Shown here: positions 1-64,000 of the stretch, piece by piece
How positions within the stretch are numbered: the first letter of the stretch is position 1
How the letters are laid out: each line of letters begins with the position of its first letter
Origin: an uncultured Dehalococcoidia bacterium
GTDB taxonomy: Bacteria; Chloroflexota; Dehalococcoidia; DSTF01; JACRBR01
Length of the DNA: 64,000 nucleotides
Assembly (NCBI GenBank): GCA_964599885.1
Contig: CAZRHH010000004.1
Span: forward strand, 9,082 to 73,081
Reading direction: 5' to 3'
Translations under genes and position numbers: made by a program
Notes under the pieces: model-generated
What the model was told of the DNA's origin: nothing
Database searches by the model: none
The model's input: the letters and a program-made list of their open reading frames with translations, nothing else

Positions 1-803
1 AGAATGGCCGGTATGGCGCCGATGATCGGGCCGATGATCGGCACCATCTCGGTGACGCCGGCGATGATCGCCAGCCCGATCGGATACTTCACGTCGAGCA
101 GCGACAGCGCGACGTACGCCATCGCGCCAATCAGCAATCCCTGCAGCAGCATTGCGCGGATGTAGTTGCGGAAGACGGCGTCGATGATGCCCAGCATGTT
201 CCGTACATCGTGCCGCCACTCGGGCGGAAACATGCCGACGAACGCCCGCACGCCGCGCGGGTGATCCTTCATCGTGAAGTAGAGCCAGACCGGAATCGTC
301 AAGTAACCGATGACGATCGTGAAGGTGCTGCCGGCGAACGCGATCGCATCCGGCGCCAGCCCTGCGGCCCAGTCGGCTGACGCGTCGCCGGCGTCTTCGA
401 GCCACTTGTCCGTCGTCTCCTGCTGATCTTCGGGCACGTACTCGTTGTAGAAGTCCTGCAGTTCTGTCCGCGCGTTATCGATCGTGTCCGGCAGGTTGTC
501 GCTGAACTCCTGGATCTCGTCAATGGCGTCCGGCAAGAAGAGAAAGCCGAGCCCTGTGGCGACGCCGGCTACACCCAAATAGAGCACGAGGATCGCGACG
601 CCGCGAGCGAGGTACGGGCGGGCGTGCCGGAAGGGCATCACGCCGGCGATCCAGCCGACCGCCGGCGCCATGACGTAGGCGATCGCCACACCGAGCACGA
701 ACGGAAACAGCGCGGTCCGCGCGTTCCAGGCGACGAACATCGCCAGCACGACCGGCGCGATGACCATCGCGATGCGGATACGGCGCCGTACGACCTCACT
801 CAT
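1..803 (-). CDS. AI-2E family transporter (PerM/YhhT-like permease), partial: C-terminus runs off the window edge
   Basis: Reverse-strand translation from ATG at 803 is hydrophobic and multi-TM. The last codons at the window start give ...AIIAGVTEMVPIIGPIIGAIPAIL, typical of the AI-2E/UPF0118 family. Confidence 0.7.
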   Translation of the reverse strand, partial: MSEVVRRRIRIAMVIAPVVLAMFVAWNARTALFPFVLGVAIAYVMAPAVGWIAGVMPFRHARPYLARGVAILVLYLGVAGVATGLGFLFLPDAIDEIQEFSDNLPDTIDNARTELQDFYNEYVPEDQQETTDKWLEDAGDASADWAAGLAPDAIAFAGSTFTIVIGYLTIPVWLYFTMKDHPRGVRAFVGMFPPEWRHDVRNMLGIIDAVFRNYIRAMLLQGLLIGAMAYVALSLLDVKYPIGLAIIAGVTEMVPIIGPIIGAIPAI

Positions 804-852
804 TGCCGATATCGTGCCGTACGGCGTGGGCGATGGGAAGTGGCGAATCAGG

Positions 853-890
853 AAACGAGAAGCGGGAAGCGGGAACGGAAGCGGACGGGG
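853..890 (+). repeat. GGGAAGCGGGA-type short tandem repeat block
   Basis: gaaacgagaagcgggaagcgggaacggaagcggacggg, in the intergenic region upstream of the NIF3 gene. Confidence 0.7.
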
Positions 891-985
891 ATGGGGAGTG
901 CGCGTATCGGTGGTGGCTGCTCGCGATACCGTGGCGGACACGGGGGTCCGCCCCTACCGTGACACACGGGCGATAGACTGACCGC

Positions 986-1744
986 ATGCATGCAAACGCT
1001 GCGCTCGATGACATCGTGGCCTATCTCGACGGCCTGCTTGACGTGGCGCGCTACGCTTCCGAGCCCGATGCGAACGGGCTGCTGTTCCGTGCTGGCGCCG
1101 GCGTGTCGAAGTTCGCCGTCGCCGTGAATACGTCATTGACGACGATCGTCGGCGCGGCGAAGACAGGGGCGCAGCTGCTCGTGGTGCATCATCCGTCGTG
1201 GCGAGAGATCGATCTTGAGCTGTACGGCGAGAAGATGACGGCGCTCGCGTCGGCGGGGGTCTCGCTGTACGCCGCGCACGCGTCGCTCGACTGCGCGCCG
1301 GAGATCGGGAACGGCTGGGTGCTGGCGAGCATGCTCGGCGTGGCCGTCGATGACACGTTCAGCGAGTTCGAGGGCGGACACGCCGGCGTCATTGGCGCGC
1401 ATAGCGGCGGATTCGGGGAACTGATCCAGCGGTCGTCGCGCGAGCTGGGCGTGCAGGTCGAAGCGCACGAGCACGCGCGCACATGCGATCGCGTGGCGAT
1501 CATCACCGGCGCCGGCGGTAACACCAGCGACCTCGCCGCAGCGCACAAGCTGGGCGCCGATACGTACATCACGGGCGAGGGTAGCATGTACACGCGAATG
1601 TTCGCCCGCGAGACGGGTATCAATCTCATCTTCGGCACGCACCATGCGACTGAGGCGCCCGGCATCCGCGCGCTCGGCGAACGCATCGCGGGCAATGCGC
1701 AGATCCCGTGGGAGTTCATCGCCGATTCGCCGGACGTCTTCTGA
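986..1744 (+). CDS. NIF3-family (DUF34) dinuclear-metal-centre protein
   Basis: 252-aa ORF with LLVVHHPS...FGTHHATE motifs typical of NIF3/YqfO/YbgI. The stop overlaps the next start (ATGA). Confidence 0.7.
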   Translation: MHANAALDDIVAYLDGLLDVARYASEPDANGLLFRAGAGVSKFAVAVNTSLTTIVGAAKTGAQLLVVHHPSWREIDLELYGEKMTALASAGVSLYAAHASLDCAPEIGNGWVLASMLGVAVDDTFSEFEGGHAGVIGAHSGGFGELIQRSSRELGVQVEAHEHARTCDRVAIITGAGGNTSDLAAAHKLGADTYITGEGSMYTRMFARETGINLIFGTHHATEAPGIRALGERIAGNAQIPWEFIADSPDVF

Positions 1745-2658
1745 TGGCCACCCCGCCACGCCGCGAACCCGCGCCAAACCGCCCGCTGCCGCCGGAACTG
1801 CTCGACCGGATCCGGCGCATCGAGATCCGCGCGCGGCGGCTCGTCGCGAACGTGTTCCTGGGCGAGTACCACAGCGTGTTTCGCGGTCGCGGCATCGAAT
1901 TCTCGGAAGTGCGGCAGTATCAGCCGGGCGACGACGTGCGCTCGATCGATTGGAACGTCACCGCACGGATGGGCACGCCGTACGTCAAGAAGTACATCGA
2001 GGAGCGCGAGCTCACCGTCATGCTCGTCGTGGACATCAGCGCGTCATCGTCCTTCACGACGACGGGCAGGACGAAGCGCGAACTCGCCGCTGAAGTAGCA
2101 GCCACGCTCGCCTTCGCCGCGGTATCGAACGGAGACCGGGTCGGTCTTCTCACGTTCAGCGACCGGGTCGAAACGTTCGTTCCTCCCGCGAAGTCGCGGC
2201 GGCACGTGCTGCGGATCGTGCGCGAACTGCTTTACGCCGAGCCGGAGCGGCGCGGTACGAGTCTAACCGTAGCACTGGCGTACCTCGCGCGCGTCGTCCG
2301 CCGCAAATCGATCGTCTTCCTCCTGTCGGATTTCCACGACGACGGATACGAAGCTCAATTGCGAGCCGTGGCAGCGCGGCATGATGTAATCGCGCTGGCG
2401 CTCGATGATCCGCGAGAATCCGAGCTTCCCGACGTCGGCCTGCTGGAAGCCGAAGACACGGAGACTGGCCGGCGCGCGGTCATCGATACATCGAGCAGGA
2501 GTGTGCGCACCGCGTACGCGCGGCGCGCCGCCGAACTGCTGGCGCGGCGGCGGCGCATGCTCGCCGGCGCGGGCGTCGAAGAAGTGCTCCTCCGCACCGA
2601 CCGCTCGTTCGTGGAGCCGCTCCTGCGCTGTTTCCGCGCGCGGGAACATCGACGCTGA
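1744..2658 (+). CDS. DUF58 (vWA-like, MoxR-associated) protein
   Basis: In-frame ATG at 1744 overlaps the NIF3 stop. The RARRLVANVFLGEYHSVFRGRGIEFSEVRQYQPGDDVRSIDWNVTAR block is the DUF58 signature. Confidence 0.75.
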   Translation: MATPPRREPAPNRPLPPELLDRIRRIEIRARRLVANVFLGEYHSVFRGRGIEFSEVRQYQPGDDVRSIDWNVTARMGTPYVKKYIEERELTVMLVVDISASSSFTTTGRTKRELAAEVAATLAFAAVSNGDRVGLLTFSDRVETFVPPAKSRRHVLRIVRELLYAEPERRGTSLTVALAYLARVVRRKSIVFLLSDFHDDGYEAQLRAVAARHDVIALALDDPRESELPDVGLLEAEDTETGRRAVIDTSSRSVRTAYARRAAELLARRRRMLAGAGVEEVLLRTDRSFVEPLLRCFRAREHRR

Positions 2659-2689
2659 TGGTCGCTGGTTGGCGTGATGGAGGGACCGG

Positions 2690-2718
2690 TTCACCACAGA
2701 GGCACAGAGGCACAGAGG
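2690..2718 (+). repeat. dispersed intergenic repeat TTCACCACAGAGGCACAGAGG (copy 1, 8-bp GGCACAGA unit x3)
   Basis: Direct reading: ttcaccacagaggcacagaggcacagagg. The same motif recurs at 26190, 38146, 48972 and 56370. Confidence 0.85.
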
Positions 2719-2770
2719 ATCGGGTGCGGTCGATCTGGGTTCTCGCTTGCGCGGTCGCTATTCTGCGGCG

Positions 2771-3745
2771 ATGAAGATCATTGCGTCGGAGAAGGTGTCC
2801 CGCGAGTACAGGAAGCGCATGCGCGTTGCCGATCCGGCGGCGGCGCTGATCGTGCCGACGGTGGTGGACGGCGGGCTCGAATGGAAGGGTGACCCGGCAC
2901 GGGCAGACATATGCTGCTTCTCCGAGGACTTCTGGCAAGAGCCCTCGATGCGGCGGCTCGCGCTGCCGGCGATATTTCAGCTCGAATCGTTGCGATGGTT
3001 CCACACGTTCAGCGCGGGTGTCGACTCACCGGCGTTCCAGGTGCTGATCGATCGGGGCACGATCCTCACGAACTCCGCCGGCGCGTCGGCACCATCGATC
3101 GCGCAGCACGTGCTCGCGATGATGCTCTACCGCAGCAAACGCATCGACGAGCTCCGCGAGCAACAGCGTCGCGGTGAATGGGCGCAGATCCGTGGCCTCG
3201 ACCTCACCGGCCAGACGGTCGGCATCATCGGGACGGGCAACATCGGCGGCGAGGTGGCGCGACTGGCGAAGGCGTTCGGCATGCGCGTGATGGGCGCGCG
3301 ACGCTCCGACAAGAAGACGCGTTACGTCGACGAGCAGGTGTCGTTCGGAGGGCTGACGCCGCTGCTGCGCGAGAGCGACTTCGTGGTGCTTGCCTGTCCG
3401 CTCACCGCCGAGACCGAGAACCTGATCGGCGAAGCGGAGCTGCGCGCGATGAAACCCACGGCGACGCTGATCAACGTTGCCCGCGGCCGCGTCGTCGACG
3501 AACTCGCGCTGATCGGCGCGCTGCAGGAGGGCACGATCGCCGGTGCGTGTCTCGATGTCTTCGTGCGCGAGCCGCTGCCCGAGGCCAGCCCGCTCTGGCA
3601 GATGCCCAACGTCGTCATCTCGCCGCATAACTCTGGTATCTCGCCGCTCAACATGGAGCGTGCGATGACGATCTTCGTCGATAACCTTGCGCGCTTCATC
3701 GCCGGCACGCCGCTACGCAATCGGGTGCGCCGCGCCGGCGGGTAG
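2771..3745 (+). CDS. D-isomer-specific 2-hydroxyacid dehydrogenase (NAD-binding)
   Basis: GIIGTGNIGGEVARLAKAFGMRV Rossmann motif and a catalytic RG..VDE...H pattern. Start chosen at MKIIASEKV (ATG at 2771); the alternative start is 2747. Confidence 0.8.
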   Translation: MKIIASEKVSREYRKRMRVADPAAALIVPTVVDGGLEWKGDPARADICCFSEDFWQEPSMRRLALPAIFQLESLRWFHTFSAGVDSPAFQVLIDRGTILTNSAGASAPSIAQHVLAMMLYRSKRIDELREQQRRGEWAQIRGLDLTGQTVGIIGTGNIGGEVARLAKAFGMRVMGARRSDKKTRYVDEQVSFGGLTPLLRESDFVVLACPLTAETENLIGEAELRAMKPTATLINVARGRVVDELALIGALQEGTIAGACLDVFVREPLPEASPLWQMPNVVISPHNSGISPLNMERAMTIFVDNLARFIAGTPLRNRVRRAGG

Positions 3746-3754
3746 TGGCACGAC

Positions 3755-4507
3755 TCACACGGGACGCGCGCCCGGCACGTTGATGATGCTGCCCGTCACG
3801 CGCTCGGCCGCGTCCGAGCAAAAGAAGGACACCACGTCGGCCACGTCCTGCGGCTCGTTCCCATCGCGGCTGATGTTCTCAGCGCCCGCAGCCGCAGCCG
3901 CAGCTTTCGCGTGAGACACGCGGCGCGTCGGCCCCGGCGCGACGGCGTTGATCGTGATGCCGTGCGGCAGTTCAAGCGGCGCCAGCGTGCGCGTGAGCCA
4001 GTGCCGCGCCGCCTTACCGAGGGGATAGTCGAGCGGCGCGTCGGGCGGCCCGAATCGCCAGTCATCGGCCATGTGCCCGCCGATGCTGACGATCCGTCCC
4101 CAGCGCCGCTCGCGCATCCCCGGCAGAACCGCGCGCAGGAGGTAATAGACGCTCTCGATTTCGGCAGCCAGCACGCGCCGAAGATGCGCCGGTTCGATCT
4201 CGGCGATGTCCTGCGGCTTCCACGGACCGCCGACGTTGTTTACGAGAATATCTACCTGCCCGAGCGTCGCGATCGCGGCGGCCGCCATCGCCGAAACGGC
4301 ATCTGGGTCGGTGATGTCGGCCTGCCACACGAGGACGCGGCGCCCGAGCGCCTCAATGGCTGCGCCCGTCTCCCGCGCCCGCTCGTCGCTGCGGCGATAG
4401 TTCAGCACGATGTCGGTGCCATCTCGTGCCAGCGTCAGCGCAATGCTTCGCCCCATGCCCTCGCCGCCCGCGCCCGTCACCAGTGCCACCCGCCCCTGTA
4501 GTGTCAT
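3755..4507 (-). CDS. SDR-family oxidoreductase
   Basis: MTLQGRVALVTGAGGEGMGRSIA... with an NNVG motif. Start ATG at 4507; the longer 327-aa ORF in the track is an upstream extension lacking a protein-like N-terminus. Confidence 0.8.
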   Translation of the reverse strand: MTLQGRVALVTGAGGEGMGRSIALTLARDGTDIVLNYRRSDERARETGAAIEALGRRVLVWQADITDPDAVSAMAAAAIATLGQVDILVNNVGGPWKPQDIAEIEPAHLRRVLAAEIESVYYLLRAVLPGMRERRWGRIVSIGGHMADDWRFGPPDAPLDYPLGKAARHWLTRTLAPLELPHGITINAVAPGPTRRVSHAKAAAAAAGAENISRDGNEPQDVADVVSFFCSDAAERVTGSIINVPGARPV

Positions 4508-4517
4508 ACCGGAGTAT

Positions 4518-4562
4518 AGAAACGGGAAGCGGGAGACGGAAAGCGGGAGACGGGAAGCGGGA
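4518..4562 (+). repeat. GGGAAGCGGGA-type short tandem repeat block
   Basis: agaaacgggaagcgggagacggaaagcgggagacgggaagcggga sits between divergent SDR genes. A related block lies at 853-890 and an inverted copy at 26379-26394. Confidence 0.7.
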
Positions 4563-4631
4563 TGTCGGAGGTCGCGACTCGCACGCTGACCCGATGCCCG
4601 ATACAGTCCGATCTGGAGGGATGTACGGGGA

Positions 4632-5393
4632 ATGGGACAGTTCGACGGCAAGGTTGCGCTCGTGACGGGCGGCACGCGCGGCATCGGTAAGGCGATCGCG
4701 ATGAAATTCGCCCGCGAGGGCGCGGCCGTCGCGATCAACTACTCGCGCAGCAAGGAACACGCCGACGCCGCCATCGACGAACTGCGATCCGCCGGCGCCA
4801 CCGCCGAGGCGTACCAGTGCGACGTCGGCGACCGCGATGCCGTCTTCGCTATGATCAAGCAAACGGGCGAGCGCTTCGGCCGCATCGATGTGCTCGTGAA
4901 CAGCGCGGCGCGCGGACTCGAACGGCCGCGGCCGGCGATCGATTCGCTGCCCAAGCACCTGCACCACACGATGGACGTCAACGTCTTTGGCCCCTGGTTC
5001 GCCGCGCAGGCGGCGCAGAAGTACATGGCCGAGGGCGGCGCCATCATCAACATGCTTAGCCCCGGAAGCCACCGCTACCTGCCGAAGTACGCGCCGGTGG
5101 GTGTCACCAAGGGCGCGCTCGAATCGCTGACGATCTATCTCGCGGTCGAACTCGCGCCGCGGGGCATTCGCGTCAACGCCGTGTCCGCCGGGCTCGTTGA
5201 AGGCACGGATGGCGTGCGGATGATGGACGCCGGCATCGTCGATGGCTACGAGGCGAAGGTGCCGGCCGGCCGTCATGTACGGCCGGACGATGTTGCGGAC
5301 GCCGTCGTCTTCCTCGCGTCACCGGCAGCATCGATGATCGTCGGCCAGGTGCTGCTCGTCGATGGCGGCTACTCGCTGCTGGGCATGGTGTAG
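4632..5393 (+). CDS. SDR-family oxidoreductase (FabG/FabL-like enoyl/ketoacyl reductase)
   Basis: KVALVTGGTRGIGKAIA, NSAA and Y..K catalytic motifs, 253 aa. Confidence 0.85.
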   Translation: MGQFDGKVALVTGGTRGIGKAIAMKFAREGAAVAINYSRSKEHADAAIDELRSAGATAEAYQCDVGDRDAVFAMIKQTGERFGRIDVLVNSAARGLERPRPAIDSLPKHLHHTMDVNVFGPWFAAQAAQKYMAEGGAIINMLSPGSHRYLPKYAPVGVTKGALESLTIYLAVELAPRGIRVNAVSAGLVEGTDGVRMMDAGIVDGYEAKVPAGRHVRPDDVADAVVFLASPAASMIVGQVLLVDGGYSLLGMV

Positions 5394-5481
5394 CGCGGCA
5401 CCCGGCGCGATCACGCGGACACAAGACAAGGGCGCCCGCTCAGGCGCCCCTGCTAATTCTGGTCTGGTTCTGCGCGGCTCC

Positions 5482-8025
5482 CTAGAAGCCCTGGTTCACC
5501 TCAACAAAGCGGCCGAGTGGGTTCGGCGAGAAGGCCCAGATGTGGACCAGCCAGCCGGCCTTGTCGATCCACACCGGGTTTCCCGGGCGGGACATGCACG
5601 TCGCCTGTGGCACCAGCTCTTGTACCGACTGGAAGTTGTTCCACAGACACAGCGACTCGTGGTAGTGCCAGGCGTCCTCGTTGCCGGCGAAGCCGTCCGG
5701 CGGCAGCGGGACGATATCGATCGGCATGATGTACATCAAGCCGCCGAGCTTCCAACCGCCAGGGCGGCTCGCATCAGGCTCGTACAGCAGACTCTCCGGC
5801 TGACCCGGGATGAACACATCGTCCTGGCCGGCGACCGAGCCCCTCACGAGGTGCCGGCCCTGTCCCGGAATGTAGGGCGTCGTCTGGACGAATCCAGCCG
5901 CGAACGCGGCGTTGATGTTGTTGTACTGCTCGGTGCCGACAATCGCCTCGCGAATCTGCCGGTCGACCAGCGGGCAACTCGGTGTCTGTCCCTGCGCCGT
6001 GCCCCAGAGGTCAACGACGTTAATCACGCCGTTCGCATTCCAGTCCTTGAGCCTGGTGTACCCGGGCTGGCCGAAACGCTTGTCCATCTGCGTTGCGATC
6101 TGCTGCAGGTCGGCGACGTCGACGCTGCCGTTTCCGGTCACATCGAAGCAGAAGTACGGCTTCGGGTTCTCGGCAAACTGGGTAACGATAACGCGCACGC
6201 TGTCGGTGTCGATGTTACCGTCGTTGTCCGTGACGGTGAGCGTCACAAAGTGCTCCCCAAGCGTGAACTGCTTCGAGTCGACCGGGTTCGCCGAGAGGAC
6301 CGTGGTGCCCTCCTTCCACTCGTACGTCGCGATGAAGCCGTCCGGATCCTGAGAGTTGCGGCCGTCCAGCGTCACGTGCGAGTGGTCGTTATGCGCGATC
6401 GGGCCGCTCCAGTCCTCACCCGCATCCGCAGTTGGTGGCAGCACGCCGCCGCCGGCGCTGTAGTTGTAGCCCGCCGTCAGCGTCGCGCTTCCCACGCTGT
6501 TCGTGACCGTCACATCGACGAGTTCGGCGGCGTGCGCCGGGGTGACACCGGTGAGCGTGTTGGAGTTCTGCACACTAATGTTCGTCAACGACACGCCGTC
6601 GAGCGTCACCGTCGTCTCGGATGTCGTCGTGAAGTTCGTGCCCGAGACCGTGACCGTCTGCCCGCCGTCCACCGATCCACCTGCCGGCGAAATGCCGGTC
6701 ACAGTGATCCCGCTGACCGGAGTTTCATCCGGCTTGAAGAACGTAATCTTGTTGCCGCCGTACTCGGCGACGTAGATGGTGCCGTCCGGGCCGATGGCGA
6801 CGTCGAGCGCGTTCGGCAGGTTGGACGCCAGCGTGGTGTCCGAGACCACCGAGAGGCCGTCGGCCGAGAGCTGCACGCGATGCAGCGTGCTGTCTACCCA
6901 CGACACGTACAACAGGTCGCCCTGGAGCTGTCCGCCGAAGATGCCTGACTTGTACGCGGCAATGCCGTCCGACGATGGCGGCAGCAGCGCGATCGGCGCC
7001 CGGTAGTTGCCCGAACTGGGCTCCGTACCGGCCTTGTAGTCGCACTGCAGCGGGTCGTTCAGGTTGATCCCGCGATTGCGGTTTGGATGCCCGTAGTAGC
7101 GATCCTCTTCGATGATGTTCAGCTCATCCGCCGCCTGCGCGTCGATGCCGTCGTTGGTAAAACACCCCACCGATCCCGGGCCGTACCCGGCGTTCGGGCC
7201 GTTGTCCGTGTTGTAGAAGATCCCATTCTCGGAATGGAACAGCAGGTCGTACGGGTTACGCAATCCGCTCGCGTACACGTCCACGTCGCCGCCTGTTTGC
7301 GCGACCGCGGTACCGTACGTGCTCGCCGGCGAGTACGTGATGTTCCCGTTGAATCCAGAAGCGTTGACATCGGCTACGAGGATCGCGCCGCCGGTCGGCA
7401 CTTCTTCACGCTGGAACAAGCCGCCGTTCGGGTTGATCACGCCGGCGTTCGTCGTACCGCCCTGCGCGACGTACAGCCGGCCGTCTGGCCCGAACGTCAG
7501 ACCGTTGGCCTCGTGCCCGGAGTTCGCGACGGGCAACCCCGTGATGATGTCCGTGCGCGTGCCGTAGGCGGGTCCGTCGATTCGCGTCACCTTGCCCGGA
7601 AACGAACCGGCGGGCGCCTGCCCCGCATCTCCGAAGCCGGACACCGTGTTCGTCACATAGATTGTCGGCGGGCTCGATCCATCAGCGGGGTCGAACGCGA
7701 TGCCGAACACTTCCTGAAGCTGCGCGTTCGTCGTCACCTGCTGCACCGCTGTGACGGCTTTCGTGCCGGGATTCAGCGTCAGTGCCTGGATGCGGCCGTT
7801 CACGTCGGCGACGTAGAGGCGGCCATCCGGACCGACCTCCAGCGAACCAGGCTGCAACGTGGCGAACCCGGAACCGGCAATCGTGCCGCGGATGAAATTG
7901 ATCGGCTGAACGCCGTGCGCGACATCGGCCTTGCCGATCGAGAGCATCGCCGCAACCGCGAATACCAGCGCTGCGACGAACCACCACGTCGGGAAAGCCC
8001 AGGATCGATGCACGCCTGCCTCCAT
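5482..8025 (-). CDS. large secreted multidomain protein: N-terminal signal/anchor, soluble-quinoprotein-glucose-dehydrogenase-like beta-propeller, IPT/TIG, PKD, dockerin-like Ca-binding repeats, C-terminal domain of unknown function
   Basis: 847-aa ORF. Hydrophobic N-terminus; repeated GPDGRLYVA propeller blades; ISPAGGSVDGGQTVTVSGTNF (IPT); TLTVTDNDGN (PKD); DVTGNGSVDVADL and DWNANGVINVVDL (dockerin EF-hand-like pair). Confidence 0.75.
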   Translation of the reverse strand: MEAGVHRSWAFPTWWFVAALVFAVAAMLSIGKADVAHGVQPINFIRGTIAGSGFATLQPGSLEVGPDGRLYVADVNGRIQALTLNPGTKAVTAVQQVTTNAQLQEVFGIAFDPADGSSPPTIYVTNTVSGFGDAGQAPAGSFPGKVTRIDGPAYGTRTDIITGLPVANSGHEANGLTFGPDGRLYVAQGGTTNAGVINPNGGLFQREEVPTGGAILVADVNASGFNGNITYSPASTYGTAVAQTGGDVDVYASGLRNPYDLLFHSENGIFYNTDNGPNAGYGPGSVGCFTNDGIDAQAADELNIIEEDRYYGHPNRNRGINLNDPLQCDYKAGTEPSSGNYRAPIALLPPSSDGIAAYKSGIFGGQLQGDLLYVSWVDSTLHRVQLSADGLSVVSDTTLASNLPNALDVAIGPDGTIYVAEYGGNKITFFKPDETPVSGITVTGISPAGGSVDGGQTVTVSGTNFTTTSETTVTLDGVSLTNISVQNSNTLTGVTPAHAAELVDVTVTNSVGSATLTAGYNYSAGGGVLPPTADAGEDWSGPIAHNDHSHVTLDGRNSQDPDGFIATYEWKEGTTVLSANPVDSKQFTLGEHFVTLTVTDNDGNIDTDSVRVIVTQFAENPKPYFCFDVTGNGSVDVADLQQIATQMDKRFGQPGYTRLKDWNANGVINVVDLWGTAQGQTPSCPLVDRQIREAIVGTEQYNNINAAFAAGFVQTTPYIPGQGRHLVRGSVAGQDDVFIPGQPESLLYEPDASRPGGWKLGGLMYIMPIDIVPLPPDGFAGNEDAWHYHESLCLWNNFQSVQELVPQATCMSRPGNPVWIDKAGWLVHIWAFSPNPLGRFVEVNQGF

Positions 8026-8143
8026 TCAATTGCCACGACGCGGCCGAGCGGGGAAGTAGCGCCAATCCTAGCATGGCGCCGGGAGCCGGTGCCATGCCGA
8101 ACGTAAAATGGTTGTAATCGATGTTTCGTGGCGTCTATCGCCG

Positions 8144-9034
8144 TTAGCGGCGGTCGCCCATGCCCGGGACGCGCCCGGTCCAGTCTGTGGGCGGGTTGAA
8201 CGCCCGCGCCAGCGTGGCCAGCATGCCGCGGCGCTCTTGTCCCGGCCGCAGCCGAGCCTCGATCTCGCCCTGAATGATGCTGAAGATCGACGTGAAGAAG
8301 AGGTACCAGATCGCCGCGACCGTGAGGAGTTCGAGCACCTGGAAGTTACGCGCGTACACACTCCCAGCCGTGAAGAGCAACTCTTCGTACGAAATCACGG
8401 ATGCCAGTGACGAGTTCTTGAGCATCGCATTGAACTCGTTGCCCGTCGGCGGCACGATCACGCGCATCGCTTGCGGCAGGATGACGAGCCGCATCGCCTG
8501 CAAATTCGTCATGCCAAGCGACTTCGACGCGTCCATCTGGCCCCGCTCGATCGATTCGATGCCGGCCCGGACGATCTCCGCCATGTACGCGCCCTCATTG
8601 AACGCCAAACCGATCAGCGCAGCCTGGAACGGCGAAAAGCGCAGCCAGTCCTGGTGATACTGAAACGGGCCGATGCCAAAGTCATCGGGCGCGAGCAACG
8701 GTAGTCCGGCGTAGACAAAGATGATTTGCAGCAGCAGCGGCGTCCCGCGAAAGAACCAGACGTAAACACTGGAAGCCTGACGCATGACGGGCACGCGCAG
8801 ATTGCGTGAGACCGCCGCCGCCACACCCAGTGCGATGCCCAGTACCTGCGCAAGCACCGAAATCTGCAGCGTGCGCCACGCCGCCTCGCGGATGATTGGC
8901 CGAAACAGATACTCGCGGACGGTGCCGAAATCGAAGTCGGCGAGTAGCGGTAGCGGCAAAGAGTCAAGCATTTCGCCTGGCTTCTCTGGAGTGGCGGCAG
9001 CGGCCAGCGGACGATCCGCTGGCCGCTGCATCAA
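8144..9034 (-). CDS. polar amino-acid ABC transporter permease
   Basis: HisM/GlnP-type permease with an EAA-loop-like segment (NEGAYMAEIVRAGIESI). It starts 12 bp downstream of the binding-protein gene. Confidence 0.85.
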   Translation of the reverse strand: MMQRPADRPLAAAATPEKPGEMLDSLPLPLLADFDFGTVREYLFRPIIREAAWRTLQISVLAQVLGIALGVAAAVSRNLRVPVMRQASSVYVWFFRGTPLLLQIIFVYAGLPLLAPDDFGIGPFQYHQDWLRFSPFQAALIGLAFNEGAYMAEIVRAGIESIERGQMDASKSLGMTNLQAMRLVILPQAMRVIVPPTGNEFNAMLKNSSLASVISYEELLFTAGSVYARNFQVLELLTVAAIWYLFFTSIFSIIQGEIEARLRPGQERRGMLATLARAFNPPTDWTGRVPGMGDRR

Positions 9035-9046
9035 CCACAGTTCGTG

Positions 9047-9986
9047 CTATTCGAGCTTGCCCGCTTCGAGTCCCCACTTCGCGAGAATCTCGTCCACCGT
9101 GCCGTTCTCGCTGATCTCGTCGAACGCCGCCTGCAGGGCGTCGCGCAACGCCGTGCTGCTCTTGCGGATCGCGATGCCATACGGCGCCGGTTCGATCTGG
9201 ACGGGCACCACCATCAGATCGCCATCGCTCTGCTCGGCGGTATACGCCGCTACCGGGAAGTCCGCGATGTTGGCATCCGCCTGCTCCGCCGTCACCGCCA
9301 GCACGGCCTCCGGATCGGTCTGGAACCGCCGTACGGTGATCCCGTCGTTCCCGTCGTCCTGGCATTGCTGGTCGAGACCGCCCGGATCCGCTTCGGTTCC
9401 CAGCAACAGGTCAACGTGTGTCGTGCCCTCCTGAACAGCAACCGTCTTGCCGCAAAGATCCTCCGCAGAGTTGATCCCCGACGGATTGCCGGCGGCCACA
9501 ACGATACCGGCGCCAGAATTGAAGTACTCGACGAAGTCCACCTGCTCCTTGCGCGTCGCACTTGCCGTCATCGCCGACATGATGACGTCGTAACGCTCTG
9601 CATCGAGCGCCGGCAGCAGCCCATCGAACGCGCTGTTGTCGAACGTTGCTTCGACACCCAGCACTTCCGCCAGCGCGTTCGCTATGTCGATGTCCAGACC
9701 CACCGGCTCGTTCGTCGCCTCGTCGAGGAACTCGATCGGCGCGTAGGCGATGTCCGATCCAATGTTCAGCGTGCCGTCGTCGAGTTCCTCGATGTCCGAG
9801 ATGTCGATCTCGCCCGATCCCGCCCCCGGCGTCGATCCGTCCCCTGCCGGACTTGATGCCGACGTTGCCCCCGTCGTCGGTGCGCTGTCCGGATCATCGT
9901 CATCATCGCCGCAGCCGGCCGCGAAGGCCGCCACGGCTAACAATGCGATCGATGCCAGCGTCGCCCGCTGTAGGTATGCGCGCATG
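9047..9986 (-). CDS. amino-acid ABC transporter substrate-binding lipoprotein
   Basis: Lipoprotein signal (LLAVAAFAAGCG) followed by a type-3 SBP fold (DIAYAPIEF...DVIMSAMT). Start taken at MRAYLQR; the ORF extends to 10024. Confidence 0.8.
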
Positions 9987-10351
9987 TGCGTCCCTCCGCT
10001 CCAACTTCGCTCCAACGAGCGCATCCCTGGCGCTCTCCAGAATCATCAGTGCTGGATCGATCGCCGTCAATTCACTCCGCGAAAAGATCGTATGACGCTT
10101 GACAACCCGGGAGGATGTCGACGAGCCGTGTGGGTGGCGAGGCGCGCTAAATGAGCAGCGGGAGACTCCGGTCGATGGGGGTGTTCCAGAGTCACCGCTG
10201 CTCACAACCTGTATCCACGGTGCGCTACCGAAAAGTAACGGGTGTGGAGCCCGGAATCTGCCGTTCGTTGAGCGCTGTCAATGCCAACGTTATTCCGCGC
10301 TCGCCCCATCGGCTGTACGCTCATCCAGTATGACGATCGGACTCAGGAGCA

Positions 10352-11452
10352 GTGAACGTGCGGCCACGAATCGGCATCATCGGCGGCGGCAACATGGGCA
10401 CAACCCACAGTAAGGTCGCCCACTTCCTGATCAAGCAGGGCCTCATTGATGGCGAACTCGTCGGGATCTGCGAGGCTGATCCGGAACGTCGCGAAAGCTT
10501 CGCCGCCTCAGCCCGCACGCCCTTCGTCACCGCCGACCCGGACGCGCTCATCGCGTGCGACGACATCAACACCGTCTACATTTGCACACCCACGTTCAAT
10601 CACCGGATGCTCGCCGAAAAAGTGTGCGCCGCCGACAAGGCGCTGTTCTGCGAGAAGCCGCTCGCCTTCAATGCCGAAGATGCCGCGGCGATGAGCGCCG
10701 CCGCAAAGGCCGCCGGCATCACGCACCAGGTCGGCCTCGTGATGCGCTTCTCCGCCGTGATGAACGCGATGCGTGGGCTGATCGACGATCCCGCCGCCGG
10801 TCGCGTCATGACGGCGATCCTCGTCGATGACCAGTTCTTTCCGATCCAGGGACACTACGCCAGCACATGGCGCGGTGACGTGTCGCAGGTCGGCGCCGGC
10901 ACGCTGCTTGAGCACGCGATCCACGACATCGACATCCTGATCTCGTTTTTCGGCCGCGTACAGCGCGTCCACGGCGCCATTCGCAACTTCGCCGGGATCG
11001 AAGGCGTCGAAGATCTGAGCAACGCGATGCTGGAGTTCGAGAACGGCGCCGTCATCAATCACGCGTCGATCTGGCACAACATCCTGCACCGCGGCTCCAG
11101 CCGCCGGATGAACGTGATCTGCGAGAACGCGCAGTTCAGTTGGGACGACAACGACTGGTCCGGGCCGATCCGCACGGAAACGCTGAGTGCCGGTGGCCGC
11201 CGCGACTTGTCGTCCGAGGAGATCATCGCGCGCCACATTGAGTTCGCGGCGGTCAGCGATGAGCGGCTGCGCGGCATCATGAGACCGGAGTCCGGTGGCC
11301 AGGAGTACGTGCTCGAAGGCTACAACTTCCTCAAAGCCGTCAGCGAAGACCGCTCGGCATCACCCGACTTTGATGTGGCGGTGTACGCCCATCGCGTCGT
11401 CGACGCGATCTATCAGTCCGCCCGCGAAGGCCGCCCGGTGGACCTGGGGTGA
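10352..11452 (+). CDS. Gfo/Idh/MocA-family NAD(P)-dependent oxidoreductase
   Basis: IGIIGGGNMG N-terminal Rossmann fold, EKP motif and a C-terminal alpha/beta domain. Confidence 0.85.
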   Translation: MNVRPRIGIIGGGNMGTTHSKVAHFLIKQGLIDGELVGICEADPERRESFAASARTPFVTADPDALIACDDINTVYICTPTFNHRMLAEKVCAADKALFCEKPLAFNAEDAAAMSAAAKAAGITHQVGLVMRFSAVMNAMRGLIDDPAAGRVMTAILVDDQFFPIQGHYASTWRGDVSQVGAGTLLEHAIHDIDILISFFGRVQRVHGAIRNFAGIEGVEDLSNAMLEFENGAVINHASIWHNILHRGSSRRMNVICENAQFSWDDNDWSGPIRTETLSAGGRRDLSSEEIIARHIEFAAVSDERLRGIMRPESGGQEYVLEGYNFLKAVSEDRSASPDFDVAVYAHRVVDAIYQSAREGRPVDLG

Positions 11453-11459
11453 CGTGTTG

Positions 11460-11717
11460 TCAGGCGGATTGGCGCCCAGCGCCCGGCTCGCCATTGAGGG
11501 TCGCTGTTACGCGCTCGATGATCTCGGATGCAGGTCGCATGCCTTCGTCGGCTTCAATGACGATGAGTCGAATTCCAGCAAGAACGTCTCGTTCTTGCGA
11601 CGAAAGATCAGTATCGTAGTCCGACTGCACGAGCCATTCTCCGAAATCGCGCTGACTAAGCCGCCCCTCAGTGAAGCGTTGCAGCACCATGCGGGTCTCG
11701 GAGCTCAGTTGATTCAT
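11460..11717 (-). CDS. hypothetical small protein (86 aa)
   Basis: ORF starting MNQLSSETRMVLQRF, in a lower-GC pocket. Its start codon shares a CATG with the divergent ORF at 11716. Confidence 0.35.
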   Translation of the reverse strand: MNQLSSETRMVLQRFTEGRLSQRDFGEWLVQSDYDTDLSSQERDVLAGIRLIVIEADEGMRPASEIIERVTATLNGEPGAGRQSA

Positions 11718-12003
11718 GGCCAAACCATCCACTATTGAAATCACGCCGTCGGAGCTTGAGGACTTGTTCATGGCCCTCAAACTGTGGGAGAAGATCAACG
11801 GTGGCCATGTTACTGACGAACCCATTCCCGAACGCGCCGTGCCGTCGCACGGGTATCCCGGGGGGACGAGCGATATCGTCCGGCATCGCAACGCGGGCTA
11901 TCACGTGGCCACGACGCATCGTATCACAATGCCGGACGGCACTATTCCGCATTGGGACGCGAAGGACATCCACATCGGCGACATCGTGGTTCTAGCGCGC
12001 TGA
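11716..12003 (+). CDS. hypothetical small protein (95 aa)
   Basis: ORF MAKPSTIEITPSELEDLF... in the same lower-GC pocket; no family recognised. Confidence 0.35.
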   Translation: MAKPSTIEITPSELEDLFMALKLWEKINGGHVTDEPIPERAVPSHGYPGGTSDIVRHRNAGYHVATTHRITMPDGTIPHWDAKDIHIGDIVVLAR

Positions 12004-12035
12004 TTCGTCAAGAACGGCGGGGATAAGGATACCCA

Positions 12036-13517
12036 ATGCCAACCTACGACCTGATCATCCGCAACGGCACGATCATCGATGGCACCGGCGCGCCCGGACG
12101 CACCGGCGACCTCGCCGTGAAGGATGGCCGCATCGCCGCGATCGGCGATGTCTCCGGCGATGCGCGCCGCGAAATCGACGCGTCAGCGCGGGCTGTCACT
12201 CCGGGCTTCATCGACGTGCATGCGCACGACGACGCAGCCGTCGTCCGCGATCCGGCGATGGACTTCAAGATCATGCAAGGCGTGACGACGGACGTCGTCG
12301 GCAATTGCGGCGCCGGCGTCGCACCAACGTCGGAAGCGTTTCGGCGATTCTTCGCCACCGGCCTCAGCCCGATCCTCGGCGAGTGCGACCTGCCGTGGAC
12401 GACGAACGCTGAGTACTTCGACGCCGTCGACGCCGCGCACCCGGCCTGCAACGTCGCCGCGTACGTTGCGCACGGCGTGCTCCGATACAACGCGATGGGC
12501 ATCGAGCGCCGCGAACCGACTGACGCCGAACTCGACCGCATGAAAGAATTGCTCGCCGAGGGCATGCAGGCCGGCGCGATCGGTCTCTCTACCGGCCTCG
12601 TCTATCCGCCCGGCGCCTTCGCGAAGACGCCAGAACTCATCGAACTCGCCAAGGTGTCGTCCGAGTACGGTGGCATCTACACGAGCCACATCCGCGATGA
12701 GGGCGCACGCCTGCTCGAAGCCGTCGAAGAAGCGATCAGCATCGGGGAGCAGTCGGGCTGCCCGGTGCAGCTCTCGCATCACAAGGCCGCCGGCCCCGAC
12801 AACTACGGCCTCACCGAGAGCTCGCTGCCGCTGATTGAAGCCGCCCGCCAACGCGGAGTCGACGTCACGATCGACGCCTATCCGTACGTTGCATCAAGCT
12901 CGTCGCTGGCGGCGATGGTGCGCATCGGGCGCGAGGAGTTGTTCGCGCGCACGCCCGCGATCATCGCGAGCGTCAAGTACAACAAGGAAGCGTACGAAGG
13001 AAAGTACGTCAGCGACATCGCCGACGCGCTCGACCTGCCGATCGGCGACACCTTGCAGAAGATCCTGCACGACGAGGAGAACACGCCGTCGGTGATCCTC
13101 TTCATCATGGACGAGGCGGACGTCCGCCGCGTCATCGCCGACCCGCACGCGATGATCGGCTCCGACGGCCTGCCCACGGACGGCAAGCCGCACCCGCGCC
13201 TCTACGGCACGATGGCGCGCGTGCTGCAGGAATACGTGCGCGAGTCGCCGTTGATCACGCTCGAAGACGCCGTCCGCAAGATGACGTCGCTCCCGGCGAA
13301 GAAGCACCTCGTCCACGAGCGCGGCGTCCTGCGAGAGGGCTGGCACGCCGACATCGTCGTCTTCGATCCCGAAACGATCGCCGACCGCGCGACGTACGCC
13401 GACCCGCGCCAGTACCCCGCCGGCATCAACTACGTCATCGTCAACGGCGAGATTGCGGCGGAAGCGGGCGCGCAGACGGCGGCGCGCGCGGGGCGGATGC
13501 TGCGGCGGGGGGTGTGA
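12036..13517 (+). CDS. N-acyl-D-amino-acid deacylase (D-aminoacylase), amidohydrolase superfamily
   Basis: MPTYDLIIRNGTIIDGTG...PGFIDVHAHDD metal-binding motif and a C-terminal amidohydrolase_3 region. Confidence 0.85.
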   Translation: MPTYDLIIRNGTIIDGTGAPGRTGDLAVKDGRIAAIGDVSGDARREIDASARAVTPGFIDVHAHDDAAVVRDPAMDFKIMQGVTTDVVGNCGAGVAPTSEAFRRFFATGLSPILGECDLPWTTNAEYFDAVDAAHPACNVAAYVAHGVLRYNAMGIERREPTDAELDRMKELLAEGMQAGAIGLSTGLVYPPGAFAKTPELIELAKVSSEYGGIYTSHIRDEGARLLEAVEEAISIGEQSGCPVQLSHHKAAGPDNYGLTESSLPLIEAARQRGVDVTIDAYPYVASSSSLAAMVRIGREELFARTPAIIASVKYNKEAYEGKYVSDIADALDLPIGDTLQKILHDEENTPSVILFIMDEADVRRVIADPHAMIGSDGLPTDGKPHPRLYGTMARVLQEYVRESPLITLEDAVRKMTSLPAKKHLVHERGVLREGWHADIVVFDPETIADRATYADPRQYPAGINYVIVNGEIAAEAGAQTAARAGRMLRRGV

Positions 13518-13568
13518 GAGGCGCGCGAGGTAGCGGGCCTTGCCTAGTCGGGAAACGCGCGCGCCGAC

Positions 13569-14051
13569 TCAGGCGGCGCTGAAGCCCGAGTCGAGTTCAT
13601 CGAGATCGGCATTGAAGTCGAAGATCAGCTGGATCGGTTCTCCCGTATTCCCGTTGTCGTTGAAACTGTCAGCGTCCGTCTTGAGCTGGTGGCAATCGGC
13701 AACGATACCCTGACGCCGCTGCTGAAGAGAAACCTCCATGTGTCCGCGCGATGCCGTGCGAATATCATCCCACATGCTCGCCTGCTCTCCCTTCTCGCGC
13801 TTGGGCAACCGAACAACGTGCTTCGTCCGCACGCGGCGCCCCTGGGCGTCAGTGTAATACTCATCCCGCAATGCCCGCGCAAACTGATCGACGCACTGGC
13901 GGATCAATGCTCCCGGCTGGGGCTTCCAGTGGTTGTTCGCGATCGCCCAGTTCGCTACGTCGCGCAGTGTGGTGGGACCGGCGATACCATTCTCGGCCTG
14001 GTATCGGCGGAACAGGCCCTGCATCTGCTCGTTGAACGTAGACACATTCAC
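13569..14051 (-). CDS. hypothetical protein (160 aa), third gene of the HigB/HigA-peptidase module
   Basis: GTG start 16 nt after the HigA-ImmA stop, on the same strand. No recognisable family; lower GC than the flanks. Confidence 0.5.
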   Translation of the reverse strand: MNVSTFNEQMQGLFRRYQAENGIAGPTTLRDVANWAIANNHWKPQPGALIRQCVDQFARALRDEYYTDAQGRRVRTKHVVRLPKREKGEQASMWDDIRTASRGHMEVSLQQRRQGIVADCHQLKTDADSFNDNGNTGEPIQLIFDFNADLDELDSGFSAA

Positions 14052-14067
14052 ATCCTTTGGCTGTTGG

Positions 14068-15210
14068 TTAGACGTTGCCCGGCAGTTGGGATCCCCAGCC
14101 GTCAGTCAATGTGGAACCGATAACGATTTGGCGGATCGGGACGAGCAGTTTTCGGAGGTTGGCGTAACTGATTTCATGGAGGTGCTGTAGTTGGCCAACA
14201 ACAATGCCAGCATGTACCCCCGTCGTCCGGGCGAAGTTGTTCACGCGAGTAGCAGAAAACAACGGTCGAACACGAAGAACAAAGTCATGCAGCTGTTCCT
14301 TCGGAATCAGTGAGTTAACGGCGAAATCATCCGCGCGCCGTTCCGCCTCCGACTTTTCGCCCGCCAATAAACGCACCTCGTTAACTATCTCCTGATCGAG
14401 GACTGTGCCGTCCTCAAACAAGATGTGGGCGATCTCGTGCATCAAGGTGTGCCAAAAGTGGTCGATCCTGTCGTACCGGAGCGAAAGAACCACGACAGGA
14501 GCGTTGTCGAGCCAGAAGGAAGCACCATCAATTTTGGTGCCAGTGAGAGCCTCAACCATCAGGAAGCGGACGCCGTATTCTGAAAGGAGTTTGGGTACGT
14601 GGCGGGCGTTCTCGGGTTCATTCGCCAATTCTTTCAGTTCCCGTACGAGGGCGGGCAACTGCGCGCGAGAAAATGATTGCGTTGCGACGGCGGGCGCGAG
14701 CTGTCTGACTCTGCAAAGCCACGCGAGTTGAGCCGGAGAAGGTTTCTCATCATAGGATGTTGATTTGCGTGCCGCGTGCGCAAACTGCGGTTCGTCATCG
14801 AGAGTATCGATCCTCAGAAACTCCAATACCGCCAGCTCCAAAGCACCAATGTCACGCGTATCCTCGATCCAGTTCCGGCGAATCATTTCCCGCACCGGTG
14901 CCTTTGCGTACAAGCGCGCTCGTCGTGACACGGTGTCATCACGGTTGACGCGCGAGAGCCGGTACATCGATTCGAGATTGAGCCAGTACTGCGCACTTCC
15001 GCCGAGCGCGTCAGCGAGTGACTGGGCCGTCTCCGGCGTGATCCCGCGCTTTGCAGAGAGAATCTCGTGGACAACTGTGGGGCCGCGGCCGAGAATTTCG
15101 GCGAGGTCTGTTTGCGTCCAGCCACGCGCCTCGAGCTCGTCCTGCAAGAACTCGCCCGGGGAGAATACCTCGGCCGGGATCAGGTGCTCATTGCTCCTCT
15201 CGTGATTCAT
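14068..15210 (-). CDS. higA: HigA-type XRE HTH antitoxin fused to ImmA/IrrE (COG2856) Zn-metallopeptidase domain
   Basis: The N-terminus (PGEFLQDELEARGWTQTDLAEILG...AQYWLNLESMY) matches the HigA/VapI HTH. The C-terminus has HEIAHILFED, an HExxH motif in ImmA/IrrE context. Its start codon abuts the higB stop. Confidence 0.75.
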   Translation of the reverse strand: MNHERSNEHLIPAEVFSPGEFLQDELEARGWTQTDLAEILGRGPTVVHEILSAKRGITPETAQSLADALGGSAQYWLNLESMYRLSRVNRDDTVSRRARLYAKAPVREMIRRNWIEDTRDIGALELAVLEFLRIDTLDDEPQFAHAARKSTSYDEKPSPAQLAWLCRVRQLAPAVATQSFSRAQLPALVRELKELANEPENARHVPKLLSEYGVRFLMVEALTGTKIDGASFWLDNAPVVVLSLRYDRIDHFWHTLMHEIAHILFEDGTVLDQEIVNEVRLLAGEKSEAERRADDFAVNSLIPKEQLHDFVLRVRPLFSATRVNNFARTTGVHAGIVVGQLQHLHEISYANLRKLLVPIRQIVIGSTLTDGWGSQLPGNV

Positions 15211-15507
15211 CTAGTGGTAATCCTCGATCTTTTTCACCAAGACGATCTTGTTGGGAGCCGCCCCGGTCAGCTCTACGATCAGCCGGTACTGGTCGTTCAG
15301 GCGGAGTGAATGCTCATGCTGCCGTTTCCCTGCTAGTCGCTCGAACCGCAACGCCGGTCGTGCGTATAAATCGCGCTCATCAACAGCTGCACTTATCGCT
15401 TGCGTCGTCTTACGAAATCCCTTGACTAGGGCGAGAGACAGTCCTGCCGTAAAGCCCTTCTCCGTGTAGAGCCTCGTCAGCTTGGCGTCCGCGAATTCCA
15501 TTTCCAT
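15211..15507 (-). CDS. higB: HigB toxin (COG3549 plasmid-maintenance killer, RelE/ParE superfamily)
   Basis: MEFADAKL...GKRQHEHSLRLNDQYRLIVEL...IEDYH matches the Proteus-type HigB C-terminal signature (…EDYH). Start taken at MEMEF; the longer ORF extends to 15606. Confidence 0.7.
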   Translation of the reverse strand: MEMEFADAKLTRLYTEKGFTAGLSLALVKGFRKTTQAISAAVDERDLYARPALRFERLAGKRQHEHSLRLNDQYRLIVELTGAAPNKIVLVKKIEDYH

Positions 15508-15641
15508 CGGTTCGGGCGATCTTATTCGATCGTCCGAACCAACGCAACTATAGTTATCATGTTCTGCAGGAAATAGCAATATAGTATCCTCACGTTTTCC
15601 GGACATCGTGAAGATGTCGATACTCCTCCCTCGCCACGCTG

Positions 15642-15657
15642 CTTTCCTGTAGGAAAG
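15642..15657. promoter_or_regulatory. palindrome CTTTCCT-GT-AGGAAAG upstream of higB (candidate HigA operator)
   Basis: Perfect 7-bp inverted arms with a 2-bp spacer. A related half-site, TTTCCTGCAGAA, lies at 15562-15575 inside an AT-rich promoter-like stretch. Confidence 0.4.
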
Positions 15658-15731
15658 TGCCAGATTTCACAAGGTTTGACGCGCGATCGCCGAAAACCCG
15701 TTGACCGAAGCTCTGGAGGCGGTACAATTCT

Positions 15732-16466
15732 GTGTGCCTCGAACCTCGAACCGGAGATTGCACAGATTTGCCGAGCTTTCACGCCCCTGAACCTGCCGTA
15801 GCCTCCCTCGCGCTTGCCGATGGCGATCGCTGGCTGACGCTTGGCCAGGCCTGCCGCCTCCTCAATGTCGACGAATCGACGTTGCGGCGCTGGGCCGATG
15901 CCGCGCAGGTGCGCACGTTCCGCACCCCTGGCGGCCACCGCCGCTTCGCCGAGGGCGACGTCCGCGCGATCATGAACGGCCGCACCCGCAAGCAATTCTC
16001 CGACGTCGGTGATCTCGCGACGCGCCGCATCCGCCAGCAACTCCACCGCAAGGATCACGGCGCCTGGTACGACACCGTCGACGAGGCGCAGCGCGAGAAG
16101 CTGCGTCCGCTCGGCCGCCGCCTGATGGCGCTTGTCGCCGACTATCTCGCAAAGCGCGGGCGCAAGACGTCGCTGCTCGAAGAAGCGCGCGTGACGGGCG
16201 CCGAGTACGGAATCGAGCTCGCGCACTCCGGTATGTCGCTGTCGCAGGCGATGGAGGCGTTCACGTTCTTCCGCCGCAGCCTCGATCAGTCGGCGAAGCA
16301 GGCGCTGGCGAAAGCCGGCAGCGCGCCGGCCGATTCCGTCGACGTGTGCGAGCAGATCATGGCCCTGGCCGACGAGGTGCTGCTCGGCATCGCCGGCGCC
16401 TACGAACACGAGTCATCGTCCGCGGCGCCAGCAGAAGCGACAGCCGAAGGGCGTGGCGATGCCTGA
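15732..16466 (+). CDS. MerR/excisionase-type HTH DNA-binding protein with C-terminal domain of unknown function
   Basis: LTLGQACRLLNVDESTLRRWADAAQVRTFRTPGGHRRFAEGDV is a typical HTH_17/MerR-like motif. The true start may be internal. Confidence 0.5.
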   Translation: MCLEPRTGDCTDLPSFHAPEPAVASLALADGDRWLTLGQACRLLNVDESTLRRWADAAQVRTFRTPGGHRRFAEGDVRAIMNGRTRKQFSDVGDLATRRIRQQLHRKDHGAWYDTVDEAQREKLRPLGRRLMALVADYLAKRGRKTSLLEEARVTGAEYGIELAHSGMSLSQAMEAFTFFRRSLDQSAKQALAKAGSAPADSVDVCEQIMALADEVLLGIAGAYEHESSSAAPAEATAEGRGDA

Positions 16467-16730
16467 TCGCGAGCGCACACGTTCGCAGCCCGGGCGCATC
16501 GGCCCGTGGCGGCTGCTCGATCTGGCGCAGGCGACGCTGCCGATGCGTGCCGGCCTCTTCGGCGGCGGCGCGATCCTGCCAGAATACGGACCGCCGGATA
16601 GCGCGCCGGCGTTCAGCGAGCCGGATCATGAACTTCCAGGCTCCAACATCGAAACGAGTGAACAAGCACAGGCTGTGCAACGCGAGCGCGCCCGCCGCTT
16701 CGTCCGCACGGCCAGACCAGGACGGTAGCC

Positions 16731-17393
16731 ATGGCCCTCTACCCGATCTTCATCGAAGCAGGCGGCAGACCAGTACTCGTCATCGGCGGCGGCAACGTTG
16801 GCGCCGAGAAGGTGCGCGGCCTGCTCAACGCCGAAGCCGACATCACCGTCGTCAGTCCCGATCTCATCCCCGAACTCCAGGAGTACAAGGACGCCTGCCG
16901 CATCAAGCACGTCGCGCGTCCGTACGTCGAGTCCGACCTCGATGGCGGCTGGGAGTGGATCATGGTGGCGACCGACGACGGCGCCGTGAACGCTGAGGTC
17001 GCCGCCGCCGGCAAACGCCGCCGCATCTGGGTGAACGCCGCCGACGATCCCGTCAACTGCGATTTCATCCTCCCCTCCGTGGTCCGGAAAGGGAAGATCA
17101 CGCTCGCCGCATCGACATCGGGCACCAGCCCCGCCCTCGCCCGCCGCCTGCGCGAAGAACTCGACGCGTATCTCACCGAAGACATGCCCGCGCTCGCCGA
17201 CCTCCTCGCCGAAGTCCGCCAGGAAATCCGCAGGCGCGGCATCAAGGTCGAGAACGACACGTGGCAGCAAGCGATCGACGTGCAGCTGCGCGTGATGCTC
17301 GCGCAGCGCCGGTACGACGAAGCGCGCGCGCACCTCATCCGCGGCCTCGGCATTGACTTGCCGCCGCTCGGCGTCCCCGAAAGCGTGGGTTGA
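16731..17393 (+). CDS. precorrin-2 dehydrogenase / sirohydrochlorin ferrochelatase (SirC / CysG N-terminal-domain-like)
   Basis: VLVIGGGNVGAEKVRGLL NAD-binding motif, 220 aa, first gene of the haem operon. Confidence 0.8.
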   Translation: MALYPIFIEAGGRPVLVIGGGNVGAEKVRGLLNAEADITVVSPDLIPELQEYKDACRIKHVARPYVESDLDGGWEWIMVATDDGAVNAEVAAAGKRRRIWVNAADDPVNCDFILPSVVRKGKITLAASTSGTSPALARRLREELDAYLTEDMPALADLLAEVRQEIRRRGIKVENDTWQQAIDVQLRVMLAQRRYDEARAHLIRGLGIDLPPLGVPESVG

Positions 17394-17394
17394 G

Positions 17395-18681
17395 GTGCAG
17401 ATCTCACTCGTCGGCATTTCGCACAAGACAGCACCCGTCGCCGTGCGCGAACACTATGCCTTCACGCCAGACGAGCTGCCCGAACTGCTGACGCAGCTCG
17501 GCGAACGCTACGGCGGCGCCGCCGTCCTATCGACATGCAACCGCACGGAGATCTACATCGCCAGCGCGCGTGGTATCGCCGACCCGCGCCCCATCGTCGC
17601 GCTGATCAGCGAGATCAAGAGCGAGGCGCCGATGGAAGGAGCGCCGTTTTTTGCGCTGCCCTCGAAAGAAGCCGCTCGCCATCTCTTCCGCGTCGCTGCC
17701 GGCGTCGAATCGATGGTCATCGGCGAGTCGGAGATCCTCGGCCAGGTGCGTGGCGCCTTCACGGCGGCGACGGCCGCCGGCACGCACACGCCCGCGCTCT
17801 CGCGGCTCTTCCACACCGCCATCCGCGTCGGCCGAAAGGTGCGTACCCAGACGGGCATCGGCCGCCATTCGGTCTCCGTCAGTTCGACCGCGGTGCAGCT
17901 CGCGCGCCGCACGCCCGGCGACGTCAGCGACAAGACGGTCCTCGTCATCGGCGCCGGTGAGGCGGGGCAACTCACCGCCGGCAACCTCAACGGCGTCGGC
18001 GTCGGGCGCATGCTCGTCACCAGCCGCAACCCCGAACGCACGGCTGATCTCGCCCACGCGCTCGGCGGCAGCGCGGTCGCCTACGAACGCCGCGCTGCTG
18101 CGATTGCGGAGGCGGACATCGTCATCTCATCGACCGCCGCGCAGGACTTTGTGATCGACCGCGCGATGGTGCAGGAAGCGATGGCCACGCGCGCGGGCCG
18201 CCCGCTGCTGCTGATCGATATCGCCGTGCCGCGCGATATCGACCCGACAGCCGGCGCGCTTCCCGGCGTCACGCTCTACGACATCGATGCGCTGCAGACC
18301 GTCGTCGAGCAGAACATGCAGTTGCGCCGCGCGGAACTGAGCGCGGCCGAAGTCATCGTCGAAGAAGGCGTGACGAAATTCGGCGAGTGGCTCCGTTCGC
18401 TCGAAGTCGTGCCGACCGTCGCGTCGCTGCGCGCCCGCGCCGAAAGCGTGCGGCTCGCCGAACTCGAGCGCACGCTCTCGAAAACAACGATGAGCGCCAC
18501 CGACCGCAAGCGCGTCGAAGCAATGACCTCGGCGCTCGTGAAGAAACTGCTCCACAGCCCGATCGCCCGCCTCAAGACCCCCGGCGAAGGCGACCGCTAC
18601 ATCGAAGCGGCGCGCGCGCTGTTCGATCTCGACGGCGAGCCGCCGGCCATCGATCCGGCGACGGATGCGCCCGACGCATGA
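17395..18681 (+). CDS. hemA: glutamyl-tRNA reductase
   Basis: In-frame GTG start 1 nt after the previous stop. SLVGISHKTAPVAVRE, CNRTEIY and NAD-binding GAGE motifs. Confidence 0.9.
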   Translation: MQISLVGISHKTAPVAVREHYAFTPDELPELLTQLGERYGGAAVLSTCNRTEIYIASARGIADPRPIVALISEIKSEAPMEGAPFFALPSKEAARHLFRVAAGVESMVIGESEILGQVRGAFTAATAAGTHTPALSRLFHTAIRVGRKVRTQTGIGRHSVSVSSTAVQLARRTPGDVSDKTVLVIGAGEAGQLTAGNLNGVGVGRMLVTSRNPERTADLAHALGGSAVAYERRAAAIAEADIVISSTAAQDFVIDRAMVQEAMATRAGRPLLLIDIAVPRDIDPTAGALPGVTLYDIDALQTVVEQNMQLRRAELSAAEVIVEEGVTKFGEWLRSLEVVPTVASLRARAESVRLAELERTLSKTTMSATDRKRVEAMTSALVKKLLHSPIARLKTPGEGDRYIEAARALFDLDGEPPAIDPATDAPDA

Positions 18682-19610
18682 CGCGCACGTTCGTCATCGG
18701 CACCCGCGGCAGCCGGTTGGCGCTGCGTCAGGAGGAGTTGGTGCAGGACGCGCTCCGTGCCGCCGGCGTCGAAGCCGCGATCGAAGTCCGAGAGATCAAG
18801 ACCGAAGGTGACGTGTCCGCGGCGCCGCTCAGCTTGATCGGCGGGCTCGGCGTGTTCACGAAAGCGATCGAGGACGCGCTGCTCGCCGGTACGATCGACA
18901 TCGCCGTCCACAGTCTGAAAGATCTCCCTCCCGCGCTCACACCGGGCCTGATGCTCGCCGCGATCCCGGCGCGCGGCGACGCTCGCGACGCGCTCGTCAC
19001 CACCGATGGACGCCCGCTCTCGGAATTGAAGCAGGGTGCCCGTATCGGCACCGGCAGCGAGCGCCGCGCGACGCAGCTCAACGCGCTCCGCCCCGACATC
19101 GTCGCCGAAGACATCCGTGGCAACGTCGACACGCGCGTCCGCAAGGTCGAGTCGGGCGAGTACGACGGCGCCGTGCTGGCGATGGCGGGGCTGCTGCGCC
19201 TGGGGCTGGAGCTGAAAGCCGCGCACGTGTTCTCGCCCGACGAGATGCTGCCCGCCGTCGGCCAGGGCGCGCTCGGCGTCGAAGTGCGCGCAGACGATGC
19301 GGAAGCGCTCGCGCTGCTGCGTCCGATCGACGATCACGACACGCACGTCGCCGTCACCGCGGAGCGCGCGTTTCTCGCCCGTCTCGGCGCTGGCTGCCGT
19401 ATGCCGGTCGCCGGATTCGCCGCCGCCCGCGACGGCGTGATCACGATGCGCGCCCGCATTGCGACCGGCACGCCGCCGCAGATGATCGATCTCGCCGCCG
19501 CCGCCGAGACCCCTAACGCCATCGCATTAGGCGAACAACTCGCCGACGAAATGATGTCGCGCGCGGGGCTAGAGGTTGGAGGTAGAGGTTGGACAGGCGG
19601 CGTTCGGTGA
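18678..19610 (+). CDS. hemC: hydroxymethylbilane synthase (porphobilinogen deaminase)
   Basis: ATG overlaps the hemA stop (ATGA). FVIGTRGSRLALRQ and a dipyrromethane cofactor region. Confidence 0.9.
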   Translation: MTRTFVIGTRGSRLALRQEELVQDALRAAGVEAAIEVREIKTEGDVSAAPLSLIGGLGVFTKAIEDALLAGTIDIAVHSLKDLPPALTPGLMLAAIPARGDARDALVTTDGRPLSELKQGARIGTGSERRATQLNALRPDIVAEDIRGNVDTRVRKVESGEYDGAVLAMAGLLRLGLELKAAHVFSPDEMLPAVGQGALGVEVRADDAEALALLRPIDDHDTHVAVTAERAFLARLGAGCRMPVAGFAAARDGVITMRARIATGTPPQMIDLAAAAETPNAIALGEQLADEMMSRAGLEVGGRGWTGGVR

Positions 19611-19620
19611 GTTGGCGGTG

Positions 19621-19649
19621 GTTTGGAGCGGGCGGAGCTAAAGCTCCGC
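19621..19649 (+). repeat. palindromic REP-like element GGCGGAGCTAAAGCTCCGCAGCTACGTCC
   Basis: Contains a perfect hairpin, CGGAGCT-aa-AGCTCCG. A near-identical copy lies at 52765-52793. Both are immediately 3' of plus-strand genes. Confidence 0.7.
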
Positions 19650-19677
19650 AGCTACGTCCACTGATTCGGATCACCTT

Positions 19678-21204
19678 GTGAGCACCAAGCGCGGCTTCGT
19701 CTCGCTCGTCGGAGCTGGGCCTGGTGATCTGCAACTAATCACCGTCGGCGGCGCGGCGCGGCTCGCCGAGGCCGACGTCGTCGTCTACGACCGGCTGGCC
19801 AATCCGGCGCTGCTCTCGCACGCGCGCACGGACGCCGAGCTGATCTACGTTGGGAAGATGCCCGACCGCCACACGTTGTCGCAGGACGAGATCAACGCGC
19901 TGCTCGTCGAGCGCGGACTCGCCGGCCAGCGCGTCGTGCGCCTCAAGGGCGGCGACCCGTTCGTCTTTGGTCGCGGCGGCGAAGAGGCGGAAGCGCTGAT
20001 CGCCGCCGGTGTCGCGTTCGAGGTGCTGCCCGGCGTCACGTCGGCGATCGCGGCTGCGGCGTACGCCGGCGTGCCGGTGACGCACCGCGCGCTGGCATCG
20101 TCCTTCGCGGTCATCACCGGTCACGAAGATCCCGCCAAGGACGACACCAGCATCAACTGGGAGAAGCTCGCGACCGGCGTCGATACGCTCGTCTTCCTGA
20201 TGGGCGTCGGCCGGCTCGAAGAGATCGCGCGGCGCCTCATCGCGCACGGCCGCGCCACCACGACGCCCGTCGCCGTCGTCGAATGGGCCACGCTGCCGCG
20301 GCAGCGCACCGTGACTGGCACGCTCGATACGATCGCCGGCGTCGTTGCCGAGAGCGGCATCGGTGCGCCCGCCGTCACCATCGTCGGAGAGGTCGCCGCC
20401 CTGCGGGCCGGCCTGCGCTGGTTCGATACGCGCCCGCTGTTCGGCAAGCGCGTACTTGTCACGCGCACGCGTCAGCAGGCGAGCGATCTCTCTCGCCTGC
20501 TTGCCGCACAGGGCGCCGAGCCCGTCGAGCTGCCGACGATCGAGATCGTGCCGCGCGTCGATGCGGCAACGCTGTCACGATCGATCGCGCTGCTGCGGAG
20601 CTCCGGCTATGGCTGGTGCATCTTTACCAGCGCCAACGCCGTCGACATCTTCATCGCGCATCTGCGCGATGCACAGCTCGATGTGCGGGCATTCACACGC
20701 ACGCAGATCGCCGCGATCGGCCCGGGCACGGCCGAATCGCTCGCTGCTCACGGCCTGCGCGCAGATGTCGTCCCCGAGCGGTATGTCGCTGAAGGGCTGA
20801 TCGGCGCGCTCGCGCAGCGTGTTGTCCGCGGCCAGCGCGTGCTGCTGCTACGCGCCGAGGATGCTCGGAAAACGATCGTTGACGCGCTGACGCAGCGAGG
20901 CGCGACAATCGATGAGCTGACGCTGTACACGGCCGCCGTGCCGCAGCAGCGTGATGCCGAGGCGCTCCGCCGTCTTCGCGCCGGCGAGATCGACATCGCG
21001 ACGTTCGCCAGCTCGTCGTCCGTCCGCAATCTCATCGAGATGCTCGATGGCGACATCACGCCGTTGCGCAACGTCAAGATCGCCGCGATCGGCCCCGTGA
21101 CCGCAGAAGCCGTCCGCGCTGCCGGCCTGGAACTGGCGATCATGCCGGACACGTACACGATCGAGGCGCTGGTCGATGCGCTGGTGCATGACGCCGCGGG
21201 ATAG
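19678..21204 (+). CDS. uroporphyrinogen-III C-methyltransferase fused to uroporphyrinogen-III synthase (CobA/HemD)
   Basis: GTG start. N-terminal VGAGPGD...GGDPFVFGRGGEE (SUMT); C-terminal HemD-like half. Confidence 0.85.
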   Translation: MSTKRGFVSLVGAGPGDLQLITVGGAARLAEADVVVYDRLANPALLSHARTDAELIYVGKMPDRHTLSQDEINALLVERGLAGQRVVRLKGGDPFVFGRGGEEAEALIAAGVAFEVLPGVTSAIAAAAYAGVPVTHRALASSFAVITGHEDPAKDDTSINWEKLATGVDTLVFLMGVGRLEEIARRLIAHGRATTTPVAVVEWATLPRQRTVTGTLDTIAGVVAESGIGAPAVTIVGEVAALRAGLRWFDTRPLFGKRVLVTRTRQQASDLSRLLAAQGAEPVELPTIEIVPRVDAATLSRSIALLRSSGYGWCIFTSANAVDIFIAHLRDAQLDVRAFTRTQIAAIGPGTAESLAAHGLRADVVPERYVAEGLIGALAQRVVRGQRVLLLRAEDARKTIVDALTQRGATIDELTLYTAAVPQQRDAEALRRLRAGEIDIATFASSSSVRNLIEMLDGDITPLRNVKIAAIGPVTAEAVRAAGLELAIMPDTYTIEALVDALVHDAAG

Positions 21205-21293
21205 GGATCCGGCTGGCGTAGCGGTTCAAGACCCGTCGGCGCGCCAGTCGCGGACCCGAATGGGGGGACGGGCCCAGCCGGTAGAATGAACGT

Positions 21294-22286
21294 ATGCTAG
21301 ACCTCAACACCCGGGGCGATTTCGCCCGCAACCGCCGCCTCCGCCGCTCCGAGGGCCTGCGCCGCCTCGTCGCCGAAACGCGCCTGTCGCCGTCGGACTT
21401 CGTCTACCCGTTGTTCGTCACGCACGGCACCGGAGTCCGCGAACCGATCGTCTCGATGCCGGGCCAGTACCGGCTGTCGCTGGATCAGATCCGCGCCGAG
21501 GCGAAGGAACTGCGCGACGTCGGCGTCAACGCTGTTCTTCTGTTCGGGCTGCCGGCGTCGAAGGACGAGCAGGGCACAGAAGCGTTCAGCGACGCCGGCA
21601 TCGCGCAGGACGCCGTGCGCGCGTTCAAGGATGCCTCGCCAGATCTCGTCGTGATCACCGACGTCTGCATGTGTGAATACACGAGCCACGGCCATTGCGG
21701 CATCATCAGCGACGATGGCGAGGTCGATAACGACCGCTCGATCGAACTGATCGCCAAGACGGCCGTTTCGCACGCACGCGCCGGCGCCGACATGGTCGCG
21801 CCGTCCGACATGATGGACGGGCGCGTCGCCGCCATTCGCGAGGAGCTGGACGACAACGACTACACGCAGACACCGATCATGGCGTACAGCGCGAAGTACG
21901 CGTCGGCGTTCTACGGCCCGTTCCGCGAAGCCGCCGACAGCGCGCCGCAGTTCGGCGACCGCCGCGGCTACCAGATGGATCCGCCCAACGCCCGCGAAGC
22001 GCTCCGCGAGATCCAGGATGACCTCGACGAGGGCGCGGACATCGTCATCGTGAAGCCCGCGCTTCCGTACCTCGACATCGTCTCGCGCGCCCGCGACGCG
22101 TTCGACGTGCCGCTCGCCGCGTACAACGTCAGCGGCGAGTACGCCATGGTTAAGGCGGCTGCCGCCAATGGCTGGATCGACGAACAGCGGACGATCCTCG
22201 AGACGCTGACATCGATAAAACGGGCTGGCGCTGACATCATCATCACGTATCACGCCAAAGAGGCCGCGCGTTGGCTGCAAGCGTGA
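21294..22286 (+). CDS. hemB: porphobilinogen synthase (delta-aminolevulinate dehydratase)
   Basis: 330 aa with active-site lysine-region motifs ([22 protein letters not shown]). Confidence 0.9.
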
Positions 22287-22455
22287 CCCTTCGCGCGAAC
22301 ACCCCGGCACACGCGCGCATCGCGCGATTGCCGGGCTCCTCCGGGCGATGTTCGTGAGCGACGGTCATCCCACTTCCGGATCCCGCTGTCCGCTTGCCGC
22401 GCCTAGCGGCGTACAATGAAGCCGCCATTGCGGCCCCCTTCGCACTGGAGGACCT

Positions 22456-23163
22456 ATGCCAGTTATCACGGTGTCCGGATCGCTCGGAAGCGGCGCGCGG
22501 GAAGTCGCCCAGGCCGTCGCGAAGCAGATGCAACTCGACTACGTAGACCAGGAGATCCTCGTCGAAGCGGCGCGCGAACTCGGCGTCACCGTGTCGGCAA
22601 TCGAGCAACACGACGAGCGGCCGAGCAACATCGGCGAGCGTCTGGCAGGCGTAATGCGCACGCTGATGGAACGCTCCGCGGCCGCCGGCGCAGTGGATCC
22701 GATGAGCGGCGGCGGCCTGGAACTCGTCCTGGCACGATCGTACGGCGAAGCGGCGGAGCTGCCCGAAGCCGGGGCAGGTCAGCTTGACGACGAGCGCTAT
22801 CTAAAGACGCTGACGTCGGTGATTCGCGGCGTGGCGGCCCGCGATAACGTCGTCATTCTCGGGCGCGGCAGCCAGTCGATCCTCCACGACGTCGAGCACG
22901 CGCTCCATGTGTACGTTGCTTCGCCGAAGCAGTTTCGGATTGATGCCCTGGTTCAGAAGGAAGACATGTCGGTGCACGACGCCGAGCGCCGCATCAAACA
23001 GAGCGACCATAACCGGCAGGCGTTTCATCGGCGATACTTCAAGGCCGATGCGGAGAATCCCGCGCTCTACGACCTCGTGATCAACGGCGGGCGCATCGGC
23101 GTGACGCACGCGGTGGAGTTGATCGCGCTCGCCGTCTCGCAGAAGGCGCCGCTTCCCGGCTAG
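22456..23163 (+). CDS. cytidylate-kinase-like family P-loop protein
   Basis: MPVITVSGSLGSGAREVA Walker-A-like N-terminus; PF13189-like architecture. Confidence 0.6.
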   Translation: MPVITVSGSLGSGAREVAQAVAKQMQLDYVDQEILVEAARELGVTVSAIEQHDERPSNIGERLAGVMRTLMERSAAAGAVDPMSGGGLELVLARSYGEAAELPEAGAGQLDDERYLKTLTSVIRGVAARDNVVILGRGSQSILHDVEHALHVYVASPKQFRIDALVQKEDMSVHDAERRIKQSDHNRQAFHRRYFKADAENPALYDLVINGGRIGVTHAVELIALAVSQKAPLPG

Positions 23164-23172
23164 GAGCCAACG

Positions 23173-23517
23173 ATGTACCTCAGCCCTGAAGCACAACGCT
23201 TGCTTGGCGACGTGCAGCGAGCGCATGAGACGCTGATCGAGCATTTTCATGCCGGCGAGGCGCATCGCCGCGCATTTCGGGCGATCTACGGTGCGTTCGA
23301 ATCGGCGCTTGGTGACGTCGACGATGCGCATCTCAACGCGCCAGTCGATGGCGGCTGGTCGCCCGCGCGCGTGCTGGTCCACATCGCCGAGCACGATCAG
23401 CAGATCGAGGAAGCGGCGAAGCGCGGCATCGAACACATGATCGAGCACGGCCTCGAACACGCGCGTAGTCTCTGGATCGCGCGCCTCCCACGCGCCGACG
23501 ATCGCGGCGGCGATTAG
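23173..23517 (+). CDS. hypothetical protein (DinB/YfiT-like four-helix metal-binding fold suspected)
   Basis: 114 aa; paired His motifs (HFHAGEAH, HIAEHDQ, HMIEHGLEH). Confidence 0.4.
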   Translation: MYLSPEAQRLLGDVQRAHETLIEHFHAGEAHRRAFRAIYGAFESALGDVDDAHLNAPVDGGWSPARVLVHIAEHDQQIEEAAKRGIEHMIEHGLEHARSLWIARLPRADDRGGD

Positions 23518-23520
23518 CGG

Positions 23521-24210
23521 ATGCTCGAAGGCGCCATCGCGATCGTAGCGGCGTACGCGCTTGGATCCGTACCGATCGCCTTCCTAACCGGGCACGCCGC
23601 GAAGGGCATCGACCTGCGCGAGCATGGCAGCGGCAACGCCGGTGCATCGAACGTGTGGCAGAGCGTGTCGAAGGCGCTCGTCGTGCCGGTCGGGCTTGCG
23701 CAGATCGGGCAGGGTCTGAGCGCCGTACTGCTCGCTGTCGTGCTGGACGCTGGCGATGGCGTGCGTGTCGCGTGCGCGGTCGCTGCGCTGCTCGCGAACA
23801 ACTGGAATCCGTGGCTCGGATTCACCGGCGGGCGCGGCGTTGGCGTCGTGATCGGCGCGCTGATCGCACTGTCGCCGGTCGCGCTGGTGGTGTTCATCGT
23901 CGTGGCGCTGGCTGGTGTCACCGTGCGGGCGATACCGCAGGGCGTCGGCGTGGCGCTGGTCGTGATGCCGGCTGGCGCGCTGATCGCAGGACAGTCGCCG
24001 GCGATCGTGTGCGGGTGCGTGCTGCTGGCTGCGGTAGTGCTACTGAAGCGCCTGGCCGCGAACGGCGCGCCTGACGCGGAGTACGAGCGCCCGGGTGTGT
24101 GGCTCAGTCGTCTGCTGTACGACCGCGATGTGCGCGATCGCGAGTCGTGGGTGCGGCGTTCGGTTGGAAGCGAGTTGCAGGAGACCGGCAGCCGTAAGTT
24201 CGGCGAATGA
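23521..24210 (+). CDS. plsY: glycerol-3-phosphate acyltransferase PlsY
   Basis: GSGNAGASNV matches the PlsY GSGNxGATN signature; multi-TM protein. Confidence 0.8.
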   Translation: MLEGAIAIVAAYALGSVPIAFLTGHAAKGIDLREHGSGNAGASNVWQSVSKALVVPVGLAQIGQGLSAVLLAVVLDAGDGVRVACAVAALLANNWNPWLGFTGGRGVGVVIGALIALSPVALVVFIVVALAGVTVRAIPQGVGVALVVMPAGALIAGQSPAIVCGCVLLAAVVLLKRLAANGAPDAEYERPGVWLSRLLYDRDVRDRESWVRRSVGSELQETGSRKFGE

Positions 24211-24698
24211 AAGCCCACATCGCGGGGCCGCCCGGCAGCGGCAAGACGACGCTGGCTCGCGAGATTGCCCGCATCTGCAACGTGCCGGCGTACGATCTCG
24301 ACTGGATCGTGTACGACGACGCGGGAGAGCGGCCGCGAGCCGAGCTGCTCGCGCGCATCGATGAGATCCGCGATCGCGACGGTTGGGTGACGGACGGCGC
24401 GTACGCCGAAGAGTGGGTCGCGACGTTACTCGCGGATGCGGAGACGATCGTCTGGCTGGACGTGCCCTGGCGAGTCTGCGCGTTGCGCATGGTGAAGCGC
24501 CACGTGCGCGCGGAACTGGCGCGAAACAACCGGCACCCGGGCTGGCGGAAGCTGTACCGGTTCCTGCGGTACACGCGCAGTACCGCGACGAGCCATCGAG
24601 CGCGGACTCGGGCGATGCTGGCGCCGTACGCGTCGAAGGTGGTGCGGTGCGCATCGGCACACGATGTCGCGAGTTTCGTTGCTGGGTTGCGCGAATGA
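24207..24698 (+). CDS. P-loop NTPase (adenylate-kinase/topology-modulation-protein-like AAA family)
   Basis: Walker A GPPGSGKTTLAREIA. ATGA overlap with plsY. Confidence 0.6.
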   Translation: MKAHIAGPPGSGKTTLAREIARICNVPAYDLDWIVYDDAGERPRAELLARIDEIRDRDGWVTDGAYAEEWVATLLADAETIVWLDVPWRVCALRMVKRHVRAELARNNRHPGWRKLYRFLRYTRSTATSHRARTRAMLAPYASKVVRCASAHDVASFVAGLRE

Positions 24699-24751
24699 CG
24701 CCAGGTTGGGCCGCCGCGCTACACTGTCGCCGTCACACCCCTCGTCGCTGA

Positions 24752-26179
24752 TTGGGCTGCATGATCCCAAAGACACGACTTCGTCATCGGACGCGCGGCG
24801 CGGTGGCCGCCGGCTTCGTGTTGCTCGCGCTGTTGCTTGCGGGGTGCGGGGTGGCGACGCCGGAACTGACGCCGACGCCCGTGCCTTCGGCGACAGCTGC
24901 GCCGGCGACACCAGCGGGGCCGACCGCGACCGCTACGCCCGACCTGGCGGTGCTGCTCAAGGACGGCGGCATCGCGATCATTCTGGCGGCGTACGACCGG
25001 TTGCTCGACGAGTACATCGACCCGCTAGAGCCGTCGCGGCTGCTGGATGGGGCATGGGTGGTGATGGCGCAGGAAGCAGCGGCATTGGGCGCGTCCGTCC
25101 CGCCGTCACCTGTGTTTGGCGATGACCGCGCGGTGGCGTTCGCGGCGTTTCGCGACGCGTACGTGCCGCTGGCGAACGGCGTCGCGGACCCGACGAAGCT
25201 GCGGTTCGGGGCAATCCGCGGCATGACGCAGACGCTGCAGGACTGCCACACGTTCTTCCTCAACCCGGTCGCCAGCGACACCATCGTCGACGCTCGCTCG
25301 GGCGCCGGCGTCGTCGGGATCGGCGTGGAGCTCGCGGGCATACCGCCGCTTGTCACCGAAGTGATCACGGGTAGCCCGGCGGCGCAAGCGGGCGTACTCG
25401 TCGGGGATCGCGTGACGGCCGTGGACGGCGCGGACACGTCGGCGCTCGGGCCGGCGAGCACGTTCGATCTGATCAACGGCGACGAAGGCACGAGCGTGAC
25501 GCTGGAGCTGACGCGGCGCAGCGACGGCACGCGATCCGAGGTGACGGCCCGGCGCGCACGAGTGAGGCCGCCAAACATCGATACGCGCACACTCAATGGT
25601 GGTGGAGGCAACGGCAGCATCGGGTACGTGCGCATCCGCAACTTCGTCGATACGGGCGTCAGCGCGCCGCTGAAGGAGGCGCTGCTGGCGTTCGACGCGC
25701 AGGGCATCACATCGTGGATCATCGACGTGAGAGGGAACCCTGGCGGCCGTCTCGACTCGGAAGCGATCAGCCTGTTCGTGCGCGAAGGCGCCGTCGTCAG
25801 GGACCGCGGCCGCGCGGGGCTGCTCGAAGAAGTGCAGGCGGACGGCAAGGTGCTGCCCGTGATCCGGCCTACCGTCCTGCTGACGAACAATCGCACCGGA
25901 TCCGTGGCCGAGGTGTTTGCCGCGGCGCTGCAAGAATACGGCGTGGCGTACGTCATCGGTGCGAACACGAACGGCTGCGTCGGCTACACCGACATCCGCG
26001 ACTTTGGCGACGGATCATCGATGGCGGTGACGACGCACGTGAACCTCGGCCCGGTGACAGGCGCCGGACTCAACGGCATCGGCGTGGCGCCCGATCTGCG
26101 CATCTCGCGCACAGAGAGCGATATCGCGAACGCGCTGGACCCGCAGCTCGATGCCGCGGTAGCGCATCTTTCGCCGTGA
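24752..26179 (+). CDS. S41-family C-terminal processing peptidase with PDZ domain
   Basis: Signal/anchor, PDZ segment (GDRVTAVDG) and IIDVRGNPGG catalytic-serine region. Confidence 0.85.
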   Translation: MGCMIPKTRLRHRTRGAVAAGFVLLALLLAGCGVATPELTPTPVPSATAAPATPAGPTATATPDLAVLLKDGGIAIILAAYDRLLDEYIDPLEPSRLLDGAWVVMAQEAAALGASVPPSPVFGDDRAVAFAAFRDAYVPLANGVADPTKLRFGAIRGMTQTLQDCHTFFLNPVASDTIVDARSGAGVVGIGVELAGIPPLVTEVITGSPAAQAGVLVGDRVTAVDGADTSALGPASTFDLINGDEGTSVTLELTRRSDGTRSEVTARRARVRPPNIDTRTLNGGGGNGSIGYVRIRNFVDTGVSAPLKEALLAFDAQGITSWIIDVRGNPGGRLDSEAISLFVREGAVVRDRGRAGLLEEVQADGKVLPVIRPTVLLTNNRTGSVAEVFAAALQEYGVAYVIGANTNGCVGYTDIRDFGDGSSMAVTTHVNLGPVTGAGLNGIGVAPDLRISRTESDIANALDPQLDAAVAHLSP

Positions 26180-26189
26180 CGTACGTTGG

Positions 26190-26211
26190 TTTCACCACAG
26201 AGGCACAGAGG
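26190..26211 (+). repeat. TTCACCACAGAGGCACAGAGG repeat (copy 2)
   Basis: ttcaccacagaggcacagagg directly after the peptidase stop. Confidence 0.85.
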
Positions 26212-26255
26212 CGCGGAGCGATCTGCTGGAGGATTTGACGCCTGAGCCTGCTATA

Positions 26256-26290
26256 CCGGGGCGAACACGTAGGTTCGCCCCTACCGCGGT
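26256..26290 (+). repeat. hairpin motif CCGGGGCGAACACGTAGGTTCGCCCCTACCGCGGT (5'-leader-like)
   Basis: Nine-base-pair stem GGGGCGAAC/GTTCGCCCC; a second copy lies at 49999-50032. Both sit about 130-230 nt upstream of a plus-strand gene start and are followed by a CGCTTCCC box. Confidence 0.65.
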
Positions 26291-26414
26291 TATCACCAGG
26301 CATTCCCATCACACGAACGGAGGAGGGCAGGCACTCACGTATGACGGCTGTCGTGAAGTCATCAGGAGGAGCCAATCTCGCCTCCCGCTTCCCACGTCCG
26401 TATGATGATGCGCC

Positions 26415-27740
26415 ATGACGTTTGACCCGGGCTACGCTTCGATCTTTCCTCGCACGACGGCCGTGCGTGATGGGCGGCTGAGCATCGGCGGCTGGGACGC
26501 CCATGAGCTCACCCGGAGCTTCGGCTCACCGCTCTACGTCTTCGACGAGCACGAGCTGCGGGAGACGTGCCGCGAGTACGTGCAGGCGTTCACGTCGCGG
26601 CACGCCGATACGGAGATCACCTACGCGTCGAAGGCGTATCTGAGCCGCTGGATGGCGAGCGTCGCACGGGACGAGGGCATCGGGCTGGACATCGTGTCGG
26701 GGGGCGAGCTTGCGGTCGCGTTGTCGGCGGGATTTCCGGCGGGGCGTTGTCACTTCCACGGCAACAACAAAGGCGAGGATGAGCTGCGCGAAGCGATGCA
26801 TGCCGGCATAGGCCGCATCATCGTCGACAACTTCCACGAACTGGAGATGGTCGACCGCCTGGCGCGCGCGATGGGCATCGTGCAGACGATCATCCTGCGG
26901 TTATCGCCGAACGTCGACGCCCGCACGCACGCCAAAACGACGACCGGCACGCTCAACACGAAGTTCGGCATCGCGATCAGCACCGGCGCAGCGGAGCAGG
27001 CGATCGTCGAGGCGCAGCGGATGGCGGGCGTCGATCTTGCGGGGTTGCACAGCCACCTCGGATCGCCGCTGTTCGATCTGGAGCCGTACGACGAGGCGAA
27101 CGCCGTCATGCTGCCATTCGCGGCGGAGATGCGGCGCAAGCATGGCTTCGAACTGCGCGAGTACAGCCCGGGCGGCGGCTTCGCGTCGCAGTACGTGCGC
27201 GAGCGGCCGGCGCCATCGACGGACGCGTACGGGGAGACGGTGGTCGCGTCATTCAAGCGTCGCTGCGTGGAGAACGACCTGCCGCTGCCGCATCTCTTCG
27301 TCGAACCGGGGCGTTCGCTTGTCGCGCGTGCGGGCGTTGCGCTGTACACGGTGGGATCGAGCAAGCACGTCGAAGGGCTACGCACGTGGGTGTCGGTCGA
27401 CGGCGGCATGGCGGACAACATCCGCCCGGCGATCTACGACGCGAAGTACGAGGCCGTGGTCGTCAACCGCGCCGACGACGCTGCAACGGAGACGGTGACC
27501 ATCGCCGGGAAGTACTGTGAATCGGGCGACCTGCTGATCAAGGATGCGCAACTGCCGCCGACGCAGCCGGGCGACGTGATCGCGCTGCCGGCGTCAGGTG
27601 CGTATTGCCTGTCGATGGCCAGCAACTACAACATGGCGCTGAAGCCCGCCGTCGTCGTCGTCTCCGACGGCGGCACGAAGTTGATCCGCCGCCGCGAGAC
27701 GTACGCGGACCTGCTGGCGACGGACGTCTTCGACGCATAG
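26415..27740 (+). CDS. lysA: diaminopimelate decarboxylase (fold-III PLP decarboxylase)
   Basis: YASKAY PLP-lysine region, GGG, EPGR and CESGD motifs; 441 aa. Confidence 0.8.
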   Translation: MTFDPGYASIFPRTTAVRDGRLSIGGWDAHELTRSFGSPLYVFDEHELRETCREYVQAFTSRHADTEITYASKAYLSRWMASVARDEGIGLDIVSGGELAVALSAGFPAGRCHFHGNNKGEDELREAMHAGIGRIIVDNFHELEMVDRLARAMGIVQTIILRLSPNVDARTHAKTTTGTLNTKFGIAISTGAAEQAIVEAQRMAGVDLAGLHSHLGSPLFDLEPYDEANAVMLPFAAEMRRKHGFELREYSPGGGFASQYVRERPAPSTDAYGETVVASFKRRCVENDLPLPHLFVEPGRSLVARAGVALYTVGSSKHVEGLRTWVSVDGGMADNIRPAIYDAKYEAVVVNRADDAATETVTIAGKYCESGDLLIKDAQLPPTQPGDVIALPASGAYCLSMASNYNMALKPAVVVVSDGGTKLIRRRETYADLLATDVFDA

Positions 27741-27769
27741 TTGGAGCAGCGAGCACACTCGGAGGGAGC

Positions 27770-28846
27770 ATGAGTGACAAGACGCGCGTGCTGATCACGT
27801 TCGCGCTGGAACCGGAACTCGTCGAGATCATTCGTGACGTCGCGCCGGAGCGGATCGAGATAGAACTGCTGGGCCAGGATCAGCGGCGGCTGCTGCGCGG
27901 GTACGCCTATCCGAGCGAGCGCGAACGCGCGGCCGTCGCCGAGGGGCTACACGGTGCGTTCGATCAGGCGGAGATCGTGTTCGGATTTTGGGGCACGGAG
28001 CTGCACTCGGCGCTGACGTATGCCAACGCGAAAGAAAGCATCGCGGGGCCGAAGACGTTGCGGGAGGCGGCTCCAAAGCTCAAGTGGATCCAGCTCACGA
28101 GCGCTGGCGCCGACAGGCTGCTGAACAGCGGCTTCACCGAAGATGGCATCACGGTGACGACGGTCAGCGGGCTCCACGCGACGCCGATCGGCGAGTTCGT
28201 GATCAGCGCGATGCTGATGTGGGCGAAAGGTGCGCACCGCACGATGCGCGCGCAACTCAAGCACGAATGGACGCGGTTCGCGCCGTCCGAGCTGTACGGC
28301 AAGACCGTGGGTGTCGTGGGCATTGGCCACATCGGCGCCGAGGTCGGGCGGCTGGCGAAGGCGTTCGGCTGCCGCGTCATCGCGACACGCCGATCGGCAA
28401 CATCGATCACGAACGAGCCATACGCCGATGAGATCATGCCGTACGCCGAGCTACCGCGGCTGCTGGCCGAAAGCGACTACGTGGCGGTGTGCGTGCCGCT
28501 GACGCCTGACACCCGCGGCATGATCGGCGAAACGGAACTACGGGCGATGAAGCCCACGGCGTTCCTCGTGAACATCGCCCGCGGACCGGTGATCGACGAA
28601 GCGGCACTGATCGTCGCACTGCGCGACGGGTGGATCGGCGGCGCGGCGCTCGATGTGTTCGAGCGGGAGCCGCTCCCGCCGGACAGCCCACTGTGGGATC
28701 TGGAGAACGCGATCCTGACGCCGCACATCTCTGGTGGCACGGAGATCTACAACCAGCGTGCTGCGCGCATCTTCGCGGATAACCTGCGGCGCTATCTGGC
28801 GGGCGATCCGCTCGAGAACGTCGTCGATCCCGCGCGCGGGTACTGA
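27770..28846 (+). CDS. D-isomer-specific 2-hydroxyacid dehydrogenase (second paralogue)
   Basis: ATG at 27770 preceded by GGAGGGAG. GVVGIGHIGAEVGRLAKAFGCRV; paralogous to the gene at 2771. Confidence 0.8.
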   Translation: MSDKTRVLITFALEPELVEIIRDVAPERIEIELLGQDQRRLLRGYAYPSERERAAVAEGLHGAFDQAEIVFGFWGTELHSALTYANAKESIAGPKTLREAAPKLKWIQLTSAGADRLLNSGFTEDGITVTTVSGLHATPIGEFVISAMLMWAKGAHRTMRAQLKHEWTRFAPSELYGKTVGVVGIGHIGAEVGRLAKAFGCRVIATRRSATSITNEPYADEIMPYAELPRLLAESDYVAVCVPLTPDTRGMIGETELRAMKPTAFLVNIARGPVIDEAALIVALRDGWIGGAALDVFEREPLPPDSPLWDLENAILTPHISGGTEIYNQRAARIFADNLRRYLAGDPLENVVDPARGY

Positions 28847-28868
28847 TTGTTCGCTCTGTTTCACCGCA

Positions 28869-28909
28869 AAGACGCAAAGGACGCAAAGGGGCGCAAAGGT
28901 TTGAAGGGT
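28869..28909 (+). repeat. GCAAAGG-unit repeat (left arm of the inverted pair flanking the GxxExxY gene)
   Basis: tttcaccgcaaagacgcaaaggacgcaaaggggcgcaaagg begins with TTCACC like the CACAGAGG family. Confidence 0.8.
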
Positions 28910-28932
28910 AAAGAACCGGAAAGGGAGTCGGG

Positions 28933-29385
28933 ATGGCTGAATCGAAGGAACCCAGGGTAAGCGAGCCCCCGCAGAAGCTCGCGCTAGATGCGAATCGCGT
29001 CTCGAACCTTGTCATCGGCGCGTGTATTGAGGTGCATCGAACACTCGGTCCGGGGTTGCTTGAGTCGGCGTATGAGGAGTGCGTGGCACACGAACTCGAT
29101 CTGCGCGGGATCGCATATGTGCGGCAGCGCCCTTTGCGCGTCGAGTACAAGGGTATCTTCCTTGAGGCGGCGTATCGGTTGGATCTCGTTGTTGCCGATA
29201 ACGTGATCGTCGAACTCAAGGCCGTCGACGCGTTGTTGCCGGTGCATCAGGCGCAGATCCTGACGTACCTGAAACTGACAGGGCTGACGCTCGGTCTGCT
29301 CATCAACTTCAACCTGCCGATCCTCCGTGACGGAATCAAACGCGTCGCCAACCGCCTGCCTGAAAACACAGTCGCGCCAAAGTGA
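28933..29385 (+). CDS. GxxExxY protein (PD-(D/E)xK nuclease-fold family)
   Basis: [14 protein letters not shown] is the GxxExxY signature; 150 aa; bracketed by inverted repeats. Confidence 0.8.
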
Positions 29386-29416
29386 TCCAGCAGGCTAGGA
29401 GTTCTCCCCTCTCGAT

Positions 29417-29456
29417 CCTTTGCGCTCCTTTGCGCTCTTTGCGCCTTTGCGGTGAA
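29417..29456 (-). repeat. GCAAAGG-unit repeat (right arm, inverted orientation)
   Basis: cctttgcgctcctttgcgctctttgcgcctttgcggtgaa is the reverse complement of the left arm at 28869. Confidence 0.8.
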
Positions 29457-29467
29457 CCGGCTGTCGC

Positions 29468-30133
29468 ATGCAACTAGCGATCGATTGCGCGTCCGATGAA
29501 CCGGGTATCGCGCTCGCCGTTGACGGCGTCATCGGACTAAGCGCCACGTGGGTGACGCAGCAGAACCATTCCGTGGAACTGTTGCCGAATATCGATCGGT
29601 TGTTGAGCGAAGCCGGGCGCACGAAGGCTGACGTCGACACGGTGTTCGTCGATCTCGGACCGGGCGGGTATGCAGCGTTGCGCGTCGGTGTGAGCGTCGC
29701 GAAGGCACTGGCGCACGGGCTTGGCGTGCCGATCGTGGGCATCGGCCGGCTGGAGCTGGATGCGTACAGCGTCGTCGCGGATGCTGGCGAGCGGCGGATC
29801 GTCGCTCTGCATCGCGCCGGGCGCGGCGAGCTTGCTTTGGGGGCGTATCGCGCGTCCAGTGGAGGCTGGCGCGAGGAACTGGCACCGCGACTCGGAAAGT
29901 CGGATGCGGTCGCGGGCTGCTTCGAGCGCGACGACATCGTCACGGGTGATCTCGATGATTCGCTGCGCGCGACGGTACGGGACGCGGGCGGGCACGCGGC
30001 GTCGGCGTACGCCCACCGCGTCGTCGCGCTGGCAGCACTCGGGCACGCGCGTCTCAGCGCCGGGCGCACGGATGATCCAGCGACGCTGGTGCCCCTATAC
30101 TTGCGTGCGCCAGCGATTGGACCGCAGGGTTAG
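29468..30133 (+). CDS. tsaB: tRNA threonylcarbamoyladenosine biosynthesis protein TsaB (YeaZ)
   Basis: MQLAIDCASDEPGIALA..., an inactive Kae1-like ASKHA fold; 221 aa. Confidence 0.75.
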   Translation: MQLAIDCASDEPGIALAVDGVIGLSATWVTQQNHSVELLPNIDRLLSEAGRTKADVDTVFVDLGPGGYAALRVGVSVAKALAHGLGVPIVGIGRLELDAYSVVADAGERRIVALHRAGRGELALGAYRASSGGWREELAPRLGKSDAVAGCFERDDIVTGDLDDSLRATVRDAGGHAASAYAHRVVALAALGHARLSAGRTDDPATLVPLYLRAPAIGPQG

Positions 30134-30203
30134 TGGGGCTGGGGACTGCGGAGATACGCGCTCGCGCCGCGTTGCGCGGGCGTTCTGCTAGAGGAGAGAC
30201 ACA

Positions 30204-30653
30204 TTGGAACGGACACTGGTACTGATCAAGCCCGACGCAATGCAGCGGGGGCTTGCGGGTGAGATCATCGGGCGACTTGAGCGGCGGGGACTGAAGATCG
30301 TCGGCGTACGCATGCTGAAGGTGAGCAAGCAGCTAGCGCAGGAGCACTACGCCGAGCACAAGGGCAAGCCGTTCTTTCCGGGATTAGTGCAGTACATTAC
30401 GTCGTCGCCGATCATCGCAGCGGTCTTCGAAGGCAACGGCGCTATCAAGGCGACGCGCCAGACGATGGGTGCCACGAATCCTCTGGAGGCCGCTACGGGC
30501 AGCGTCCGCGCCGATTTCGGGCTGGAAAAGGGGCGGAATCTCACGCACGCGTCGGACTCGACGGTAAGCGCGAAGCGGGAAATCGGGTTGTTCTTTGGCG
30601 ACATGGCGCCGATCTCGTGGAAGCGTGACACGGATGGATGGATCTTTGAATAG
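30204..30653 (+). CDS. ndk: nucleoside-diphosphate kinase
   Basis: ERTLVLIKPDAMQRGL...NLTHASDS, canonical NDK active-site His region. Confidence 0.95.
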   Translation: MERTLVLIKPDAMQRGLAGEIIGRLERRGLKIVGVRMLKVSKQLAQEHYAEHKGKPFFPGLVQYITSSPIIAAVFEGNGAIKATRQTMGATNPLEAATGSVRADFGLEKGRNLTHASDSTVSAKREIGLFFGDMAPISWKRDTDGWIFE

Positions 30654-30697
30654 GTCGTGATTCGCTCACGTCTGTCGCCACCCGATCGGACGGCATT

Positions 30698-31078
30698 TTG
30701 ATGTCGCGTGGGACGTCACGCCCTTCCTTGGCGGCGGCCGTGTTGTGCGCGCTCGCGCTGTTCGCCGTTGCATGCGGCTACGACGATGCGGAGCCGACGC
30801 CCGCTGGCGCGCCGGTACTCACCATCCACAACGAGACTAACTGCAACGTGCATATCCGGTTCGACAACGGCGCGCCGGCGGGCTCCGTCGCTGCTCGCTC
30901 GACGCTGGAGTACAGTCACGACAGGCTCGACGAGTATCGATACATGCAGGTGGAATCGACCAAGGCGATCTTCCGGAACCTGGAACTCTCACCGATCCGT
31001 GACAATGGCTGGAGCGTGACGATCAGCGACGCGTTCGGCGACGGCGAGTGCGTCGACGTTCCGGATGCACGGTCCTAG
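30698..31078 (+). CDS. small lipoprotein of unknown function
   Basis: Signal peptide with lipobox (LFAVACG); 126 aa. Confidence 0.5.
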   Translation: MMSRGTSRPSLAAAVLCALALFAVACGYDDAEPTPAGAPVLTIHNETNCNVHIRFDNGAPAGSVAARSTLEYSHDRLDEYRYMQVESTKAIFRNLELSPIRDNGWSVTISDAFGDGECVDVPDARS

Positions 31079-31130
31079 ACCGGACGGCCGGCTACCCACG
31101 ACTGATGTCGGCGGGACGGGCGGCGTGACG

Positions 31131-31985
31131 ATGGCGACGACGGAACTGCAAGCGAACGGCATGACGTTTTCCTGCCGCACCGGCGGCGCGCCGGATGGCG
31201 AGCCGGTGCTGCTGCTGCATGGGTTCCCGGAGACGTCGATCATGTGGGTGCCGCTGATGGCGACACTTGCCGGCGAGGGCTATCGTTGCGTCGCGCCGGA
31301 CCAGCGAGGATACAGTCAGGGCGCGCGTCCCGATGGCGTGGCCGCGTACGACTATGCCTCACTGTGTTCCGACGTGTTTGCGATCGCGGATGCGGCGGGG
31401 TTCGCGCAGTTTCATCTGATCGGCCACGACTGGGGCGCGATCGTTGGGTACGTCACGGTGTGTTCCGCACAGCGCGGCCGAGTACTGAGCTTCACATCCA
31501 TGTCGGTGCCGTATCCGCCGGCGTTCGCGCAGGCGGTGAAGGACGACCCGGAGGAAGAGCCATATCGCGGGATCCTCCAGGCGCTGATGACGCCGGGCGT
31601 CTTCGAGGCCGTTGCCGTCGCCAATGAAGGCGCGGGGTTGCGGGCTGCGTACACGAATCAGGACGCCGCCGAGATCGATGAGTACGTGCGCGTCCTGGGC
31701 GAACCCGGCGCGATGGCTGCGGCGGCGAACTGGTACCGCGCATCGGACGCCCACAACGCAGCGCTGGCCGACGATGCGCCGTTTGGGCCGGTCGAAACGC
31801 CGACGCTGCTCATCTGGGGCAGCAAGGATCTGTACGTCCGGCGGATGAGCGTTGATCTTGCGGCGCCGGCACACAACGGGCCGTACCGTGTCGCCGAGGT
31901 CGACGCGGGTCACTGGCTGGTGCAGGAAGCGCCGCAGGCGGTGACAGTAGAAGTACAGGCGCATCTGCATCAATACAAACGGTAG
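31131..31985 (+). CDS. alpha/beta hydrolase (epoxide-hydrolase/haloalkane-dehalogenase-like)
   Basis: HGFPETS oxyanion motif and GHDWG nucleophile elbow. Confidence 0.8.
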   Translation: MATTELQANGMTFSCRTGGAPDGEPVLLLHGFPETSIMWVPLMATLAGEGYRCVAPDQRGYSQGARPDGVAAYDYASLCSDVFAIADAAGFAQFHLIGHDWGAIVGYVTVCSAQRGRVLSFTSMSVPYPPAFAQAVKDDPEEEPYRGILQALMTPGVFEAVAVANEGAGLRAAYTNQDAAEIDEYVRVLGEPGAMAAAANWYRASDAHNAALADDAPFGPVETPTLLIWGSKDLYVRRMSVDLAAPAHNGPYRVAEVDAGHWLVQEAPQAVTVEVQAHLHQYKR

Positions 31986-31997
31986 CCAGCGCGATCG

Positions 31998-32465
31998 CTA
32001 TTCGGGCGCCGAGCGCCACACGGATCGCGCGCCGCCGGGAACCAGCGACGATAGTTCGATCCGCCACGGCGTCAGCTTGAGCAGGCCGAAGTCGGCGCCG
32101 TCCGGCCCATCCTTCCAGATCAGCGCCGGATCGTACCCGAGCGGCGGCGGCGTGGACTTGTACAACTCCCAGATGCGCCGCTTCTCCGATGCGTCGTCCT
32201 CCCACCCAGCGAGACAGTCAACGTAGACCTGCTCGTGCTTCGGATCCCAGTACGAGAGCGAGATGTACGGATTCGCCGCGAGGTGCTTGCTCTTGTGCGA
32301 CTGACGGCCGGTGGCGATGTAGCCGGTGCTGCCTTCCCAGATCGGATGGAGGATACGGGTGCGCGGCCGGCCACGACGGTCGACCGTTGCGGCAGTACAC
32401 CAGGCGATGCGCCGGATGCGCGCCATGAACTCGTCCTCGATCTCTGCGAACGATGCGGTTTCCAT
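31998..32465 (-). CDS. pyridoxamine 5'-phosphate oxidase family protein (PPOX/F420-type flavin-binding split barrel)
   Basis: Start at METASFAEI; the rest of the 208-aa track ORF is an N-terminal extension. Split-barrel FMN-binding-like sequence. Confidence 0.65.
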   Translation of the reverse strand: METASFAEIEDEFMARIRRIAWCTAATVDRRGRPRTRILHPIWEGSTGYIATGRQSHKSKHLAANPYISLSYWDPKHEQVYVDCLAGWEDDASEKRRIWELYKSTPPPLGYDPALIWKDGPDGADFGLLKLTPWRIELSSLVPGGARSVWRSAPE

Positions 32466-32518
32466 TCGGCTCCTTCCGCCCCTTCTGATTGTGAGTGCTG
32501 CGCGACTGGAGTCGATTG

Positions 32519-33133
32519 CTAGCGATCGAGCACTTCGCGTGATTCGTCGCGCGCGATGTCGTTGGCGGGCAGCACATCGTCGACCCAGCCGCCGGCCTTC
32601 CAGCCGGGGACGGGCGTCTCGCACTCGCTCTTCGGTACAAAGCGCGATCTCTGGACGAGCTTCAGCTTGTGGATGTAGCGCGGACAGTTCGGGAAGATCT
32701 CGCGCGCCTTCACGCGGACGATGAACTGCGCCTCCGGATACTCGGCCATCAGCGGATCCGCCGGATCGATCGACGCCTCGCCGTTGAGGCGCATCCGGAA
32801 CTGCTCCTCGAAATCGATGAACAGGATGCCCACCTGGCCGGTCTGCAGCACGTTGCCCATCGAGAGGTACATGCCGTTGCCGTCGAAGTTCGGGAAGGCG
32901 ATCGTCCGCTCGTCGACGACGCGCACGAAGCCGGGCTCACCGCCCTTGTACGAGCAGTTGGCATGTCCGTTCTCGTCGACCGTGGCAATAAAGAACATGT
33001 CCATGCGCTCGATAAACGCCCGGTCGCTGTCGCCGATGACGTCGTGCGTTAGTTCGCCGACGCGATCGGCCAGTTTGCGCGTGTCGAACTGATCCTGAAG
33101 CTGCCTGCTCGTTTCGGAGAACATGTCAGTCAT
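32519..33133 (-). CDS. PPOX-related FMN-binding protein (general-stress-protein-26-like)
   Basis: 204 aa with a split-barrel motif (FFIATVDENGHANCSYKGGEPGFVRV). Confidence 0.7.
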   Translation of the reverse strand: MTDMFSETSRQLQDQFDTRKLADRVGELTHDVIGDSDRAFIERMDMFFIATVDENGHANCSYKGGEPGFVRVVDERTIAFPNFDGNGMYLSMGNVLQTGQVGILFIDFEEQFRMRLNGEASIDPADPLMAEYPEAQFIVRVKAREIFPNCPRYIHKLKLVQRSRFVPKSECETPVPGWKAGGWVDDVLPANDIARDESREVLDR

Positions 33134-33375
33134 GGGACACCTCGATGCGTCGATACGGTGGTTTGCAGTAAACGTAAGTCTGGCGTGACGACCGTGTCAA
33201 TCACGGCTTGGCGATGATGCGTTCGTCGGGAACGAGGATCGGCACAGCAAGCTGTGCCGCCACGGATCCCGTCTCGGATCTGGCCGGGGCGTTTGGGCCG
33301 TTCCGAGGCGCATACAGGAGGCTGATACCCGCCAACCTTTACGTTCACGTTAATGATCCGCTACACTGCGCCATC

Positions 33376-35250
33376 ATGAGTTCCCGTCGGTTACCGATTC
33401 CCCTCCGGCTGCTCGGTTACGCGCTGCCGTACAAGCAACGCGTCGCCTTCGTGTGGGTGGCTATCGCCGGCCTCACCGGGTTCCAGCTACTCGGGCCGGA
33501 GCTCGTCGGCTACGCCATCGACACGGGGCTGAAGGTTGAAACGGCGAACGGCATCGACGTCGCCCTTGGCAACCAGCGGACACTCTTCATCGCAGCGGGG
33601 CTGATCGTCGGTGCGGCGGCGGCGCGCGGCGTTTTCCAATTCTGGCAGACGTTCACAGCCGAGTGGCTCGCGCAGCACACCGCATATGACATCCGCAACG
33701 ACATCTACAATCACCTCCAGCGCCTCAGCTTCGCCTACCACGACAAGGCGCAGACCGGCCAGGTCATGCAGCGCGCCACGCAGGACGTCGAGGGCGTCCG
33801 CATGTTCATCAGCATGGGCGCGATCCGCCTCGTCTACACGGTCGTGCTGCTGGTCGCGACGCTGACGCTGATGCTCTACACCGACGTTCGGCTCGCGCTG
33901 CTGAGCTGGGTGTTCATCCCGCCGACCGCGTTCCTCGCGATCCGCTTCACGTCGCAGCTCCGGCCGATCATGCTCCGCACGCAAGAGCTGCAGGGCGAGC
34001 TCGGTGTGCTGCTACAGGAGAATCTCAGCGGTATGCGTGTAGTCAAGGCGTTCGGGCGCGAGATGTTCGAGAAAGACAAGTTCAACAAGCAGGCGCACAA
34101 TCTCTTCGAGAACTCATACGCGTCGAACCGCTTGATGGCGAAGTACTCACCGCTGCTCAGCGGCGTGTGGTCGTTCGCGATGGTCGCGACAGGTTGGTAC
34201 GGCGCCTACCTGATCACGCGCGGTAGCCTGACGGCAGGCGATCTGACGAAGTTCATGCTGTACCTGACGATGCTGCAGCAGCCGGTCCGCAGCATCGGGT
34301 TCATCAACATGTTCTGGGCGCGCGCGCAGACATCAGGCCAACGCATCTACGACATCCTCGACGCCGAGTCCGCCGTCCAGGAGAAGCCCGGCGCCACCGA
34401 ACTGGTCAACGCCACCGGCCACGTCGAATTCCACGACGTGTCGTTCGGGTATGACGCCATCAGCCCCGTCCTGCGCGAGGTGAACATCGATGCACGGCCG
34501 GGCCAAGTGGTCGCGTTGCTGGGGCAAACCGGATCGGGAAAGTCCACCGTCGTCAACCTGATGCCGCGCTTCTACGACGTCACCGGCGGCAGCATCACGA
34601 TCGATGGCACGGACATCCGCCACGTGACGCTGGCGTCGCTGCGGCGCGCTTTCGGCATCGTGCAGCAGGACATCTTCCTGTTCTCGGCGACTATCGGCGA
34701 CAACATCTCGTACGGCGCGGCAGATGCAACACGCGACGACGTTGTGCGCGTCGCCAAGCTCGCGCGCATCCACGAGTTCATCGAGCAGATGCCCGACGGC
34801 TACGACACGTGGGTGGGTGAGCGCGGCATCACGCTATCGGGCGGCCAGAAGCAACGTGTGTCGATCGCCCGGACGCTGCTGCTCAACCCGAAGATCCTCG
34901 TCTTCGACGACGCGACATCGAGCGTCGACACACAGACCGAATACGACATCCAGCAGGCGCTCGCCGAATTGATGAAAGGGCGCACCACGTTTGTCATTGC
35001 GCAGCGGCTGCGGACGGTGCGCACGGCAGATCAGATCCTCGTGCTGAAGAGCGGCAAGATTGTCGAACGCGGAACGCATGAGGGACTGATCGAACGCGAC
35101 GGGCCGTACCGCCAGATCTACGATCTCGAGCTGCGCGATCAGGAAGACGCGTACGAGCGCGAACGCCAGCGCCTTGAAGGCGTCGCGAACGGCGCGCCAG
35201 ACGAGAACGCCGAAGAGAAGACAAGCGTAGCTGCCGCGGGCGGCGGATAG
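33376..35250 (+). CDS. ABC exporter, fused permease/ATPase (half-transporter A)
   Basis: Six-TM N-terminal domain; Walker A GQTGSGKST; signature LSGGQKQR; Walker B ILVFDDATS. Confidence 0.85.
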   Translation: MSSRRLPIPLRLLGYALPYKQRVAFVWVAIAGLTGFQLLGPELVGYAIDTGLKVETANGIDVALGNQRTLFIAAGLIVGAAAARGVFQFWQTFTAEWLAQHTAYDIRNDIYNHLQRLSFAYHDKAQTGQVMQRATQDVEGVRMFISMGAIRLVYTVVLLVATLTLMLYTDVRLALLSWVFIPPTAFLAIRFTSQLRPIMLRTQELQGELGVLLQENLSGMRVVKAFGREMFEKDKFNKQAHNLFENSYASNRLMAKYSPLLSGVWSFAMVATGWYGAYLITRGSLTAGDLTKFMLYLTMLQQPVRSIGFINMFWARAQTSGQRIYDILDAESAVQEKPGATELVNATGHVEFHDVSFGYDAISPVLREVNIDARPGQVVALLGQTGSGKSTVVNLMPRFYDVTGGSITIDGTDIRHVTLASLRRAFGIVQQDIFLFSATIGDNISYGAADATRDDVVRVAKLARIHEFIEQMPDGYDTWVGERGITLSGGQKQRVSIARTLLLNPKILVFDDATSSVDTQTEYDIQQALAELMKGRTTFVIAQRLRTVRTADQILVLKSGKIVERGTHEGLIERDGPYRQIYDLELRDQEDAYERERQRLEGVANGAPDENAEEKTSVAAAGGG

Positions 35251-35261
35251 CCGGAGGAAGC

Positions 35262-37205
35262 TTGGCAGCAAACTGGGGAGGCGCCGGCTCAGCAGGCGGC
35301 TGGAGCGGCGGCGGCGGCAACTGGTCCAACAATCTGCGCCCAAACTCACTCCAACGCAGCTCCGACGGCTGGAACGACGACGAGCTAGGTTCCGTATACA
35401 ACCACCGTGTCGTCACGCGGCTAGCGAAGTATGTAGCGCCGTACCGAAAGCGCCTGTTCTTTGCGATGATCGGCACCGTCGGCATGGCGCTCATGACGCG
35501 CTCGATGCCGCTTGCCGTCAAAGGGCTGATCGCCGGCGCAATCGCGGGTGACTTCGACGCGATCAACGCGTGGGGTTGGGTCTATCTTGGCCTGGCGGGG
35601 TTTGGCGCCGCGTTCACGTTCCTGCAACTCACGATGTCGGGGTGGATCGGCCACCGCCTGCTGCTCAGCCTGCGGCGCGAGATGTTCGCGCACCTGCAGA
35701 AACTGTCGCTCCGGTTCTACGACAACAACGAGGTCGGCCGCGTCATGTCACGCGTAACGAGCGACGTGACGTCGCTGCAAGAGTTGATGACGTCGGGCTT
35801 CCTGACGATCTTTGGCGACTTGCTGGGCATCGCAATCTCGGTCGCGTTCCTGCTGTATTTCGACGTGCAGCTCGCGCTCGTGACGTTCACCGTCGTGCCG
35901 GTGTTCGTACTCACGATGGCGGTGTGGCAGAGCTACTCGCGGCGCGCGTTCGTGCGCGTGCGGCAGGCGATCGCCGTCGTGAACGCGAACCTGCAGGAGA
36001 ACGTCTCCGGTGTGCGCGTCATCCAGAGCCTTTCGCGCGAAGACGAGAATGCCAAGCGCTTCGACCAGATCAACGCGCAGAACTTGCGCGCAAACGTCGA
36101 TGCCGGCCGTCTTACCGCCGCTGTGCTGCCGCTCGTCGAAGTGATCGTGGCTGCGGCGATGGCGCTCGTCATCGGCTACGGCGGCTACCGCGTGCTGAAC
36201 AATCAGATGGGTGTCGCGGCACTGATCGCCTTCACGTTGCAGCTGCAGCTATTCTTCGATCCGGTGCGCGACCTCGTGCTGCAGTACACACAGTTGCAGC
36301 GCGCCATGGCCGGCGGCGAGCGCGTGCTCGAAGTGCTCGACACCAAGCCGGAGTTCGAAGATAAGCTCGACGCGGTCGTACTCGACGACGTGCGCGGGCA
36401 AGTCGACTTCAACAACGTGTCGTTCCGCTACGTCGACGACGTACCGGTGATCAACAACGTCGATCTGCACGTGAAGGCGGGCGAGACGATCGCCTTCGTT
36501 GGCGAGACTGGCGCCGGGAAGACGACGCTGACGGCGCTGATCTCGCGCTTCTACGACGTCACCGAAGGTTCGATCATGGTTGACGGCCACGATGTGCGCG
36601 ACGTCACCCACGAGAGCCTCGCGTCGCGGATGGGGCTTGTGCTGCAGGATCCGTTCCTGTTCTCGGGCACCGTCGCCGACAACATCCGCTACGGCCGGCC
36701 CGATGCGAGCGATGAAGACGTCGAGGAGGCCGCGCGGACGGTGGGCGCGCACGACTACATCATGCGTCTGGACAACGGCTACGACACGTTTTTGCACGAA
36801 CGGGGCATGAACCTGTCGGTAGGCCAGCGTCAACTGCTGAGTTTCGCACGCGCGATCATCGCCCGGCCGAGCATCCTCGTCCTCGACGAAGCGACGGCGA
36901 ACGTTGACACGCAGACCGAAGTGATCATTCAGCGCGCACTTAAGACGCTGCTCGAAGGGCGAACCTCGTTCGTGATCGCTCACCGGCTGTCCACGATCCG
37001 GAACGCCGACCGGATCATCGTTCTCGAACACGGCACGATCCTCGAGCAGGGCACGCACGACGAACTGCTCGCGCACAACGGCCGTTACGCGCAGCTCTAC
37101 CGAATGACGTACGCGCAACACGGCAACGACAAGAACGGCGCCAGCGCCAACGGCCATGCGGAGGAGCTCGGAGGTCAGAAGTCGGAGGTCGGAGTCGCCG
37201 AGTGA
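35262..37205 (+). CDS. ABC exporter, fused permease/ATPase (half-transporter B; likely heterodimer partner)
   Basis: Walker A GETGAGKTT; signature LSVGQRQL; Walker B ILVLDEATA. Gly-rich N-terminus; true start possibly internal. Confidence 0.8.
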   Translation: MAANWGGAGSAGGWSGGGGNWSNNLRPNSLQRSSDGWNDDELGSVYNHRVVTRLAKYVAPYRKRLFFAMIGTVGMALMTRSMPLAVKGLIAGAIAGDFDAINAWGWVYLGLAGFGAAFTFLQLTMSGWIGHRLLLSLRREMFAHLQKLSLRFYDNNEVGRVMSRVTSDVTSLQELMTSGFLTIFGDLLGIAISVAFLLYFDVQLALVTFTVVPVFVLTMAVWQSYSRRAFVRVRQAIAVVNANLQENVSGVRVIQSLSREDENAKRFDQINAQNLRANVDAGRLTAAVLPLVEVIVAAAMALVIGYGGYRVLNNQMGVAALIAFTLQLQLFFDPVRDLVLQYTQLQRAMAGGERVLEVLDTKPEFEDKLDAVVLDDVRGQVDFNNVSFRYVDDVPVINNVDLHVKAGETIAFVGETGAGKTTLTALISRFYDVTEGSIMVDGHDVRDVTHESLASRMGLVLQDPFLFSGTVADNIRYGRPDASDEDVEEAARTVGAHDYIMRLDNGYDTFLHERGMNLSVGQRQLLSFARAIIARPSILVLDEATANVDTQTEVIIQRALKTLLEGRTSFVIAHRLSTIRNADRIIVLEHGTILEQGTHDELLAHNGRYAQLYRMTYAQHGNDKNGASANGHAEELGGQKSEVGVAE

Positions 37206-37338
37206 GCAATTGCGTTACCGCGTCCTCCGTGCGGTGAGGTGACGAGCCTCCAACGCAGCACCTTCCACCCTCCACCTCCCATCGTCCAGTCTCACATCGG
37301 GCAGCGACGACCCGAATGCCACGCCCTATACTGCGCGC

Positions 37339-38133
37339 GTGAACGAACCATCCTCATCTCAACCCAGCGATAGCAGTTGGACCGGTGCGCTCATCGCTGT
37401 CGCGGGTGGCGTGCTCGTCGTGCTTGTGTTCGTCGCCGGCGCGTTTGCGTTCGCGACGTGCGGTAGCTCGTCGGCGGAGCCTGCGGGCGATGTCTATGCA
37501 TCGCTGGGCGATTCGATCGCGGCGGGGAGCGGCGCGTCGGACGCCGCGACGACGGGCTGGGTGCCGCTCGTCGCCGCGCGCGAAGAAGGCGTGACTGCGT
37601 TCAACGTCGCGGTCGCCGGCGCGACGACGCAGGATCTGATCGACGAGCAGCTTGCACGCGTGCTGTCGATCTCGAACGGCGGCCGCGTGCGCTTCGTGAC
37701 GATCAGCGCCGGCGGCAATGATCTCGCCGGGCTGGTACCCAACGCCGCGTGCGTCGAGGATCCGCTCCCCGCGAGCTGCCCGCTCGAAGAGGCGCTCGCC
37801 GCCGTCGAGGCGAATCTTGAGACGATCGTGCGGCAGCTGCGCGACTCGAACAGGCGCATGCCGATCGTGCTGCTGGCGTATCCGAACTTCTTCTCTGGTA
37901 CCGGACACCCGTTCGAGGCGCCGGCCGGGCGCGTGCTCCCGCGCCTCAACGCCGTGATCGAGGAAGTGGCGTCGCGGTACGACCGCGTCACCGTCGCGCA
38001 TCCGTGGGACGCGTTCGACGGCAACGGAGGCCAACTGACCGGCGTACTGGGCGAGCCGTTTGATCCGCATCCGAACGATGCGGGTCACCGCGCCATCGCC
38101 GAGGCGGTAGCGACGGCACTGGAGGAAGCGTAG
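37339..38133 (+). CDS. SGNH/GDSL hydrolase family protein
   Basis: Signal/anchor then a GDSIAAG block (GDS(L) motif) and C-terminal DxxH. Confidence 0.75.
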   Translation: MNEPSSSQPSDSSWTGALIAVAGGVLVVLVFVAGAFAFATCGSSSAEPAGDVYASLGDSIAAGSGASDAATTGWVPLVAAREEGVTAFNVAVAGATTQDLIDEQLARVLSISNGGRVRFVTISAGGNDLAGLVPNAACVEDPLPASCPLEEALAAVEANLETIVRQLRDSNRRMPIVLLAYPNFFSGTGHPFEAPAGRVLPRLNAVIEEVASRYDRVTVAHPWDAFDGNGGQLTGVLGEPFDPHPNDAGHRAIAEAVATALEEA

Positions 38134-38145
38134 CGACGCTTGTTT

Positions 38146-38199
38146 TATCACCACAGAGACACAGAGACACAGAGGCACAGAGGCACAGAGTCGCAGAGG
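38146..38199 (+). repeat. TTCACCACAGAG-family repeat (copy 3, extended: 6 octamer units)
   Basis: tatcaccacagagacacagagacacagaggcacagaggcacagagtcgcagagg. Confidence 0.85.
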
Positions 38200-38241
38200 T
38201 TGTTGGATGGGCTTCGCGCGTGACGCGCGTAGAATTACGGC

Positions 38242-38874
38242 ATGCCGCCAAAACTCGTCATCGCCACCACGAATCAGGGGAAGTTGAGGGAGTTTCGCGA
38301 ACTGCTCGATGGCTCCGGCTTTGAGTTGGTGACGCCCGCTGACCTCGGGCGCGAGTGGTCCGTCGAAGAGACGGGGACGACGTTCGAGGCCAATGCCATC
38401 CTGAAGGCGGTGGACGCTGCCCGGGTGTGCGGTCTGCTGGCACTGGCTGATGATTCCGGGCTGGAAGTTGACGCGCTGGGCGGGCGCCCGGGAATCTTCT
38501 CGGCGCGCTATGCTGGTGGGGACCGAACGTCTGATACGCTGACCGAGCGCGAACAGGTGGCCATCCTCCTGGGCGAACTCGCCGGCGTACCAGACGTAAA
38601 GCGCGGCGCCCGATTCCGCTGCGTCATCGCCATCGCCAGGCCGGACGGCGGCGACGTGCAGACGGTGGACGGGGTGTTCGAGGGGCACATCGCGCACGAG
38701 GCGCGGGGCGAGTTCGGGTTTGGCTACGACCCGGTGTTCCTGGTGCCGGAGCTGGGCAAGACGAGCGCCGAACTGCCGGCGCACGAGAAGAATACGATCA
38801 GCCATCGTGGGCAGGCGGCGCTCAAGGCGCGCGAACTGCTGAGGATGATGTCGAGTGACCTTCCAACGATCTAG
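38242..38874 (+). CDS. rdgB: non-canonical purine NTP pyrophosphatase (dITP/XTP; RdgB/Ham1)
   Basis: [14 protein letters not shown]...[19 protein letters not shown](V)F. Confidence 0.9.
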
Positions 38875-39916
38875 CGGCCGACTACCTGACCCCGATACCG
38901 CGATCCCGCTCGTCGAGACGATCGACCGCTCGGGGCGGCCGCTGCGTGATCTGCGGATCTCGGTGACGGACCGCTGCAACTTCCGGTGCCGGTACTGCAT
39001 GCCGCGCGAAGTGTTCGGCGCCGACTTCGCGTTTCTGCCGCGCGCGGAGATCCTGACCTTCGAAGAGATCACGCGGCTGGCGTGCATCTTCGCGGCGCAT
39101 GGCGTGCGCAAGTTCCGGCTGACAGGCGGCGAACCGCTATTGCGTAACGATCTGCCGTCGCTCGTACGCATGCTGTCGCAGATCGCGGACGTCGACATCG
39201 CGCTGACGACGAACGGATCGCTGCTCGCGCAGCAGGCGCGCGATCTGAAGGCGGCGGGATTGCAGCGCATCACCGTCAGTCTGGACTCGCTCGATGACGG
39301 CGTGTTCCGCGAGATGAACGATGCGGACTTCGACGTGGCGCGCGTGCTCGAAGGCATCGATGCGGCCGCGGCGGCCGGACTGGCGCCGGTAAAGATTAAC
39401 GCCGTCATCCGTCGGGGCGTGAACGATCACACGGCCGTCGACCTTGCGCGGCACTTCAAGCGCAGCGGTCACATTGTTCGCTTCATTGAGTACATGGATG
39501 TCGGCGCCACGAACGGCTGGCGGCTCGACGACGTGGTCCCCGGCGACGAACTTGTGCGGATGATCGGCGCCGAGATGCCGCTTATGCCCGCCGAAGCGCA
39601 GTATCGAGGCGAGGTGGCGCAGCGCTGGCGTTATGTCGATGGCAGCGGCGAGATCGGGCTGATCACTTCGGTCACGCAGCCGTTCTGCGGCGATTGCACG
39701 CGCGCGCGGCTCTCCGCGGACGGCTCGCTGTATACGTGCCTCTTTGCCACGTCCGGGACGGATCTGCGCGGTCCGATCCGTGCCGGAGTGACGGACGAAG
39801 TCCTCGCCAGTATCGTCGGCGGCGTCTGGAACCGGCGCGACGACCGCTATTCGGAGTTGCGCGCCGAGTCGGCGGCGCCGCCACAGCGCATCGAGATGTC
39901 GTACATCGGCGGGTAG
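38855..39916 (+). CDS. moaA: GTP 3',8-cyclase (radical SAM)
   Basis: [14 protein letters not shown] (CxxxCxxC) and C-terminal MoaA Cys cluster. The start is uncertain; it overlaps the rdgB 3' end by up to 20 nt. Confidence 0.85.
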
Positions 39917-39925
39917 ACTGCTGCC

Positions 39926-40429
39926 ATGACGACAGAGTCCGACGAGGCATTCGGCAAACTCAGCCATATCGATGACGCGACGGGCCGCGCGCGCATGGTC
40001 GACGTCTCCGCGAAGGCCGACACAACGCGCGAAGCGACGGCGCGCGGCCGCATCGTCATGCGTCCCGAGACTCTCGCGCTGATCCGGCGCGAAGGCATGC
40101 CGAAGGGCGACGTCCTAGCCGTGGCGCAGATCGCGGGCATGATGGCGGCGAAGCGCACGCACGAACTCGTGCCGATGTGCCATCCCCTCCTGCTCACCGG
40201 CATCGAGGTGCGGCTGGAGCCGAACGTCGCGCGCCACTGCATCGAGATCGAGGCGACCGTGCGCACGACCGGTAAGACCGGCGTCGAGATGGAAGCGCTG
40301 ACTGCCGTGAGCGTCGCCGCGCTCACCGTCTACGACATGTGCAAAGCAGTAGACCGCGCGATGAAGATCGAGAACGTGCGGCTCGTGCGCAAGTCCGGCG
40401 GCAAGAGCGGAGCGATCACGCTGGAATAG
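39926..40429 (+). CDS. moaC: cyclic pyranopterin monophosphate synthase
   Basis: [14 protein letters not shown]...[24 protein letters not shown]. Confidence 0.9.
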
Positions 40430-40576
40430 CCGTCCAAACCAAGTTCTAGCGCCCTCCAGCTTCCATCCTCCACCTTCTAGTGTTCCCATCGGGCACGCAC
40501 GACCTGACGGGGGCGGGCTTGTCATCAGGCGATCGCGGTGGCACGATACGGGCGGCGGGGAGCGAAAGGTGAGTAC

Positions 40577-41143
40577 ATGACGACCGATGCTATACCGTCC
40601 GACGAAGGGGCTGCGGAGAACGAGCGCGTGCCGTTTCCGCTGCAGGGTGACGAGCGGGTGATCCAGCTTGTCCGCAAGCACTGGCTGTTTCTCTGGCCGC
40701 GCGCTGTGTTGATGGTGCTGTTCGCGCTCGTGCCGGTGACGGTGATCGCGTTCGCGCTGTCGTGGGCTGACCAGTACGACGGGATCGTCGCGAAGATCTT
40801 CTGGGTCGTCGCTGGGCTGTGGATGCTGTACTGGTTCGCGCGCATCCTGCTCAACTGGTACCGCTATCACAACGACATCTGGGTGATCACGAACCAGCGC
40901 ATCGTCGACAGCATCAAGACAACGCCGTTCAATCACCGGTTGTCGACGGCGGACCTCGTCAACGTGCAGGACATGACGGTCGAGCGCAGCGGCATCCTGC
41001 ACACGATGTTCAACTACGGCGACATCATCTGCCAGACCGCATCGACCGGCGGCGACTTCACGCTCGTCGGCATCCCGCGCCCGGACGAAGTGCAGTTGCT
41101 CGTGGACAAGGAGCGCGATCGGGAGCGCATGCGGGGGCGCTGA
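40577..41143 (+). CDS. PH-domain (bPH_2/YdbT-like) membrane protein
   Basis: Two TM helices followed by a bacterial PH domain (NDIWVITNQRIVD). The 3' end is duplicated at 43136. Confidence 0.6.
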   Translation: MTTDAIPSDEGAAENERVPFPLQGDERVIQLVRKHWLFLWPRAVLMVLFALVPVTVIAFALSWADQYDGIVAKIFWVVAGLWMLYWFARILLNWYRYHNDIWVITNQRIVDSIKTTPFNHRLSTADLVNVQDMTVERSGILHTMFNYGDIICQTASTGGDFTLVGIPRPDEVQLLVDKERDRERMRGR

Positions 41144-41152
41144 GCGGAAGGC
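41090..41152 (+). repeat. direct repeat DR-L (3' end of the PH-domain gene including its stop)
   Basis: gtgcagttgctcgtggacaaggagcgcgatcgggagcgcatgcgggggcgctgagcggaaggc. About 85% identical to 43136-43198, with mostly synonymous differences. Confidence 0.8.
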
Positions 41153-41325
41153 GCGCCGTTGTTTGTTCAGCGCACATCGCCACTCAGCCGGGCAAGCACC
41201 AGGCCAGTCCGACACGGGACGGTCGTCGATGGTGCGTATCTTGATCGGACGCTCCATGTCATTGGATCGGCGAACCTTAGTGTGTCCGACCTGACTATTA
41301 GCGGAGGCTACGGGACATTCGACCC

Positions 41326-42960
41326 ATGACGCTTCCTGACTTGATGTGGGCTGCTCAGGGGATAGCACTCGTCGCGATCTTGATCACATGGCGCGGCCGG
41401 TTCGTTGTGCCGGCCGTTTTTGTGGCCGCGCTGGCCATTCTTGTTCTGCACGGTTACGTGTACTGGGATCACATCTCCGACGATGCATTCATTTCCTTCC
41501 GTTACTCTCAGAACCTCGCGCGCGGAGACGGACTCGTATGGAATCCTGACGAACGGGTTGAGGGATACTCGAATTTCCTCTGGGTGATCCTCCTGACGGG
41601 CACGGAGCTCTTGAGGATAGGCATCGTTGAACCATCGCGCTGGCTCGGCTTCGCTTCGACAGCTGGCGTCCTGGCCATAATCTATTTACTCGCCCAAGAG
41701 TTGACAGCATCCCGCCGGGATGCGGAAATCGCGTTCACGATCACGGCGCTGTTATTGGCTATCAGCGCGCCGGTTGCGATGTGGACGTTCGCTGGATTGG
41801 AGGAGCCGCTCTTTTCATTCCTAGTTGTGTCCGCCTTGTATTTGCACGTACGGGAAGTGCGCGCGGACTACAATCGGCCGTTTCAACTTTCGGCGGTAGT
41901 GTGCTTACTCGCTCTGTTGACCCGGCCCGACGGTTTTATCCTTGTGGGTGTTATCGGAGTACTCAAATGCTTCGAGTTGGTTGCCAAGTCACCTGACCGA
42001 CCAAAGTTCACGCAGTTCGCGTCATGGCTGCTTGCGATCGCGGTTCCCTTTGGGTGCTTCATCGCCTGGAGACTCTGGTACTACGACGATGTGCTACCGA
42101 ACACATTTTATCAAAAGCTCGACGGACGCGGTCTGTTCAATCGGGCCAGGATGGAAGACGGCTATCTCTACATCCGGCGGTTTTGGCGTGAGTATGGACT
42201 CGTTCTGATATTCCCCATTCCCTTCTTAAGCTTGCTTATCTCGGCTAAGCGGAAGGTCACTGCGAGCATCCTGCTGTTTTGCACCACATGGATGACCTAC
42301 GTGCTCATGATTGGCGGGGACTTCATGTGGTTCTTTCGATTCCTAGTGCCCGTGTATCCATTGCTGCTGCTCCTATCCGCTCATTTGCTCGTCGTGTGCT
42401 ACAGGCGGATATCGCCGCGGGTGCCCAAGGCTTCTGCGATTCTCGTTTGTGCCGCCTTCATGCTTGTGGCCATCACGATTATGCATGTGCCTGAGAAGGC
42501 CGTAGATGCGAATAATTTTGCTCTCGCCTCGCACCTGCACCGCAGAGAGATCGCTGTCTGGCTTCGTTCTCAGGACGAGCGCACAGTCGTCGCTGTAACC
42601 GCGGCGGGACAGGTTCCGTACGAGAGCCAGCTTCCGTCTATCGACATGCTGGGCCTCACGGACCGGCACATTGCGCGACAGCCTCCGTACCCGGGGAAAG
42701 GAGTGCCCGGGCACACGAAGGGCGACGCTCGCTATGTCCTGGACCTGCGTCCCGATGTGATCATGTACGGCTCTTTTCTTCAGTTCGAGGTCTGGACATT
42801 GACTTACTGGCAGAACTTGATTCCCTTCCTACCAGCCTATCGAGATCTATTTGAGCAACCGGATCTTTGGGAGTTGTACGAGCCAGCCTCGGTAAGGCTC
42901 GAACATGGCTACTTCAACTTCCTCAAACTTAAGAGCACGACCAGACTACGAATCCCATAA
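41326..42960 (+). CDS. GT-C-fold membrane glycosyltransferase (ArnT/PMT/arabinofuranosyltransferase-like)
   Basis: 544 aa, about 12 TM segments, DDAFISFRY acidic motif in the first periplasmic loop. Markedly lower GC than its flanks. Confidence 0.6.
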   Translation: MTLPDLMWAAQGIALVAILITWRGRFVVPAVFVAALAILVLHGYVYWDHISDDAFISFRYSQNLARGDGLVWNPDERVEGYSNFLWVILLTGTELLRIGIVEPSRWLGFASTAGVLAIIYLLAQELTASRRDAEIAFTITALLLAISAPVAMWTFAGLEEPLFSFLVVSALYLHVREVRADYNRPFQLSAVVCLLALLTRPDGFILVGVIGVLKCFELVAKSPDRPKFTQFASWLLAIAVPFGCFIAWRLWYYDDVLPNTFYQKLDGRGLFNRARMEDGYLYIRRFWREYGLVLIFPIPFLSLLISAKRKVTASILLFCTTWMTYVLMIGGDFMWFFRFLVPVYPLLLLLSAHLLVVCYRRISPRVPKASAILVCAAFMLVAITIMHVPEKAVDANNFALASHLHRREIAVWLRSQDERTVVAVTAAGQVPYESQLPSIDMLGLTDRHIARQPPYPGKGVPGHTKGDARYVLDLRPDVIMYGSFLQFEVWTLTYWQNLIPFLPAYRDLFEQPDLWELYEPASVRLEHGYFNFLKLKSTTRLRIP

Positions 42961-43135
42961 CTCCGGGTGCCAGCAAGGAAAGGCGACTCCATTCCTGGGA
43001 AAGGGTCCCCATCGCATCGACTGGGCAAAGGGGTAGGGACTGAAGGCTGCAATCGCAAAGGTCATGGGAGACAGGATTGCACGAGGCAATTTCAATGGCT
43101 ACTTCGCCGCCGTCGCGCGCTGCTGCGGCCCAGCG

Positions 43136-43198
43136 GTGCAGCTGCTGGTGGATAGGGAGCGCGATCGGGAGCGGACCCGGGGGCGGTGAGGGGAAGGC
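43136..43198 (+). repeat. direct repeat DR-R (relic copy of the PH-domain gene 3' end with preserved frame and stop)
   Basis: gtgcagctgctggtggatagggagcgcgatcgggagcggacccgggggcggtgaggggaaggc translates VQLLVDRERDRERTRGR*, versus VQLLVDKERDRERMRGR* in the intact gene. Confidence 0.8.
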
Positions 43199-43264
43199 CG
43201 ACGGATTGCGCGGGTCGGGTGGATGCGCTGCAACCTGAACGAATGCGGCACACCCGGTGGTGCG

Positions 43265-46003
43265 TCAGGCGGCGTCGGGTTGAGCGCGTTCCCGCTCGAA
43301 GAGCTTCGTGATGTCTTGGGGCTGCATGGGCTTGGCGAAGAGGAAGCCCTGACCCAGCTCGCAGTCCAAAGCTTGCAACCTGGACAGCTGGGCTCCTCGC
43401 TCGATGCCTTCGGCGACAACTTCGAGGTCGAGCGTCTTGCCGAGCTCAATGATCGCCCTGGCGATCTCCTTCTGGTTGACGCTCGTACCCAGGTCGTCGA
43501 TGAACGACTTGTCGATCTTCAGGAAGTCGAACGGGAACTGCCGGAGGTAGCTCAATGATGAGTAACCGGTGCCAAAGTCATCGATCGCGAGACCAACACC
43601 CAGTTCCTTGAGCTCCCGCAGGCGGACCAGCATCAGGTTGACGTCATACATCATGACGCTCTCGGTGATCTCCAGGATGAGCCGGCGCGGTTCCAGGCCC
43701 GTCTCGGCCAGCACGGTGCGCACGTCTTCAACGAAGGACGGTGCGTCGAGCTGTTTGGCGGAAACATTCACGCTCATCGTCCAGACTGGGTTGGACGGGA
43801 ACTGCTGCTGCCACTGAAACGCCTGCGCGCACGCCTGCCGGAGGATCCAGAGCCCCAGCGGGAGGATTGCGCCCGACTCCTCGGCGAGCGGGATGAACTC
43901 CTGGGGTGGCACCAACCCTCTCCGCGGGTGCTGCCATCGCACCAGCGCCTCGACGCCGTAGAGTTCGCCCTGCTTCAGCAGAAAGATCGGCTGGTAGTGA
44001 AGGACGAACTCTTCTCGCTCCACAGCGCGCGGGAGATCGGCCAGTAGTTCCAGGCGCTCGCTAAGCGACGTCTCCATGCTCAACTCGAACACCCGGTAGC
44101 AGCCCTTGCCGTGCGCTTTCGCGACGTACATCGCGATGTCGGCACGCCGAAGGAGCGTCTCCGCCTCCAGTTCCTGCGGCTGCTGCTCGGTCATCGCGAT
44201 GCCGAGGCTCGCGCGCACGAGAAGTTCCTTCGCGTCGACGTCAAACGACCGGGCGAGCGATTCGAGTACGCGATCCGCGACAGCGGTCGCATCCTCCACC
44301 GAGTCGATGTCTTCGAGCAGAATCGCGAACTCGTCTCCGCCAAGGCGCGCCAGCGTGTCGGCGGGCCGCAGACAACCGGTCACGCGCTCGCCCACCTGCG
44401 CCAGCACCAGGTCACCCGACGTGTGCCCGAACCTGTCGTTGATACTCTTGAAATCGTCCAGGTCCAGAAAGAGCACGGCCACCTGCGTACGTGACCGCGA
44501 CCGTCGCGCCAGCGCGTGATCCAGCCGATCGGCGAATCCGGTGCGGTTCGCAAGCCGCGTCAGCGGATCGTGCAAGGTCTGGTGTCGGAGCTGGTCCTCG
44601 AGTCGTTTTCGCTCGGTCATGTCGCGGACGTTGAGTACGAGCCCGCCGATCGCCGGGTTCGCACATTGGTCGCTGCCGGTGAACTCCAGATAACGCCAGA
44701 TCCCGTCGCTGTCGCGCAGGCGCCCTTCACCTGTGATCGTGCCCGCCGGCTTCATCATCAAGTCCCCAAGGGTCGCGACGAACTGGGCGCGGTCGTCTGG
44801 ATGTACGAAGTCGACGAGCTTTGCGGCGACAACCTGATCCGGATCGTAGCCGAGCACGCGCCGCACGGCGGGGCTCTGGTAGAGCACTGTCGTATCCGGA
44901 CTGATGACTGTGATCAGATCGGACGCGTTCTGCACGAGCGACCGAAATCGCTCTTCGCTGCGCCAGCGTTCGGTGATGTCGTGGATGATGAATACCGTCC
45001 CGACCCACTCACCAAGGTGGTCGAGCAGCTTCGAGCTCGACAGGATGGCGGCGCGCAACGATCCGTCGCTGCCCTCGTGGATCACCTCCAGCTCATGCTC
45101 GCCCTCGGGATCGCGCAGTCGCTCGAGCGCACCATCGCCCCAGCGCTGATCCAGCTCATCGAGTGACGTGCCCACCATGCTGCGACTCATTCCCCACACC
45201 GCTTGAGCCGACTCGTTCGCTACGCGCACCGTACCGTCTCGGTCGGTCACCAGCAGACCCTCCGCCATCGTGTCAATGATCTGCCGCGCCGCGAGGGCTG
45301 GCGTGATGTCGATGATGCGGTATCGCCAAATGTAGTACGTCGCGATCGCGACATAACCCAAAATGAAGATGTACCCGAAGGGATACACGCCGATGTGCAT
45401 TGCTGCCAGAAAGTCGACCGTGGCCGGCAGGGCCACGGCCAGCGCCACAAGCCGCAGCCGCATGCGCTTCTTGTGCGTGACGGACTGTGTCGCCTGCTGC
45501 CCCATCCGATAGAGCACGCCGCCGCCGACGAAGAACAGCCCGTAATAGGGAATGAGGAACTTCCCGGCGGGACCGTAGATCGGGTAGTAGCCCCAGAAGT
45601 ATTCGTGGATTCCGCTCAGCAACAGATCGGAGCCCAATGCAAGCGCCGCGAACACACTCGAGACGGCGAGCCCGATGATGATGCCCGCACGCATCGCGCG
45701 GAGCTTTGAACTCCCGTTCGCAGCATGTATGAATGCAAACACAGGGACGAACACCGTCCCGACCATGGAGATCTTCACCCAGACGAGCGCGACGTCGGGG
45801 TCGTGCGTGGAATTGGCGCCGCCGAGGCCCATCAGCCAGACGCCGATTGGCAACGTCATCAACAGCAGCGTTACGCTCTGAGTGGACCCGCGCTCACGTC
45901 TCCACGTGCCGAGACCGAACACCCAGTTCAGGGCGCCCACAACGATGACAGGTACGGCGTACCAGCTAAAGAAGTAAGCGGAGGGGTCCAGGAACTCGTT
46001 CAT
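43265..46003 (-). CDS. membrane sensor diguanylate cyclase/phosphodiesterase (multi-TM N-terminal domain, PAS domains, GGDEF, EAL)
   Basis: 912 aa; RLGGDEFAILL (GGDEF); EALVRW (EAL); PAS-like blocks; hydrophobic N-terminus of ~280 aa. Confidence 0.9.
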   Translation of the reverse strand: MNEFLDPSAYFFSWYAVPVIVVGALNWVFGLGTWRRERGSTQSVTLLLMTLPIGVWLMGLGGANSTHDPDVALVWVKISMVGTVFVPVFAFIHAANGSSKLRAMRAGIIIGLAVSSVFAALALGSDLLLSGIHEYFWGYYPIYGPAGKFLIPYYGLFFVGGGVLYRMGQQATQSVTHKKRMRLRLVALAVALPATVDFLAAMHIGVYPFGYIFILGYVAIATYYIWRYRIIDITPALAARQIIDTMAEGLLVTDRDGTVRVANESAQAVWGMSRSMVGTSLDELDQRWGDGALERLRDPEGEHELEVIHEGSDGSLRAAILSSSKLLDHLGEWVGTVFIIHDITERWRSEERFRSLVQNASDLITVISPDTTVLYQSPAVRRVLGYDPDQVVAAKLVDFVHPDDRAQFVATLGDLMMKPAGTITGEGRLRDSDGIWRYLEFTGSDQCANPAIGGLVLNVRDMTERKRLEDQLRHQTLHDPLTRLANRTGFADRLDHALARRSRSRTQVAVLFLDLDDFKSINDRFGHTSGDLVLAQVGERVTGCLRPADTLARLGGDEFAILLEDIDSVEDATAVADRVLESLARSFDVDAKELLVRASLGIAMTEQQPQELEAETLLRRADIAMYVAKAHGKGCYRVFELSMETSLSERLELLADLPRAVEREEFVLHYQPIFLLKQGELYGVEALVRWQHPRRGLVPPQEFIPLAEESGAILPLGLWILRQACAQAFQWQQQFPSNPVWTMSVNVSAKQLDAPSFVEDVRTVLAETGLEPRRLILEITESVMMYDVNLMLVRLRELKELGVGLAIDDFGTGYSSLSYLRQFPFDFLKIDKSFIDDLGTSVNQKEIARAIIELGKTLDLEVVAEGIERGAQLSRLQALDCELGQGFLFAKPMQPQDITKLFERERAQPDAA

Positions 46004-46302
46004 CGGCGGCTGACCTCGGCAGTCCGAACGTCAACTGACCCGCAAAGGCTCGGCTGCGGGTCAGGGTCAGTCAGGCACATGCCGAACGAGTATCGACCGA
46101 ACGGAGCACCGAATGAAGGGGCGGTCAGGTATCTGAATAGTCAGAAGAGTGCAGTTCCGACTCGATCAGCTCACCACCGTCGTTCACGCTTGCCGGGACA
46201 AAGAACGCGATCGCGAGCGGACTCGGGGCCGGTGATCGATCCGAGATTGGGGCGGGCTTTCGGCACTGGAGGGTGGAGACTGGACGGTTGACCTCCGCTC
46301 CT

Positions 46303-46941
46303 TCAGTCCACCGAGCGCCAAGCTAAACCCACATGGATGCCGTGTCCGATCGAGTCGTCGATTTGTCGATGCAGCGTGAGGGCTACAATCCGATCGTCGG
46401 AAACGTTGTAAGGATTTCTGACATCCGGCTCCCCAAGAACCGGCCCCATCGCATCGCCGGTGGGTTTCCACAACATCACCCAATTGCGGGTGGGAGAGCA
46501 TCGCCACGTGAGATCCACCTCGACTGGCCCGGGCGGGAGCTGGGTGTGCACCCGCGTAAGCGCCAGCCGGATGCGTTCCTTCCATGCCTTCTGGGTCGAT
46601 CCGCTGCCTGCATCTACGACCGCTTGAACCCACGAATCGGCCAAACTTTCGACAGCCGGCTCGGCGCGACCGATTGAGACTTCCGAGCCACCGCCGACGC
46701 GTTTTATCGCGCGAACCATCACGAAGCGGCGCCAGCCCAAATGACTCACTATGGGCGTGAGGTAATTTTCGAGGTCGTGGTGCCTGAGCAGGCGGCTCGG
46801 ATCGAGAACGTCGACGACAAGATCGAGGTAAAGCTGTTCACCCTCGGGAATGTCATCCATGAGCAAGAGCTCACGCAACCCCAGGAGATACGCCCGCATG
46901 CGCACTTGGGAAGGATGGTCCTGCCGCTCCCATGTTGCCAA
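46303..46941 (-). CDS. hypothetical protein (212 aa) immediately downstream of dnaN
   Basis: Lower-GC ORF. The segment LDLVVDVLDPSRLLRHHDLENYL...FVMVRAIKRVGGG loosely recalls the RusA resolvase core but lacks its acidic catalytic pair. Confidence 0.45.
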   Translation of the reverse strand: MATWERQDHPSQVRMRAYLLGLRELLLMDDIPEGEQLYLDLVVDVLDPSRLLRHHDLENYLTPIVSHLGWRRFVMVRAIKRVGGGSEVSIGRAEPAVESLADSWVQAVVDAGSGSTQKAWKERIRLALTRVHTQLPPGPVEVDLTWRCSPTRNWVMLWKPTGDAMGPVLGEPDVRNPYNVSDDRIVALTLHRQIDDSIGHGIHVGLAWRSVD

Positions 46942-47038
46942 GAGCGGCGAAATCCCGGTGTGGCTACAGTAGGTGGCGCCGAACTCCCAACGCTGGGGCA
47001 GCGGAGCGGTGTCCGAGTTCCACGAAGTGTCTAGCCAG

Positions 47039-48172
47039 CTACCACTGCACGAACATGGGCATCACGACGTGGACGTAGTTGTCGGATTCGAGTGGGCGGA
47101 TGACGGCGGGTTGTGACGGGCCCGTCGTTTCGAGGGCGACGCGGCCACCGTCGAGCACCTGCAGCACTTCTTGCAGATACTTGCCGTTCAGGGCGATCTT
47201 CGACGGCTCGCCTTCGACGACGGCGTCGAGCTCGCCCTGGTTGTCGCCGATCTCTTCGGCGCGGGCCGACAGCGCCATGTGTCCGGGCGTTCCGTCTTCG
47301 CCGGCTTCGAACGTGATGCGGACGATGCCGCTGCCGTCACGCGCGAAGATCGACGCGATCTTCGTCTCCTGCAGGAAGTCGCGCACTTCGACGACGGCGC
47401 GGCTGCCCCATTCTTTCGGCAGCAGGCGGCTGTAGTCGGGGAACGTGCCCTGGATGAGCTGCGCGACGAGCTCGACATCCTTCAGCCGGAACAGCACCTG
47501 CGTCTTCGTGGCGTTGAACGTCATCGTGACGGGCTCTTCCTGATCCTGGAGCAGGCGGTTCAACTCGCCGAGCGCCTTCGCCGGGACGATCACTTCTTGC
47601 TTCTCCGGCGCCTTCTTCTTGAGCTTGAGGTGGCGCACCGCGAGCCGGAACCCGTCGGTGGCGGCGAACGTCAGCTGATCGTTCTCGACGACGAGATGCA
47701 CGCCGGTGAGTACCGGCCGCGAGTCGTCGGTGGCGGCGGAGAAGACGACCTGCGTAGTCGCCTCGCGCAGCGCCTTGGGATCGATTTCGAGCGATCCGCC
47801 GTCTTCGACAGCCGGGATCGCCGGGAAGTCGTCGGCATCGATGCCGCCGATCGTGGCCTCGTTGCGCGCGCATTTCACCTTGAGCTGCTTCGAGCGGGCG
47901 GGCAGCGTGAACTCGATTTTTTCAGACGGAAGCGAGTTTACGAAGTCCGTCAGCAGGCGCGCGGGGACTGTGATGGCCCCCTCTTCTTCTATCTGGCCGC
48001 CGATCCAGCAGCTCAGCGCGATGTCGAGATTCGTCGCCGCCAGCTTGATGCGGCCATGCTCCGTCGTGATCAGCACGTTCGCCGTAATCGGCAGCGTGCT
48101 GCGCAGCGCGACCGCGCGACCGACGATTCCGAGACCTCGCGCGAGGTTCTCCTGTAGACACGTAACCTTCAT
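47039..48172 (-). CDS. dnaN: DNA polymerase III beta sliding clamp
   Basis: MKVTCLQENLARGLGIVGRAV...; three-domain ~377-aa clamp. ATG at 48172. Confidence 0.9.
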   Translation of the reverse strand: MKVTCLQENLARGLGIVGRAVALRSTLPITANVLITTEHGRIKLAATNLDIALSCWIGGQIEEEGAITVPARLLTDFVNSLPSEKIEFTLPARSKQLKVKCARNEATIGGIDADDFPAIPAVEDGGSLEIDPKALREATTQVVFSAATDDSRPVLTGVHLVVENDQLTFAATDGFRLAVRHLKLKKKAPEKQEVIVPAKALGELNRLLQDQEEPVTMTFNATKTQVLFRLKDVELVAQLIQGTFPDYSRLLPKEWGSRAVVEVRDFLQETKIASIFARDGSGIVRITFEAGEDGTPGHMALSARAEEIGDNQGELDAVVEGEPSKIALNGKYLQEVLQVLDGGRVALETTGPSQPAVIRPLESDNYVHVVMPMFVQW

Positions 48173-48461
48173 AGCGCTCACCTGTGTAACCATATTACGC
48201 GGAGTATAAGACAGCCCTCAGGAAGCGACAATAGATCAACGCGCATGATCATTTTCTTATGGATAGTAGGTTGTTCTTCGCTTCGCCGGGGCAGCGCAGC
48301 GTCTGCTGTCGCATCCGCTGCTTTCTGAAAAGGTGTTTTTCGGGGGACACCCCCGCGCCCCCGGCAGGCGCTGCGCCCTGCACCCGCCGCGGCTGGTCGC
48401 TGGTCACTGGTGGGTGATCGGTGATCGGTGAAGCATGGCACGGGACGGCGAGGAGCACGAC

Positions 48462-48969
48462 TCAGATTACGCGGGAGTTGTCGAAGTACTGGACGGGGCC
48501 GCGCCAGCGGTCGTCGTTCCACGCGTGTTCTTCGTACTGGCCGTTGGTGTAGCGGCCGATGATGGCGCGCCAGAATGCATGGGCGCGGTCATTCGCGGCG
48601 AGCTCGCGCACCTGCCAGCGTGCGGGGTATTCGTCGAACATTTGGCGCGCCATCAACTCGCCCGCTCCGTGGCGGCGATACTTCTGCATCACGAAGAACT
48701 CGGCCACGTCCATCACTGGTTCGCCGCCATCGAGCGGTGCGTCGTCGCGCCGCACAAGCACGAAACCCGCCAGCTTGCCGCCGATGCGCAGCAGAAACGG
48801 ATGGCGCGTCGCTTCCTCGAAGTAGCTGTCGAGGCGGTCGAAGCCGTAGCGGCCGTCGTCCTCGACGTCGGTGTCTTCCATCGACGTGAACTCGTAGATG
48901 TAGAGTTCGAGGAGGTTGCCGAGGATCTCGCGGTCTTCGGGACGGGCTTTGTTGATGGTGATGTTCAAT
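48462..48969 (-). CDS. GNAT-family N-acetyltransferase
   Basis: Acetyl-CoA-binding motif (QKYRRHGAGELMARQMF). The track ORF extends to 48995, but those codons are the reverse complement of the CACAGAGG repeat, so a TTG start near 48969 is preferred. Confidence 0.65.
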
Positions 48970-48971
48970 TT

Positions 48972-49000
48972 TTCACCACAGGGGCACAGAGGCACAGAGG
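48972..49000 (+). repeat. TTCACCACAGAG-family repeat (copy 4)
   Basis: ttcaccacaggggcacagaggcacagagg. Confidence 0.85.
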
Positions 49001-49198
49001 ATTCATTTGGATGGGAAGGGCGATCTCGCTGAATTCGAGCCTTGCGATGACCGAGGAGGACGAACCTAAAGGTTCTTCGTGCGTTGATGGTGCAGGAATT
49101 CGGCGGTTGCGCCTGCCCGACCGGGACGGACCTGAAGGTTCGTCCCTACCTCGATGCGGGGCGCCCGACCTCTCACTCCCCACCTCTCACCGTCCCAA

Positions 49199-49924
49199 CT
49201 ACCGCGCCGTCCAGCCGCCGTCTACTACGAGGGAGTGGCCGGTGACGAATGACGCGTCGTCGGAGGCGAGGAAGAGGGCGACGGCGGCGACTTCCTCCGG
49301 CTTACCGAGGCGCCCGAGCGCCGAACCCTGCTCCATGTAGCCGCGCCCGCCGCCATCGGCGATCGGGTCGGTCATCGCGGTCTCGATCCAGCCGGGATTG
49401 ATGCAATTGACGCGGACTCCGCGAGCGCCGTAGTTCGTGGCGTAGTGCTTCGTCAGGCCGATGACGCCGTGCTTGGCGGCCGTGTACCCGTCGGCGGGTG
49501 GAAAGGGCACGCTGATCAGGCCGAGCATCGACGACAGGTTGACGATGGAGCCCGTGCCCTTGACGGCCATCACCTCCGCACCATGCTTGAGACCGTAGTA
49601 GACGCCACTCAGGTTGATGGCGATCATCTTGTCCCAGGGGATGCCGGCACCGACACCGGCGTTGTTGACGAGCACATCGAGGGCGCCGTAGGCATCGAGT
49701 GTGGCGGCGATGGCAGCTTCGACCTGCGCCTCGTCCGACGTATCGCAGTGGTTGGTGATAGCGTTGGCGCCGATCTCAGCCGCCACCTTCGCTGCGGCGG
49801 CGTCGTCGATGTCGGAGACGACGACGCGGGCGCCCTCGGCGGCGAAGCGCAGCGCGATCGCGCGGCCGATGCCGTTGCCGGCGCCCGTAATCAGCGCGGA
49901 TCTCCCTTGCAGTCGGTCGGCCAT
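49199..49924 (-). CDS. SDR-family oxidoreductase
   Basis: MADRLQGRSALITGAGNGIGRAIA...NNAG...Y..K. Start ATG at 49924; the track ORF extends upstream. Confidence 0.85.
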   Translation of the reverse strand: MADRLQGRSALITGAGNGIGRAIALRFAAEGARVVVSDIDDAAAAKVAAEIGANAITNHCDTSDEAQVEAAIAATLDAYGALDVLVNNAGVGAGIPWDKMIAINLSGVYYGLKHGAEVMAVKGTGSIVNLSSMLGLISVPFPPADGYTAAKHGVIGLTKHYATNYGARGVRVNCINPGWIETAMTDPIADGGGRGYMEQGSALGRLGKPEEVAAVALFLASDDASFVTGHSLVVDGGWTAR

Positions 49925-49998
49925 CGTCTCCTCACTTCGCTTCGGAAACCTGGAACGTAGAACTTCGTACCGCGTGAGCGAACGGTCACGCCGCGATA

Positions 49999-50032
49999 CC
50001 GGGCGAACACGGGTGTTCGCCCCAACCGTGGT
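49999..50032 (+). repeat. hairpin motif CCGGGCGAACACGGGTGTTCGCCCCAACCGTGGT (copy 2 of the 26256 element)
   Basis: Stem GGGCGAACAC/GTGTTCGCCC, with a CGCTTCCC box about 170 nt downstream. Lies upstream of coaE. Confidence 0.65.
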
Positions 50033-50255
50033 CGCGCAACGCAGACTCAGTGACGGGGCCACTCTATGACCGCGCCGACACTCTGCCACGCGGTGCCGCT
50101 TCACACCAACGCGGCGGGCGGCGATTGCTTGTCCGGACGGGGGTGGTCGCCCATACTTGAAGCAGCGCCGGAACGTCCGGCGCCTTCGCTTCCCCCGTGG
50201 CGGCATCCTCGCATCGGTCACGCTAAACCCGGGTGAAGCTTCAATTGGAGGCTCC

Positions 50256-50873
50256 GTGACTGTCGTCATCGGACTGACGGGCGGTATTGCCAGCGGCAAG
50301 TCGGTGGTGAGTCAGATGCTCGCCGAGCGCGGCGCGGCGATCATCGACGCCGACAAGGTGGGCCACGAGGCCTACGCGCCGGGCAGCGATTGCCACGCGG
50401 CCGTCGTCGAGGCGTTCGGGCACGATATCGTTGCGCCCGACGGCGAGATCGACCGCAAGGTGCTGGGTGGCAAGGTGTTCGGCAATCCGGCCGAGCGCAA
50501 CCGGCTGGAGGCCATCGTTTGGCCCTGGATGCGCGAGACGATGAAGCAGCGCGTCGAGCAGTTTCGCCGAGACGGTGCGCCCGTTGTCGTGGTCGAGGCA
50601 GCGGTGCTCATCGAGGCTGACTGGGTGCCGATCGTCGACCAGGTGTGGCTGGTGACGGTGCCACCGGAGGTGGCGCGCGAGCGCATCATGAGCCGAAACG
50701 GGCTGACGGCCGAGCAGGCGGATCAGCGCATCAACGCGCAGCTTACCAACGAGCAGCGCGCGAAGCACGCACACGTGATCATCGAAAATAGCGGCACGCT
50801 CGACGCACTGCGCGAGCGTGTGGTTGCGGAGTGGGACGCACTGGCAGCGACGGCCCCGGGGAGGGACGCATGA
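50256..50873 (+). CDS. coaE: dephospho-CoA kinase
   Basis: GTG start after GGAGG; [14 protein letters not shown]-loop. Confidence 0.85.
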
Positions 50874-51775
50874 CGACGGAAGAAGCGACGGCCGAGGATA
50901 CCGGCTTCAAGCAGTACAACATCGAGGAGTATCACGCGCACGTCGAGCCGTACTACGTGCCGACGGGCGACGAGGTAGAGCTGTTCCAGGCGGCGTTTGA
51001 CTCCCGCGTACCGGTGCTGCTCAAGGGTCCGACAGGCTGCGGCAAGACGCGCTTCGTCGAGTACATGGCGTGGAAGCTGGGTCGGCCGCTCTCGATCATC
51101 AAGGGGGGTTCGGGCAAGGACGCGGGCGAGATGGGGCAGGCGTTGCCGCTGATCACCGTCGCCTGCCACGAAGACTTGACGGCCAGCGATCTCGTCGGGC
51201 GCTACCTGCTCGAAGGCGAAAGCACGCGCTGGATCGACGGGCCGCTGACACGCGCCGTGAAAGCCGGCGCGATCTGCTACCTGGACGAAGTCGTCGAGGC
51301 GCGCAAAGACACGACGGTGCTCATCCACCCGCTGACCGACCACCGGCGCGTGCTGCCGATCGAGAAGCGCGGCCAGATTCTCGAGGCGCGCGAGGGATTC
51401 CTCCTCGTCATCTCCTACAACCCGGGGTATCAGAGTGCGCTCAAAGATCTCAAGCACAGCACACGCCAGCGCTTCATCTCGATCGAGTTCACCCACCCGC
51501 GCAAGGAGCTGGAAGCGAAGATCATCGCGCACGAGAGCGGCGTCTCGGAGGAGATCGCGACGGACCTGGCGAAGCTCGGCGAGAAGGTGCGCAACCTGCG
51601 CGAGCACGGGCTAAGCGAGGGCGTCAGCACGCGGCTGCTGATCTACACGGGCAAGCTGATCGAGAAGGGCATCCCGGCTCGGCGCGCTTGCCAGGTCGGC
51701 GTCGTCTGGGCGCTAACGGACGATGCCGACGTGCAGCGCAGCATCGAGGAAGTCGCAAGCTCGATCTTTGAGTGA
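50870..51775 (+). CDS. CbbQ/NirQ/NorQ/GvpN-type MoxR-class AAA+ ATPase
   Basis: ATG overlaps the coaE stop (ATGA). Walker [11 protein letters not shown]; Walker B CYLDEV; 302 aa. No vWA (CbbO/NorD-like) partner adjacent. Confidence 0.7.
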
Positions 51776-51938
51776 GGGTCGGTTGGACGCGGGAAGCAGG
51801 AAGCTAGATCGCAACGAGTAGGTAACAGGGCGCCGGCTCAGCGAGCGTCCGCCCGAGTGCCGAACGCGTATCGATGGGAGCGACCGGATGCATCCGGTGA
51901 CTGCTCGACAGCGCGATGATCATGGAGGGGTATTGAGG

Positions 51939-52646
51939 ATGAGGGTAGTTTTGACGTGCGTCGCCGCAGCGGCGCTGATGCTGGCCGCAGCGTGCGGCGA
52001 CGGCGACGACGACAACGGCGAGCCGACGCGGACCGATGCGTTTTACGCGACCGGTACCGCACAGGCCTCGTCTGACGAGACGCCTGAGACCGTAACCGCG
52101 GCGACCACGACAGGGAGTACGCCGGAACCGGCGGCGACGCAGGGAGGGACTCCGCAGATGTACAGCGCCGAACCGCCGATGACGATCGACCAGAACAAGC
52201 GCTACTTCGCGACGATCAAAATGGACATCGGCGATATCAAGCTCGAGCTCTTCGCGAATGATGCGCCGCGACACGTCAACAGCTTCGTGTTTCTTGCGCG
52301 CGAGGGCTTTTACGACGGGCTTATCTTTCACCGCGTGATTCCGGGCTTCGTGGCGCAGGGCGGCGATCCGACTGGCACGGGCAGCGGCGGCCCCGGCTAC
52401 AACATCCCGCTCGAAGTCAACGCCAACAAGTTCGAGGACGGTTCGGTCGGCATGGCGCGAAGCCAGTCGCCGGATTCGGCGGGCAGCCAGTGGTTCATCG
52501 ACTACGCGCCGCAACCGAATCTGGATGGGCAGTACACGGTGTTCGGAAAGATCGTCGAGGGGCGGGATGTACTCGACAAGATCGCACCGGGCCAGCCGCC
52601 GGCGAATCCGACCGTGATGAACACGATCGTCATCGAAGAGGAGTAG
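51939..52646 (+). CDS. cyclophilin-type peptidyl-prolyl cis-trans isomerase, lipoprotein
   Basis: Lipobox LAAACG; FHRVIPGFVAQGGDPTGTG cyclophilin core. Confidence 0.85.
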   Translation: MRVVLTCVAAAALMLAAACGDGDDDNGEPTRTDAFYATGTAQASSDETPETVTAATTTGSTPEPAATQGGTPQMYSAEPPMTIDQNKRYFATIKMDIGDIKLELFANDAPRHVNSFVFLAREGFYDGLIFHRVIPGFVAQGGDPTGTGSGGPGYNIPLEVNANKFEDGSVGMARSQSPDSAGSQWFIDYAPQPNLDGQYTVFGKIVEGRDVLDKIAPGQPPANPTVMNTIVIEEE

Positions 52647-52764
52647 GGCGCCGGCGGTTCTAATTCAACGCAAAGGCGCAGTGCTCCGCGCGCTGTGGCT
52701 GCCGTATAAGCGTGGCTTGGGCGCGGAAGCTCCACGTTGCCGCGCATCCGTGGGTCGATGTCCG

Positions 52765-52793
52765 GCGGAGCTGAAGCTCCGCGGCTACATCCG
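52765..52793 (+). repeat. palindromic REP-like element (copy 2) GGCGGAGCTGAAGCTCCGCGGCTACATCC
   Basis: Same hairpin as at 19621; lies 3' of the PPIase gene. Confidence 0.7.
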
Positions 52794-52808
52794 GATTTCG
52801 CTGGCGTG

Positions 52809-53735
52809 CTACTGGCGGACGAACAGTCCCTTGAGTGCGCGGAACGCCTGCGTCGTCAACGGATCGCCAGGAACGGGCGGGTGGATCTCCGCGTCGAGCG
52901 CGCCGGCGTGGTAGCGCTCGAACACGTGCGCGAGTTCGGCGCCGATCAGGAAGATGTTCGACGCCAGGTAGACGAACAGCAGAAACAGCAGCGCGGCGGC
53001 CAGCGACCCGTAGACGACATCGTAGTTGTTGAAGTTGGCAACGTAGATCGCGAAGCCGTTCTTCAGCGCCTCGAACAGGATCGTCGCCAAGAGGGCGCCG
53101 GGCACGATATCGCGCCACGTCGGGTGCGCCGCCGGCACGATGTGATAGAGCAGCGTGAACACGGCGAAGGTCAGCAGCGCAGGCGCGATGAGTGGCGGCA
53201 ACTCCCACAGCGGACTCTGGTTCGCGAGCGGCCCAATGAAATCGGCGCTCAACTCGCGCGCGATGCGGAGCACGGCGGTGAGCGACAGTGATCCGAGCAG
53301 GAGCAGGCCGAGCACGCCGATCTGTGTGAGGTCGATGAGCTTCGCGCGGAAGAACGGCCGCGGCTCTTCGAGACGCCAGACGACGTTGAGCGCCTTGCGC
53401 ACCGACCCAAACATGGCAGATCCAGACCACAGCGCCACCCCGAGGCTCAGCAGAGCCAAGGGACCGCGCGAGCGCTGTACCGTATCGAGCGCGTCGTTGA
53501 CGACGTCGCGGCCCTCGGTCTGCGTCAGTGGCAACGTGTCGAGAATTCCGTCGACGACCTCGGCGCGGCGGCTATCGTCAACGATGACGAAGCCAAGGAT
53601 CGAGACGGCGAGAATGATCAGCGGGATGATCGAGAAAAGGGTGTAGTAGGAGATCGCGGCGGCCATCTGCGAACAGTTATTGCGGGTGTAGCCGTGCCAC
53701 GTCTGTTTCGTGAACACCCAGATCGTCCTGAACAT
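52809..53735 (-). CDS. YihY/BrkB (virulence-factor BrkB / RNase-BN-like) family membrane protein
   Basis: Start MFRTIWVF at 53735. Six-TM protein with the YihY family profile. The 693-aa track ORF upstream is an antisense shadow of proB. Confidence 0.75.
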   Translation of the reverse strand: MFRTIWVFTKQTWHGYTRNNCSQMAAAISYYTLFSIIPLIILAVSILGFVIVDDSRRAEVVDGILDTLPLTQTEGRDVVNDALDTVQRSRGPLALLSLGVALWSGSAMFGSVRKALNVVWRLEEPRPFFRAKLIDLTQIGVLGLLLLGSLSLTAVLRIARELSADFIGPLANQSPLWELPPLIAPALLTFAVFTLLYHIVPAAHPTWRDIVPGALLATILFEALKNGFAIYVANFNNYDVVYGSLAAALLFLLFVYLASNIFLIGAELAHVFERYHAGALDAEIHPPVPGDPLTTQAFRALKGLFVRQ

Positions 53736-53865
53736 AGGCCATTGTAGAGCGAACGCCGCCGTCGGCGCAGAGGCCCCCGCGGGGGCCTCTGCGGGAGCCG
53801 CTGATATACTCCCGACGCTTTGACGTGACATTCGGGAGCCGTCGAAGCCAGGGAAGGGCGACAAG

Positions 53866-55008
53866 ATGGTACGGCAACGACCGCAGGGCGCCCGCTCCGG
53901 GTATCGGCGGATCGTCGCGAAGGTCGGGACGAATCTGCTCACCGCTGGCACGGATCGGCTCGACGCGGGGGTGATGTCGTCGCTTGTCGGGCAAGCCGTC
54001 CGGCTGATGGACGAGGGGCGGGAGGTCGTTATCGTCACGTCGGGCGCGATCGCGGCCGGGCGCGAGCGGCTGAACGCGCACACGAACCGGCGCGACATTC
54101 CGTTCCGGCAGGTGCTGGCCGCGGTCGGACAGGCGCACCTGATGCGGACGTACGACCGGCTGTTCGCGAAGCATGACCGCGTCGTCGGGCAGACCCTGCT
54201 GAGCAAGCGCGACTTGTCCGACCGCATCGGGTATCTCAACGCGCGCAACACGCTTCTCGGGCTGCTCGAGATGGGGGTCGTGCCGATCGTCAATGAGAAC
54301 GACGCCGTAGCTGTCGACGAGATCGCCGGCGCGACGATCGGCGACAACGACAATCTGTCGGCGCTCGTGGCGAATCTCATCGACGCCGATCTGCTGGCGA
54401 TTCTCACCGACATCGGCGGACTGTATACGGCCGATCCGCGCACGCACAAGACGGCGACGGTGATCGAGCGCGTCGACAAGATCACGAAGGAGATCGAAGC
54501 GATCGCCGGCGGCAGCGAGAGCGGGCGCGGCATCGGTGGCATGGCGACGAAGCTGCAAGCAGCAAAGCTGGCGACGGGCGGCGGTTCTGACGTCTTCATC
54601 GCGTCGGGGCATGACGACGACGTGCTGTACCGCATCGCGACGGGCGAACACGCTGGTACGATGCTGCCGGCGCGCACGAGCCGCATGGAGAGCCGCAAGC
54701 GCTGGATGCTGTCGGGCCTCGCGACGAAGGGGTGCATCATCGTCGACGCCGGTGCGGCGCGCGCGTTGACCGAGCGAAAGCGCAGCCTGTTGCCGGCGGG
54801 CGTCCACGAAATCACGGGCGCGTTCAAACGCGGCGATGCGGTGAGCATATGCGAGCCCGGCGGGGCGCAAATCGCCTGCGGTATCAGCAACTACAGTGCG
54901 GATGAAGTGGCGGCGATCCGCGGCGTGCGATCGGATCAGATCGCCAACGCGCTCGGTTACGAGTACGGCGCGGAGGTCGTACACCGGAACAATCTCGTAT
55001 TGATGTAG
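53866..55008 (+). CDS. proB: glutamate 5-kinase with C-terminal PUA domain
   Basis: RIVAKVGTNLLT...VIVTSGAIAAG and a C-terminal PUA domain (CIIVDAGAARAL). Confidence 0.9.
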   Translation: MVRQRPQGARSGYRRIVAKVGTNLLTAGTDRLDAGVMSSLVGQAVRLMDEGREVVIVTSGAIAAGRERLNAHTNRRDIPFRQVLAAVGQAHLMRTYDRLFAKHDRVVGQTLLSKRDLSDRIGYLNARNTLLGLLEMGVVPIVNENDAVAVDEIAGATIGDNDNLSALVANLIDADLLAILTDIGGLYTADPRTHKTATVIERVDKITKEIEAIAGGSESGRGIGGMATKLQAAKLATGGGSDVFIASGHDDDVLYRIATGEHAGTMLPARTSRMESRKRWMLSGLATKGCIIVDAGAARALTERKRSLLPAGVHEITGAFKRGDAVSICEPGGAQIACGISNYSADEVAAIRGVRSDQIANALGYEYGAEVVHRNNLVLM

Positions 55009-55040
55009 CGTGCCGAATCCCGGAGCTGGCGGCGAAACGC

Positions 55041-55616
55041 TTAGCTGGCGCCGCTGCACGTCGTCTCAACGTAGGGCGGGATGCCGGGGACGCCCCTGCT
55101 GCGCGTGCAGGTGCGCGAGCGGATATCGACGATCAGGTCACCGTTCTCGTTGATGCGCGTGCCGAAGCGATCGAGATCGCGATCGCCCGCGCCGTAAGCG
55201 AGCACGCCGTCGGCGCGCCAAACGGCGCGCGCGCCTTCGCAGAGTTCGACGAGCGCGCCGCGGAATCCTTCAAGCTGATCGAGCGTGCCAAGATTCGCGC
55301 GTTCGTCGAACGTGACGCGGCAGTTGCTATCGAGTTCCTGCTGTTTCGGTGACTTGTCGTAGAGCGCGATGAAGGAGCCGTCCGCGAGCCGCGTGATGAA
55401 GATGTGCTGCGACGGCCCGGTGACGTCACTGCGGGCGTACTGCTCCGCCGTGCCGGCGTTATAGCCGCGCTGCGGCTGATTCGCATCTTCTCCCTGATCG
55501 AAGGCCAGGCCGATGGCGAAGAACAGCGCGACCAGCACGGCTAGCGCAATCAACGCCTTACCGAGACAGCCGATGCTACGCCGCTTCTTCTTTGCCGGCG
55601 GTGGCGCCTCAGTCAT
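55041..55616 (-). CDS. membrane-anchored hypothetical protein
   Basis: KKKRR followed by one TM helix, then a ~150-aa periplasmic domain with four Cys. Overlaps the upstream enoyl-CoA hydratase gene by 4 nt. Confidence 0.5.
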   Translation of the reverse strand: MTEAPPPAKKKRRSIGCLGKALIALAVLVALFFAIGLAFDQGEDANQPQRGYNAGTAEQYARSDVTGPSQHIFITRLADGSFIALYDKSPKQQELDSNCRVTFDERANLGTLDQLEGFRGALVELCEGARAVWRADGVLAYGAGDRDLDRFGTRINENGDLIVDIRSRTCTRSRGVPGIPPYVETTCSGAS

Positions 55617-56344
55617 GCGCGATCGCCATCGAGCCGCGCCGCGATCATGGATTCGAGGTGCAGCGCCGCTTCGAGCGGGAGCTCCGCACCGCGCGTCATC
55701 GCTTCCTTCGCGGCCCGGAGCGCTGGCTGGGGCAGCAGCGCCAGCCGCGCGGCGACCGCGGCCGCTTCGTCATGCAGGCGTGCGTGTGGCACAACGCGCG
55801 TCACCAGCCCGATCGCGAGCGCCCGCTGCGCATCGATCGGCTCGCCGGTGAGGATCATCTCGCGGGCGACGCCAGGGGGGATCGTGCGCGGCAGGGTCTG
55901 CGTGCCGCCGGCTGAGGGGATGTAGCCAAGCGCCACCTCCGGCAGCGCGAAGGTGGCGTCGTCGGACGCGATGCGTATGTCGCAGCAAAGGCTGAGCTCG
56001 CAGCCGGCGCCGAACGCGTAGCCGTGGATCGCGGCGACGAGCGGCTTCGTGATCGAGAGCATCAGCCCCCAGATGTCGCGCTCGTACCGTGCGCGCCGGG
56101 CTTCGGCGTACGACGGCGCCGTGCCGAACTCGCTGATATCGGCGCCGGCCGAGAACGCACGGTGGCCGACGCCCTCGAACACGGCAACGTAGATGTCAGG
56201 ATCGTCGCGGACGGCTTCCAGCGCCGACGATAGCTCGTCGCGCATCGCCATGTTGGCGGCGTTCAGCACGTCGGGGCGGTTCAGCGTCAGCCAGGCGACG
56301 CCGGCGTCGGTCTTTTCGAACAGCAGGGGCGCGGGTTCGCTCAC
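55613..56344 (-). CDS. enoyl-CoA hydratase/isomerase family protein
   Basis: Crotonase fold; oxyanion-hole motifs (FSAGADI, GYAFGAGCEL). Confidence 0.85.
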   Translation of the reverse strand: MSEPAPLLFEKTDAGVAWLTLNRPDVLNAANMAMRDELSSALEAVRDDPDIYVAVFEGVGHRAFSAGADISEFGTAPSYAEARRARYERDIWGLMLSITKPLVAAIHGYAFGAGCELSLCCDIRIASDDATFALPEVALGYIPSAGGTQTLPRTIPPGVAREMILTGEPIDAQRALAIGLVTRVVPHARLHDEAAAVAARLALLPQPALRAAKEAMTRGAELPLEAALHLESMIAARLDGDRA

Positions 56345-56369
56345 GGATGCAGCGTAGCTAGACTGGACG

Positions 56370-56403
56370 GTTCACCACAGAGGCACAGAGGGGCAGAAGG
56401 GGA
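56370..56403 (+). repeat. TTCACCACAGAG-family repeat (copy 5)
   Basis: ttcaccacagaggcacagaggggcagaagggga. Confidence 0.85.
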
Positions 56404-56460
56404 CGAAGAGAGGGCGCCCAACCGGGCGCCCTCTCCGTCGTCGCGTGGATGTCCGCGAGA

Positions 56461-58482
56461 CTAGCGCGCGCTGATCGCTTCCGCCACGTCGGCGAGGCCG
56501 AGCGATTCCAGTTTGCGCTTGCTTGGTGCGGCGGTCTCGGGATCCCAGTCGCAGGCGGCGAGGTAGTCCTGCTCGAGCGTTCTGGTGTCGAGCGAGATGT
56601 CCTTATGCGGGCCGGCTTCGAGCGGCGTGGCGCCCCAGATGCGGCCGGGGATGCGGCGCCTGGTGACGATGTCGCCTTCACGAATGTTGAACGCCATGCG
56701 CATGTTGGCGATGCGTTCGCCAACTTCCTTCATCTCGTCGAGCGACGTGTCCCAGCCGGTCGTGTGGTTGATCCACTCCGGGATGCGGTCGTTCGGCGCA
56801 CCCATCATGATGAACATGCACATGCCGGCGGAGTTGACGACGTGCATGTACTCCGATTTGCCCTTGTGGTGCTCGCCGCGCTCCGTCGCCTGCGTGCGGT
56901 CCTGTGGCGCCGGCGTCAGATTCCAGGCCGGCCGCGTGGCGCCCTCGTACTGGGTGTGACGCGCGGGCGTCGGGTCGAGCTTGTACGTCGTGAAGAACTC
57001 CGGCTGGAGCTTCGGGTCGTGCATCGGTAGCTCCTCGCCCCCGACTTCCATCGCGAACTCGATCGACTTCGGGCCGATCTTCGCGGACGCGGCTTTCACG
57101 CCGTCGCCGAAGAGTTCGCCGAGAGCGCCCTCCTTCGTGCCGATCTTGTGGAGCGCTTCCATGATCGCTTCGGTGTTGCCCCAGCGCAGGTCGATGCCGT
57201 CGGTGTCTTCCTTGGTGATCAGGCCGTTCTCGAAGCACTCCATCGCGAAGGCGATCGTGCCGCCGGCGGCGATCGTGTCGACACCGTACTGGTTGCAGAG
57301 GTGATTCGCGTACTGCAGCGAGTTGATGTCATTGCTGAGCATCATCGTGCCGAATGCGGTCGTCGTCTCGTACTCGGCGCGGTGCGTGTGGTGCGGGTAC
57401 GGGAAACGCGCGTCGTTCTTGATCTCGGCGTCGGTCTTGCTGTCGTTCTCGAGCTTCTTGATCTTCGCTTCGATGCCCTGCTTCTCGTCGTCAGCGGCCG
57501 AAGCGAGCATCGTGCGCAGCTCGTTCGCTTCGCCTTCGCGCTTGGAGATGCGGAGCTTTGCCTGGTTCTCCTGCTCGTCCCACGCGTAGGACTCGCCGCC
57601 ACAGGCGATGGGGCAGTGCCAGCAGGCGTACTTCTTGTCCATCTTGCGGTTGAAGTTGTCGCCGGACATCACCATGCCCTGCGGGAAATCGACCATGCCG
57701 ACGCCGCCCCAGTTCTTCACGGGCGCGTCGCCCGACATCGCCGACGAGTTGGTGATGCCGGTGGTGCCGTAGGTGCGGAAGAAGTTGGTGATCGGCTTCG
57801 CGAACTGGTCGAGCGACGAGCGGACGAGCTTCATCGCTTCCGGGCTGGAACCGATGATGTTCTTCGATGCGTTGACGACGATCGCCTTAACGTTCTTCGA
57901 GCCCATGACGGCGCCGAGGCCGCTGCGTGCGGCGAGACGGCCGCGCTCGTTGCAGATGCCGGCCATCAGCGAGAGTTTCTCGCCGGCGGGGCCGATGCAA
58001 GCGACGGAGGCCTTCTTGCCGTGGCGCTCCTTGAGCTTCATCTCGACATCGATCGCGAGCATGCCCCAGATGTCGGAGGCGTCCTTGATCTCGACCTTGT
58101 CGTCGTCGATGTGAATGTAGACGGGCTTCGACGACTTCTCGTACAGCATGATGCCGTCCCAGCCCGCGTTCTTGAGGAATGGGCCGAAGTCACCGCCGGC
58201 GTTCGCGTCGCCCCAGCCGCCGGTCTTCGGCGACTTGCCGACGGCCTGGTAGCGGATGCCGAAGAACGGCGTACCAGTCAGCAGCCCGGGAAACAGGCCG
58301 AGGATGTTGTCGGGGCCGAGCGGGTCGGCGCCGGCAGGGATGCGGTCGAAGAGCAGGCGGGAACCGATACCATAGCCACCGAGGTACTTGCGGTACATCT
58401 CCTCGGGGATCTGCTCGACTTCGGTCGTGCCGACGTTCAGCCGGACGTTCAGCATTTTTCCGTTGATGGCTCCATTGAGCAT
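56461..58482 (-). CDS. aldehyde:ferredoxin oxidoreductase family (tungstopterin-type AOR)
   Basis: Start MLNGAINGK preceded by GGAAGGAG. AOR N-terminal domain and tungstopterin-binding domains; a Glu/Lys-rich insert. Confidence 0.8.
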   Translation of the reverse strand: MLNGAINGKMLNVRLNVGTTEVEQIPEEMYRKYLGGYGIGSRLLFDRIPAGADPLGPDNILGLFPGLLTGTPFFGIRYQAVGKSPKTGGWGDANAGGDFGPFLKNAGWDGIMLYEKSSKPVYIHIDDDKVEIKDASDIWGMLAIDVEMKLKERHGKKASVACIGPAGEKLSLMAGICNERGRLAARSGLGAVMGSKNVKAIVVNASKNIIGSSPEAMKLVRSSLDQFAKPITNFFRTYGTTGITNSSAMSGDAPVKNWGGVGMVDFPQGMVMSGDNFNRKMDKKYACWHCPIACGGESYAWDEQENQAKLRISKREGEANELRTMLASAADDEKQGIEAKIKKLENDSKTDAEIKNDARFPYPHHTHRAEYETTTAFGTMMLSNDINSLQYANHLCNQYGVDTIAAGGTIAFAMECFENGLITKEDTDGIDLRWGNTEAIMEALHKIGTKEGALGELFGDGVKAASAKIGPKSIEFAMEVGGEELPMHDPKLQPEFFTTYKLDPTPARHTQYEGATRPAWNLTPAPQDRTQATERGEHHKGKSEYMHVVNSAGMCMFIMMGAPNDRIPEWINHTTGWDTSLDEMKEVGERIANMRMAFNIREGDIVTRRRIPGRIWGATPLEAGPHKDISLDTRTLEQDYLAACDWDPETAAPSKRKLESLGLADVAEAISAR

Positions 58483-58754
58483 GGACGAAGCTCCTTCCGC
58501 GTGTGTGGAGATGTGACGCTGCGCGTATCTGCGGGTATCGCTGTAGATGATGCTGGCCGCCTGAGTCTGAATCAAGCGGCGAGCGTGGCACAGTATAGAG
58601 TAGCCCGCCGTTACGCGCGTTATGTCGGTGCAGGCATGACGGGTGGTGTCGGGATGGGCGGCTGGTGTCTGGTGTTTGGTGGCTGGGAGCACCCATTCTG
58701 GCAGATCTATTGTTTGGCAGTTTTCCGTTTTTCGCAGTTCGAGGTTGTGTAGCC

Positions 58755-58857
58755 GGGAGTTCGTTTCGCAATTTTCGTGTTCGCGTACCTCGCGGGAGTT
58801 CGTTTCGTAGTTTCGTATGCGGGAGTTCGTTTCGTAGTTTTCGTGTAGTTTCGAGGC
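58755..58857 (+). repeat. tandem direct repeats, about 27-bp unit GGGAGTTCGTTTCGTAGTTTCGTATGC, 3 copies
   Basis: Copies start at 58755, 58794 and 58821 in an AT-richer intergenic region upstream of the AOR gene. Confidence 0.8.
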
Positions 58858-59082
58858 TTGGCGCTGTTTCGGCGACGGACAGGGTCTGAAGAGCCTGCCC
58901 TACGGTGAGTGGAGTACGGACGGTGCGGGCATGATGTGATGATAACTCCAGCTCGTCGATGGTCGCAGTGATGGTTCGCCAGTTGGGACGATAGGGCATC
59001 GGCAGCGGGAACGCCTAGCGTTCAATGTCACTGGCGCGGGGACGGCGCTGCGCCGCGCGTGGCCCGCGACGCTCGCCGGCGT

Positions 59083-59877
59083 TCACCGAGTGCCTTTCAC
59101 TGCCCACGCGCGAGCGATGAGCGGGATCGAGCCGTCACTCGCGATTGGCAGTCTTTCCCGAATCAGGTCACGCAATCTGTGCCGTTGCGGGTCGTTCAAG
59201 GACATCGCGTATCGTGGCGCGGGCGCCTGTCCGCCGAGAAACGGTGACCAGTAGTCGTCGAAATCGGGGAAGACTGTCGGGACATCGATGGCGCGTGTTT
59301 CGACGCGCTGAAGTCCGCAGCCCGAGAAGAGTTCTCGCAGCGCATCGGCCTGACAAATGGAGAAGCGGCGGCCTTCGTCAAGCTCTTTCGATGCGGGATC
59401 CAGGTCTGCGGCAGCGTCCCAGAAGTACCGCATCATCTGCATCTCACCCGCGTAGTCCCAAACGTACGCGGCGACGATTCCAGTGGTTCGTGTGACGCGC
59501 ACGCACTCGGCAATTCCCGCGACCGGGTCCGGTACAAAGTTGAGTGAGAGTCCGGAGACGACGAAATCTGCGCTGCGATCCTCGAATGGCAGACCTTGTG
59601 CGTGGCCGATCGTGAACGTGATCCGATCGTCGCCGAAACGGTCCTTTGCGAAGGCGATGAAGCCATCGGATGGATCGACGCCCCGAATGGATCGCGGCGT
59701 GGCCGATGCGAGGATGGCGGCGCTCAGCTCACCTGTGCCGCAGCCGACGTCAACCCAGACTTTGGCAGGTGCGGGATCGAGCCATCGAACGAAGTCGGGC
59801 GCGACGAGGCGGCTCCATCTGCCGACGTAGGGTTCGTACGCCTCGCCGGCTGCCCATAGGTTGTCGTGCTGGCTCAT
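59083..59877 (-). CDS. class I SAM-dependent methyltransferase
   Basis: VWVDVGCGTGELS motif I; 264 aa. Confidence 0.8.
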   Translation of the reverse strand: MSQHDNLWAAGEAYEPYVGRWSRLVAPDFVRWLDPAPAKVWVDVGCGTGELSAAILASATPRSIRGVDPSDGFIAFAKDRFGDDRITFTIGHAQGLPFEDRSADFVVSGLSLNFVPDPVAGIAECVRVTRTTGIVAAYVWDYAGEMQMMRYFWDAAADLDPASKELDEGRRFSICQADALRELFSGCGLQRVETRAIDVPTVFPDFDDYWSPFLGGQAPAPRYAMSLNDPQRHRLRDLIRERLPIASDGSIPLIARAWAVKGTR

Positions 59878-60177
59878 GTTGTGATTACCCGGAACGATGC
59901 GCGATTGCCTGACGCATCACGTCAGGATAGCGGGCGGGGAATCCATCCAGGCTTCGGCGCCTAGCGTGATCAGGTAACCGGCGAAGAGGAGGTGCCGTAA
60001 TTACCGGGTACGAAGCCGATATCGACGGCACGCTCACCGAAGTGAGCAGCATTCACGACGGATCGCCTGCGACGTTCGCCGGACTGGCGGTAGACTGACG
60101 CTCGCCGCCCGACCTCACGGATCCTCGTAGGACGGACAGCTCCGATCGGTAGATCGTAGAAACAGGAGGTCCCGGAC

Positions 60178-60912
60178 ATGCCAACCGCTATCGGCCGGAA
60201 CGAAGCTCAACGTCTCATTAGCGAGGAGCGAGCTCAGCTCGTAGAGGTGTTACCCGAATCGGAATTCGAGGAGAGCCACATTGAAGGAGCCCGCAACATT
60301 CCCTTGAAGCGCCTGGATCGCGACAGGGTCGGCGAGTTAAACGCTGCCTCGCCCATCATCGTGTATTGTCACGACTGCCTTTGAGACATGAGCGCACGGG
60401 CCGCGTGGCGGCTCGAAACTCTTGGCTTCAACCGGGTCTACCGTTACACGGCTGGTAAGTCCGACTGGTCCGGCAGCGGCCTGCCGATGGAAGGCAAAGC
60501 CGAAGGCCAACCCACCGCCGGCAGCATCATTCGTCGCGGTGTGCCGACATGCAGGTTGGATGAGCGTTTCGGAGAGGTTCGCGCCAGAGTACGTGCAGCT
60601 GGCTGGGACTCCTGTGTGGTGGTGGGTAGCGAAGGCGTAGTGCTCGGACGGCTCCGCAACGAGGTGCTTGAGGGATCCTCAGAAGTTGCAGTTGATAGTG
60701 TTATGGAGTCCGGCCCGACGACCATCCGGCCCGACGTCTCGCTTCAATCGATCGTCGCCCGCCTTCGCCGAAAGAACGTGGAACAAGTCCTCGTGACGAC
60801 GCCCGATGGTGAGCTGCTCGGCGTACTCTTTCGAGAAGACGCGGAGCGACAGGTGACGAGCGCAGATGCCGCCCCACATGATGACGAAGACGCATGCGAG
60901 TGTGGCGTATAG
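60178..60912 (+). CDS. rhodanese-domain plus CBS-pair protein interrupted by one in-frame TGA (60382-60384): candidate selenoprotein or nonsense pseudogene
   Basis: Track ORFs 60178-60384 and 60388-60912 are in the same frame, separated only by a TGA and a GAC. Together they read ...IIVYCHDCL-TGA-DMSARAAWRLETLGF... (rhodanese active-site loop), followed by a CBS pair. Confidence 0.5.
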
Positions 60913-60952
60913 GTGGTCGCGGTGTTGCGTCACGCCGCGGCGAGTGCGGTGG

Positions 60953-62317
60953 TTACGTCAGGATCCCCGGCGGGGAATCCATCCACGCCTCGGCGCCTAG
61001 TGTGATGAGGTAGCCGGCAAACAACAACAACCCCGTGATCAGGTGGACCTGCACGTTTTTGCCCATCGACGCCATCAGCGTGTACGGGTCGCCGTAGTGG
61101 GCGCGGATGCCGCGGTACACGCTGAGCGCCATCGGCGCGGCGATCAGGGCGATCAGCGTCGGCCGCGGCAGCACGCCCGTCGCGCCGCCGATCGCCACGA
61201 CGGCGAAGGCGAGGATCGCTGCGACGAGGAAGCCGTTGGTGACGACTTCGGGCGAGAGGCGCGTCGGCAGCGTGCGCTTGCCGGCGAGGGCGTCGCTGTT
61301 GCGGTCGGGGATCTCGTTCACGTAGAGGATGAGCGCGATGAGGATGGCGACCGGGATCGATGCGACGAACGCTTCGCCGGACAGCGCCTCGCGCTGGACG
61401 ACGTAGGCGCCGAGCACCATGAGTGGGCCGAAGCCGATCGCCGTCGTGATCTCGCCGAGGCCGCGGTAGACGAGCTTGAACGGCGGCGCCGTGTAGAAGA
61501 CGCTGAGCAGCACGCCCGCGACGCCGATCGCCAGCAGCTCCCACGACGGACGCAGCGCGAGCAGCAGCAGCCCGACGGCGATGCCGACGGCGTAGGCGCC
61601 GATCGACACAGCGCCCATCTGCCGCAGCGTCACGAGGCCGCGCTGGATGACGCGTGAGCCGCCGCTGTACTGCGTCGGGTTGACGTTCGCTTCATCGGCG
61701 CCGGAGAGCGCGTCGAAGACGTCGTTCGCGGTGTTGAGGCCGATGTGGATCGCGCAACCGCCGAGCATCGTCAGGATCGCGAGCCACCAGTTGAAGCCGC
61801 CGTCGCGTGCGGCGACGGCGAGTCCGAGTAGAATCGGCACGATCGTCGCCGTCAGAAACGGCAGGCGAGTCGAGAGCAGTACGGTCCAGACGCGCGAGAG
61901 TCGCGGCTTGACGATGCGGCCCTGCTCTTCGGAAATCTGCGCGAGGTATGTGCGGGCCTGCTCGTTCGAGCGCTCGGAGTACTCGAAGAACGGCATCTCC
62001 TTCTCGTCCCAGCCCCAGGCGCGGGCGGGGCGGAAGATCGTCGCGCCGCTGTCATGACGTTCGGCGCGGCCGTGCATCGTCACGTAGCGGCGCTCGTCGT
62101 AGCCGGTGCCGGGCTGCGGACGGATGTGGCTGCCGATGACGTTGACGTCGCGGTCGGCGGGCACGGGCATGCCGGTGGGCGCGATGCGCACGACGCCGTC
62201 GGCGGCGTCGGACTCGAACGACGCGGGGATCTGCATCGGATAGCCGTCGTCATCGATCCACGTGAGCACGATGTGCGGGTACGTGCTGAGCTTCGTCAGC
62301 GCGACATCGATGTTCAT
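60953..62317 (-). CDS. PPOX-like flavin-binding domain fused to UbiA-family prenyltransferase (MenA-like)
   Basis: N-terminal ~140-aa split-barrel-like region, then eight TM helices with the aromatic prenyltransferase motif (NTANDVFDALSGAD, NDxxDxxxD). Confidence 0.7.
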   Translation of the reverse strand: MNIDVALTKLSTYPHIVLTWIDDDGYPMQIPASFESDAADGVVRIAPTGMPVPADRDVNVIGSHIRPQPGTGYDERRYVTMHGRAERHDSGATIFRPARAWGWDEKEMPFFEYSERSNEQARTYLAQISEEQGRIVKPRLSRVWTVLLSTRLPFLTATIVPILLGLAVAARDGGFNWWLAILTMLGGCAIHIGLNTANDVFDALSGADEANVNPTQYSGGSRVIQRGLVTLRQMGAVSIGAYAVGIAVGLLLLALRPSWELLAIGVAGVLLSVFYTAPPFKLVYRGLGEITTAIGFGPLMVLGAYVVQREALSGEAFVASIPVAILIALILYVNEIPDRNSDALAGKRTLPTRLSPEVVTNGFLVAAILAFAVVAIGGATGVLPRPTLIALIAAPMALSVYRGIRAHYGDPYTLMASMGKNVQVHLITGLLLFAGYLITLGAEAWMDSPPGILT

Positions 62318-62811
62318 GATGCGGCCCCGATCGCGGTGACGCCGGGCGCTTCAGCGACGTGCGGCGCGGGCGACGTATCGGCATCGTCCCACCAGAAGAT
62401 GCGGCGCGGCGTGATCTCGACGAGCGAGCGCTCGAAGAAGAGCGGAAGCGCGAAGCGCGCGCCGAGGAACTTGTCGATCGCCGGCTCCTTCGCGCGCCAG
62501 AGCGGCAGCACGCGCTCCCACGTCTCGTGCGGGTCTTCCTCGAAGATGACGGCGTCGCCCTGGATCGTGCAGCGCGCGGCGAGGCCGCCGGTCGCTGTTG
62601 GGTCGGTGATGGCGACGCTGACGCGCTTGTCGCGCTTGATGTGCTCGAGCTTCTTCGAGAAGAGGATGCTTGATGTGATGTAGATGCGCTCGCCGTCCCA
62701 GAGCGGGATCAGCGGATGCACCTGCGCCTCCCCGCGCTTGCCGACAACGGCGACCTCGGCCACAAGCGCGCGGTCGAGGAGGTCGTTGACGGCCTTCGGG
62801 ATCCAGTTCAC
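62314..62811 (-). CDS. PPOX-family (F420/FMN-binding split-barrel) protein
   Basis: 165 aa; its stop overlaps the start of the downstream fusion gene (ATGA). Confidence 0.65.
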   Translation of the reverse strand: MNWIPKAVNDLLDRALVAEVAVVGKRGEAQVHPLIPLWDGERIYITSSILFSKKLEHIKRDKRVSVAITDPTATGGLAARCTIQGDAVIFEEDPHETWERVLPLWRAKEPAIDKFLGARFALPLFFERSLVEITPRRIFWWDDADTSPAPHVAEAPGVTAIGAAS

Positions 62812-62944
62812 TGTTCTTCTCCGGCTCGGTGCGCGGCGGTTGTGCGTGTATTCACTATCGCGCAGCCGGAGGGTTGTGCGCTAGCGGGGGTATGCGGTAG
62901 GGGCATAGGGGTTGGGACGGGAGGTGGGCGTGGGGTCTGCTGCA

Positions 62945-64000
62945 TCAGGGCGCTGGATGACATCGTTGCAGCAGCTCCCAATGGCCGTGACGGGCCACCG
63001 AGCAGAACTGGGCGCGGAGCGCGCGAAACGCCGCATCCGGTCCGAAGACGCTCGACCGGTTCGCTTCGAAAAAGAAGTCATGCCGGTCGCTGAGAATGAC
63101 CACGTCGGCCGATCCTAGTTCGTCCGCGAGCCGGGAATCTGGCCCATTAGCGCTCCATGGATTCATCTCGAGGTAGTACGTCCCCGGCTGGAGCTCTGGC
63201 AACAGAAAGTAGATGAAGGTGTCGTTGTAGTTCGCGCGCCGCAACTCTGCGGGCGCGACGACGAGCCGGTCGCCCGGTTCCGTTGCCGACTCCGCCGCAT
63301 CGAGGATCAGCTCCAGGTCGGGCGCCCCGCCGAATCGCTCGATCGGAACGCGCCGCCCAGCATGCTCCACCTCGTCGGACGGATTCAACGCGCCATCAAC
63401 GATCGGGCGCAGAAAGATCACGATCAGTCCGGTGGCGATGACGAGTGCGCCAACACGGGCGATACGGCCAGCAGTTTCGCTGGACCATCGCACAGCGTCG
63501 ACGGCAATGACGGCGCCAACCGGCACGAACGCAACGGCGACACAGGCGAGCCACAGGGAGTGACCGAGATCGGCCCGCTGCAACGCTTGCGGCGCGAGCC
63601 CGAGCATAAGCACGGACGCGGTAAGCGCCGCCTGGCTTCTCGCATCGAATCGTCTGCGCGCCAGGTCGGTCGCCGCTCGCGCGAGGAGCAACGCAACGCT
63701 CACGCCGGACAACGCTAGCACCGTCCTCACGCGATCGTCCGCCGGCGGCAGCGGAAGCCGTCGGCCCTCTGGAAGTTCCAAGAACGGGTACTGGATCATC
63801 CCGTCGTACGTGGCGTCGATCCCAGCCATCGCGATGTGTACGACGGCTGGCGCAAGGCCGAGCGCCATGCCTGCGACGTATGACAGCGTGGCATCGCGCT
63901 TGTTCTGGGACACGAGGCCAGCGGCGACAACGGCCACCGCGGCGGGCGCAAGGTCGGTGCGAAACATGACCGCGAGCCCGGCAAGGAGGCCCGCCCCGAT
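62945..64000 (-). CDS. hypothetical integral membrane protein, partial (N-terminus beyond the window)
   Basis: Open reading frame continues to the window edge; multi-TM N-terminal half and a soluble C-terminal half. Confidence 0.5.
   Translation of the reverse strand: MGAGLLAGLAVMFRTDLAPAAVAVVAAGLVSQNKRDATLSYVAGMALGLAPAVVHIAMAGIDATYDGMIQYPFLELPEGRRLPLPPADDRVRTVLALSGVSVALLLARAATDLARRRFDARSQAALTASVLMLGLAPQALQRADLGHSLWLACVAVAFVPVGAVIAVDAVRWSSETAGRIARVGALVIATGLIVIFLRPIVDGALNPSDEVEHAGRRVPIERFGGAPDLELILDAAESATEPGDRLVVAPAELRRANYNDTFIYFLLPELQPGTYYLEMNPWSANGPDSRLADELGSADVVILSDRHDFFFEANRSSVFGPDAAFRALRAQFCSVARHGHWELLQRCHPAP

Follow-up and report, generated by a model that had tools for sequence, protein, structure and literature searches.

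The window analysed here, a 64-kb stretch of the genome of an uncultured soil Chloroflexota bacterium (Dehalococcoidia), contains a gene for a bPH_2 membrane protein of 188 aa (PH gene, 40577..41143, + strand; Pfam PF03703, 27 bits versus a cut-off of 22), which stands downstream of Ham1-MoaA-MoaC. Orthologues in 107 related loci, drawn from one genome scan and one metagenome scan (~900 kb), often lie directly 3' of MoaC. In the window, the PH gene is followed by a glycosyltransferase (GT) gene, a second copy of the PH gene end, a GGDEF-EAL gene and a third copy of the end. The same arrangement is present in two independent Logan assemblies, SRR6868922 and SRR6868923, which are identical over 6–10 kb, and this rules out an assembly artefact. 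Exact-protein look-ups with PH, GGDEF-EAL and DnaN returned identical proteins from the source contigs only.

Three ends of one gene

The working end of the PH gene (end 1, 41090..41152, + strand) comprises its last 17 codons, the stop codon and 9 nt; a weak terminator-like hairpin (41137-41154), with a T-rich run behind it, overlaps the stop. An orphan copy (end 2, 43136..43198, + strand) encodes VQLLVDRERDRERTRGR and a stop, is likewise followed by 9 nt, and matches end 1 at 54 of 63 bases (86%) with a spacing of 2046. The first-pass annotation had described this pair as 63-bp repeats of ~85% identity that duplicate the last 17 codons and stop of the PH gene; its coordinates were right, and the 9 following nucleotides belong to the repeat as well. 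A third copy, also an orphan and the most eroded (end 3, 46197..46238, + strand), lies beyond the GGDEF-EAL gene. Its coding part and stop, DKERDRERTRGR plus stop codon, occupy 46197-46235 and are followed by TCG, which is also found at the end in the relative L030; weak similarity may reach back to 46182. The single ~2-kb island proposed earlier is replaced by a structure of two stacked segments and three gene ends, of which the copies that came with the segments span 12–17 codons.

Relative to end 1, end 2 has 5 codons changed synonymously and 2 residues replaced (K>R and M>T), and both replacement residues are present in natural orthologues; end 3 differs from end 1 by 6 synonymous changes and 1 replacement. 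Frame and stop are kept in all three copies, as had been stated for the second. The bias towards synonymous sites gave p = 0.004 for ends 1 and 2, 9e-5 for ends 1 and 3, and 0.002 for ends 2 and 3. Because the differences are mostly synonymous, the ends are alleles of a working gene end and not products of a decayed in-place duplication. The best match to the 63-mer in 100 simulated 64-kb windows of the same dinucleotide content was 38/63 (mean 34.1).

A profile HMM of 84 PH orthologues, run over the six frames of 41144-47038, revealed no longer PH pseudogene, including upstream of 43136, where a paralogous one had been named as the finding that would overturn the insertion reading. Only the last 17 codons were matched, end 2 corresponding to profile positions 164-180. 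The HMM was also run on the insert of the distant relative L018 (56% aa identity) and on the corresponding interval of L030, and in all of these stretches taken together it matched nothing beyond the last 17–25 codons. The sampled PH lineages reached at most 87% identity to any one of the ends, and no donor was found among them.

At the nucleotide level, the PH end is only moderately better conserved than the gene as a whole (rank 51 of 172 windows), and the idea of a specially conserved landing pad was dropped. Folding of the ends was not unusual relative to shuffled sequences (z -0.5 to +1.45), no motif common to the ends was detected, and no Rfam families or tRNA/tmRNA genes were present in the window. 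Two inner-end motifs were considered: ATTTCAAT, which precedes both end 2 in the window and the far copy in L018, and GTCAGAAGAG, which is found close to end 3 and, in L018, behind the near copy. Both are compatible with chance, and they were dropped as cassette motifs because their positions are inconsistent.

Cargo of the PH–dnaN interval

The first cargo segment (41153..43135, + strand) holds a lone GT gene (41326-42960), with non-coding stretches of 173 nt and 175 nt on its two sides. Its GC content of 0.565 is the lowest of any 2 kb in the 64 kb (mean 0.648, sd 0.026; minimum at 41151), and GC3 of the gene is 0.67 versus 0.81–0.92 in neighbouring host genes, in agreement with the lower GC noted at first reading. 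The description of the product as a 544-aa GT-C membrane glycosyltransferase was also upheld. Its family profile matches mycobacterial AftB (9dlf) with E = 3e-27, and Foldseek with the AlphaFold model (pLDDT 91.4) placed AftB 9dlf on top (E = 8e-9), followed by PglB/STT3, ArnT and AftA. The modelled fold is predicted to combine a multi-pass N-terminal domain with a periplasmic C-terminal domain, as in GT-C enzymes. An acidic DD motif in the first extracytoplasmic loop (DDAFISFRY) has a nearly invariant D52 and an invariant D53 among 40 homologues. The score against the AftB equivalog NF041481 (NCBIfam) was 22.5 bits, with a cut-off of 1050 bits. By its sequence, the protein is a distant member of the AftB family (CAZy GT89 neighbourhood) and no AftB orthologue. 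The nearest homologue is 52% identical, and homologues occur in unrelated contexts. A GT gene 3' of PH was absent from all ~100 related loci; with the lack of a longer pseudogene, this sustains the view that an insertion brought its own copy of the gene end.

The second cargo segment (43199..46196, - strand) contains a 7TM-PAS-GGDEF-EAL gene (43265-46003; domains by Pfam) together with its 193-nt upstream region. The gene has near-native codon usage (GC3 0.81) and is typical of this lineage; orthologues 83–55% identical lie in unrelated contexts, where neither PH nor flanking repeats are present. An ORF of 198–212 aa (46303..46941, - strand) with no Pfam or PADLOC match and with atypical codon usage (GC3 0.69) stands between end 3 and dnaN. 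It is absent from L030, and no homologue was found in any related locus. It lies within the variable interval, and its tie to the repeats is uncertain.

The right border of the interval is formed by dnaN, encoding the DNA polymerase III beta subunit (47039..48193, - strand; Pfam families). The closest relative, L030, has a PH gene 89% identical at the nucleotide level and a dnaN 93% identical in nucleotides and 99% in amino acids, with homology beginning exactly at the dnaN stop. Between PH and dnaN it carries an unrelated HEC-01A/B defence gene pair. Among the ~100 related loci, none had PH joined to the sequence after 43198 or 46238. The comparison with relatives suggested by the first-pass annotation thus bore out that none shares the GT arrangement, and yielded no exact empty site, L030 having other cargo. 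Several related pairs differ by indels directly 3' of the PH stop without a duplicated end. Elsewhere in the window, at 13.5–15.6 kb, another low-GC islet (HigB and HTH-ImmA) is without a flanking gene-end repeat.

Recurrence of the footprint and search for mobility genes

The footprint was found in six insertion events at four target genes: PH twice and a UbiA-family gene in the window, PH in L018, and one gene each in the relatives L068 and L080. The UbiA locus (59917..61021, - strand) consists of the working gene end (60953-61021, - strand), an insert of 967 nt (59986-60952) and an orphan end (59917-59985, - strand) encoding FAGYLITLGAEAWMDSPPAILT and a stop. Within the insert lies an ORF for a rhodanese-CBS protein (60178-60912, + strand), which has a TGA codon in frame at 60382-60384. 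The two UbiA ends are 87% identical, with 9 nt differences, 1 amino-acid change and a synonymous bias of p = 1e-4; UbiA orthologues are at most 75% identical.

In L018, the insertion lies at the PH gene end; the two ends differ at 4 positions, 3 of them non-synonymous, and the far copy retains the terminator hairpin of the gene. The L068 insertion lies at a convergent gene, and its two copies match two different natural alleles that occur in five relatives with empty sites: the orphan equals the L066 allele, and the working copy is L108-like. This match to natural alleles supports the reading of the ends as alleles. The junction beyond the L068 orphan appears non-homologous, since the spacer is shortened. 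In L080, the insertion lies at an SprT-like gene. Across the six events, the cargo measures 0.4–5.3 kb and stands in either orientation, and the orphans are short 3'-terminal pieces of 7–26 codons plus stop that end 0–23 nt past the stop. The shared segments span 39–85 nt at 82–95% identity, with perfect blocks of 17–38 nt.

Two further loci from the ORF-end scan, L031 and L067, were rejected as tandem paralogues with homology over 540–610 nt, and scan matches spaced 97–291 nt apart were set aside as short tandem intergenic repeats.

No integrase or transposase was found in any of the six events. In the window, no tyrosine, serine or DDE integrase was detected by Pfam (~25 ORFs, including all of those at 33–52 kb) or PHROGs (the other 37 window ORFs, E ≤ 1e-5), and a motif scan of 965 kb with a crude regular expression found no tyrosine- or serine-recombinase signature; these screens are partial. 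A PHROGs census of the 144 ORFs that lie up to 5 kb downstream of PH in ~70 loci showed no recurrent integrase family in the best 25 of 62 families; a single integrase could escape this census. The degenerate gene-end pattern had no match in viral contigs, the cassette DNA had none in plasmid or phage collections, and no integrase-bearing element with the same ends was found in the 107 related loci, the viral contigs or these collections. The flanks of the cargo genes, at 66–193 nt, leave no room for decayed mobility genes. Related loci and homologue searches revealed no circular form, no donor and no PH–GT adjacency.

Origin of the insertions

We propose that circles carrying cargo and a foreign gene end entered stepwise by single crossover, and we put the probability of this reading, which weakly favours host recombination, at roughly 0.45. 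The anatomy of the locus, the allelic character of the ends, the recurrence of the footprint and the lack of recombinase genes are shown by the data; for the circular intermediate, the order of events and the enzyme, we infer the following. The PH–dnaN interval would be an insertion hotspot, as is suggested by the unrelated HEC-01A/B pair between conserved PH and dnaN genes in L030, and would have been filled stepwise. Each incoming circle would have carried its cargo and the last 12–26 codons and stop of another lineage's PH gene, and one reciprocal crossover between the copy on the circle and the resident gene end would have led to insertion (Campbell-type integration). Such an integration would restore an intact PH gene and displace the earlier end downstream as an orphan. 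The GGDEF-EAL segment probably arrived first, leaving end 3, and the low-GC GT segment probably later, adjoining the PH gene and leaving end 2. This polarity is suggested by the gene-adjacent segment being the least host-like (GC3 0.67 versus 0.81), by the farthest end being the shortest and most eroded, and by the hairpin retained in the far copy of L018. The recombination function would be encoded outside the inserts; rather than a dedicated integrase, it may be the homologous recombination of the host, acting on the short stretch of gene end that both partners share. A crossover between the flanking repeats could free a circle again, cargo and gene end making up a passive cassette.

The GGDEF-EAL gene is typical of the lineage, and chromosomal DNA of relatives therefore fits better as the source than mobile-element cargo. 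In many bacterial hotspots, mobile elements are absent and homologous recombination drives the turnover (PMC5635113). A host-driven crossover would also be expected to produce duplicated 5' gene ends, of which none was noticed, although they were not scanned for systematically. Segments of 39–85 nt at 82–95% identity are poor substrates for RecA with respect to minimal homology and mismatch repair, so that host recombination would require rare events as well as the survival of repeats that are short and diverged and therefore stable. It is a classic hallmark of site-specific integration that elements stack at one site and that a distant relative uses this site again; the two stacked segments in the window and the use of the same site in L018 thus weaken the case for homology.

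A close rival, possible although we consider it unlikely, is that the segments are decayed or non-autonomous site-specific elements akin to CIMEs, with an attP mimicking the PH end, stacked by accretion, whose tyrosine or serine integrase was lost, or minimal cassettes that an integrase encoded elsewhere mobilises in trans. Under this explanation, the direct repeats would naturally take in the 3' end of the target and leave the gene intact, their lengths lie near the 8–60 bp described for IMEs, L018 would have used the same site independently, and the low GC of the insert is accounted for. At the 3' ends of protein genes, ICEs and IMEs accrete into arrays through successive arrivals, as in the ICESt1/ICESt3 relatives at fda, and integrase-less CIMEs still flanked by both repeats, as the segments are here, are documented (PMC5704250), as is the outward shift of older elements by tandem accretion (also in tycheposons). 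In sequence terms, the segments would answer to the description of a CIME, with both att sites kept and mobility genes gone. However, CIMEs derive from integrase-bearing parents, whereas no parent, integrase or recognisable fragment was found in the six events, the flanks are too short for one, and each unit is a single gene with hardly any DNA to spare. For the four unrelated targets, four integrase specificities would be needed, all lost or all acting in trans. The lack of a recurrent integrase family downstream of PH (best 25 of 62 families), of a recombinase motif in 965 kb and of viral, plasmid or phage matches, and the only moderate conservation of the PH end (rank 51 of 172 windows), also argue against it. 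An integrase acting in trans could lie elsewhere, since the window covers 64 kb of the genome.

The first-pass annotation had read the repeats as attL and attR of a decayed integrative element that lacks an integrase. The insertion with its gene end stands, and so does the lack of an integrase, which extends to fragments and leaves flanks of only 173 and 175 nt. A decayed site-specific island is unproven, because neither an integrase, a fragment nor room for one was found, because six events at four targets share the lack of a recombinase, and because the locus is a two-segment stack with no exact empty site among relatives. A homology-driven or trans-acting mechanism fits at least as well.

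Several known systems resemble the locus. In staphylococci, SCCmec and pseudo-SCC elements insert at the last codons of rlmH (orfX), with repeats separating stacked cassettes, and some SCC cassettes are without recombinase genes and rely on ccr in trans. The likeness lies in the insertion at the last codons of a conserved gene and the repeats between stacked cassettes; the SCC repeats, in contrast, are a short defined ccr site in a system with ccr genes, whereas those here are 39–85 nt of diverged coding sequence without a known recombinase. In IS26 translocatable units, a circle with cargo and one repeat inserts beside a resident copy, giving a repeat-cargo-repeat order that can stack; there an insertion sequence of 820 bp that encodes its transposase acts as the repeat, and here a gene end of 40–90 nt without an enzyme. 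Integron arrays share compact, mostly single-gene cassettes, a repeated site of ~60 nt and the lack of a recombinase in the cassettes, but the locus has no IntI, attI or folded attC-like site, its cargo is of mixed orientation, and a host gene supplies its repeated site in the form of a coding end. Tycheposons, the tRNA-linked islands of Prochlorococcus, have newcomers that push older elements inward and scattered remnants of the target gene (bioRxiv 10.1101/2020.12.28.424599); their tRNA target, tyrosine recombinases and integrase fragments were not seen here.

That linear DNA from relatives was incorporated by ordinary recombination without a circle, either by double crossover in flanking genes or through one homologous end and an illegitimate join, the orphan ends being incidental debris, is clearly less probable. 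Between conserved flanks, the PH–dnaN interval is wholly different in the two closest genomes, and the greater divergence of PH (89% nt) than of dnaN (93% nt) hints at allelic exchange. The indels right after the PH stop without a duplicated end, and the apparently non-homologous far junction in L068, also accord with such events. The mobile-element-free hotspots that provide the model are likewise variable intervals with conserved borders and no mobility genes (Oliveira et al. 2017, PMC5635113). However, that model involves clean replacement, in which the anchors are not duplicated, and fragment replacement alone makes no same-strand duplicate of an anchor; the orphan ends point to an additive single crossover. 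Random debris should moreover give internal or long fragments, whereas all six orphans are 3'-terminal.

In-place duplication (a long target-site or tandem duplication) followed by neutral decay, or descent of the ends from full-length PH paralogues, is improbable, and for the window this reading is largely refuted. Staggered-cut insertion or tandem duplication would leave flanking direct repeats, and three of the four L018 differences are non-synonymous, as neutral decay predicts. The strong synonymous bias in four comparisons indicates, however, that the copies diverged as working gene ends, and the two L068 copies are two natural alleles. The repeats, at 39–94 nt, are longer than known target-site duplications, none of the frames showed further homology to PH, and the true tandem paralogues L031 and L067 look different, with homology over 540–610 nt. 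A transposon-type insertion with target-site duplication would face the same bias, which is not that of neutral decay, and no transposase was found.

Chance similarity or a metagenome assembly chimera, which the metagenomic contig and the arginine-/glutamate-rich, low-complexity gene end might suggest, is extremely improbable, given the 54/63 match versus a simulated maximum of 38/63, the frame and stop kept in three copies, the two identical independent assemblies, and the fact that joining at a shared k-mer would give no orphan fragments.

Hotspots without mobility genes are common in bacteria, and the usual explanation for them is a clean double crossover in the core genes on either side. 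As alleles of foreign lineages, the orphan ends described here would be a physical trace of an additive, single-crossover route. If host recombination suffices, uncultured lineages poor in integrases could add single adaptive genes while the target gene stays intact; the cargo here includes a cell-envelope glycosyltransferase and c-di-GMP signalling proteins, and that of the closest relative a defence gene pair. If integrases acting in trans are responsible instead, the locus would extend a known process to a target gene and a host group that are both new. A duplicated ORF end with synonymous divergence is a simple signature that can be searched for in metagenomes to date and order gene gains. 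It is tempting, though doubtful, to see in the single crossover of small circles at a gene 3' end a general route of gene gain in soil Dehalococcoidia without element-encoded recombinases. If so, circles of one or a few genes with the last 10–25 codons of a host gene could stack, pop out and pass from one lineage to another; every gene end could then serve as a landing pad, with cargo and gene end together forming a minimal passive mobile unit.

Three copies of one gene end

The gene for a bPH_2 membrane protein (PH gene, 40577-41143, 188 aa, Pfam PF03703) is preceded by Ham1-MoaA-MoaC. Its final 17 codons, stop codon and the next 9 nt (end 1, 41090-41152) recur at 43136-43198 (end 2) with 54 of 63 bases identical, compared with a best chance match of 38/63 in 100 simulated windows of the same dinucleotide content. 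The repeat of ~85% identity described in the first-pass annotation is thus borne out, as is the retention of the PH frame and stop in end 2. The differences, described there as almost all synonymous, comprise 5 synonymous codon changes but also 2 replacements; both replacement residues are found in natural PH orthologues. The annotation saw a single ~2-kb insertion. The bracketed segment stands, but a third gene end had been overlooked (end 3, 46197-46235, same strand as ends 1 and 2, GACAAAGAACGCGATCGCGAGCGGACTCGGGGCCGGTGA, translated DKERDRERTRGR*), directly beyond a 7TM-PAS-GGDEF-EAL gene (43265-46003, minus strand, Pfam). The order is therefore PH gene with end 1, glycosyltransferase gene (GT), end 2, GGDEF-EAL, end 3, an ORF of 198-212 aa (46303-46941, minus strand) and dnaN. 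This ORF has a GC3 of 0.69 and atypical codon usage, gave no family match, and is missing from every other locus compared, including the closest relative, L030. The arrangement from PH through GT to end 2 is identical in two independent assemblies. A PH profile HMM (84 orthologues), run over six frames of 41144-47038, matched ends 2 and 3 at its final 17 positions only. They are thus not remnants of longer pseudogenes, which disposes of a paralogous pseudogene extending upstream of 43136.

Synonymous bias was assessed by placing the observed differences randomly and counting the placements that altered so few residues without creating a stop (p = 0.004 for ends 1 and 2, 9e-5 for ends 1 and 3, 0.002 for ends 2 and 3). 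Because an orphan fragment, detached from its gene, escapes selection, the divergence must have arisen while each copy was a working PH end, and the ends come from different lineages. From their sequences, ends 1-3 are alleles rather than the decayed products of duplication in place. They are about equidistant, any two sharing 31-33 of 39 bases, and none of the sampled PH lineages is >87% identical to any of them, which points to sources outside those lineages.

The PH-dnaN interval and its cargo

PH orthologues were surveyed in species-representative genomes and in metagenome contigs, with one scan of each. This gave 107 loci, all from Chloroflexota/Dehalococcoidia MAGs or soil/sediment contigs. 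GT was found within the flanks of none of the 107, so the arrangement is not one shared by all relatives, and none of them showed a strict empty site. L030 matches the window at 40514-41146 (89% nt), and its homology resumes exactly at the dnaN stop codon (dnaN 93% nt, 99% aa identity), while the 2 kb between PH and dnaN have no similarity to the window. This segment (L030 1840-3811) carries genes for an AAA_21 ATPase and a DUF4276 protein, which match HEC-01A/B, a candidate defence system in PADLOC (E 5e-140, 6e-63). With conserved flanks and unlike content, the PH-dnaN interval is a variable hotspot. Several other closely related pairs differ by 0.4-1.6 kb immediately 3' of the PH stop. Upstream, window-L030 homology ends 63 nt before the PH start (window 40514, L030 1207), and two unknown ORFs stand in L030 where the window has MoaC. 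The PH gene thus has non-homologous DNA on both sides in this comparison, and is more diverged than dnaN.

The DNA between ends 1 and 2, noted earlier as low in GC, is the lowest 2 kb of the window (GC 0.565, minimum at 41151). GT (544 aa) is its sole gene, with a GC3 of 0.67 against 0.81-0.92 in neighbouring genes. A family profile from 40 homologues matches mycobacterial AftB (E 3e-27), and the predicted model (pLDDT 91.4) finds AftB, PglB/STT3, ArnT and AftA as best fold matches. In the first-loop DD motif, D53 is invariant and D52 nearly invariant among the homologues. The lone cargo gene product, as predicted, has the GT-C fold first assigned to it. Orthology with AftB is ruled out (score 22.5 bits; cut-off 1050), and the closest homologue is 52% identical. 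At L109 (2974-3168; also L110 and L111), a GT homologue (49% identity) is followed by an overlapping 64-aa fragment of DNA-3-methyladenine glycosylase I (Adenine_glyco) on the opposite strand, possibly a further case of insertion beside a truncated gene end.

The GGDEF-EAL gene has native codon usage and orthologues of graded identity in this lineage. The orthologues in L113, L114 and L115 (79-83% aa) have wholly different neighbours in each, and DNA similarity stops at most ~15 nt from the coding region.

The only other 2-kb stretch with GC <0.60 (13569-15606, minus strand; GC3 0.59-0.75) contains, along with an unknown ORF of 160 aa, genes for a HigB-like toxin and for an HTH plus ImmA/IrrE (Peptidase_M78) protein; it has no flanking gene-end repeat.

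Gene-end repeats at other genes

Duplicated ORF ends were sought in 848 kb, with the upstream side as control, giving 12 downstream matches and 0 upstream. The survivors were the window PH and UbiA loci and L018; the remaining matches were tandem paralogues or short tandem repeats. In L018 (10466-15903; PH 56% aa identical), an 85-nt repeat of 95% identity, the last 26 PH codons plus stop, brackets a 5.3-kb insert holding four genes for zinc-ribbon/LysM membrane proteins; the far copy retains a strong terminator hairpin, AGGAGGCGGCCAATTGGCCGCCTCCTTTG. In the window, a UbiA/MenA-like prenyltransferase gene (60953-62317, minus strand) has its final 22 codons duplicated, and the 67-nt repeat (87% identity) brackets a 967-nt insert; insert and repeats together span 59917-61021. 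This pair has 9 nucleotide differences and 1 amino-acid change (p = 1e-4). Its cargo, a rhodanese-CBS ORF (60178-60912, plus strand), has an in-frame TGA (60382-60384) in the rhodanese active-site loop (IVYCHDCL*DMSAR), and is either a pseudogene or carries a recoded codon. Within the window, no dispersed direct repeats other than the PH and UbiA pairs reach both 60 nt and 85% identity. Shorter intergenic repeats also occur: one in three copies (38121-38173, 48946-48998, 56345-56397; core TTCACCACAGAG(A/G)CACAGAG(A/G)CACAGA), and a REP-like, hairpin-like repeat of 37 nt (923-959 and 26250-26286; core GGCGGACACGGGGGTCCGCC, 84% identity).

Two further loci were identified by pairwise and direct-repeat comparisons. 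At L068 (491-980), a 390-nt insert, which contains a membrane ORF of 86 aa, lies between 47-nt repeats of the 7 final codons, stop and 3' UTR of a gene convergent with PH, and the empty site is seen in five relatives (L037, L061, L066 and L108 among them). The orphan copy is exactly the L066 allele, and its working counterpart is close to that of L108; the two match two different natural alleles, so that DNA from two lineages has been joined. At L080 (1989-3775; the same in L081), a 94-nt repeat of an SprT-like gene end (82% identity, with indels) brackets a 510-aa GAF-HD-GYP signalling gene, a second c-di-GMP-related cargo.

As first noted, no integrase was found. Pfam gave no integrase, transposase or resolvase in the ORFs of 33-52 kb or any cargo gene, and PHROGs no recombinase in the other 37 window ORFs. 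Searching 965 kb with crude motifs likewise revealed no signature of tyrosine or serine recombinases. Among the top 25 families listed for 144 ORFs, taken from the 5 kb downstream of PH at ~70 loci, no integrase family recurred. Neither tRNA or tmRNA genes nor Rfam matches occur in the window, the gene ends show no unusual folding, and nothing similar was found in the viral contigs, plasmids and phages searched. Decayed mobility genes would not fit in the cargo-gene flanks of 66-193 nt.

Origin of the stacked gene ends

A circular molecule carrying cargo and a copy of the gene end could undergo a single reciprocal crossover with the chromosomal end, leaving same-strand repeats around the insert; a second crossover at the rebuilt gene end would give the observed stack. 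We regard this topology, the simplest source of same-strand duplicates and, by repetition, of the stack, as well supported, with a probability of roughly three in four. The polarity agrees: GT, least host-adapted in composition, adjoins the gene, and erosion is strongest in the end that lies farthest off.

The textbook explanation is site-specific integration, by accretion of elements that became CIMEs (att-flanked elements without an integrase; PMC5704250; tycheposons, bioRxiv 10.1101/2020.12.28.424599) or were mobilised in trans. Stacking at one site favours it, as does L018, where the PH end was used independently. Of the decayed attL/attR island proposed in the first-pass annotation, the insertion with its own gene end holds, but neither an integrase nor a piece of one turned up in six events at four unrelated target sequences, the cargo comes in compact units, the search for an integrase-bearing relative came up empty, and GGDEF-EAL is an ordinary lineage gene. 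These observations incline us, weakly, towards host homologous recombination acting on the short shared end. On this reading, recombination between the flanking repeats could re-form the circle, and survivorship would explain why the repeats still visible are short, diverged and hence stable. However, such short, diverged homology makes a poor substrate, neither a circle nor a donor was observed, and our view of the genome is 64 kb. Linear double-crossover turnover (PMC5635113) accounts for the hotspot but leaves the duplicated ends unexplained, and is much less likely. Also much less likely is an origin by duplication in place followed by neutral decay, or as remnants of deletion, which the synonymous bias and the two alleles at L068 contradict.

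Functionally, the PH locus would resemble a CIME/accretion array, or an SCC-type composite island sited where a conserved gene ends, but no integrase was present or could be traced. It is neither an integron nor a transposon-type insertion, and is best filed as integrase-less minimal cassettes, flanked by gene ends and stacked at a protein-coding gene. A lone 2-kb insertion is by itself ordinary. Such cassettes recur at several genes in soil Dehalococcoidia, and this recurrence without recombinases, together with the foreign-allele ends, supports the testable idea that genes are gained by an additive route, one that may be independent of recombinases.

What the first reader, a model, noticed from the sequence alone, without database searches (positions are those of the whole stretch)
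60178..60912. Rhodanese-CBS gene with a single in-frame TGA in the active-site loop and a downstream hairpin
The track ORFs 60178-60384 and 60388-60912 are in the same frame and separated only by TGA-GAC. Read through, they give a complete single-domain rhodanese followed by a CBS pair. The TGA sits where the catalytic Cys loop (CX4-5R) is expected: ...IIVYCHDCL[TGA]DMSARAAW....

Thirteen nt downstream there is a tight hairpin, gggccgc-gtg-gcggctc (60398-60414), at the distance expected for a bacterial SECIS. Rhodanese-related sulfurtransferases are a known bacterial selenoprotein family. The alternative is a recent nonsense mutation (pseudogene).
Basis: partly seen in the sequence, partly recalled or inferred. 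Interest (0 to 1): 0.6.

Follow-up and report, generated by a model that had tools for sequence, protein, structure and literature searches.

The report
Selenocysteine-containing rhodanese–CBS protein gene
The apparent stop codon inside this sulfurtransferase-like gene is almost certainly read as the rare amino acid selenocysteine, and the gene belongs to a widespread soil-bacterial selenoprotein family that public databases routinely split into two truncated genes.

Summary
Window 60178-60912 (+) is one reading frame with a single TGA (60382-60384). Read through, it gives a rhodanese domain plus a CBS pair. The selenoprotein reading is strongly supported by comparison.

- In 160 homologous loci from Chloroflexota, Actinomycetota, Rokubacteria and other MAGs and metagenomes, 158 carry TGA at exactly this column.
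- Most full-length database homologues have Cys there.
- The hairpin 60397-60415 (8 bp, loop GUG, 20 nt between UGA and loop, -13.1 kcal/mol) meets all four published bacterial SECIS criteria.
- Its synonymous sites are frozen in 141 unique Sec-form sequences, while flanking synonymous sites vary freely. They are relaxed in 5 of 8 Cys forms.
- dN/dS is about 0.2 on both sides of the TGA.

It lies five residues later, at the end of the active-site loop (C-x4-U). Eleven loci are U-x4-U.

No NCBIfam selenoprotein model reaches its cut-off, and a 2026 catalogue lists no C-x4-U or CBS-fused rhodanese form.

Not shown: Sec machinery in this genome. None is in the window. The gene looks horizontally inserted (low GC3, flanking 67-nt repeat).

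The parts
60164..60169 (+). Shine-Dalgarno AGGAGG, 8 nt upstream of the ATG at 60178
   Evidence: Read directly from the sequence. No comparable site precedes the internal ATG at 60388, which argues against independent initiation of a 'CBS-only' ORF.
60178..60912 (+). Complete selenoprotein gene: 244 residues including Sec69, stop TAG at 60910-60912. Public gene calls split it into a 68-aa 'Rhodanese' ORF and a 174-aa 'CBS' ORF.
   Evidence: Split calls are seen on the same contig (L001) and in close relatives.
60178..60492 (+). Rhodanese homology domain (residues about 1-105). The central strand IIVY is followed by the loop C64-H-D-C-L-U69, then a helix starting at D70.
   Evidence: Pfam PF00581, 50.4 bits. 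AlphaFold model of the Cys-form homologue P0002: pLDDT 94.8, strand 61-64, helix from residue 71. Best PDB match is 3NHV (BH2092, motif YCWGPAC), rmsd 1.5 A over 107 residues.
60367..60369 (+). Codon for Cys64, the canonical rhodanese catalytic cysteine (VYC)
   Evidence: Cys or Sec in 154 of 154 family members. It is itself TGA in 11 of 160 loci.
60382..60384 (+). UGA read as selenocysteine (Sec69), last residue of the active-site loop (C-x4-U)
   Evidence: TGA in 80 of 80 genome loci and 78 of 80 metagenome loci. TGC in the other two. Cys in 46 of 57 full-length database homologues.
60397..60415 (+). Bacterial SECIS hairpin CGGGCCGC-GUG-GCGGCUCG: 8 bp, triloop GUG, 12 nt after the UGA, 20 nt between UGA and loop. 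It lies within the codons R74-A75-A76-W77-R78-L79-E80.
   Evidence: MFE -13.1 kcal/mol. Codon usage within the hairpin is frozen: GCC 150/150, GCG 149/150, CGG 149/149, CTC 142 and CTT 7 of 149. The Arg+5 third base is always a purine. The 7 inner pairs are canonical in 137 of 141 unique Sec forms, against 3 of 8 Cys forms.
60517..60843 (+). CBS pair (Bateman module), residues about 114-222. It contains the conserved Cys125 (95%) and Cys146 (88%).
   Evidence: Pfam CBS, 35.8 bits. Foldseek matches to CBS pairs of MgtE, AcuB and ST2348 over 113-124 aligned columns. Conservation.
60844..60909 (+). C-terminal acidic tail ending in C240-E-C242-G-V (CxC)
   Evidence: Shared only with the closest relatives L170, L169 and L096, and with four of the double-Sec loci.
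59919..59985 (.). Left copy of a 67-nt direct repeat. It is a relic of the 3' end of a UbiA-family gene and, on the - strand, still encodes LLFAGYLITLGAEAWMDSPPAILT*.
60955..61021 (.). Right copy of the repeat (87% identical). This is the 3' end of the live UbiA-family gene (60953-62317, - strand). The two copies bracket a 1036-nt segment that holds only the rhodanese-CBS gene.
   Evidence: Gene GC3 is 0.65, against about 0.75-0.92 for the other likely genes of the window.

Best explanation
Window 60178-60912 is one intact gene for a 244-residue selenoprotein with an N-terminal rhodanese domain and a C-terminal CBS pair.

Shown by comparison:
- The UGA at 60382-60384 is a conserved Sec codon that pairs with Cys in homologues.
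- The hairpin at 60397-60415 is a conserved, selected RNA element of SECIS geometry.
- Both halves of the gene are under purifying selection.

Inferred mechanism of decoding: SelB bound to Sec-tRNA(Sec) recognises the G-U of the apical loop while the ribosome sits on the UGA 20 nt upstream. Sec69 is then inserted.

Inferred chemistry: Sec69 closes the six-residue active-site loop that starts with the canonical catalytic Cys64. The C-x4-U pair probably cycles through a selenenylsulfide, or chelates a soft ligand.

Inferred role (weak): gene neighbourhoods of homologues suggest mercury or metalloid detoxification and thiol-redox handling. Neighbours include ArsR or MerR regulators, MerB, a true MerA, the DF-family (seleno)protein, and CcdA-like and TlpA-like proteins. 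The CBS pair may act as a nucleotide-sensing regulator.

In this genome the gene looks like a horizontally inserted cassette.
For: 1. Sec/Cys pair. 46 of 57 full-length database homologues have Cys at the TGA column within the motif VYC-x4-C-D-[ML]-S-x-R-A-A.

2. TGA conservation. TGA is present in 80 of 80 loci from GTDB species genomes (Chloroflexota, Actinomycetota, Rokubacteria, Dormiibacterota, Bacillota). It is present in 78 of 80 metagenome loci, even though that scan used a Cys-form query.

3. Database signature. Most of the 150 best 50%-identity cluster representatives start at the Met right after TGA-Asp. Only about 13 are full length.

4. SECIS criteria as given in PMC13188914: loop 3 nt, stem 8 bp, G then U first in the loop, 20-nt spacing, MFE -13.1 kcal/mol.

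5. RNA-level selection. Synonymous sites in the stem are invariant or change only to pairing-compatible bases in 141-150 unique sequences. Neighbouring codons carry 1-2 bits of synonymous entropy.

6. Control. Pairing-breaking synonymous codons occur in 1 of 141 Sec forms and 5 of 8 Cys forms (Fisher p = 6e-7). The cultured Carbonactinospora Cys form has four such changes.

7. Selection on both halves. dN/dS against the closest relative is 0.19 for the N-part and 0.20 for the C-part, with dS above 1.

8. Translation signals. A strong SD precedes the ATG at 60178 and none precedes 60388.

9. Genetic code. Several likely genes in the window end in TGA, including those with HemA and ALAD Pfam domains, so the code is standard.

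10. A second selenoprotein next door. In a Rubrobacter MAG (L039) the adjacent DF-family gene also has an in-frame TGA aligned to Cys.

11. Neighbourhood. Of 80 genome loci, 19 have ArsR, 8 have MerA (TIGR02053, 533 bits) and 10 have a DF-family gene. MerB lies 0-40 nt upstream in L163, L166 and L024.
Against: - No selA, selB, selD or tRNA-Sec gene is in the 64-kb window. The rest of the genome could not be examined.
- On this sequence alone the hairpin is not more stable than shuffles (z = -1.13).
- No double-sided covariation exists, because the stem hardly varies. The RNA argument rests on synonymous-site conservation and the Cys-form control (n = 8).
- The gene has atypical GC3 and an insertion footprint. 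It could be a recent arrival in a host that cannot decode it.
- The functional link to mercury genes holds for only about a third of loci, and not for the window itself.
- No experimental evidence of selenium incorporation exists for any family member, as far as the searched literature shows.
Confidence: 0.85

Rival explanations
1. The gene is an intact selenoprotein gene, but it is stranded. It was recently transferred into a Dehalococcoidia-like host that lacks Sec machinery, so here translation stops at the UGA and the gene is effectively dead or decaying.
For: - GC3 is 0.65, against about 0.75-0.92 for the other likely genes of the window.
- The gene lies in a 1036-nt segment bracketed by two copies of the UbiA 3' end.
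- The window contains no Sec machinery.
- The family shows other signs of mobility: tRNA-Thr directly upstream in 6 loci, variable neighbourhoods, and lower GC3 than neighbours in L169 and L170.
Against: - There is no frameshift, no second stop and no hairpin decay.
- dN/dS is about 0.2 on both halves, with dS above 1 to the nearest relative.
- The two repeat copies are already 13% diverged, so the insertion is not very recent.
- Other Dehalococcoidia and Chloroflexota MAGs carry one to three Sec-form copies.
Confidence: 0.1
2. The gene is a pseudogene created by a recent nonsense mutation in a Cys codon.
For: TGA is one substitution from TGC or TGT. Public gene callers treat it as a stop.
Against: - TGA is shared by 158 of 160 homologous loci across phyla, including all the closest relatives.
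- Both halves are under purifying selection.
- A dedicated downstream hairpin is conserved.
- The window holds no paralogue.
Confidence: 0.02
3. Two genuine separate genes, as annotated: a 68-residue rhodanese fragment and a 174-residue CBS protein. The second would be translated by re-initiation at ATG 60388.
For: An ATG lies 3 nt after the stop. Databases hold hundreds of 'CBS domain-containing protein' entries that start at this Met.
Against: - The cut would fall inside the active-site loop of a single compact fold and remove about 40% of the rhodanese domain.
- Cys-form homologues are continuous proteins.
- In about 39% of Sec forms the codon two places after the TGA is not Met: D-L-S, D-I-S or D-V-S instead of D-M-S. 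A conserved restart codon is therefore absent.
- No SD precedes 60388.
Confidence: 0.02
4. The UGA is decoded as a standard amino acid, either through an alternative genetic code (Trp or Gly) or through near-cognate read-through, not as Sec.
For: Five 'full-length' database homologues show W at this column. These may be gene calls made with code 4 or 25.
Against: - Several window genes with clear Pfam domains end in TGA.
- The homologous residue is Cys in most homologues, not Trp or Gly.
- A SECIS-type hairpin at the canonical distance is under selection specifically in the UGA forms.
Confidence: 0.01

Closest known systems
TsoB, rhodanese/DsbD fusion-like selenoprotein (NCBIfam NF045694; 'rhodanese form 5', motif UxxxxU, in PMC13188914)
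   Same: - Homologous rhodanese domain: residues 17-111 align to profile positions 60-163.
- The redox pair in the active-site loop has the same x4 spacing.
- The U-x4-U state also occurs in 11 of 160 loci of this family.
- CcdA/DsbD-like membrane proteins are neighbours in 14 of 160 loci.
   Different: - The score is 32.6 bits against a cut-off of 805, so this gene is not a member.
- There is no DsbD fusion; a CBS pair is present instead.
- The first position is Cys in 93% of members, including the window.
Rhodanese-related (seleno)protein LYCAU (NF041203; 'form 3', motif CxU/UxU)
   Same: It is a single rhodanese domain with Sec placed after the catalytic Cys, in the same loop.
   Different: - The score is 25.8 bits against a cut-off of 115.
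- The spacing is C-x-U rather than C-x4-U.
- There is no CBS pair.
Rhodanese-like selenoproteins forms 1, 2 and 4 (PF00581; motifs UxxS, UxxG) from Zhang and Gladyshev's surveys
   Same: They are rhodanese-fold selenoproteins identified by a Sec/Cys pair plus a bSECIS.
   Different: - As tabulated, their motifs carry no upstream Cys and no CBS pair is mentioned.
- Here the canonical catalytic position stays Cys and Sec is at +5.
- Caveat: U-D-[ML]-S literally fits 'UxxS'. The form-1 representative (WP_010941598.1, described by me from memory as Geobacter) could not be retrieved for comparison.
BH2092 of Bacillus halodurans (PDB 3NHV, 3O3W), a C-x4-C rhodanese of unknown function
   Same: It is the closest solved structure: rmsd 1.5 A over 107 residues, 32% identity to the modelled Cys-form homologue P0002. 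Its loop is YC-WGPA-C, and the second Cys aligns with Sec69.
   Different: It is an all-Cys, stand-alone domain with no CBS pair, and no function has been assigned to it.
E. coli fdhF-type bacterial SECIS and the bSECISearch consensus
   Same: A short hairpin lies just 3' of the UGA inside the coding region. G then U open a small apical loop, and the UGA-to-loop spacing falls within 16-37 nt (for the criteria, for the test).
   Different: - No Rfam model matches.
- The stem sequence is almost identical across several phyla. The review describes bSECIS elements as usually dissimilar between genes.
- No bulged U is evident.

Membership tests
Bacterial selenoprotein gene (Sec-UGA plus bSECIS) | In-frame UGA aligned with Cys in homologues (Sec/Cys pair) | tested here: met
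   Cys in 46 of 57 full-length database homologues (W, R or S in the rest). Cys is invariant within the Cys-only sets A3 and A4.
Bacterial selenoprotein gene (Sec-UGA plus bSECIS) | UGA conserved at the same column in orthologues from other organisms, with conserved coding sequence on both sides | tested here: met
   158 of 160 loci carry TGA. dN/dS is 0.19 and 0.20 on the two sides.
Bacterial selenoprotein gene (Sec-UGA plus bSECIS) | bSECIS: 3-9 nt apical loop on a 4-16 bp stem, G in the first two loop positions, 16-37 nt between UGA and loop, MFE <= -7.5 kcal/mol (criteria from PMC13188914) | tested here: met
   Loop GUG, 8 bp, 20 nt spacing, -13.1 kcal/mol in the window. 140 of 141 unique Sec forms have a loop starting with G, and 140 of 141 have MFE <= -7.5.
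Bacterial selenoprotein gene (Sec-UGA plus bSECIS) | Hairpin under selection as RNA (covariation or synonymous-site constraint) | tested here: met
   Stem synonymous sites are frozen. The only variation is pairing-compatible (A-U/G-U and G-C/G-U). The constraint is relaxed in 5 of 8 Cys forms, p = 6e-7. No double-sided compensatory change was seen.
Bacterial selenoprotein gene (Sec-UGA plus bSECIS) | selA, selB, selD and tRNA-Sec present in the same genome | not testable with these tools
   None are in the 64-kb window: ARAGORN finds 0 tRNAs, and Pfam scans of about 50 ORFs find no SelA, SelB or SelD domains.
Bacterial selenoprotein gene (Sec-UGA plus bSECIS) | Selenium demonstrated in the protein | not testable with these tools
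   This needs 75Se labelling or mass spectrometry.
Rhodanese homology domain (PF00581) | Profile match above the gathering score, and an alpha/beta fold with Cys at the start of the loop after the central strand | tested here: met
   50.4 bits against a cut-off of 22.2. The model has pLDDT 94.8. PDB 3NHV superposes at rmsd 1.5 A.
CBS pair (Bateman module, PF00571) | Two tandem CBS motifs | tested here: met
   One Pfam hit at 35.8 bits against a cut-off of 24. The second motif is seen structurally: Foldseek alignments of 113-124 columns to solved CBS pairs.
TsoB (NF045694) | Score at or above the curated cut-off (805 bits); rhodanese/DsbD fusion | tested here: not met
   32.6 bits; no DsbD domain.
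Rhodanese LYCAU (seleno)protein (NF041203) | Score at or above the curated cut-off (115 bits); C-x-U motif | tested here: not met
   25.8 bits; the motif here is C-x4-U.
Mercury-resistance (mer) operon component | Consistent co-location and co-orientation with merA, merB or merR | tested here: inconclusive
   MerA, MerB, DF-family or MerR genes lie within the flanks of 19 of 80 genome loci and 11 of 80 metagenome loci. Several cases are operonic. None is present in the window.

The most novel reading that the evidence does not exclude
This gene represents an uncatalogued, abundant selenoprotein family of soil Chloroflexota and Actinomycetota. In this reading, the Cys-x4-Sec (sometimes Sec-x4-Sec) rhodanese loop is a selenium-based handler of Hg(II) or organomercury, or of another soft metalloid or persulfide. 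It would work with MerB, MerA, the DF-family selenoprotein and CcdA/TlpA-type thiol-redox partners, under nucleotide control by the CBS pair. That would make part of environmental mercury resistance selenium-dependent.
Probability: 0.2. Interest if true: 0.75.

Novelty: new variant of a known kind. Interest (0 to 1): 0.6.

Why it matters
- Annotation. Hundreds of database entries called 'CBS domain-containing protein' or short 'rhodanese' ORFs are probably halves of one selenoprotein. A profile for this family would fix them.
- Selenium biology. The family shows selenocysteine use in poorly studied soil phyla (Chloroflexota, Rubrobacteria, Gaiellales, Rokubacteria, Dormiibacterota). The 2026 catalogue searched here does not mention these phyla or soil.
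- RNA. The SECIS stem is nearly identical across phyla while embedded in a conserved helix-coding segment. This is a clean natural case of dual protein and RNA coding constraint. It is also a ready-made probe for SelB recognition in these lineages.
- Chemistry. A Cys/Sec pair bridging a rhodanese active-site loop, with natural Sec/Sec and Cys/Cys variants, offers a comparative series for selenenylsulfide chemistry. The recurrent link to merA, merB and a second (seleno)protein family gives a testable hypothesis for function.

Tried and rejected
- Folding the window's hairpin region alone: not significant (z = -1.13). It is not used as evidence.
- Rfam at gathering threshold on the whole window, and at E <= 10 on 60100-61000: only a chance CPEB3 hit. 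No family reached threshold.
- A scan of the window for other same-frame ORF pairs joined by TGA: far too many chance pairs in 65% GC DNA. Abandoned.
- A search for other copies of the hairpin core in the window: one unrelated match, at the chance level.
- tRNA-Sec in the window and in all 170 fetched loci: none. Only tRNA-Thr and tRNA-Arg were found.
- Pfam scans of about 50 window ORFs for SelA, SelB or SelD: none.
- Two JGI look-ups for Cys-form and W-form homologues returned no DNA. Whether 'W' at the Sec column is TGA read under another code stays open.
The Cys64-Sec69 distance was therefore not measured.
- Haft and Tolstoy 2025 (the TsoB paper) is not held in the library.
- A check of whether neighbouring DF-family genes carry Sec: the seven copies my motif pattern caught all have Cys in the GCPN motif. 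One (L039) has an in-frame TGA aligned to a downstream Cys.
Full report
**1. Observation**

Window 60178-60912 (+) is one reading frame with a single internal stop, TGA at 60382-60384. GAC and then ATG (60388) follow it. Read through, the product has a Pfam Rhodanese domain (residues 8-98, 50.4 bits) and a CBS domain (172-221, 35.8 bits). It is 7 bp at 60398-60414, or 8 bp at 60397-60415 with an outer C-G pair, and has the loop GUG.

By itself the hairpin is unremarkable in 65% GC DNA. A 66-nt fold gives z = -1.13 against shuffles. A strong AGGAGG sits 8 nt before the ATG at 60178, and nothing comparable precedes the ATG at 60388.

**2. The TGA column in homologues**

A protein search returned two kinds of relatives:
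- full-length proteins of about 220-260 aa, 45-54% identical to the window protein;
- many 'CBS-only' proteins of about 160-175 aa, 55-69% identical, all starting at MS[AP]RAAWRLE. That is the Met two codons after the TGA.

46 of 57 full-length proteins have Cys at the TGA column, within VYC-x4-C-D-[ML]-S-x-R-A-A-W. A few have W, R or S.

DNA settles the question. A scan of one genome per GTDB species gave 80 loci, from Chloroflexota including Dehalococcoidia, Anaerolineales and Thermomicrobiales, Actinomycetota including Rubrobacter, Gaiellales and Acidimicrobiia, Rokubacteria, Dormiibacterota and one Bacillota MAG. All 80 have TGA at this exact column. A metagenome scan seeded with Cys forms, one of whose search patterns demanded C or W at the column, still gave 78 TGA and 2 TGC out of 80.

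Most of the 150 best representatives of 50%-identity clusters begin at that Met, and only about 13 are full length. The family is therefore predominantly a UGA family that gene callers cut in two. The window's own contig and its closest relatives are annotated that way.

**3. The hairpin is a selected RNA element of SECIS geometry**

The 2026 review of prokaryotic selenoproteomes gives four criteria for a bacterial SECIS: a 3-9 nt apical loop on a 4-16 bp stem, G in the first two loop positions (usually G[G/U]), 16-37 nt between UGA and loop, and MFE <= -7.5 kcal/mol (PMC13188914). The window element meets all four: a 3-nt loop GUG closed by C-G, 8 bp, 20 nt spacing, and -13.1 kcal/mol.

The stem lies in the codons R-A-A-W-R-L-E. 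Conservation could therefore be purely protein-level, but the synonymous sites say otherwise. Across 150 unique Sec-form sequences:
- Ala+6 is GCC in 150 of 150.
- Ala+7 is GCG in 149 of 150.
- Arg+9 is CGG in 149 of 149.
- Leu+10 is CTC (142) or CTT (7), never CTG.
- Arg+5 always ends in a purine (CGA, CGG or AGR), which pairs with the U of CUC.

Ala, Arg, Leu, Gly, Pro and Val codons just outside the stem carry 1-2 bits of synonymous entropy in the same sequences. The seven inner pairs are all canonical in 137 of 141 unique 48-mers, and the loop starts with G in 140 of 141.

The control is the Cys forms. Three of the eight with DNA keep the hairpin intact, presumably recent conversions. The other five carry pairing-breaking synonymous codons while keeping the R-A-A residues. 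Carbonactinospora thermoautotrophica has four such changes: CGC GCG GCC ... CTG. The comparison is 1 of 141 against 5 of 8, Fisher p = 6e-7.

No double-sided compensatory change is available because the stem barely varies. That is the main limit of this argument.

**4. Not a pseudogene, not two genes, not another code**

- Against the nearest relative (L170), dN/dS is 0.19 upstream and 0.20 downstream of the TGA, with dS above 1.
- The window holds no second copy.
- The cut would fall inside the active-site loop of a compact fold.
- In about 39% of Sec forms the residue two positions after Sec is Leu, Ile or Val rather than Met, so a conserved restart codon does not exist.
- Several window genes with clear Pfam domains end in TGA.

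**5. Where Sec sits**

An AlphaFold model of the Cys-form homologue P0002 (pLDDT 94.8) places the strand at 61-64, the loop at C65-x4-C70, and a helix starting at D71. The closest solved structure is BH2092 (3NHV), a C-x4-C rhodanese with the motif YCWGPAC. It superposes at rmsd 1.5 A.

So the canonical catalytic residue is Cys64 of the window protein (VYC), which is Cys or Sec in all 154 family members examined. Sec69 is the last residue of the six-residue active-site loop, at the N-cap of the following helix.

Eleven of 160 loci have TGA at both positions (U-x4-U). The upstream UGA is then 35 nt from the loop, still inside the 16-37 nt range.

I infer, but did not show, that C64 and U69 form a redox-active selenenylsulfide or a two-point binding site for a soft ligand. 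Cys125 (95% conserved) and Cys146 (88%) in the CBS half are also conserved.

**6. Context and possible role**

The window comes from a Chloroflexota MAG close to Dehalococcoidia. Its DnaN is 85-88% identical to proteins named 'MAG: Dehalococcoidia bacterium'. Local neighbours are an aldehyde:ferredoxin oxidoreductase, a SAM methyltransferase and a UbiA-family prenyltransferase. These are not informative about function.

The neighbourhoods of homologues are more telling:

| Neighbour | Genome loci (of 80) |
|---|---|
| ArsR-family regulator | 19 |
| NF049942 'DF family (seleno)protein' (117.7 bits, above its cut-off of 70) | 10 |
| True MerA (TIGR02053, 533 bits, above its cut-off of 454) | 8 |
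| CcdA-like membrane protein | 8 |
| TlpA-like redoxin | 4 |

- MerB lies directly upstream in L163, L166 and L024.
- MerR regulators sit next to the two closest relatives.
- A small Cys-rich protein lies downstream in about 20% of loci.
- In a Rubrobacter MAG (L039) the adjacent DF-family gene itself has an in-frame TGA aligned to Cys.

These co-occurrences are far above what random gene placement would give. They cover only about a third of loci, so a role in mercury, metalloid or thiol-redox handling is a lead, not a finding.

**7. Sec machinery**

The window has no tRNA, no Rfam family, and no SelA, SelB or SelD domain in about 50 scanned ORFs. The rest of the genome is out of reach, so this defining feature is untested.

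This matters because the gene looks imported:
- GC3 is 0.65, against about 0.75-0.92 for the other likely genes of the window.
- The gene lies in a 1036-nt segment bracketed by a 67-nt direct repeat (59919-59985 and 60955-61021, 87% identical).
- The right copy is the 3' end of the live UbiA-family gene. The left copy is a relic that still encodes 23 of the same 24 residues plus the stop.

I give about 10% to the possibility that the gene is stranded in a host that cannot decode it.

**8. Comparison with what is known**

Rhodanese-like selenoproteins are a known kind. The 2026 catalogue lists five forms: UxxS, UxxG, CxU (LYCAU), UxxG, and UxxxxU (TsoB, a rhodanese/DsbD fusion). It lists no C-x4-U form and no CBS fusion.

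Against NCBIfam release 20, no selenoprotein model reaches its cut-off. TsoB scores 32.6 bits against 805, and LYCAU scores 25.8 against 115. GenBank names for family members are plain 'CBS domain-containing protein'. No paper in the library combines selenoprotein, rhodanese domain and CBS domain.

TsoB is the nearest relative in logic: the same x4 spacing, a homologous domain and a DsbD link. One caveat remains. U-D-[ML]-S literally fits 'UxxS', and the form-1 representative could not be fetched for comparison.

**9. Verdict**

It is a selenoprotein gene of an apparently uncatalogued rhodanese-CBS subfamily with a very well conserved SECIS. I classify it as a new variant of a known kind. My confidence is about 0.85 that it is a genuine Sec-encoding gene, and well below that for any specific biochemical role.

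Noticed in passing
window 59919-59985 and 60955-61021: A 67-nt direct repeat (87% identical, 1036 nt apart) brackets the rhodanese-CBS gene. The right copy is the 3' end of the UbiA-family gene on the - strand. The left copy is a relic still encoding LLFAGYLITLGAEAWMDSPPAILT*. With the gene's low GC3 (0.65 against about 0.75-0.92 for other window genes), this looks like the footprint of an insertion into the 3' end of the UbiA gene. No integrase lies within the segment.
   Followed up: partly
L002, L015, L022, L025, L042, L047, L057, L093, L098, L127, L137 (about 15 nt upstream of the main TGA): Eleven of 160 homologous loci have a second TGA at the canonical catalytic Cys column (VY-U-x4-U). 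In 9 of them a small extra hairpin forms with the second UGA in its loop. One case (L127: GACU/AGUC instead of GGCU/AGCC) looks compensatory.
   Followed up: partly
L039 630-947 (+), directly upstream of the rhodanese-CBS gene: A neighbouring gene of the NCBIfam 'DF family (seleno)protein' (NF049942) has an in-frame TGA aligned with a Cys of its homologues. Two UGA-containing genes therefore sit side by side in a Rubrobacter MAG. DF-family genes neighbour about 12% of all loci.
   Followed up: partly
L163 about 1475 (AGA at the Sec column); database proteins P0006, P0008, P0011, P0012, P0030 (W); P0027, P0069 (R); P0033, P0047 (S): A few 'full-length' homologues have W, R or S where the others have Sec or Cys. 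L163 (the gene of P0027) has AGA with a perfectly intact hairpin, so this is a one-base change from TGA. The W cases may be TGA translated under another code, but their DNA could not be fetched.
   Followed up: partly
L090, L130, L164: Three Cys forms (TGC) keep the complete SECIS hairpin sequence. This suggests recent Sec-to-Cys conversions that have not yet lost the now-useless RNA element.
   Followed up: no
L063, L075, L105, L116, L117, L148: A tRNA-Thr(CGT) gene lies directly upstream of the rhodanese-CBS gene in six loci. This may be a sign of integration at a tRNA gene.
   Followed up: no
window 60877-60909; also L170, L169, L096, L002, L015, L098, L127: An acidic C-terminal tail ending in CxC (DEDACECGV in the window) is found only in the window's small subclade and in four of the double-Sec loci. 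It is reminiscent of flexible metal-delivery tails, but this was not tested.
   Followed up: no
about 31 of 160 loci, 50-700 nt downstream of the gene (e.g. L044 3432-3893, L080): A small Cys-rich protein lies downstream, with a C-terminal part like LTCLKCHSSIDYCSFCDESRCGVAVCYGCLIEDLGETVAQPHDHGG. It has no Pfam or NCBIfam match. In L069 it has an in-frame TGA.
   Followed up: no
window 13569-15606 (- strand): A low-GC3 island with three ORFs interrupts a high-GC3 housekeeping region next to haem-biosynthesis genes. The ORFs are a HigB-like toxin (15211-15606), an HTH plus M78/IrrE-type peptidase antitoxin-like protein (14068-15210), and a 160-aa ORF.
   Followed up: partly
window 56461-58692 (-) and 38849-40429 (+): The window contains an aldehyde:ferredoxin oxidoreductase (AFOR_N and AFOR_C domains) and MoaA and MoaC genes for pterin cofactor synthesis. 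These are ordinary genes, recorded only as context.
   Followed up: no

Follow-up and report, generated by a model that had tools for sequence, protein, structure and literature searches.

A MenA-type prenyltransferase with a cryptic split-barrel domain, translationally coupled to a second split-barrel gene: a candidate module for quinone prenylation

UbiA-superfamily prenyltransferases are normally stand-alone membrane enzymes. To our knowledge, bacterial menaquinone synthesis is regarded as fully assigned, and the canonical MenA enzymes we know of function without any split-barrel partner. A strict partnership between a MenA-type enzyme and proteins of a flavoprotein fold therefore has implications for the pathway. 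Proteins with the split-barrel fold must dimerise, and their cofactor sits where the two subunits meet. Split-barrel FDORs in Actinobacteria and Chloroflexi reduce menaquinone, and MSMEG_3380 (3F7E) displays strong quinone reduction in vitro (PMC8498797). Reduction of the ring is also a step in phylloquinone synthesis, where MenG can act on demethylphylloquinone only after its reduction by NdbB/NDC1 (PMC5299476). No fusion of a PNPOx or split-barrel domain to UbiA or MenA was found in the literature.

The locus described here lies in a 64-kb stretch of DNA (the window). It consists of a gene for a 165-residue protein, p165, and a gene for a fusion protein (Table 1). Both reading frames of the original prediction were recovered at the positions and lengths it gave, and the ATGA sequence through which the stop of one gene overlaps the start of the other can be read directly from the DNA. 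The p165 gene starts with a GTG codon preceded, 8 nt upstream, by GGAG. We propose that the two genes constitute a conserved module for prenylation in menaquinone-type quinone synthesis, in which a split-barrel redox unit is docked on the prenyltransferase; we put the probability of this reading at roughly 0.45.

Table 1. Position of the two genes and of their domains and motifs within the window.
Feature	Position	Strand	Residues or sequence	Remarks
p165 gene	62314..62811	(-)	165 aa	Soluble PNPOx/FDOR-B-like split-barrel protein; conserved partner gene
Cofactor-phosphate helix motif	62614..62676	(-)	p165 residues 46-66, TSSILFSKKLEHIKRDKRVSV	Canonical motif of PNPOx/FDOR split barrels
ATGA stop/start overlap	62314..62317	(-)	...GCA TCA TGA / ATG AAC...	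Couples p165 to the prenyltransferase gene
Fusion protein gene	60953..62317	(-)	454 aa	Cryptic split-barrel N-domain plus MenA-type UbiA prenyltransferase
N-domain	61913..62317	(-)	1-135	PNPOx-type split beta-barrel fold (predicted structure), outside every sequence family
Most conserved hairpin of N-domain	62084..62131	(-)	63-78, SHIRPQPGTGYDERRY	Candidate interface or ligand site
Basic linker	61865..61912	(-)	136-151, VKPRLSRVWTVLLSTR	Joins N-domain to TM1
MenA-type prenyltransferase domain	60953..61864	(-)	152-454, plus stop codon	Nine TM helices
First Asp-rich motif	61694..61726	(-)	N198-D-V-F-D202-A-L-S-G-A-D208	TM2-3 cytoplasmic loop
Second Asp-rich motif	61292..61318	(-)	N334-E-I-P-D338-R-N-S-D342	TM6-7 cytoplasmic loop

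The attribution of the larger part of the fusion protein to the UbiA family was borne out by a score of 108.6 bits against PF01040 (cut-off 34.2) over residues 159-401. The NDVFDALSGAD sequence singled out in the original prediction corresponds to the first Asp-rich motif; N198, D199, D202 and D208 do not vary among 40 homologues, nor do N334, E335, I336, P337, D338 and D342 of the second motif. The pair thus corresponds to the NDxxDxxxD and DxxxD motifs that UbiA proteins have in cytoplasmic loops. The first Asp-rich motif acts in Mg2+/diphosphate binding in the UbiA superfamily (PMC4106721). The fold is all-helical, within the 8-9 TM helices of UbiA proteins; the eight helices originally counted have to be raised to nine, the number given by both model and hydropathy. 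Topology places the N-domain and the two Asp motifs on the same, K/R-rich side of the membrane. P138, L140 and W144 are conserved in the linker, which has low pLDDT (50-75) in the full-length AF2 model, making the orientation of the two domains uncertain. The top NCBIfam matches of the protein are all DHNA polyprenyltransferases, and models of the UbiA/4-HB type gave no match. The scores (87.8 against TIGR00751, menA, with a cut-off of 102.15; 157.7 against NF004751, with a cut-off of 264) place the window's protein below every NCBIfam MenA cut-off, as is the case for most of its relatives. Two orthologues, one encoded at locus L055 (106.6 bits) and the other the protein P0389 (119.5 bits), do exceed the TIGR00751 threshold. 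We regard a MenA-type role in quinone synthesis as likely.

An orthologue of p165 lies directly upstream of the prenyltransferase gene in all of the 80 related genomes or loci from Chloroflexota and Actinomycetota, with stop and start codons overlapping in 72 of them (by 4 nt in 46, 1 nt in 25 and 8 nt in one). At two archaeal-type loci (L088 and L092) the p165 orthologue, with an identity of about 29%, is still found upstream of the prenyltransferase; the archaeal variant carries three split-barrel units. The association also occurs as independent domain fusions of the Rosetta-stone kind. P0389 joins a p165-like domain to the prenyltransferase; P0390 joins to it a canonical PNPOx_N domain with the motif SRK...NPRV; and P0257, P0386 and P0387 combine N-domain, PNPOx_N and prenyltransferase in one protein. 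The insert in P0257 was considered as a p165-like domain but proved not to be specifically so, and the protein is counted as a PNPOx_N fusion only. Among uncultured bacteria of soil and sediment, at least hundreds of Chloroflexota and Actinomycetota species carry the module, and fusion variants occur in further bacteria as well as in archaea.

Single reading frames spanning p165, N-domain and prenyltransferase were encountered at three related loci (L059, L068 and L085) and looked suspicious, raising the thought that the fusion itself might be a chance ORF or two distinct genes merged in error. Assembly indels probably account for the three apparent triple fusions: at L085 the tail of p165 is out of frame, and a normal GTGA junction is present at L068. 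Against an artefact stand the 80 loci, at all of which the N-domain/UbiA fusion is unbroken, and hundreds of metagenomic proteins from independent sources. Full-length homologues of about 450 aa with 61-75% identity are numerous, and conservation is as high in the N-domain as in the catalytic core. An artefact is thus already refuted by homologues, conservation and the locus survey. The frameshift merging two genes that the original prediction had named as its possible undoing is excluded as well, since N-domain and UbiA share one ORF at 80 of 80 loci.

The smaller gene had been taken for a member of the PPOX family. This stands, if narrowly: p165 scored 28.2 bits against PF01243 (PNPOx_N; cut-off 28.1), a borderline pass, and 35 bits against TIGR03618 (F420-dependent PPOX class), far short of the cut-off of 79.05. 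Its orthologues carry precomputed PF01243 and PF12900 annotations, and its nearest solved relative is 3f7e (MSMEG_3380; E 1.2e-4). The segment opening with T46-S-S-I-L-F-S52-K-K54 (TSSILFSKKLEHIKRDKRVSV) agrees with the canonical helix motif, which, after the structures of PdxH and the FDORs, we take to bind the cofactor phosphate; it aligns to THTTK-RQKYRNIKANPAVA of 3f7e, and 28 orthologues show no variation at T46, S47, F51, S52 and K54. Cofactor binding by p165 is nonetheless considered putative because of the borderline PF01243 score and of the distance from the F420-class cut-off.

The N-terminal ~140 residues of the fusion protein had likewise been assigned to the PPOX family. Here, no Pfam match was obtained for the N-domain even at E<=10, nor any NCBIfam match, and the best match against PDB profiles (2i02, E 0.44) was not significant. 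The fold becomes visible only in the predicted structure, where a helix (residues 3-10), seven antiparallel strands (16-104) and further helices (110-132) make up a split beta-barrel. Failure to match split-barrel profiles, which the original prediction had set down as grounds for abandoning it, is formally what the sequence gives, but is overturned by the predicted fold. The N-domain represents a new sequence family, wholly missed by current annotation. It was found in 145 clusters only, and UbiA follows it in every full-length one. The description of p165 as its paralogue was not demonstrable, as alignment of the two families by hhalign gave a probability of 1.6%. Nor could the description of the fused part as a redox flavin domain be upheld as proven: p165 keeps, as TSS..FSKK..IK..RVS, the flavin/deazaflavin phosphate-binding helix motif, whereas the N-domain is without it (T-x4-[SR]-K-x3-[IL]-x2-N-x-x-V). 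Its segment 46-56, PTGMPVPADRD, aligns to the p165 motif with a 4-residue gap and is modelled as coil, with no helix. In the most conserved hairpin, S63, H64, R66, G72, Y73, D74, R76, R77 and Y78 are invariant among 40 close homologues; among 38 diverse members, G72 and R76 remain invariant, I65 and P67 are at least 90% conserved, and H64 varies in the distant ones.

The top structural matches of the N-domain include non-catalytic binders, such as the GluTR-binding protein (5che/4n7r), and haem-binding split barrels are found among the matches (Pden_1323, HutZ, At3g03890 and 9bl1). Together with the missing cofactor motif and the borderline Pfam score of p165, the non-catalytic binders (5che/4n7r, haem-binding Pden_1323 and At3g03890) would suit a split-barrel pair that performs no hydride chemistry and instead binds the soluble aromatic acceptor, DHNA or a similar compound, and passes it to the active site in the membrane, or simply brings about dimerisation or stabilisation of the prenyltransferase. 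We consider this unlikely, given that p165 has kept the phosphate-binding helix motif with S52 and K54 invariant, so that a phosphorylated cofactor is expected rather than DHNA, and that the domain fused in P0390 is fully canonical. The haem-binding matches could further suggest that the module binds haem or another tetrapyrrole and ties quinone synthesis to cytochrome assembly or haem status, all the more since H95 of p165 is invariant, archaeal orthologues included, and Actinomycetota clusters contain cytochrome b/c genes (see below). Nevertheless, flavin- and F420-binding structures outscored the haem-binding ones, no haem-family sequence profile was matched, and H64 of the N-domain and H32 of p165 both vary in distant members; a haem function appears extremely unlikely.

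Genomic context points to quinone synthesis in one of the two phyla. At 18 Actinomycetota loci, genes for a Rieske protein, cytochrome b, cytochrome b-C/c, UbiE/MenG and a polyprenyl-diphosphate synthase lie on the same strand as the p165/prenyltransferase pair, which closes the cluster. The methyltransferase scores 220.3 against TIGR01934 (cut-off 158.35). The presence of MenG and of the polyprenyl-diphosphate synthase makes these clusters point to menaquinone synthesis. No men, mqn or F420-biosynthesis neighbours were found at the Chloroflexota loci (the window and four others); the latter four showed no conserved neighbours, and no men, mqn, futalosine-pathway or F420-biosynthesis gene lies anywhere in the 64 kb of the window. 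The link to menaquinone-type synthesis suggested originally is therefore upheld by the Actinomycetota clusters but finds no such neighbours in Chloroflexota. Two further ORFs that had been called paralogues, at 31998-33133, are genuine PNPOx_N genes (47.3 and 45.3 bits) with no detectable link to the module. A class I methyltransferase gene 1 kb downstream (59083-59877) was considered as a module member and rejected, its position not being conserved and its product being weakly UbiE-like (57 vs 216 bits).

The lack of men genes beside the Chloroflexota modules, the failure of the window protein and of most relatives to reach any MenA equivalog cut-off and the subfamily's own signature peptides, PTQ[YF]SGGSR and LYVNEIPD (the latter specific enough to retrieve 462 species genomes), could all be accommodated if the enzyme's acceptor were not DHNA but another compound, perhaps one bound by the split barrel, and its product, in Chloroflexota at least, some other prenylated quinone or cofactor. 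This seems improbable in view of the exclusive match to MenA-type models, of the orthologues that pass TIGR00751 and of the MenG-type methyltransferase and cytochrome b/Rieske complex of the Actinomycetota clusters.

Related actinobacteria are known from the taxonomy literature to contain menaquinones with partly saturated tails, and in the Actinomycetota clusters the split-barrel gene lies between those for prenyl synthase and prenyltransferase. These two points would fit a side-chain reductase that acts like MenJ and saturates one isoprene unit of the tail just attached. FDOR-AA relatives have been suggested to act as fatty-acid saturases, but characterised FDORs reduce activated (conjugated) systems and not isolated alkenes (PMC8498797). 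Moreover, the closest solved relatives are FDOR-B1 and FDOR-B2 proteins and not FDOR-AA, and a role in side-chain saturation is very unlikely.

Returning to the proposed redox-coupled module, retention of the cofactor motif in p165 and its loss from the N-domain argue for a two-protein module rather than a self-contained bifunctional enzyme. In this scheme the 454-aa protein would be a MenA-type (DHNA-type) polyprenyltransferase whose cytoplasmic N-terminus is a diverged split barrel that has lost the canonical cofactor-phosphate motif, and the translationally coupled p165 would supply a PNPOx/FDOR-B-type barrel that has kept it. Because split barrels dimerise around their cofactor, we propose that the fused domain pairs with p165 in an asymmetric heterodimer, of which it is the half anchored to the membrane. 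Such a heterodimer would create a single site for flavin or deazaflavin on the side facing the cytoplasm, beside the two Asp-rich catalytic loops. Gene coupling and fusions make a complex between p165 and the N-domain probable on balance; a simple 1:1 heterodimer leaves the archaeal variant unexplained, as three split-barrel units are present there. The likeliest chemistry would be hydride reduction of the naphthoquinone head group. It might serve to hold the oxidation-prone DHNA in its quinol form or to reduce the prenylated product ahead of methylation by MenG. That the module reduces the head group is conceivable but doubtful. The full proposal is more tentative still: an obligate complex of a MenA-type enzyme with its own asymmetric split-barrel reductase (catalytic p165 plus a degenerate tether), which might carry out an unassigned redox step of menaquinone synthesis, namely head-group reduction at the prenylation site, in bacteria and archaea, possibly with F420H2. 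The partnership points to an unrecognised extra need at prenylation, most plausibly redox control of the naphthoquinone ring, and offers a testable hypothesis for the function of genes annotated as 'general stress protein 26 / PNPOx family'.

Compared with MenA/UBIAD1, the DHNA polyprenyltransferase of the UbiA superfamily, the fusion protein adds a cytoplasmic split-barrel domain of about 135 aa and an obligatory small partner gene; canonical MenA is known to have neither. FDOR-B/PNPOx-like proteins (MSMEG_3380 = 3F7E, FDOR-B1; MSMEG_6526 = 5JV4, FDOR-B2; Rv2074) share their fold with p165, by sequence, and with the N-domain, by predicted structure; they occur in the same phyla as the module (Actinobacteria and Chloroflexi), and family members reduce quinones with F420H2. 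The known FDORs are, however, soluble homodimers, whereas in the module one of the two barrels is part of a membrane enzyme and no longer has the cofactor motif, and p165 falls under the F420-class cut-off. Ddn (FDOR-A1), likewise a split barrel, is F420H2-dependent and reduces menaquinone at the membrane; it differs in belonging to the FDOR-A subgroup, in serving respiration and detoxification rather than biosynthesis and in having no fusion or coupling to a prenyltransferase. Precedents for asymmetric split-barrel pairs with one degenerate half are provided by tandem pseudo-dimers, the GluTR-binding protein (5che) and At3g03890 (6m0a). Both rank high among the structures matched by the N-domain, and a tandem of N-domain and PNPOx_N is found in P0257, P0386 and P0387; unlike the module, the two proteins are soluble, haem-binding or regulators of tetrapyrrole synthesis, with no link to prenyl transfer. 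As a functional analogue we would propose NdbB/NDC1, the type II NAD(P)H dehydrogenase that acts as demethylphylloquinone reductase, a naphthoquinone-ring reductase operating between MenA and MenG, although it shares neither fold nor cofactor arrangement with the module and has no physical link to MenA. If the proposal is correct, the UbiA superfamily would gain its first redox-coupled member in the fusion protein, which together with p165 would be a bacterial counterpart of the plant and cyanobacterial NDC1/NdbB.

The two ORFs of the original prediction, encoding a 454-residue fusion protein and a 165-residue PNPOx-family protein (p165), are present in the window just as described, and the stop codon of p165 and the start of the fusion gene share an ATGA overlap. 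An HMM scan places the Pfam UbiA domain at residues 159-401 of the longer protein (108.6 bits), the motif NDVFDALSGAD being located at residues 198-208. Its only NCBIfam matches (residues ~147-438) are to 1,4-dihydroxy-2-naphthoate (DHNA) polyprenyltransferase models, with every score below the curated cut-off (best 157.7 vs 264; TIGR00751, 87.8 vs 102.15). p165 just passes as a PNPOx_N member (28.2 bits, cut-off 28.1), and the F420-class model TIGR03618 gives it 35 bits (cut-off 79).

Features of the window, of the fusion protein and of variant loci
Feature	Location	Strand	Remarks
Fusion protein ORF	60953-62317	-	454 aa
p165 ORF	62314-62811	-	165 aa
N-domain motif SHIRPQPGTGYDERRY	residues 63-78		conserved, alignment of 40 homologues
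N-domain motif RAWGWDE	residues 99-105		conserved, same alignment
N-domain motif PFFEYSERSN	residues 109-118		conserved, same alignment
Two adjacent genuine PNPOx_N genes	31998-33133	-	47.3 and 45.3 bits
Rhodanese and "CBS" ORFs	60178-60912	+	68 aa and 174 aa
Tetrapyrrole cluster	16731-22286	+	sirohaem-synthase-like NAD-binding protein, glutamyl-tRNA reductase, fused uroporphyrinogen methylase/HemD, HemB
Aldehyde:ferredoxin oxidoreductase family gene (AFOR_N/AFOR_C)	56461-58692	-	~2 kb downstream of module
P0390 variant	L089:8001-9506		bacterial; PNPOx_N-prenyltransferase
P0389 variant	L090:964-2361		bacterial; p165-like domain-prenyltransferase
Archaeal-context variant	L088:7518-9818 and L092:6591-8841		p165 orthologue, then 590-605-aa three-part protein

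When one genome was scanned for each GTDB species, 462 species proved to encode a relative of the prenyltransferase. The best 80 of these, on which the taxonomic picture is based, are all MAGs, from Chloroflexota (Dehalococcoidia, Ca. Limnocylindria) and Actinomycetota (Gaiellales/Thermoleophilia). The fusion is real and no product of a frameshift between two genes: in all 80 loci, the N-terminal domain (N-domain) and UbiA lie within one ORF. A p165 orthologue is immediately upstream on the same strand in 80/80, with stop and start codons overlapping in 72 (by 4 nt in 46, 1 nt in 25 and 8 nt in one).

The first ~145 residues of the fusion protein have no Pfam or NCBIfam match in whole-protein scans, and none alone at E<=10. 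Full-length homologues of ~450 aa (61-75% identity) were found among 5.8 billion proteins; the few that are named are called "prenyltransferase [Dehalococcoidia bacterium]" or "DHNA octaprenyltransferase", and in no case does Pfam match the N-terminal part. In an alignment of 40 homologues, this region is conserved to the same degree as the catalytic core. An exhaustive HMMER search of 1.84 billion cluster representatives with residues 1-144 returned only 145 clusters and no ordinary PNPOx protein; in every full-length member the N-domain is directly followed by a UbiA domain. These results argue that the N-domain is a small family dedicated to the MenA-type prenyltransferase of this module. 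The predicted split barrel at the N-terminus holds at the level of fold, as modelled, and not of sequence: the best match in a PDB profile search has an E of 0.44, and alignment to the p165 family by hhalign reaches a probability of 1.6%. AlphaFold2, run on the N-domain alone with 38 diverse sequences, yields a model with a mean pLDDT of 93.2, in which a helix at the N-terminus is followed by seven antiparallel strands (16-104) and then by two helices (110-132). The full-length model has a pLDDT of 84.4 and a poorly defined linker. Nine long hydrophobic helices are predicted, with Lys/Arg concentrated in the N-domain linker and the TM2-3, TM4-5 and TM6-7 loops and nearly absent from the others; from this distribution, the N-domain should be cytoplasmic, on the same membrane face as both Asp-rich motifs.

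Fusions of further split-barrel domains to the prenyltransferase fall into credible and doubtful cases. In P0389/P0411 (465-469 aa), a p165-like domain (p165 HMM, E 6e-5) is joined directly to the prenyltransferase; in P0390 (501 aa), the partner is a fully canonical PNPOx_N (TFNSSRKAEQIRFNPRV); P0257, P0386 and P0387 (590-605 aa) combine, in this order, the N-domain, a canonical PNPOx_N (37.7 vs 28.1 bits) and the prenyltransferase. We regard these as independent, credible fusions. P0390 and P0389 lack both the cryptic N-domain and an upstream partner gene; Na+-NQR genes lie on the same 7.2-Mb contig as P0390. The P0387 locus has an archaeal neighbourhood (L32e/L19e ribosomal operon, Arf/Ras GTPases); the gene just upstream is a p165 orthologue (HMM E 6e-36, ~29% identity), as it is in the P0386 locus. 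The archaeal-context modules thus have three split-barrel units each; their surroundings, which also include a weak SNARE match, are Asgard-like. Three "MFD" MAGs (loci L059, L068 and L085, about 5440-7360) carry p165, N-domain and prenyltransferase in single ORFs; these resemble frameshift artefacts at the gene junction or before it and are best explained as indels. P0170, P0174 and P0192 (527-586 aa) keep the N-domain behind Ala/Pro-rich N-terminal extensions, have degenerate Asp-rich motifs in their prenyltransferase domain and may be catalytically inactive paralogues. The prenyltransferase domains of all fusion variants match MenA-type models only; a rival reading is that the enzyme uses another acceptor substrate.

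p165 and its orthologues retain T46-S-S-I-L-F-S52-K-K54-L-E-H-I-K-R-D-K-R-V-S-V, with T46, S47, F51, S52 and K54 invariant. This segment, which we take to be the one that binds the cofactor phosphate in PdxH/FDOR structures, matches the equivalent helix of the FDOR-B1 protein MSMEG_3380 (PDB 3f7e; E 1.2e-4). Its counterpart in the N-domain, PTGMPVPADRD, is modelled as coil and falls short by four residues in the hhalign alignment; the conserved charged residues (R76, D104, E105, E115) lie outside it. If any cofactor is present, then, p165 and not the N-domain appears equipped to hold it. Alternatively, the split-barrel pair could serve non-redox ligand delivery or scaffolding.

No men/mqn genes or conserved neighbours are found in the window and four Chloroflexota loci. 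In 18 Actinomycetota loci, the pair closes a cluster of genes on one strand, in the order Rieske protein, cytochrome b, cytochrome b-C/c fusion, UbiE/MenG methyltransferase, polyprenyl-diphosphate synthase, p165, prenyltransferase. The methyltransferase exceeds the TIGR01934 cut-off (220.3 vs 158.35), the synthase has HepT as best match, and the prenyltransferase of one locus (L055) exceeds the menA equivalog cut-off (106.6 vs 102.15). Judged by these matches, the cluster combines the three classical late steps of menaquinone synthesis with a neighbouring quinol-oxidising complex. In one Dehalococcoidia-type genome, a weak F420H2_quin_red (Ddn-like) match 4.4 kb from the module (L003:13795-14244) hints at F420-type enzymes in organisms with the module.

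Elsewhere in the window, the two further PPOX paralogues predicted are genuine PNPOx_N genes; similarity to the p165 family HMM is weak in the first (E 3.6e-7) and absent in the second, and neither has a positional link with the module. For the AFOR gene, the naive ORF has 743 aa against 673 aa in the public gene call. The rhodanese and "CBS" ORFs share a frame that is broken only by one in-frame TGA codon (60382-60384), which falls in the active-site loop of the rhodanese (...IVYCHDCL*DMSARAAWRLETLGF...). Reading through this codon would complete the rhodanese domain and join it to CBS; the resulting protein has weak matches to rhodanese selenoprotein models, all below cut-offs. An 8-bp hairpin begins 15 nt past the UGA, its stability not above that of shuffled sequence (z -0.9). 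Selenocysteine, a pseudogene and sequencing error are the candidate explanations.

Split-barrel PNPOx/FDOR proteins dimerise and carry the cofactor where the two subunits meet. In the proposed model, the fused N-domain pairs with p165 as the tethered, non-catalytic member of a heterodimer, which would bring one redox site to the entrance of the prenyltransferase. The strict 1:1 genetic coupling, the Rosetta-stone fusions, the cofactor motif kept in p165 and lost in the N-domain, and the shared cytoplasmic location are all compatible with such a heterodimer. FDORs, which occur in both Actinobacteria and Chloroflexi, reduce menaquinone, and MSMEG_3380, the closest relative of p165 with a solved structure, reduces quinones well in vitro (PMC8498797); in phylloquinone synthesis, the ring has to be reduced by a dedicated enzyme (NdbB/NDC1) after MenA and before MenG (PMC5299476). 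By analogy with these, head-group reduction is the most economical proposal for the module; it would protect DHNA or ready the prenylated product for methylation. Saturation of the side chain and binding of haem are rival functions. A full-text literature search found no description of a PNPOx/split-barrel association with UbiA or MenA, and neither Pfam nor NCBIfam has a model for the N-domain. Compared with known systems, the enzyme classes are familiar; what is new is their architecture and obligatory partnership.
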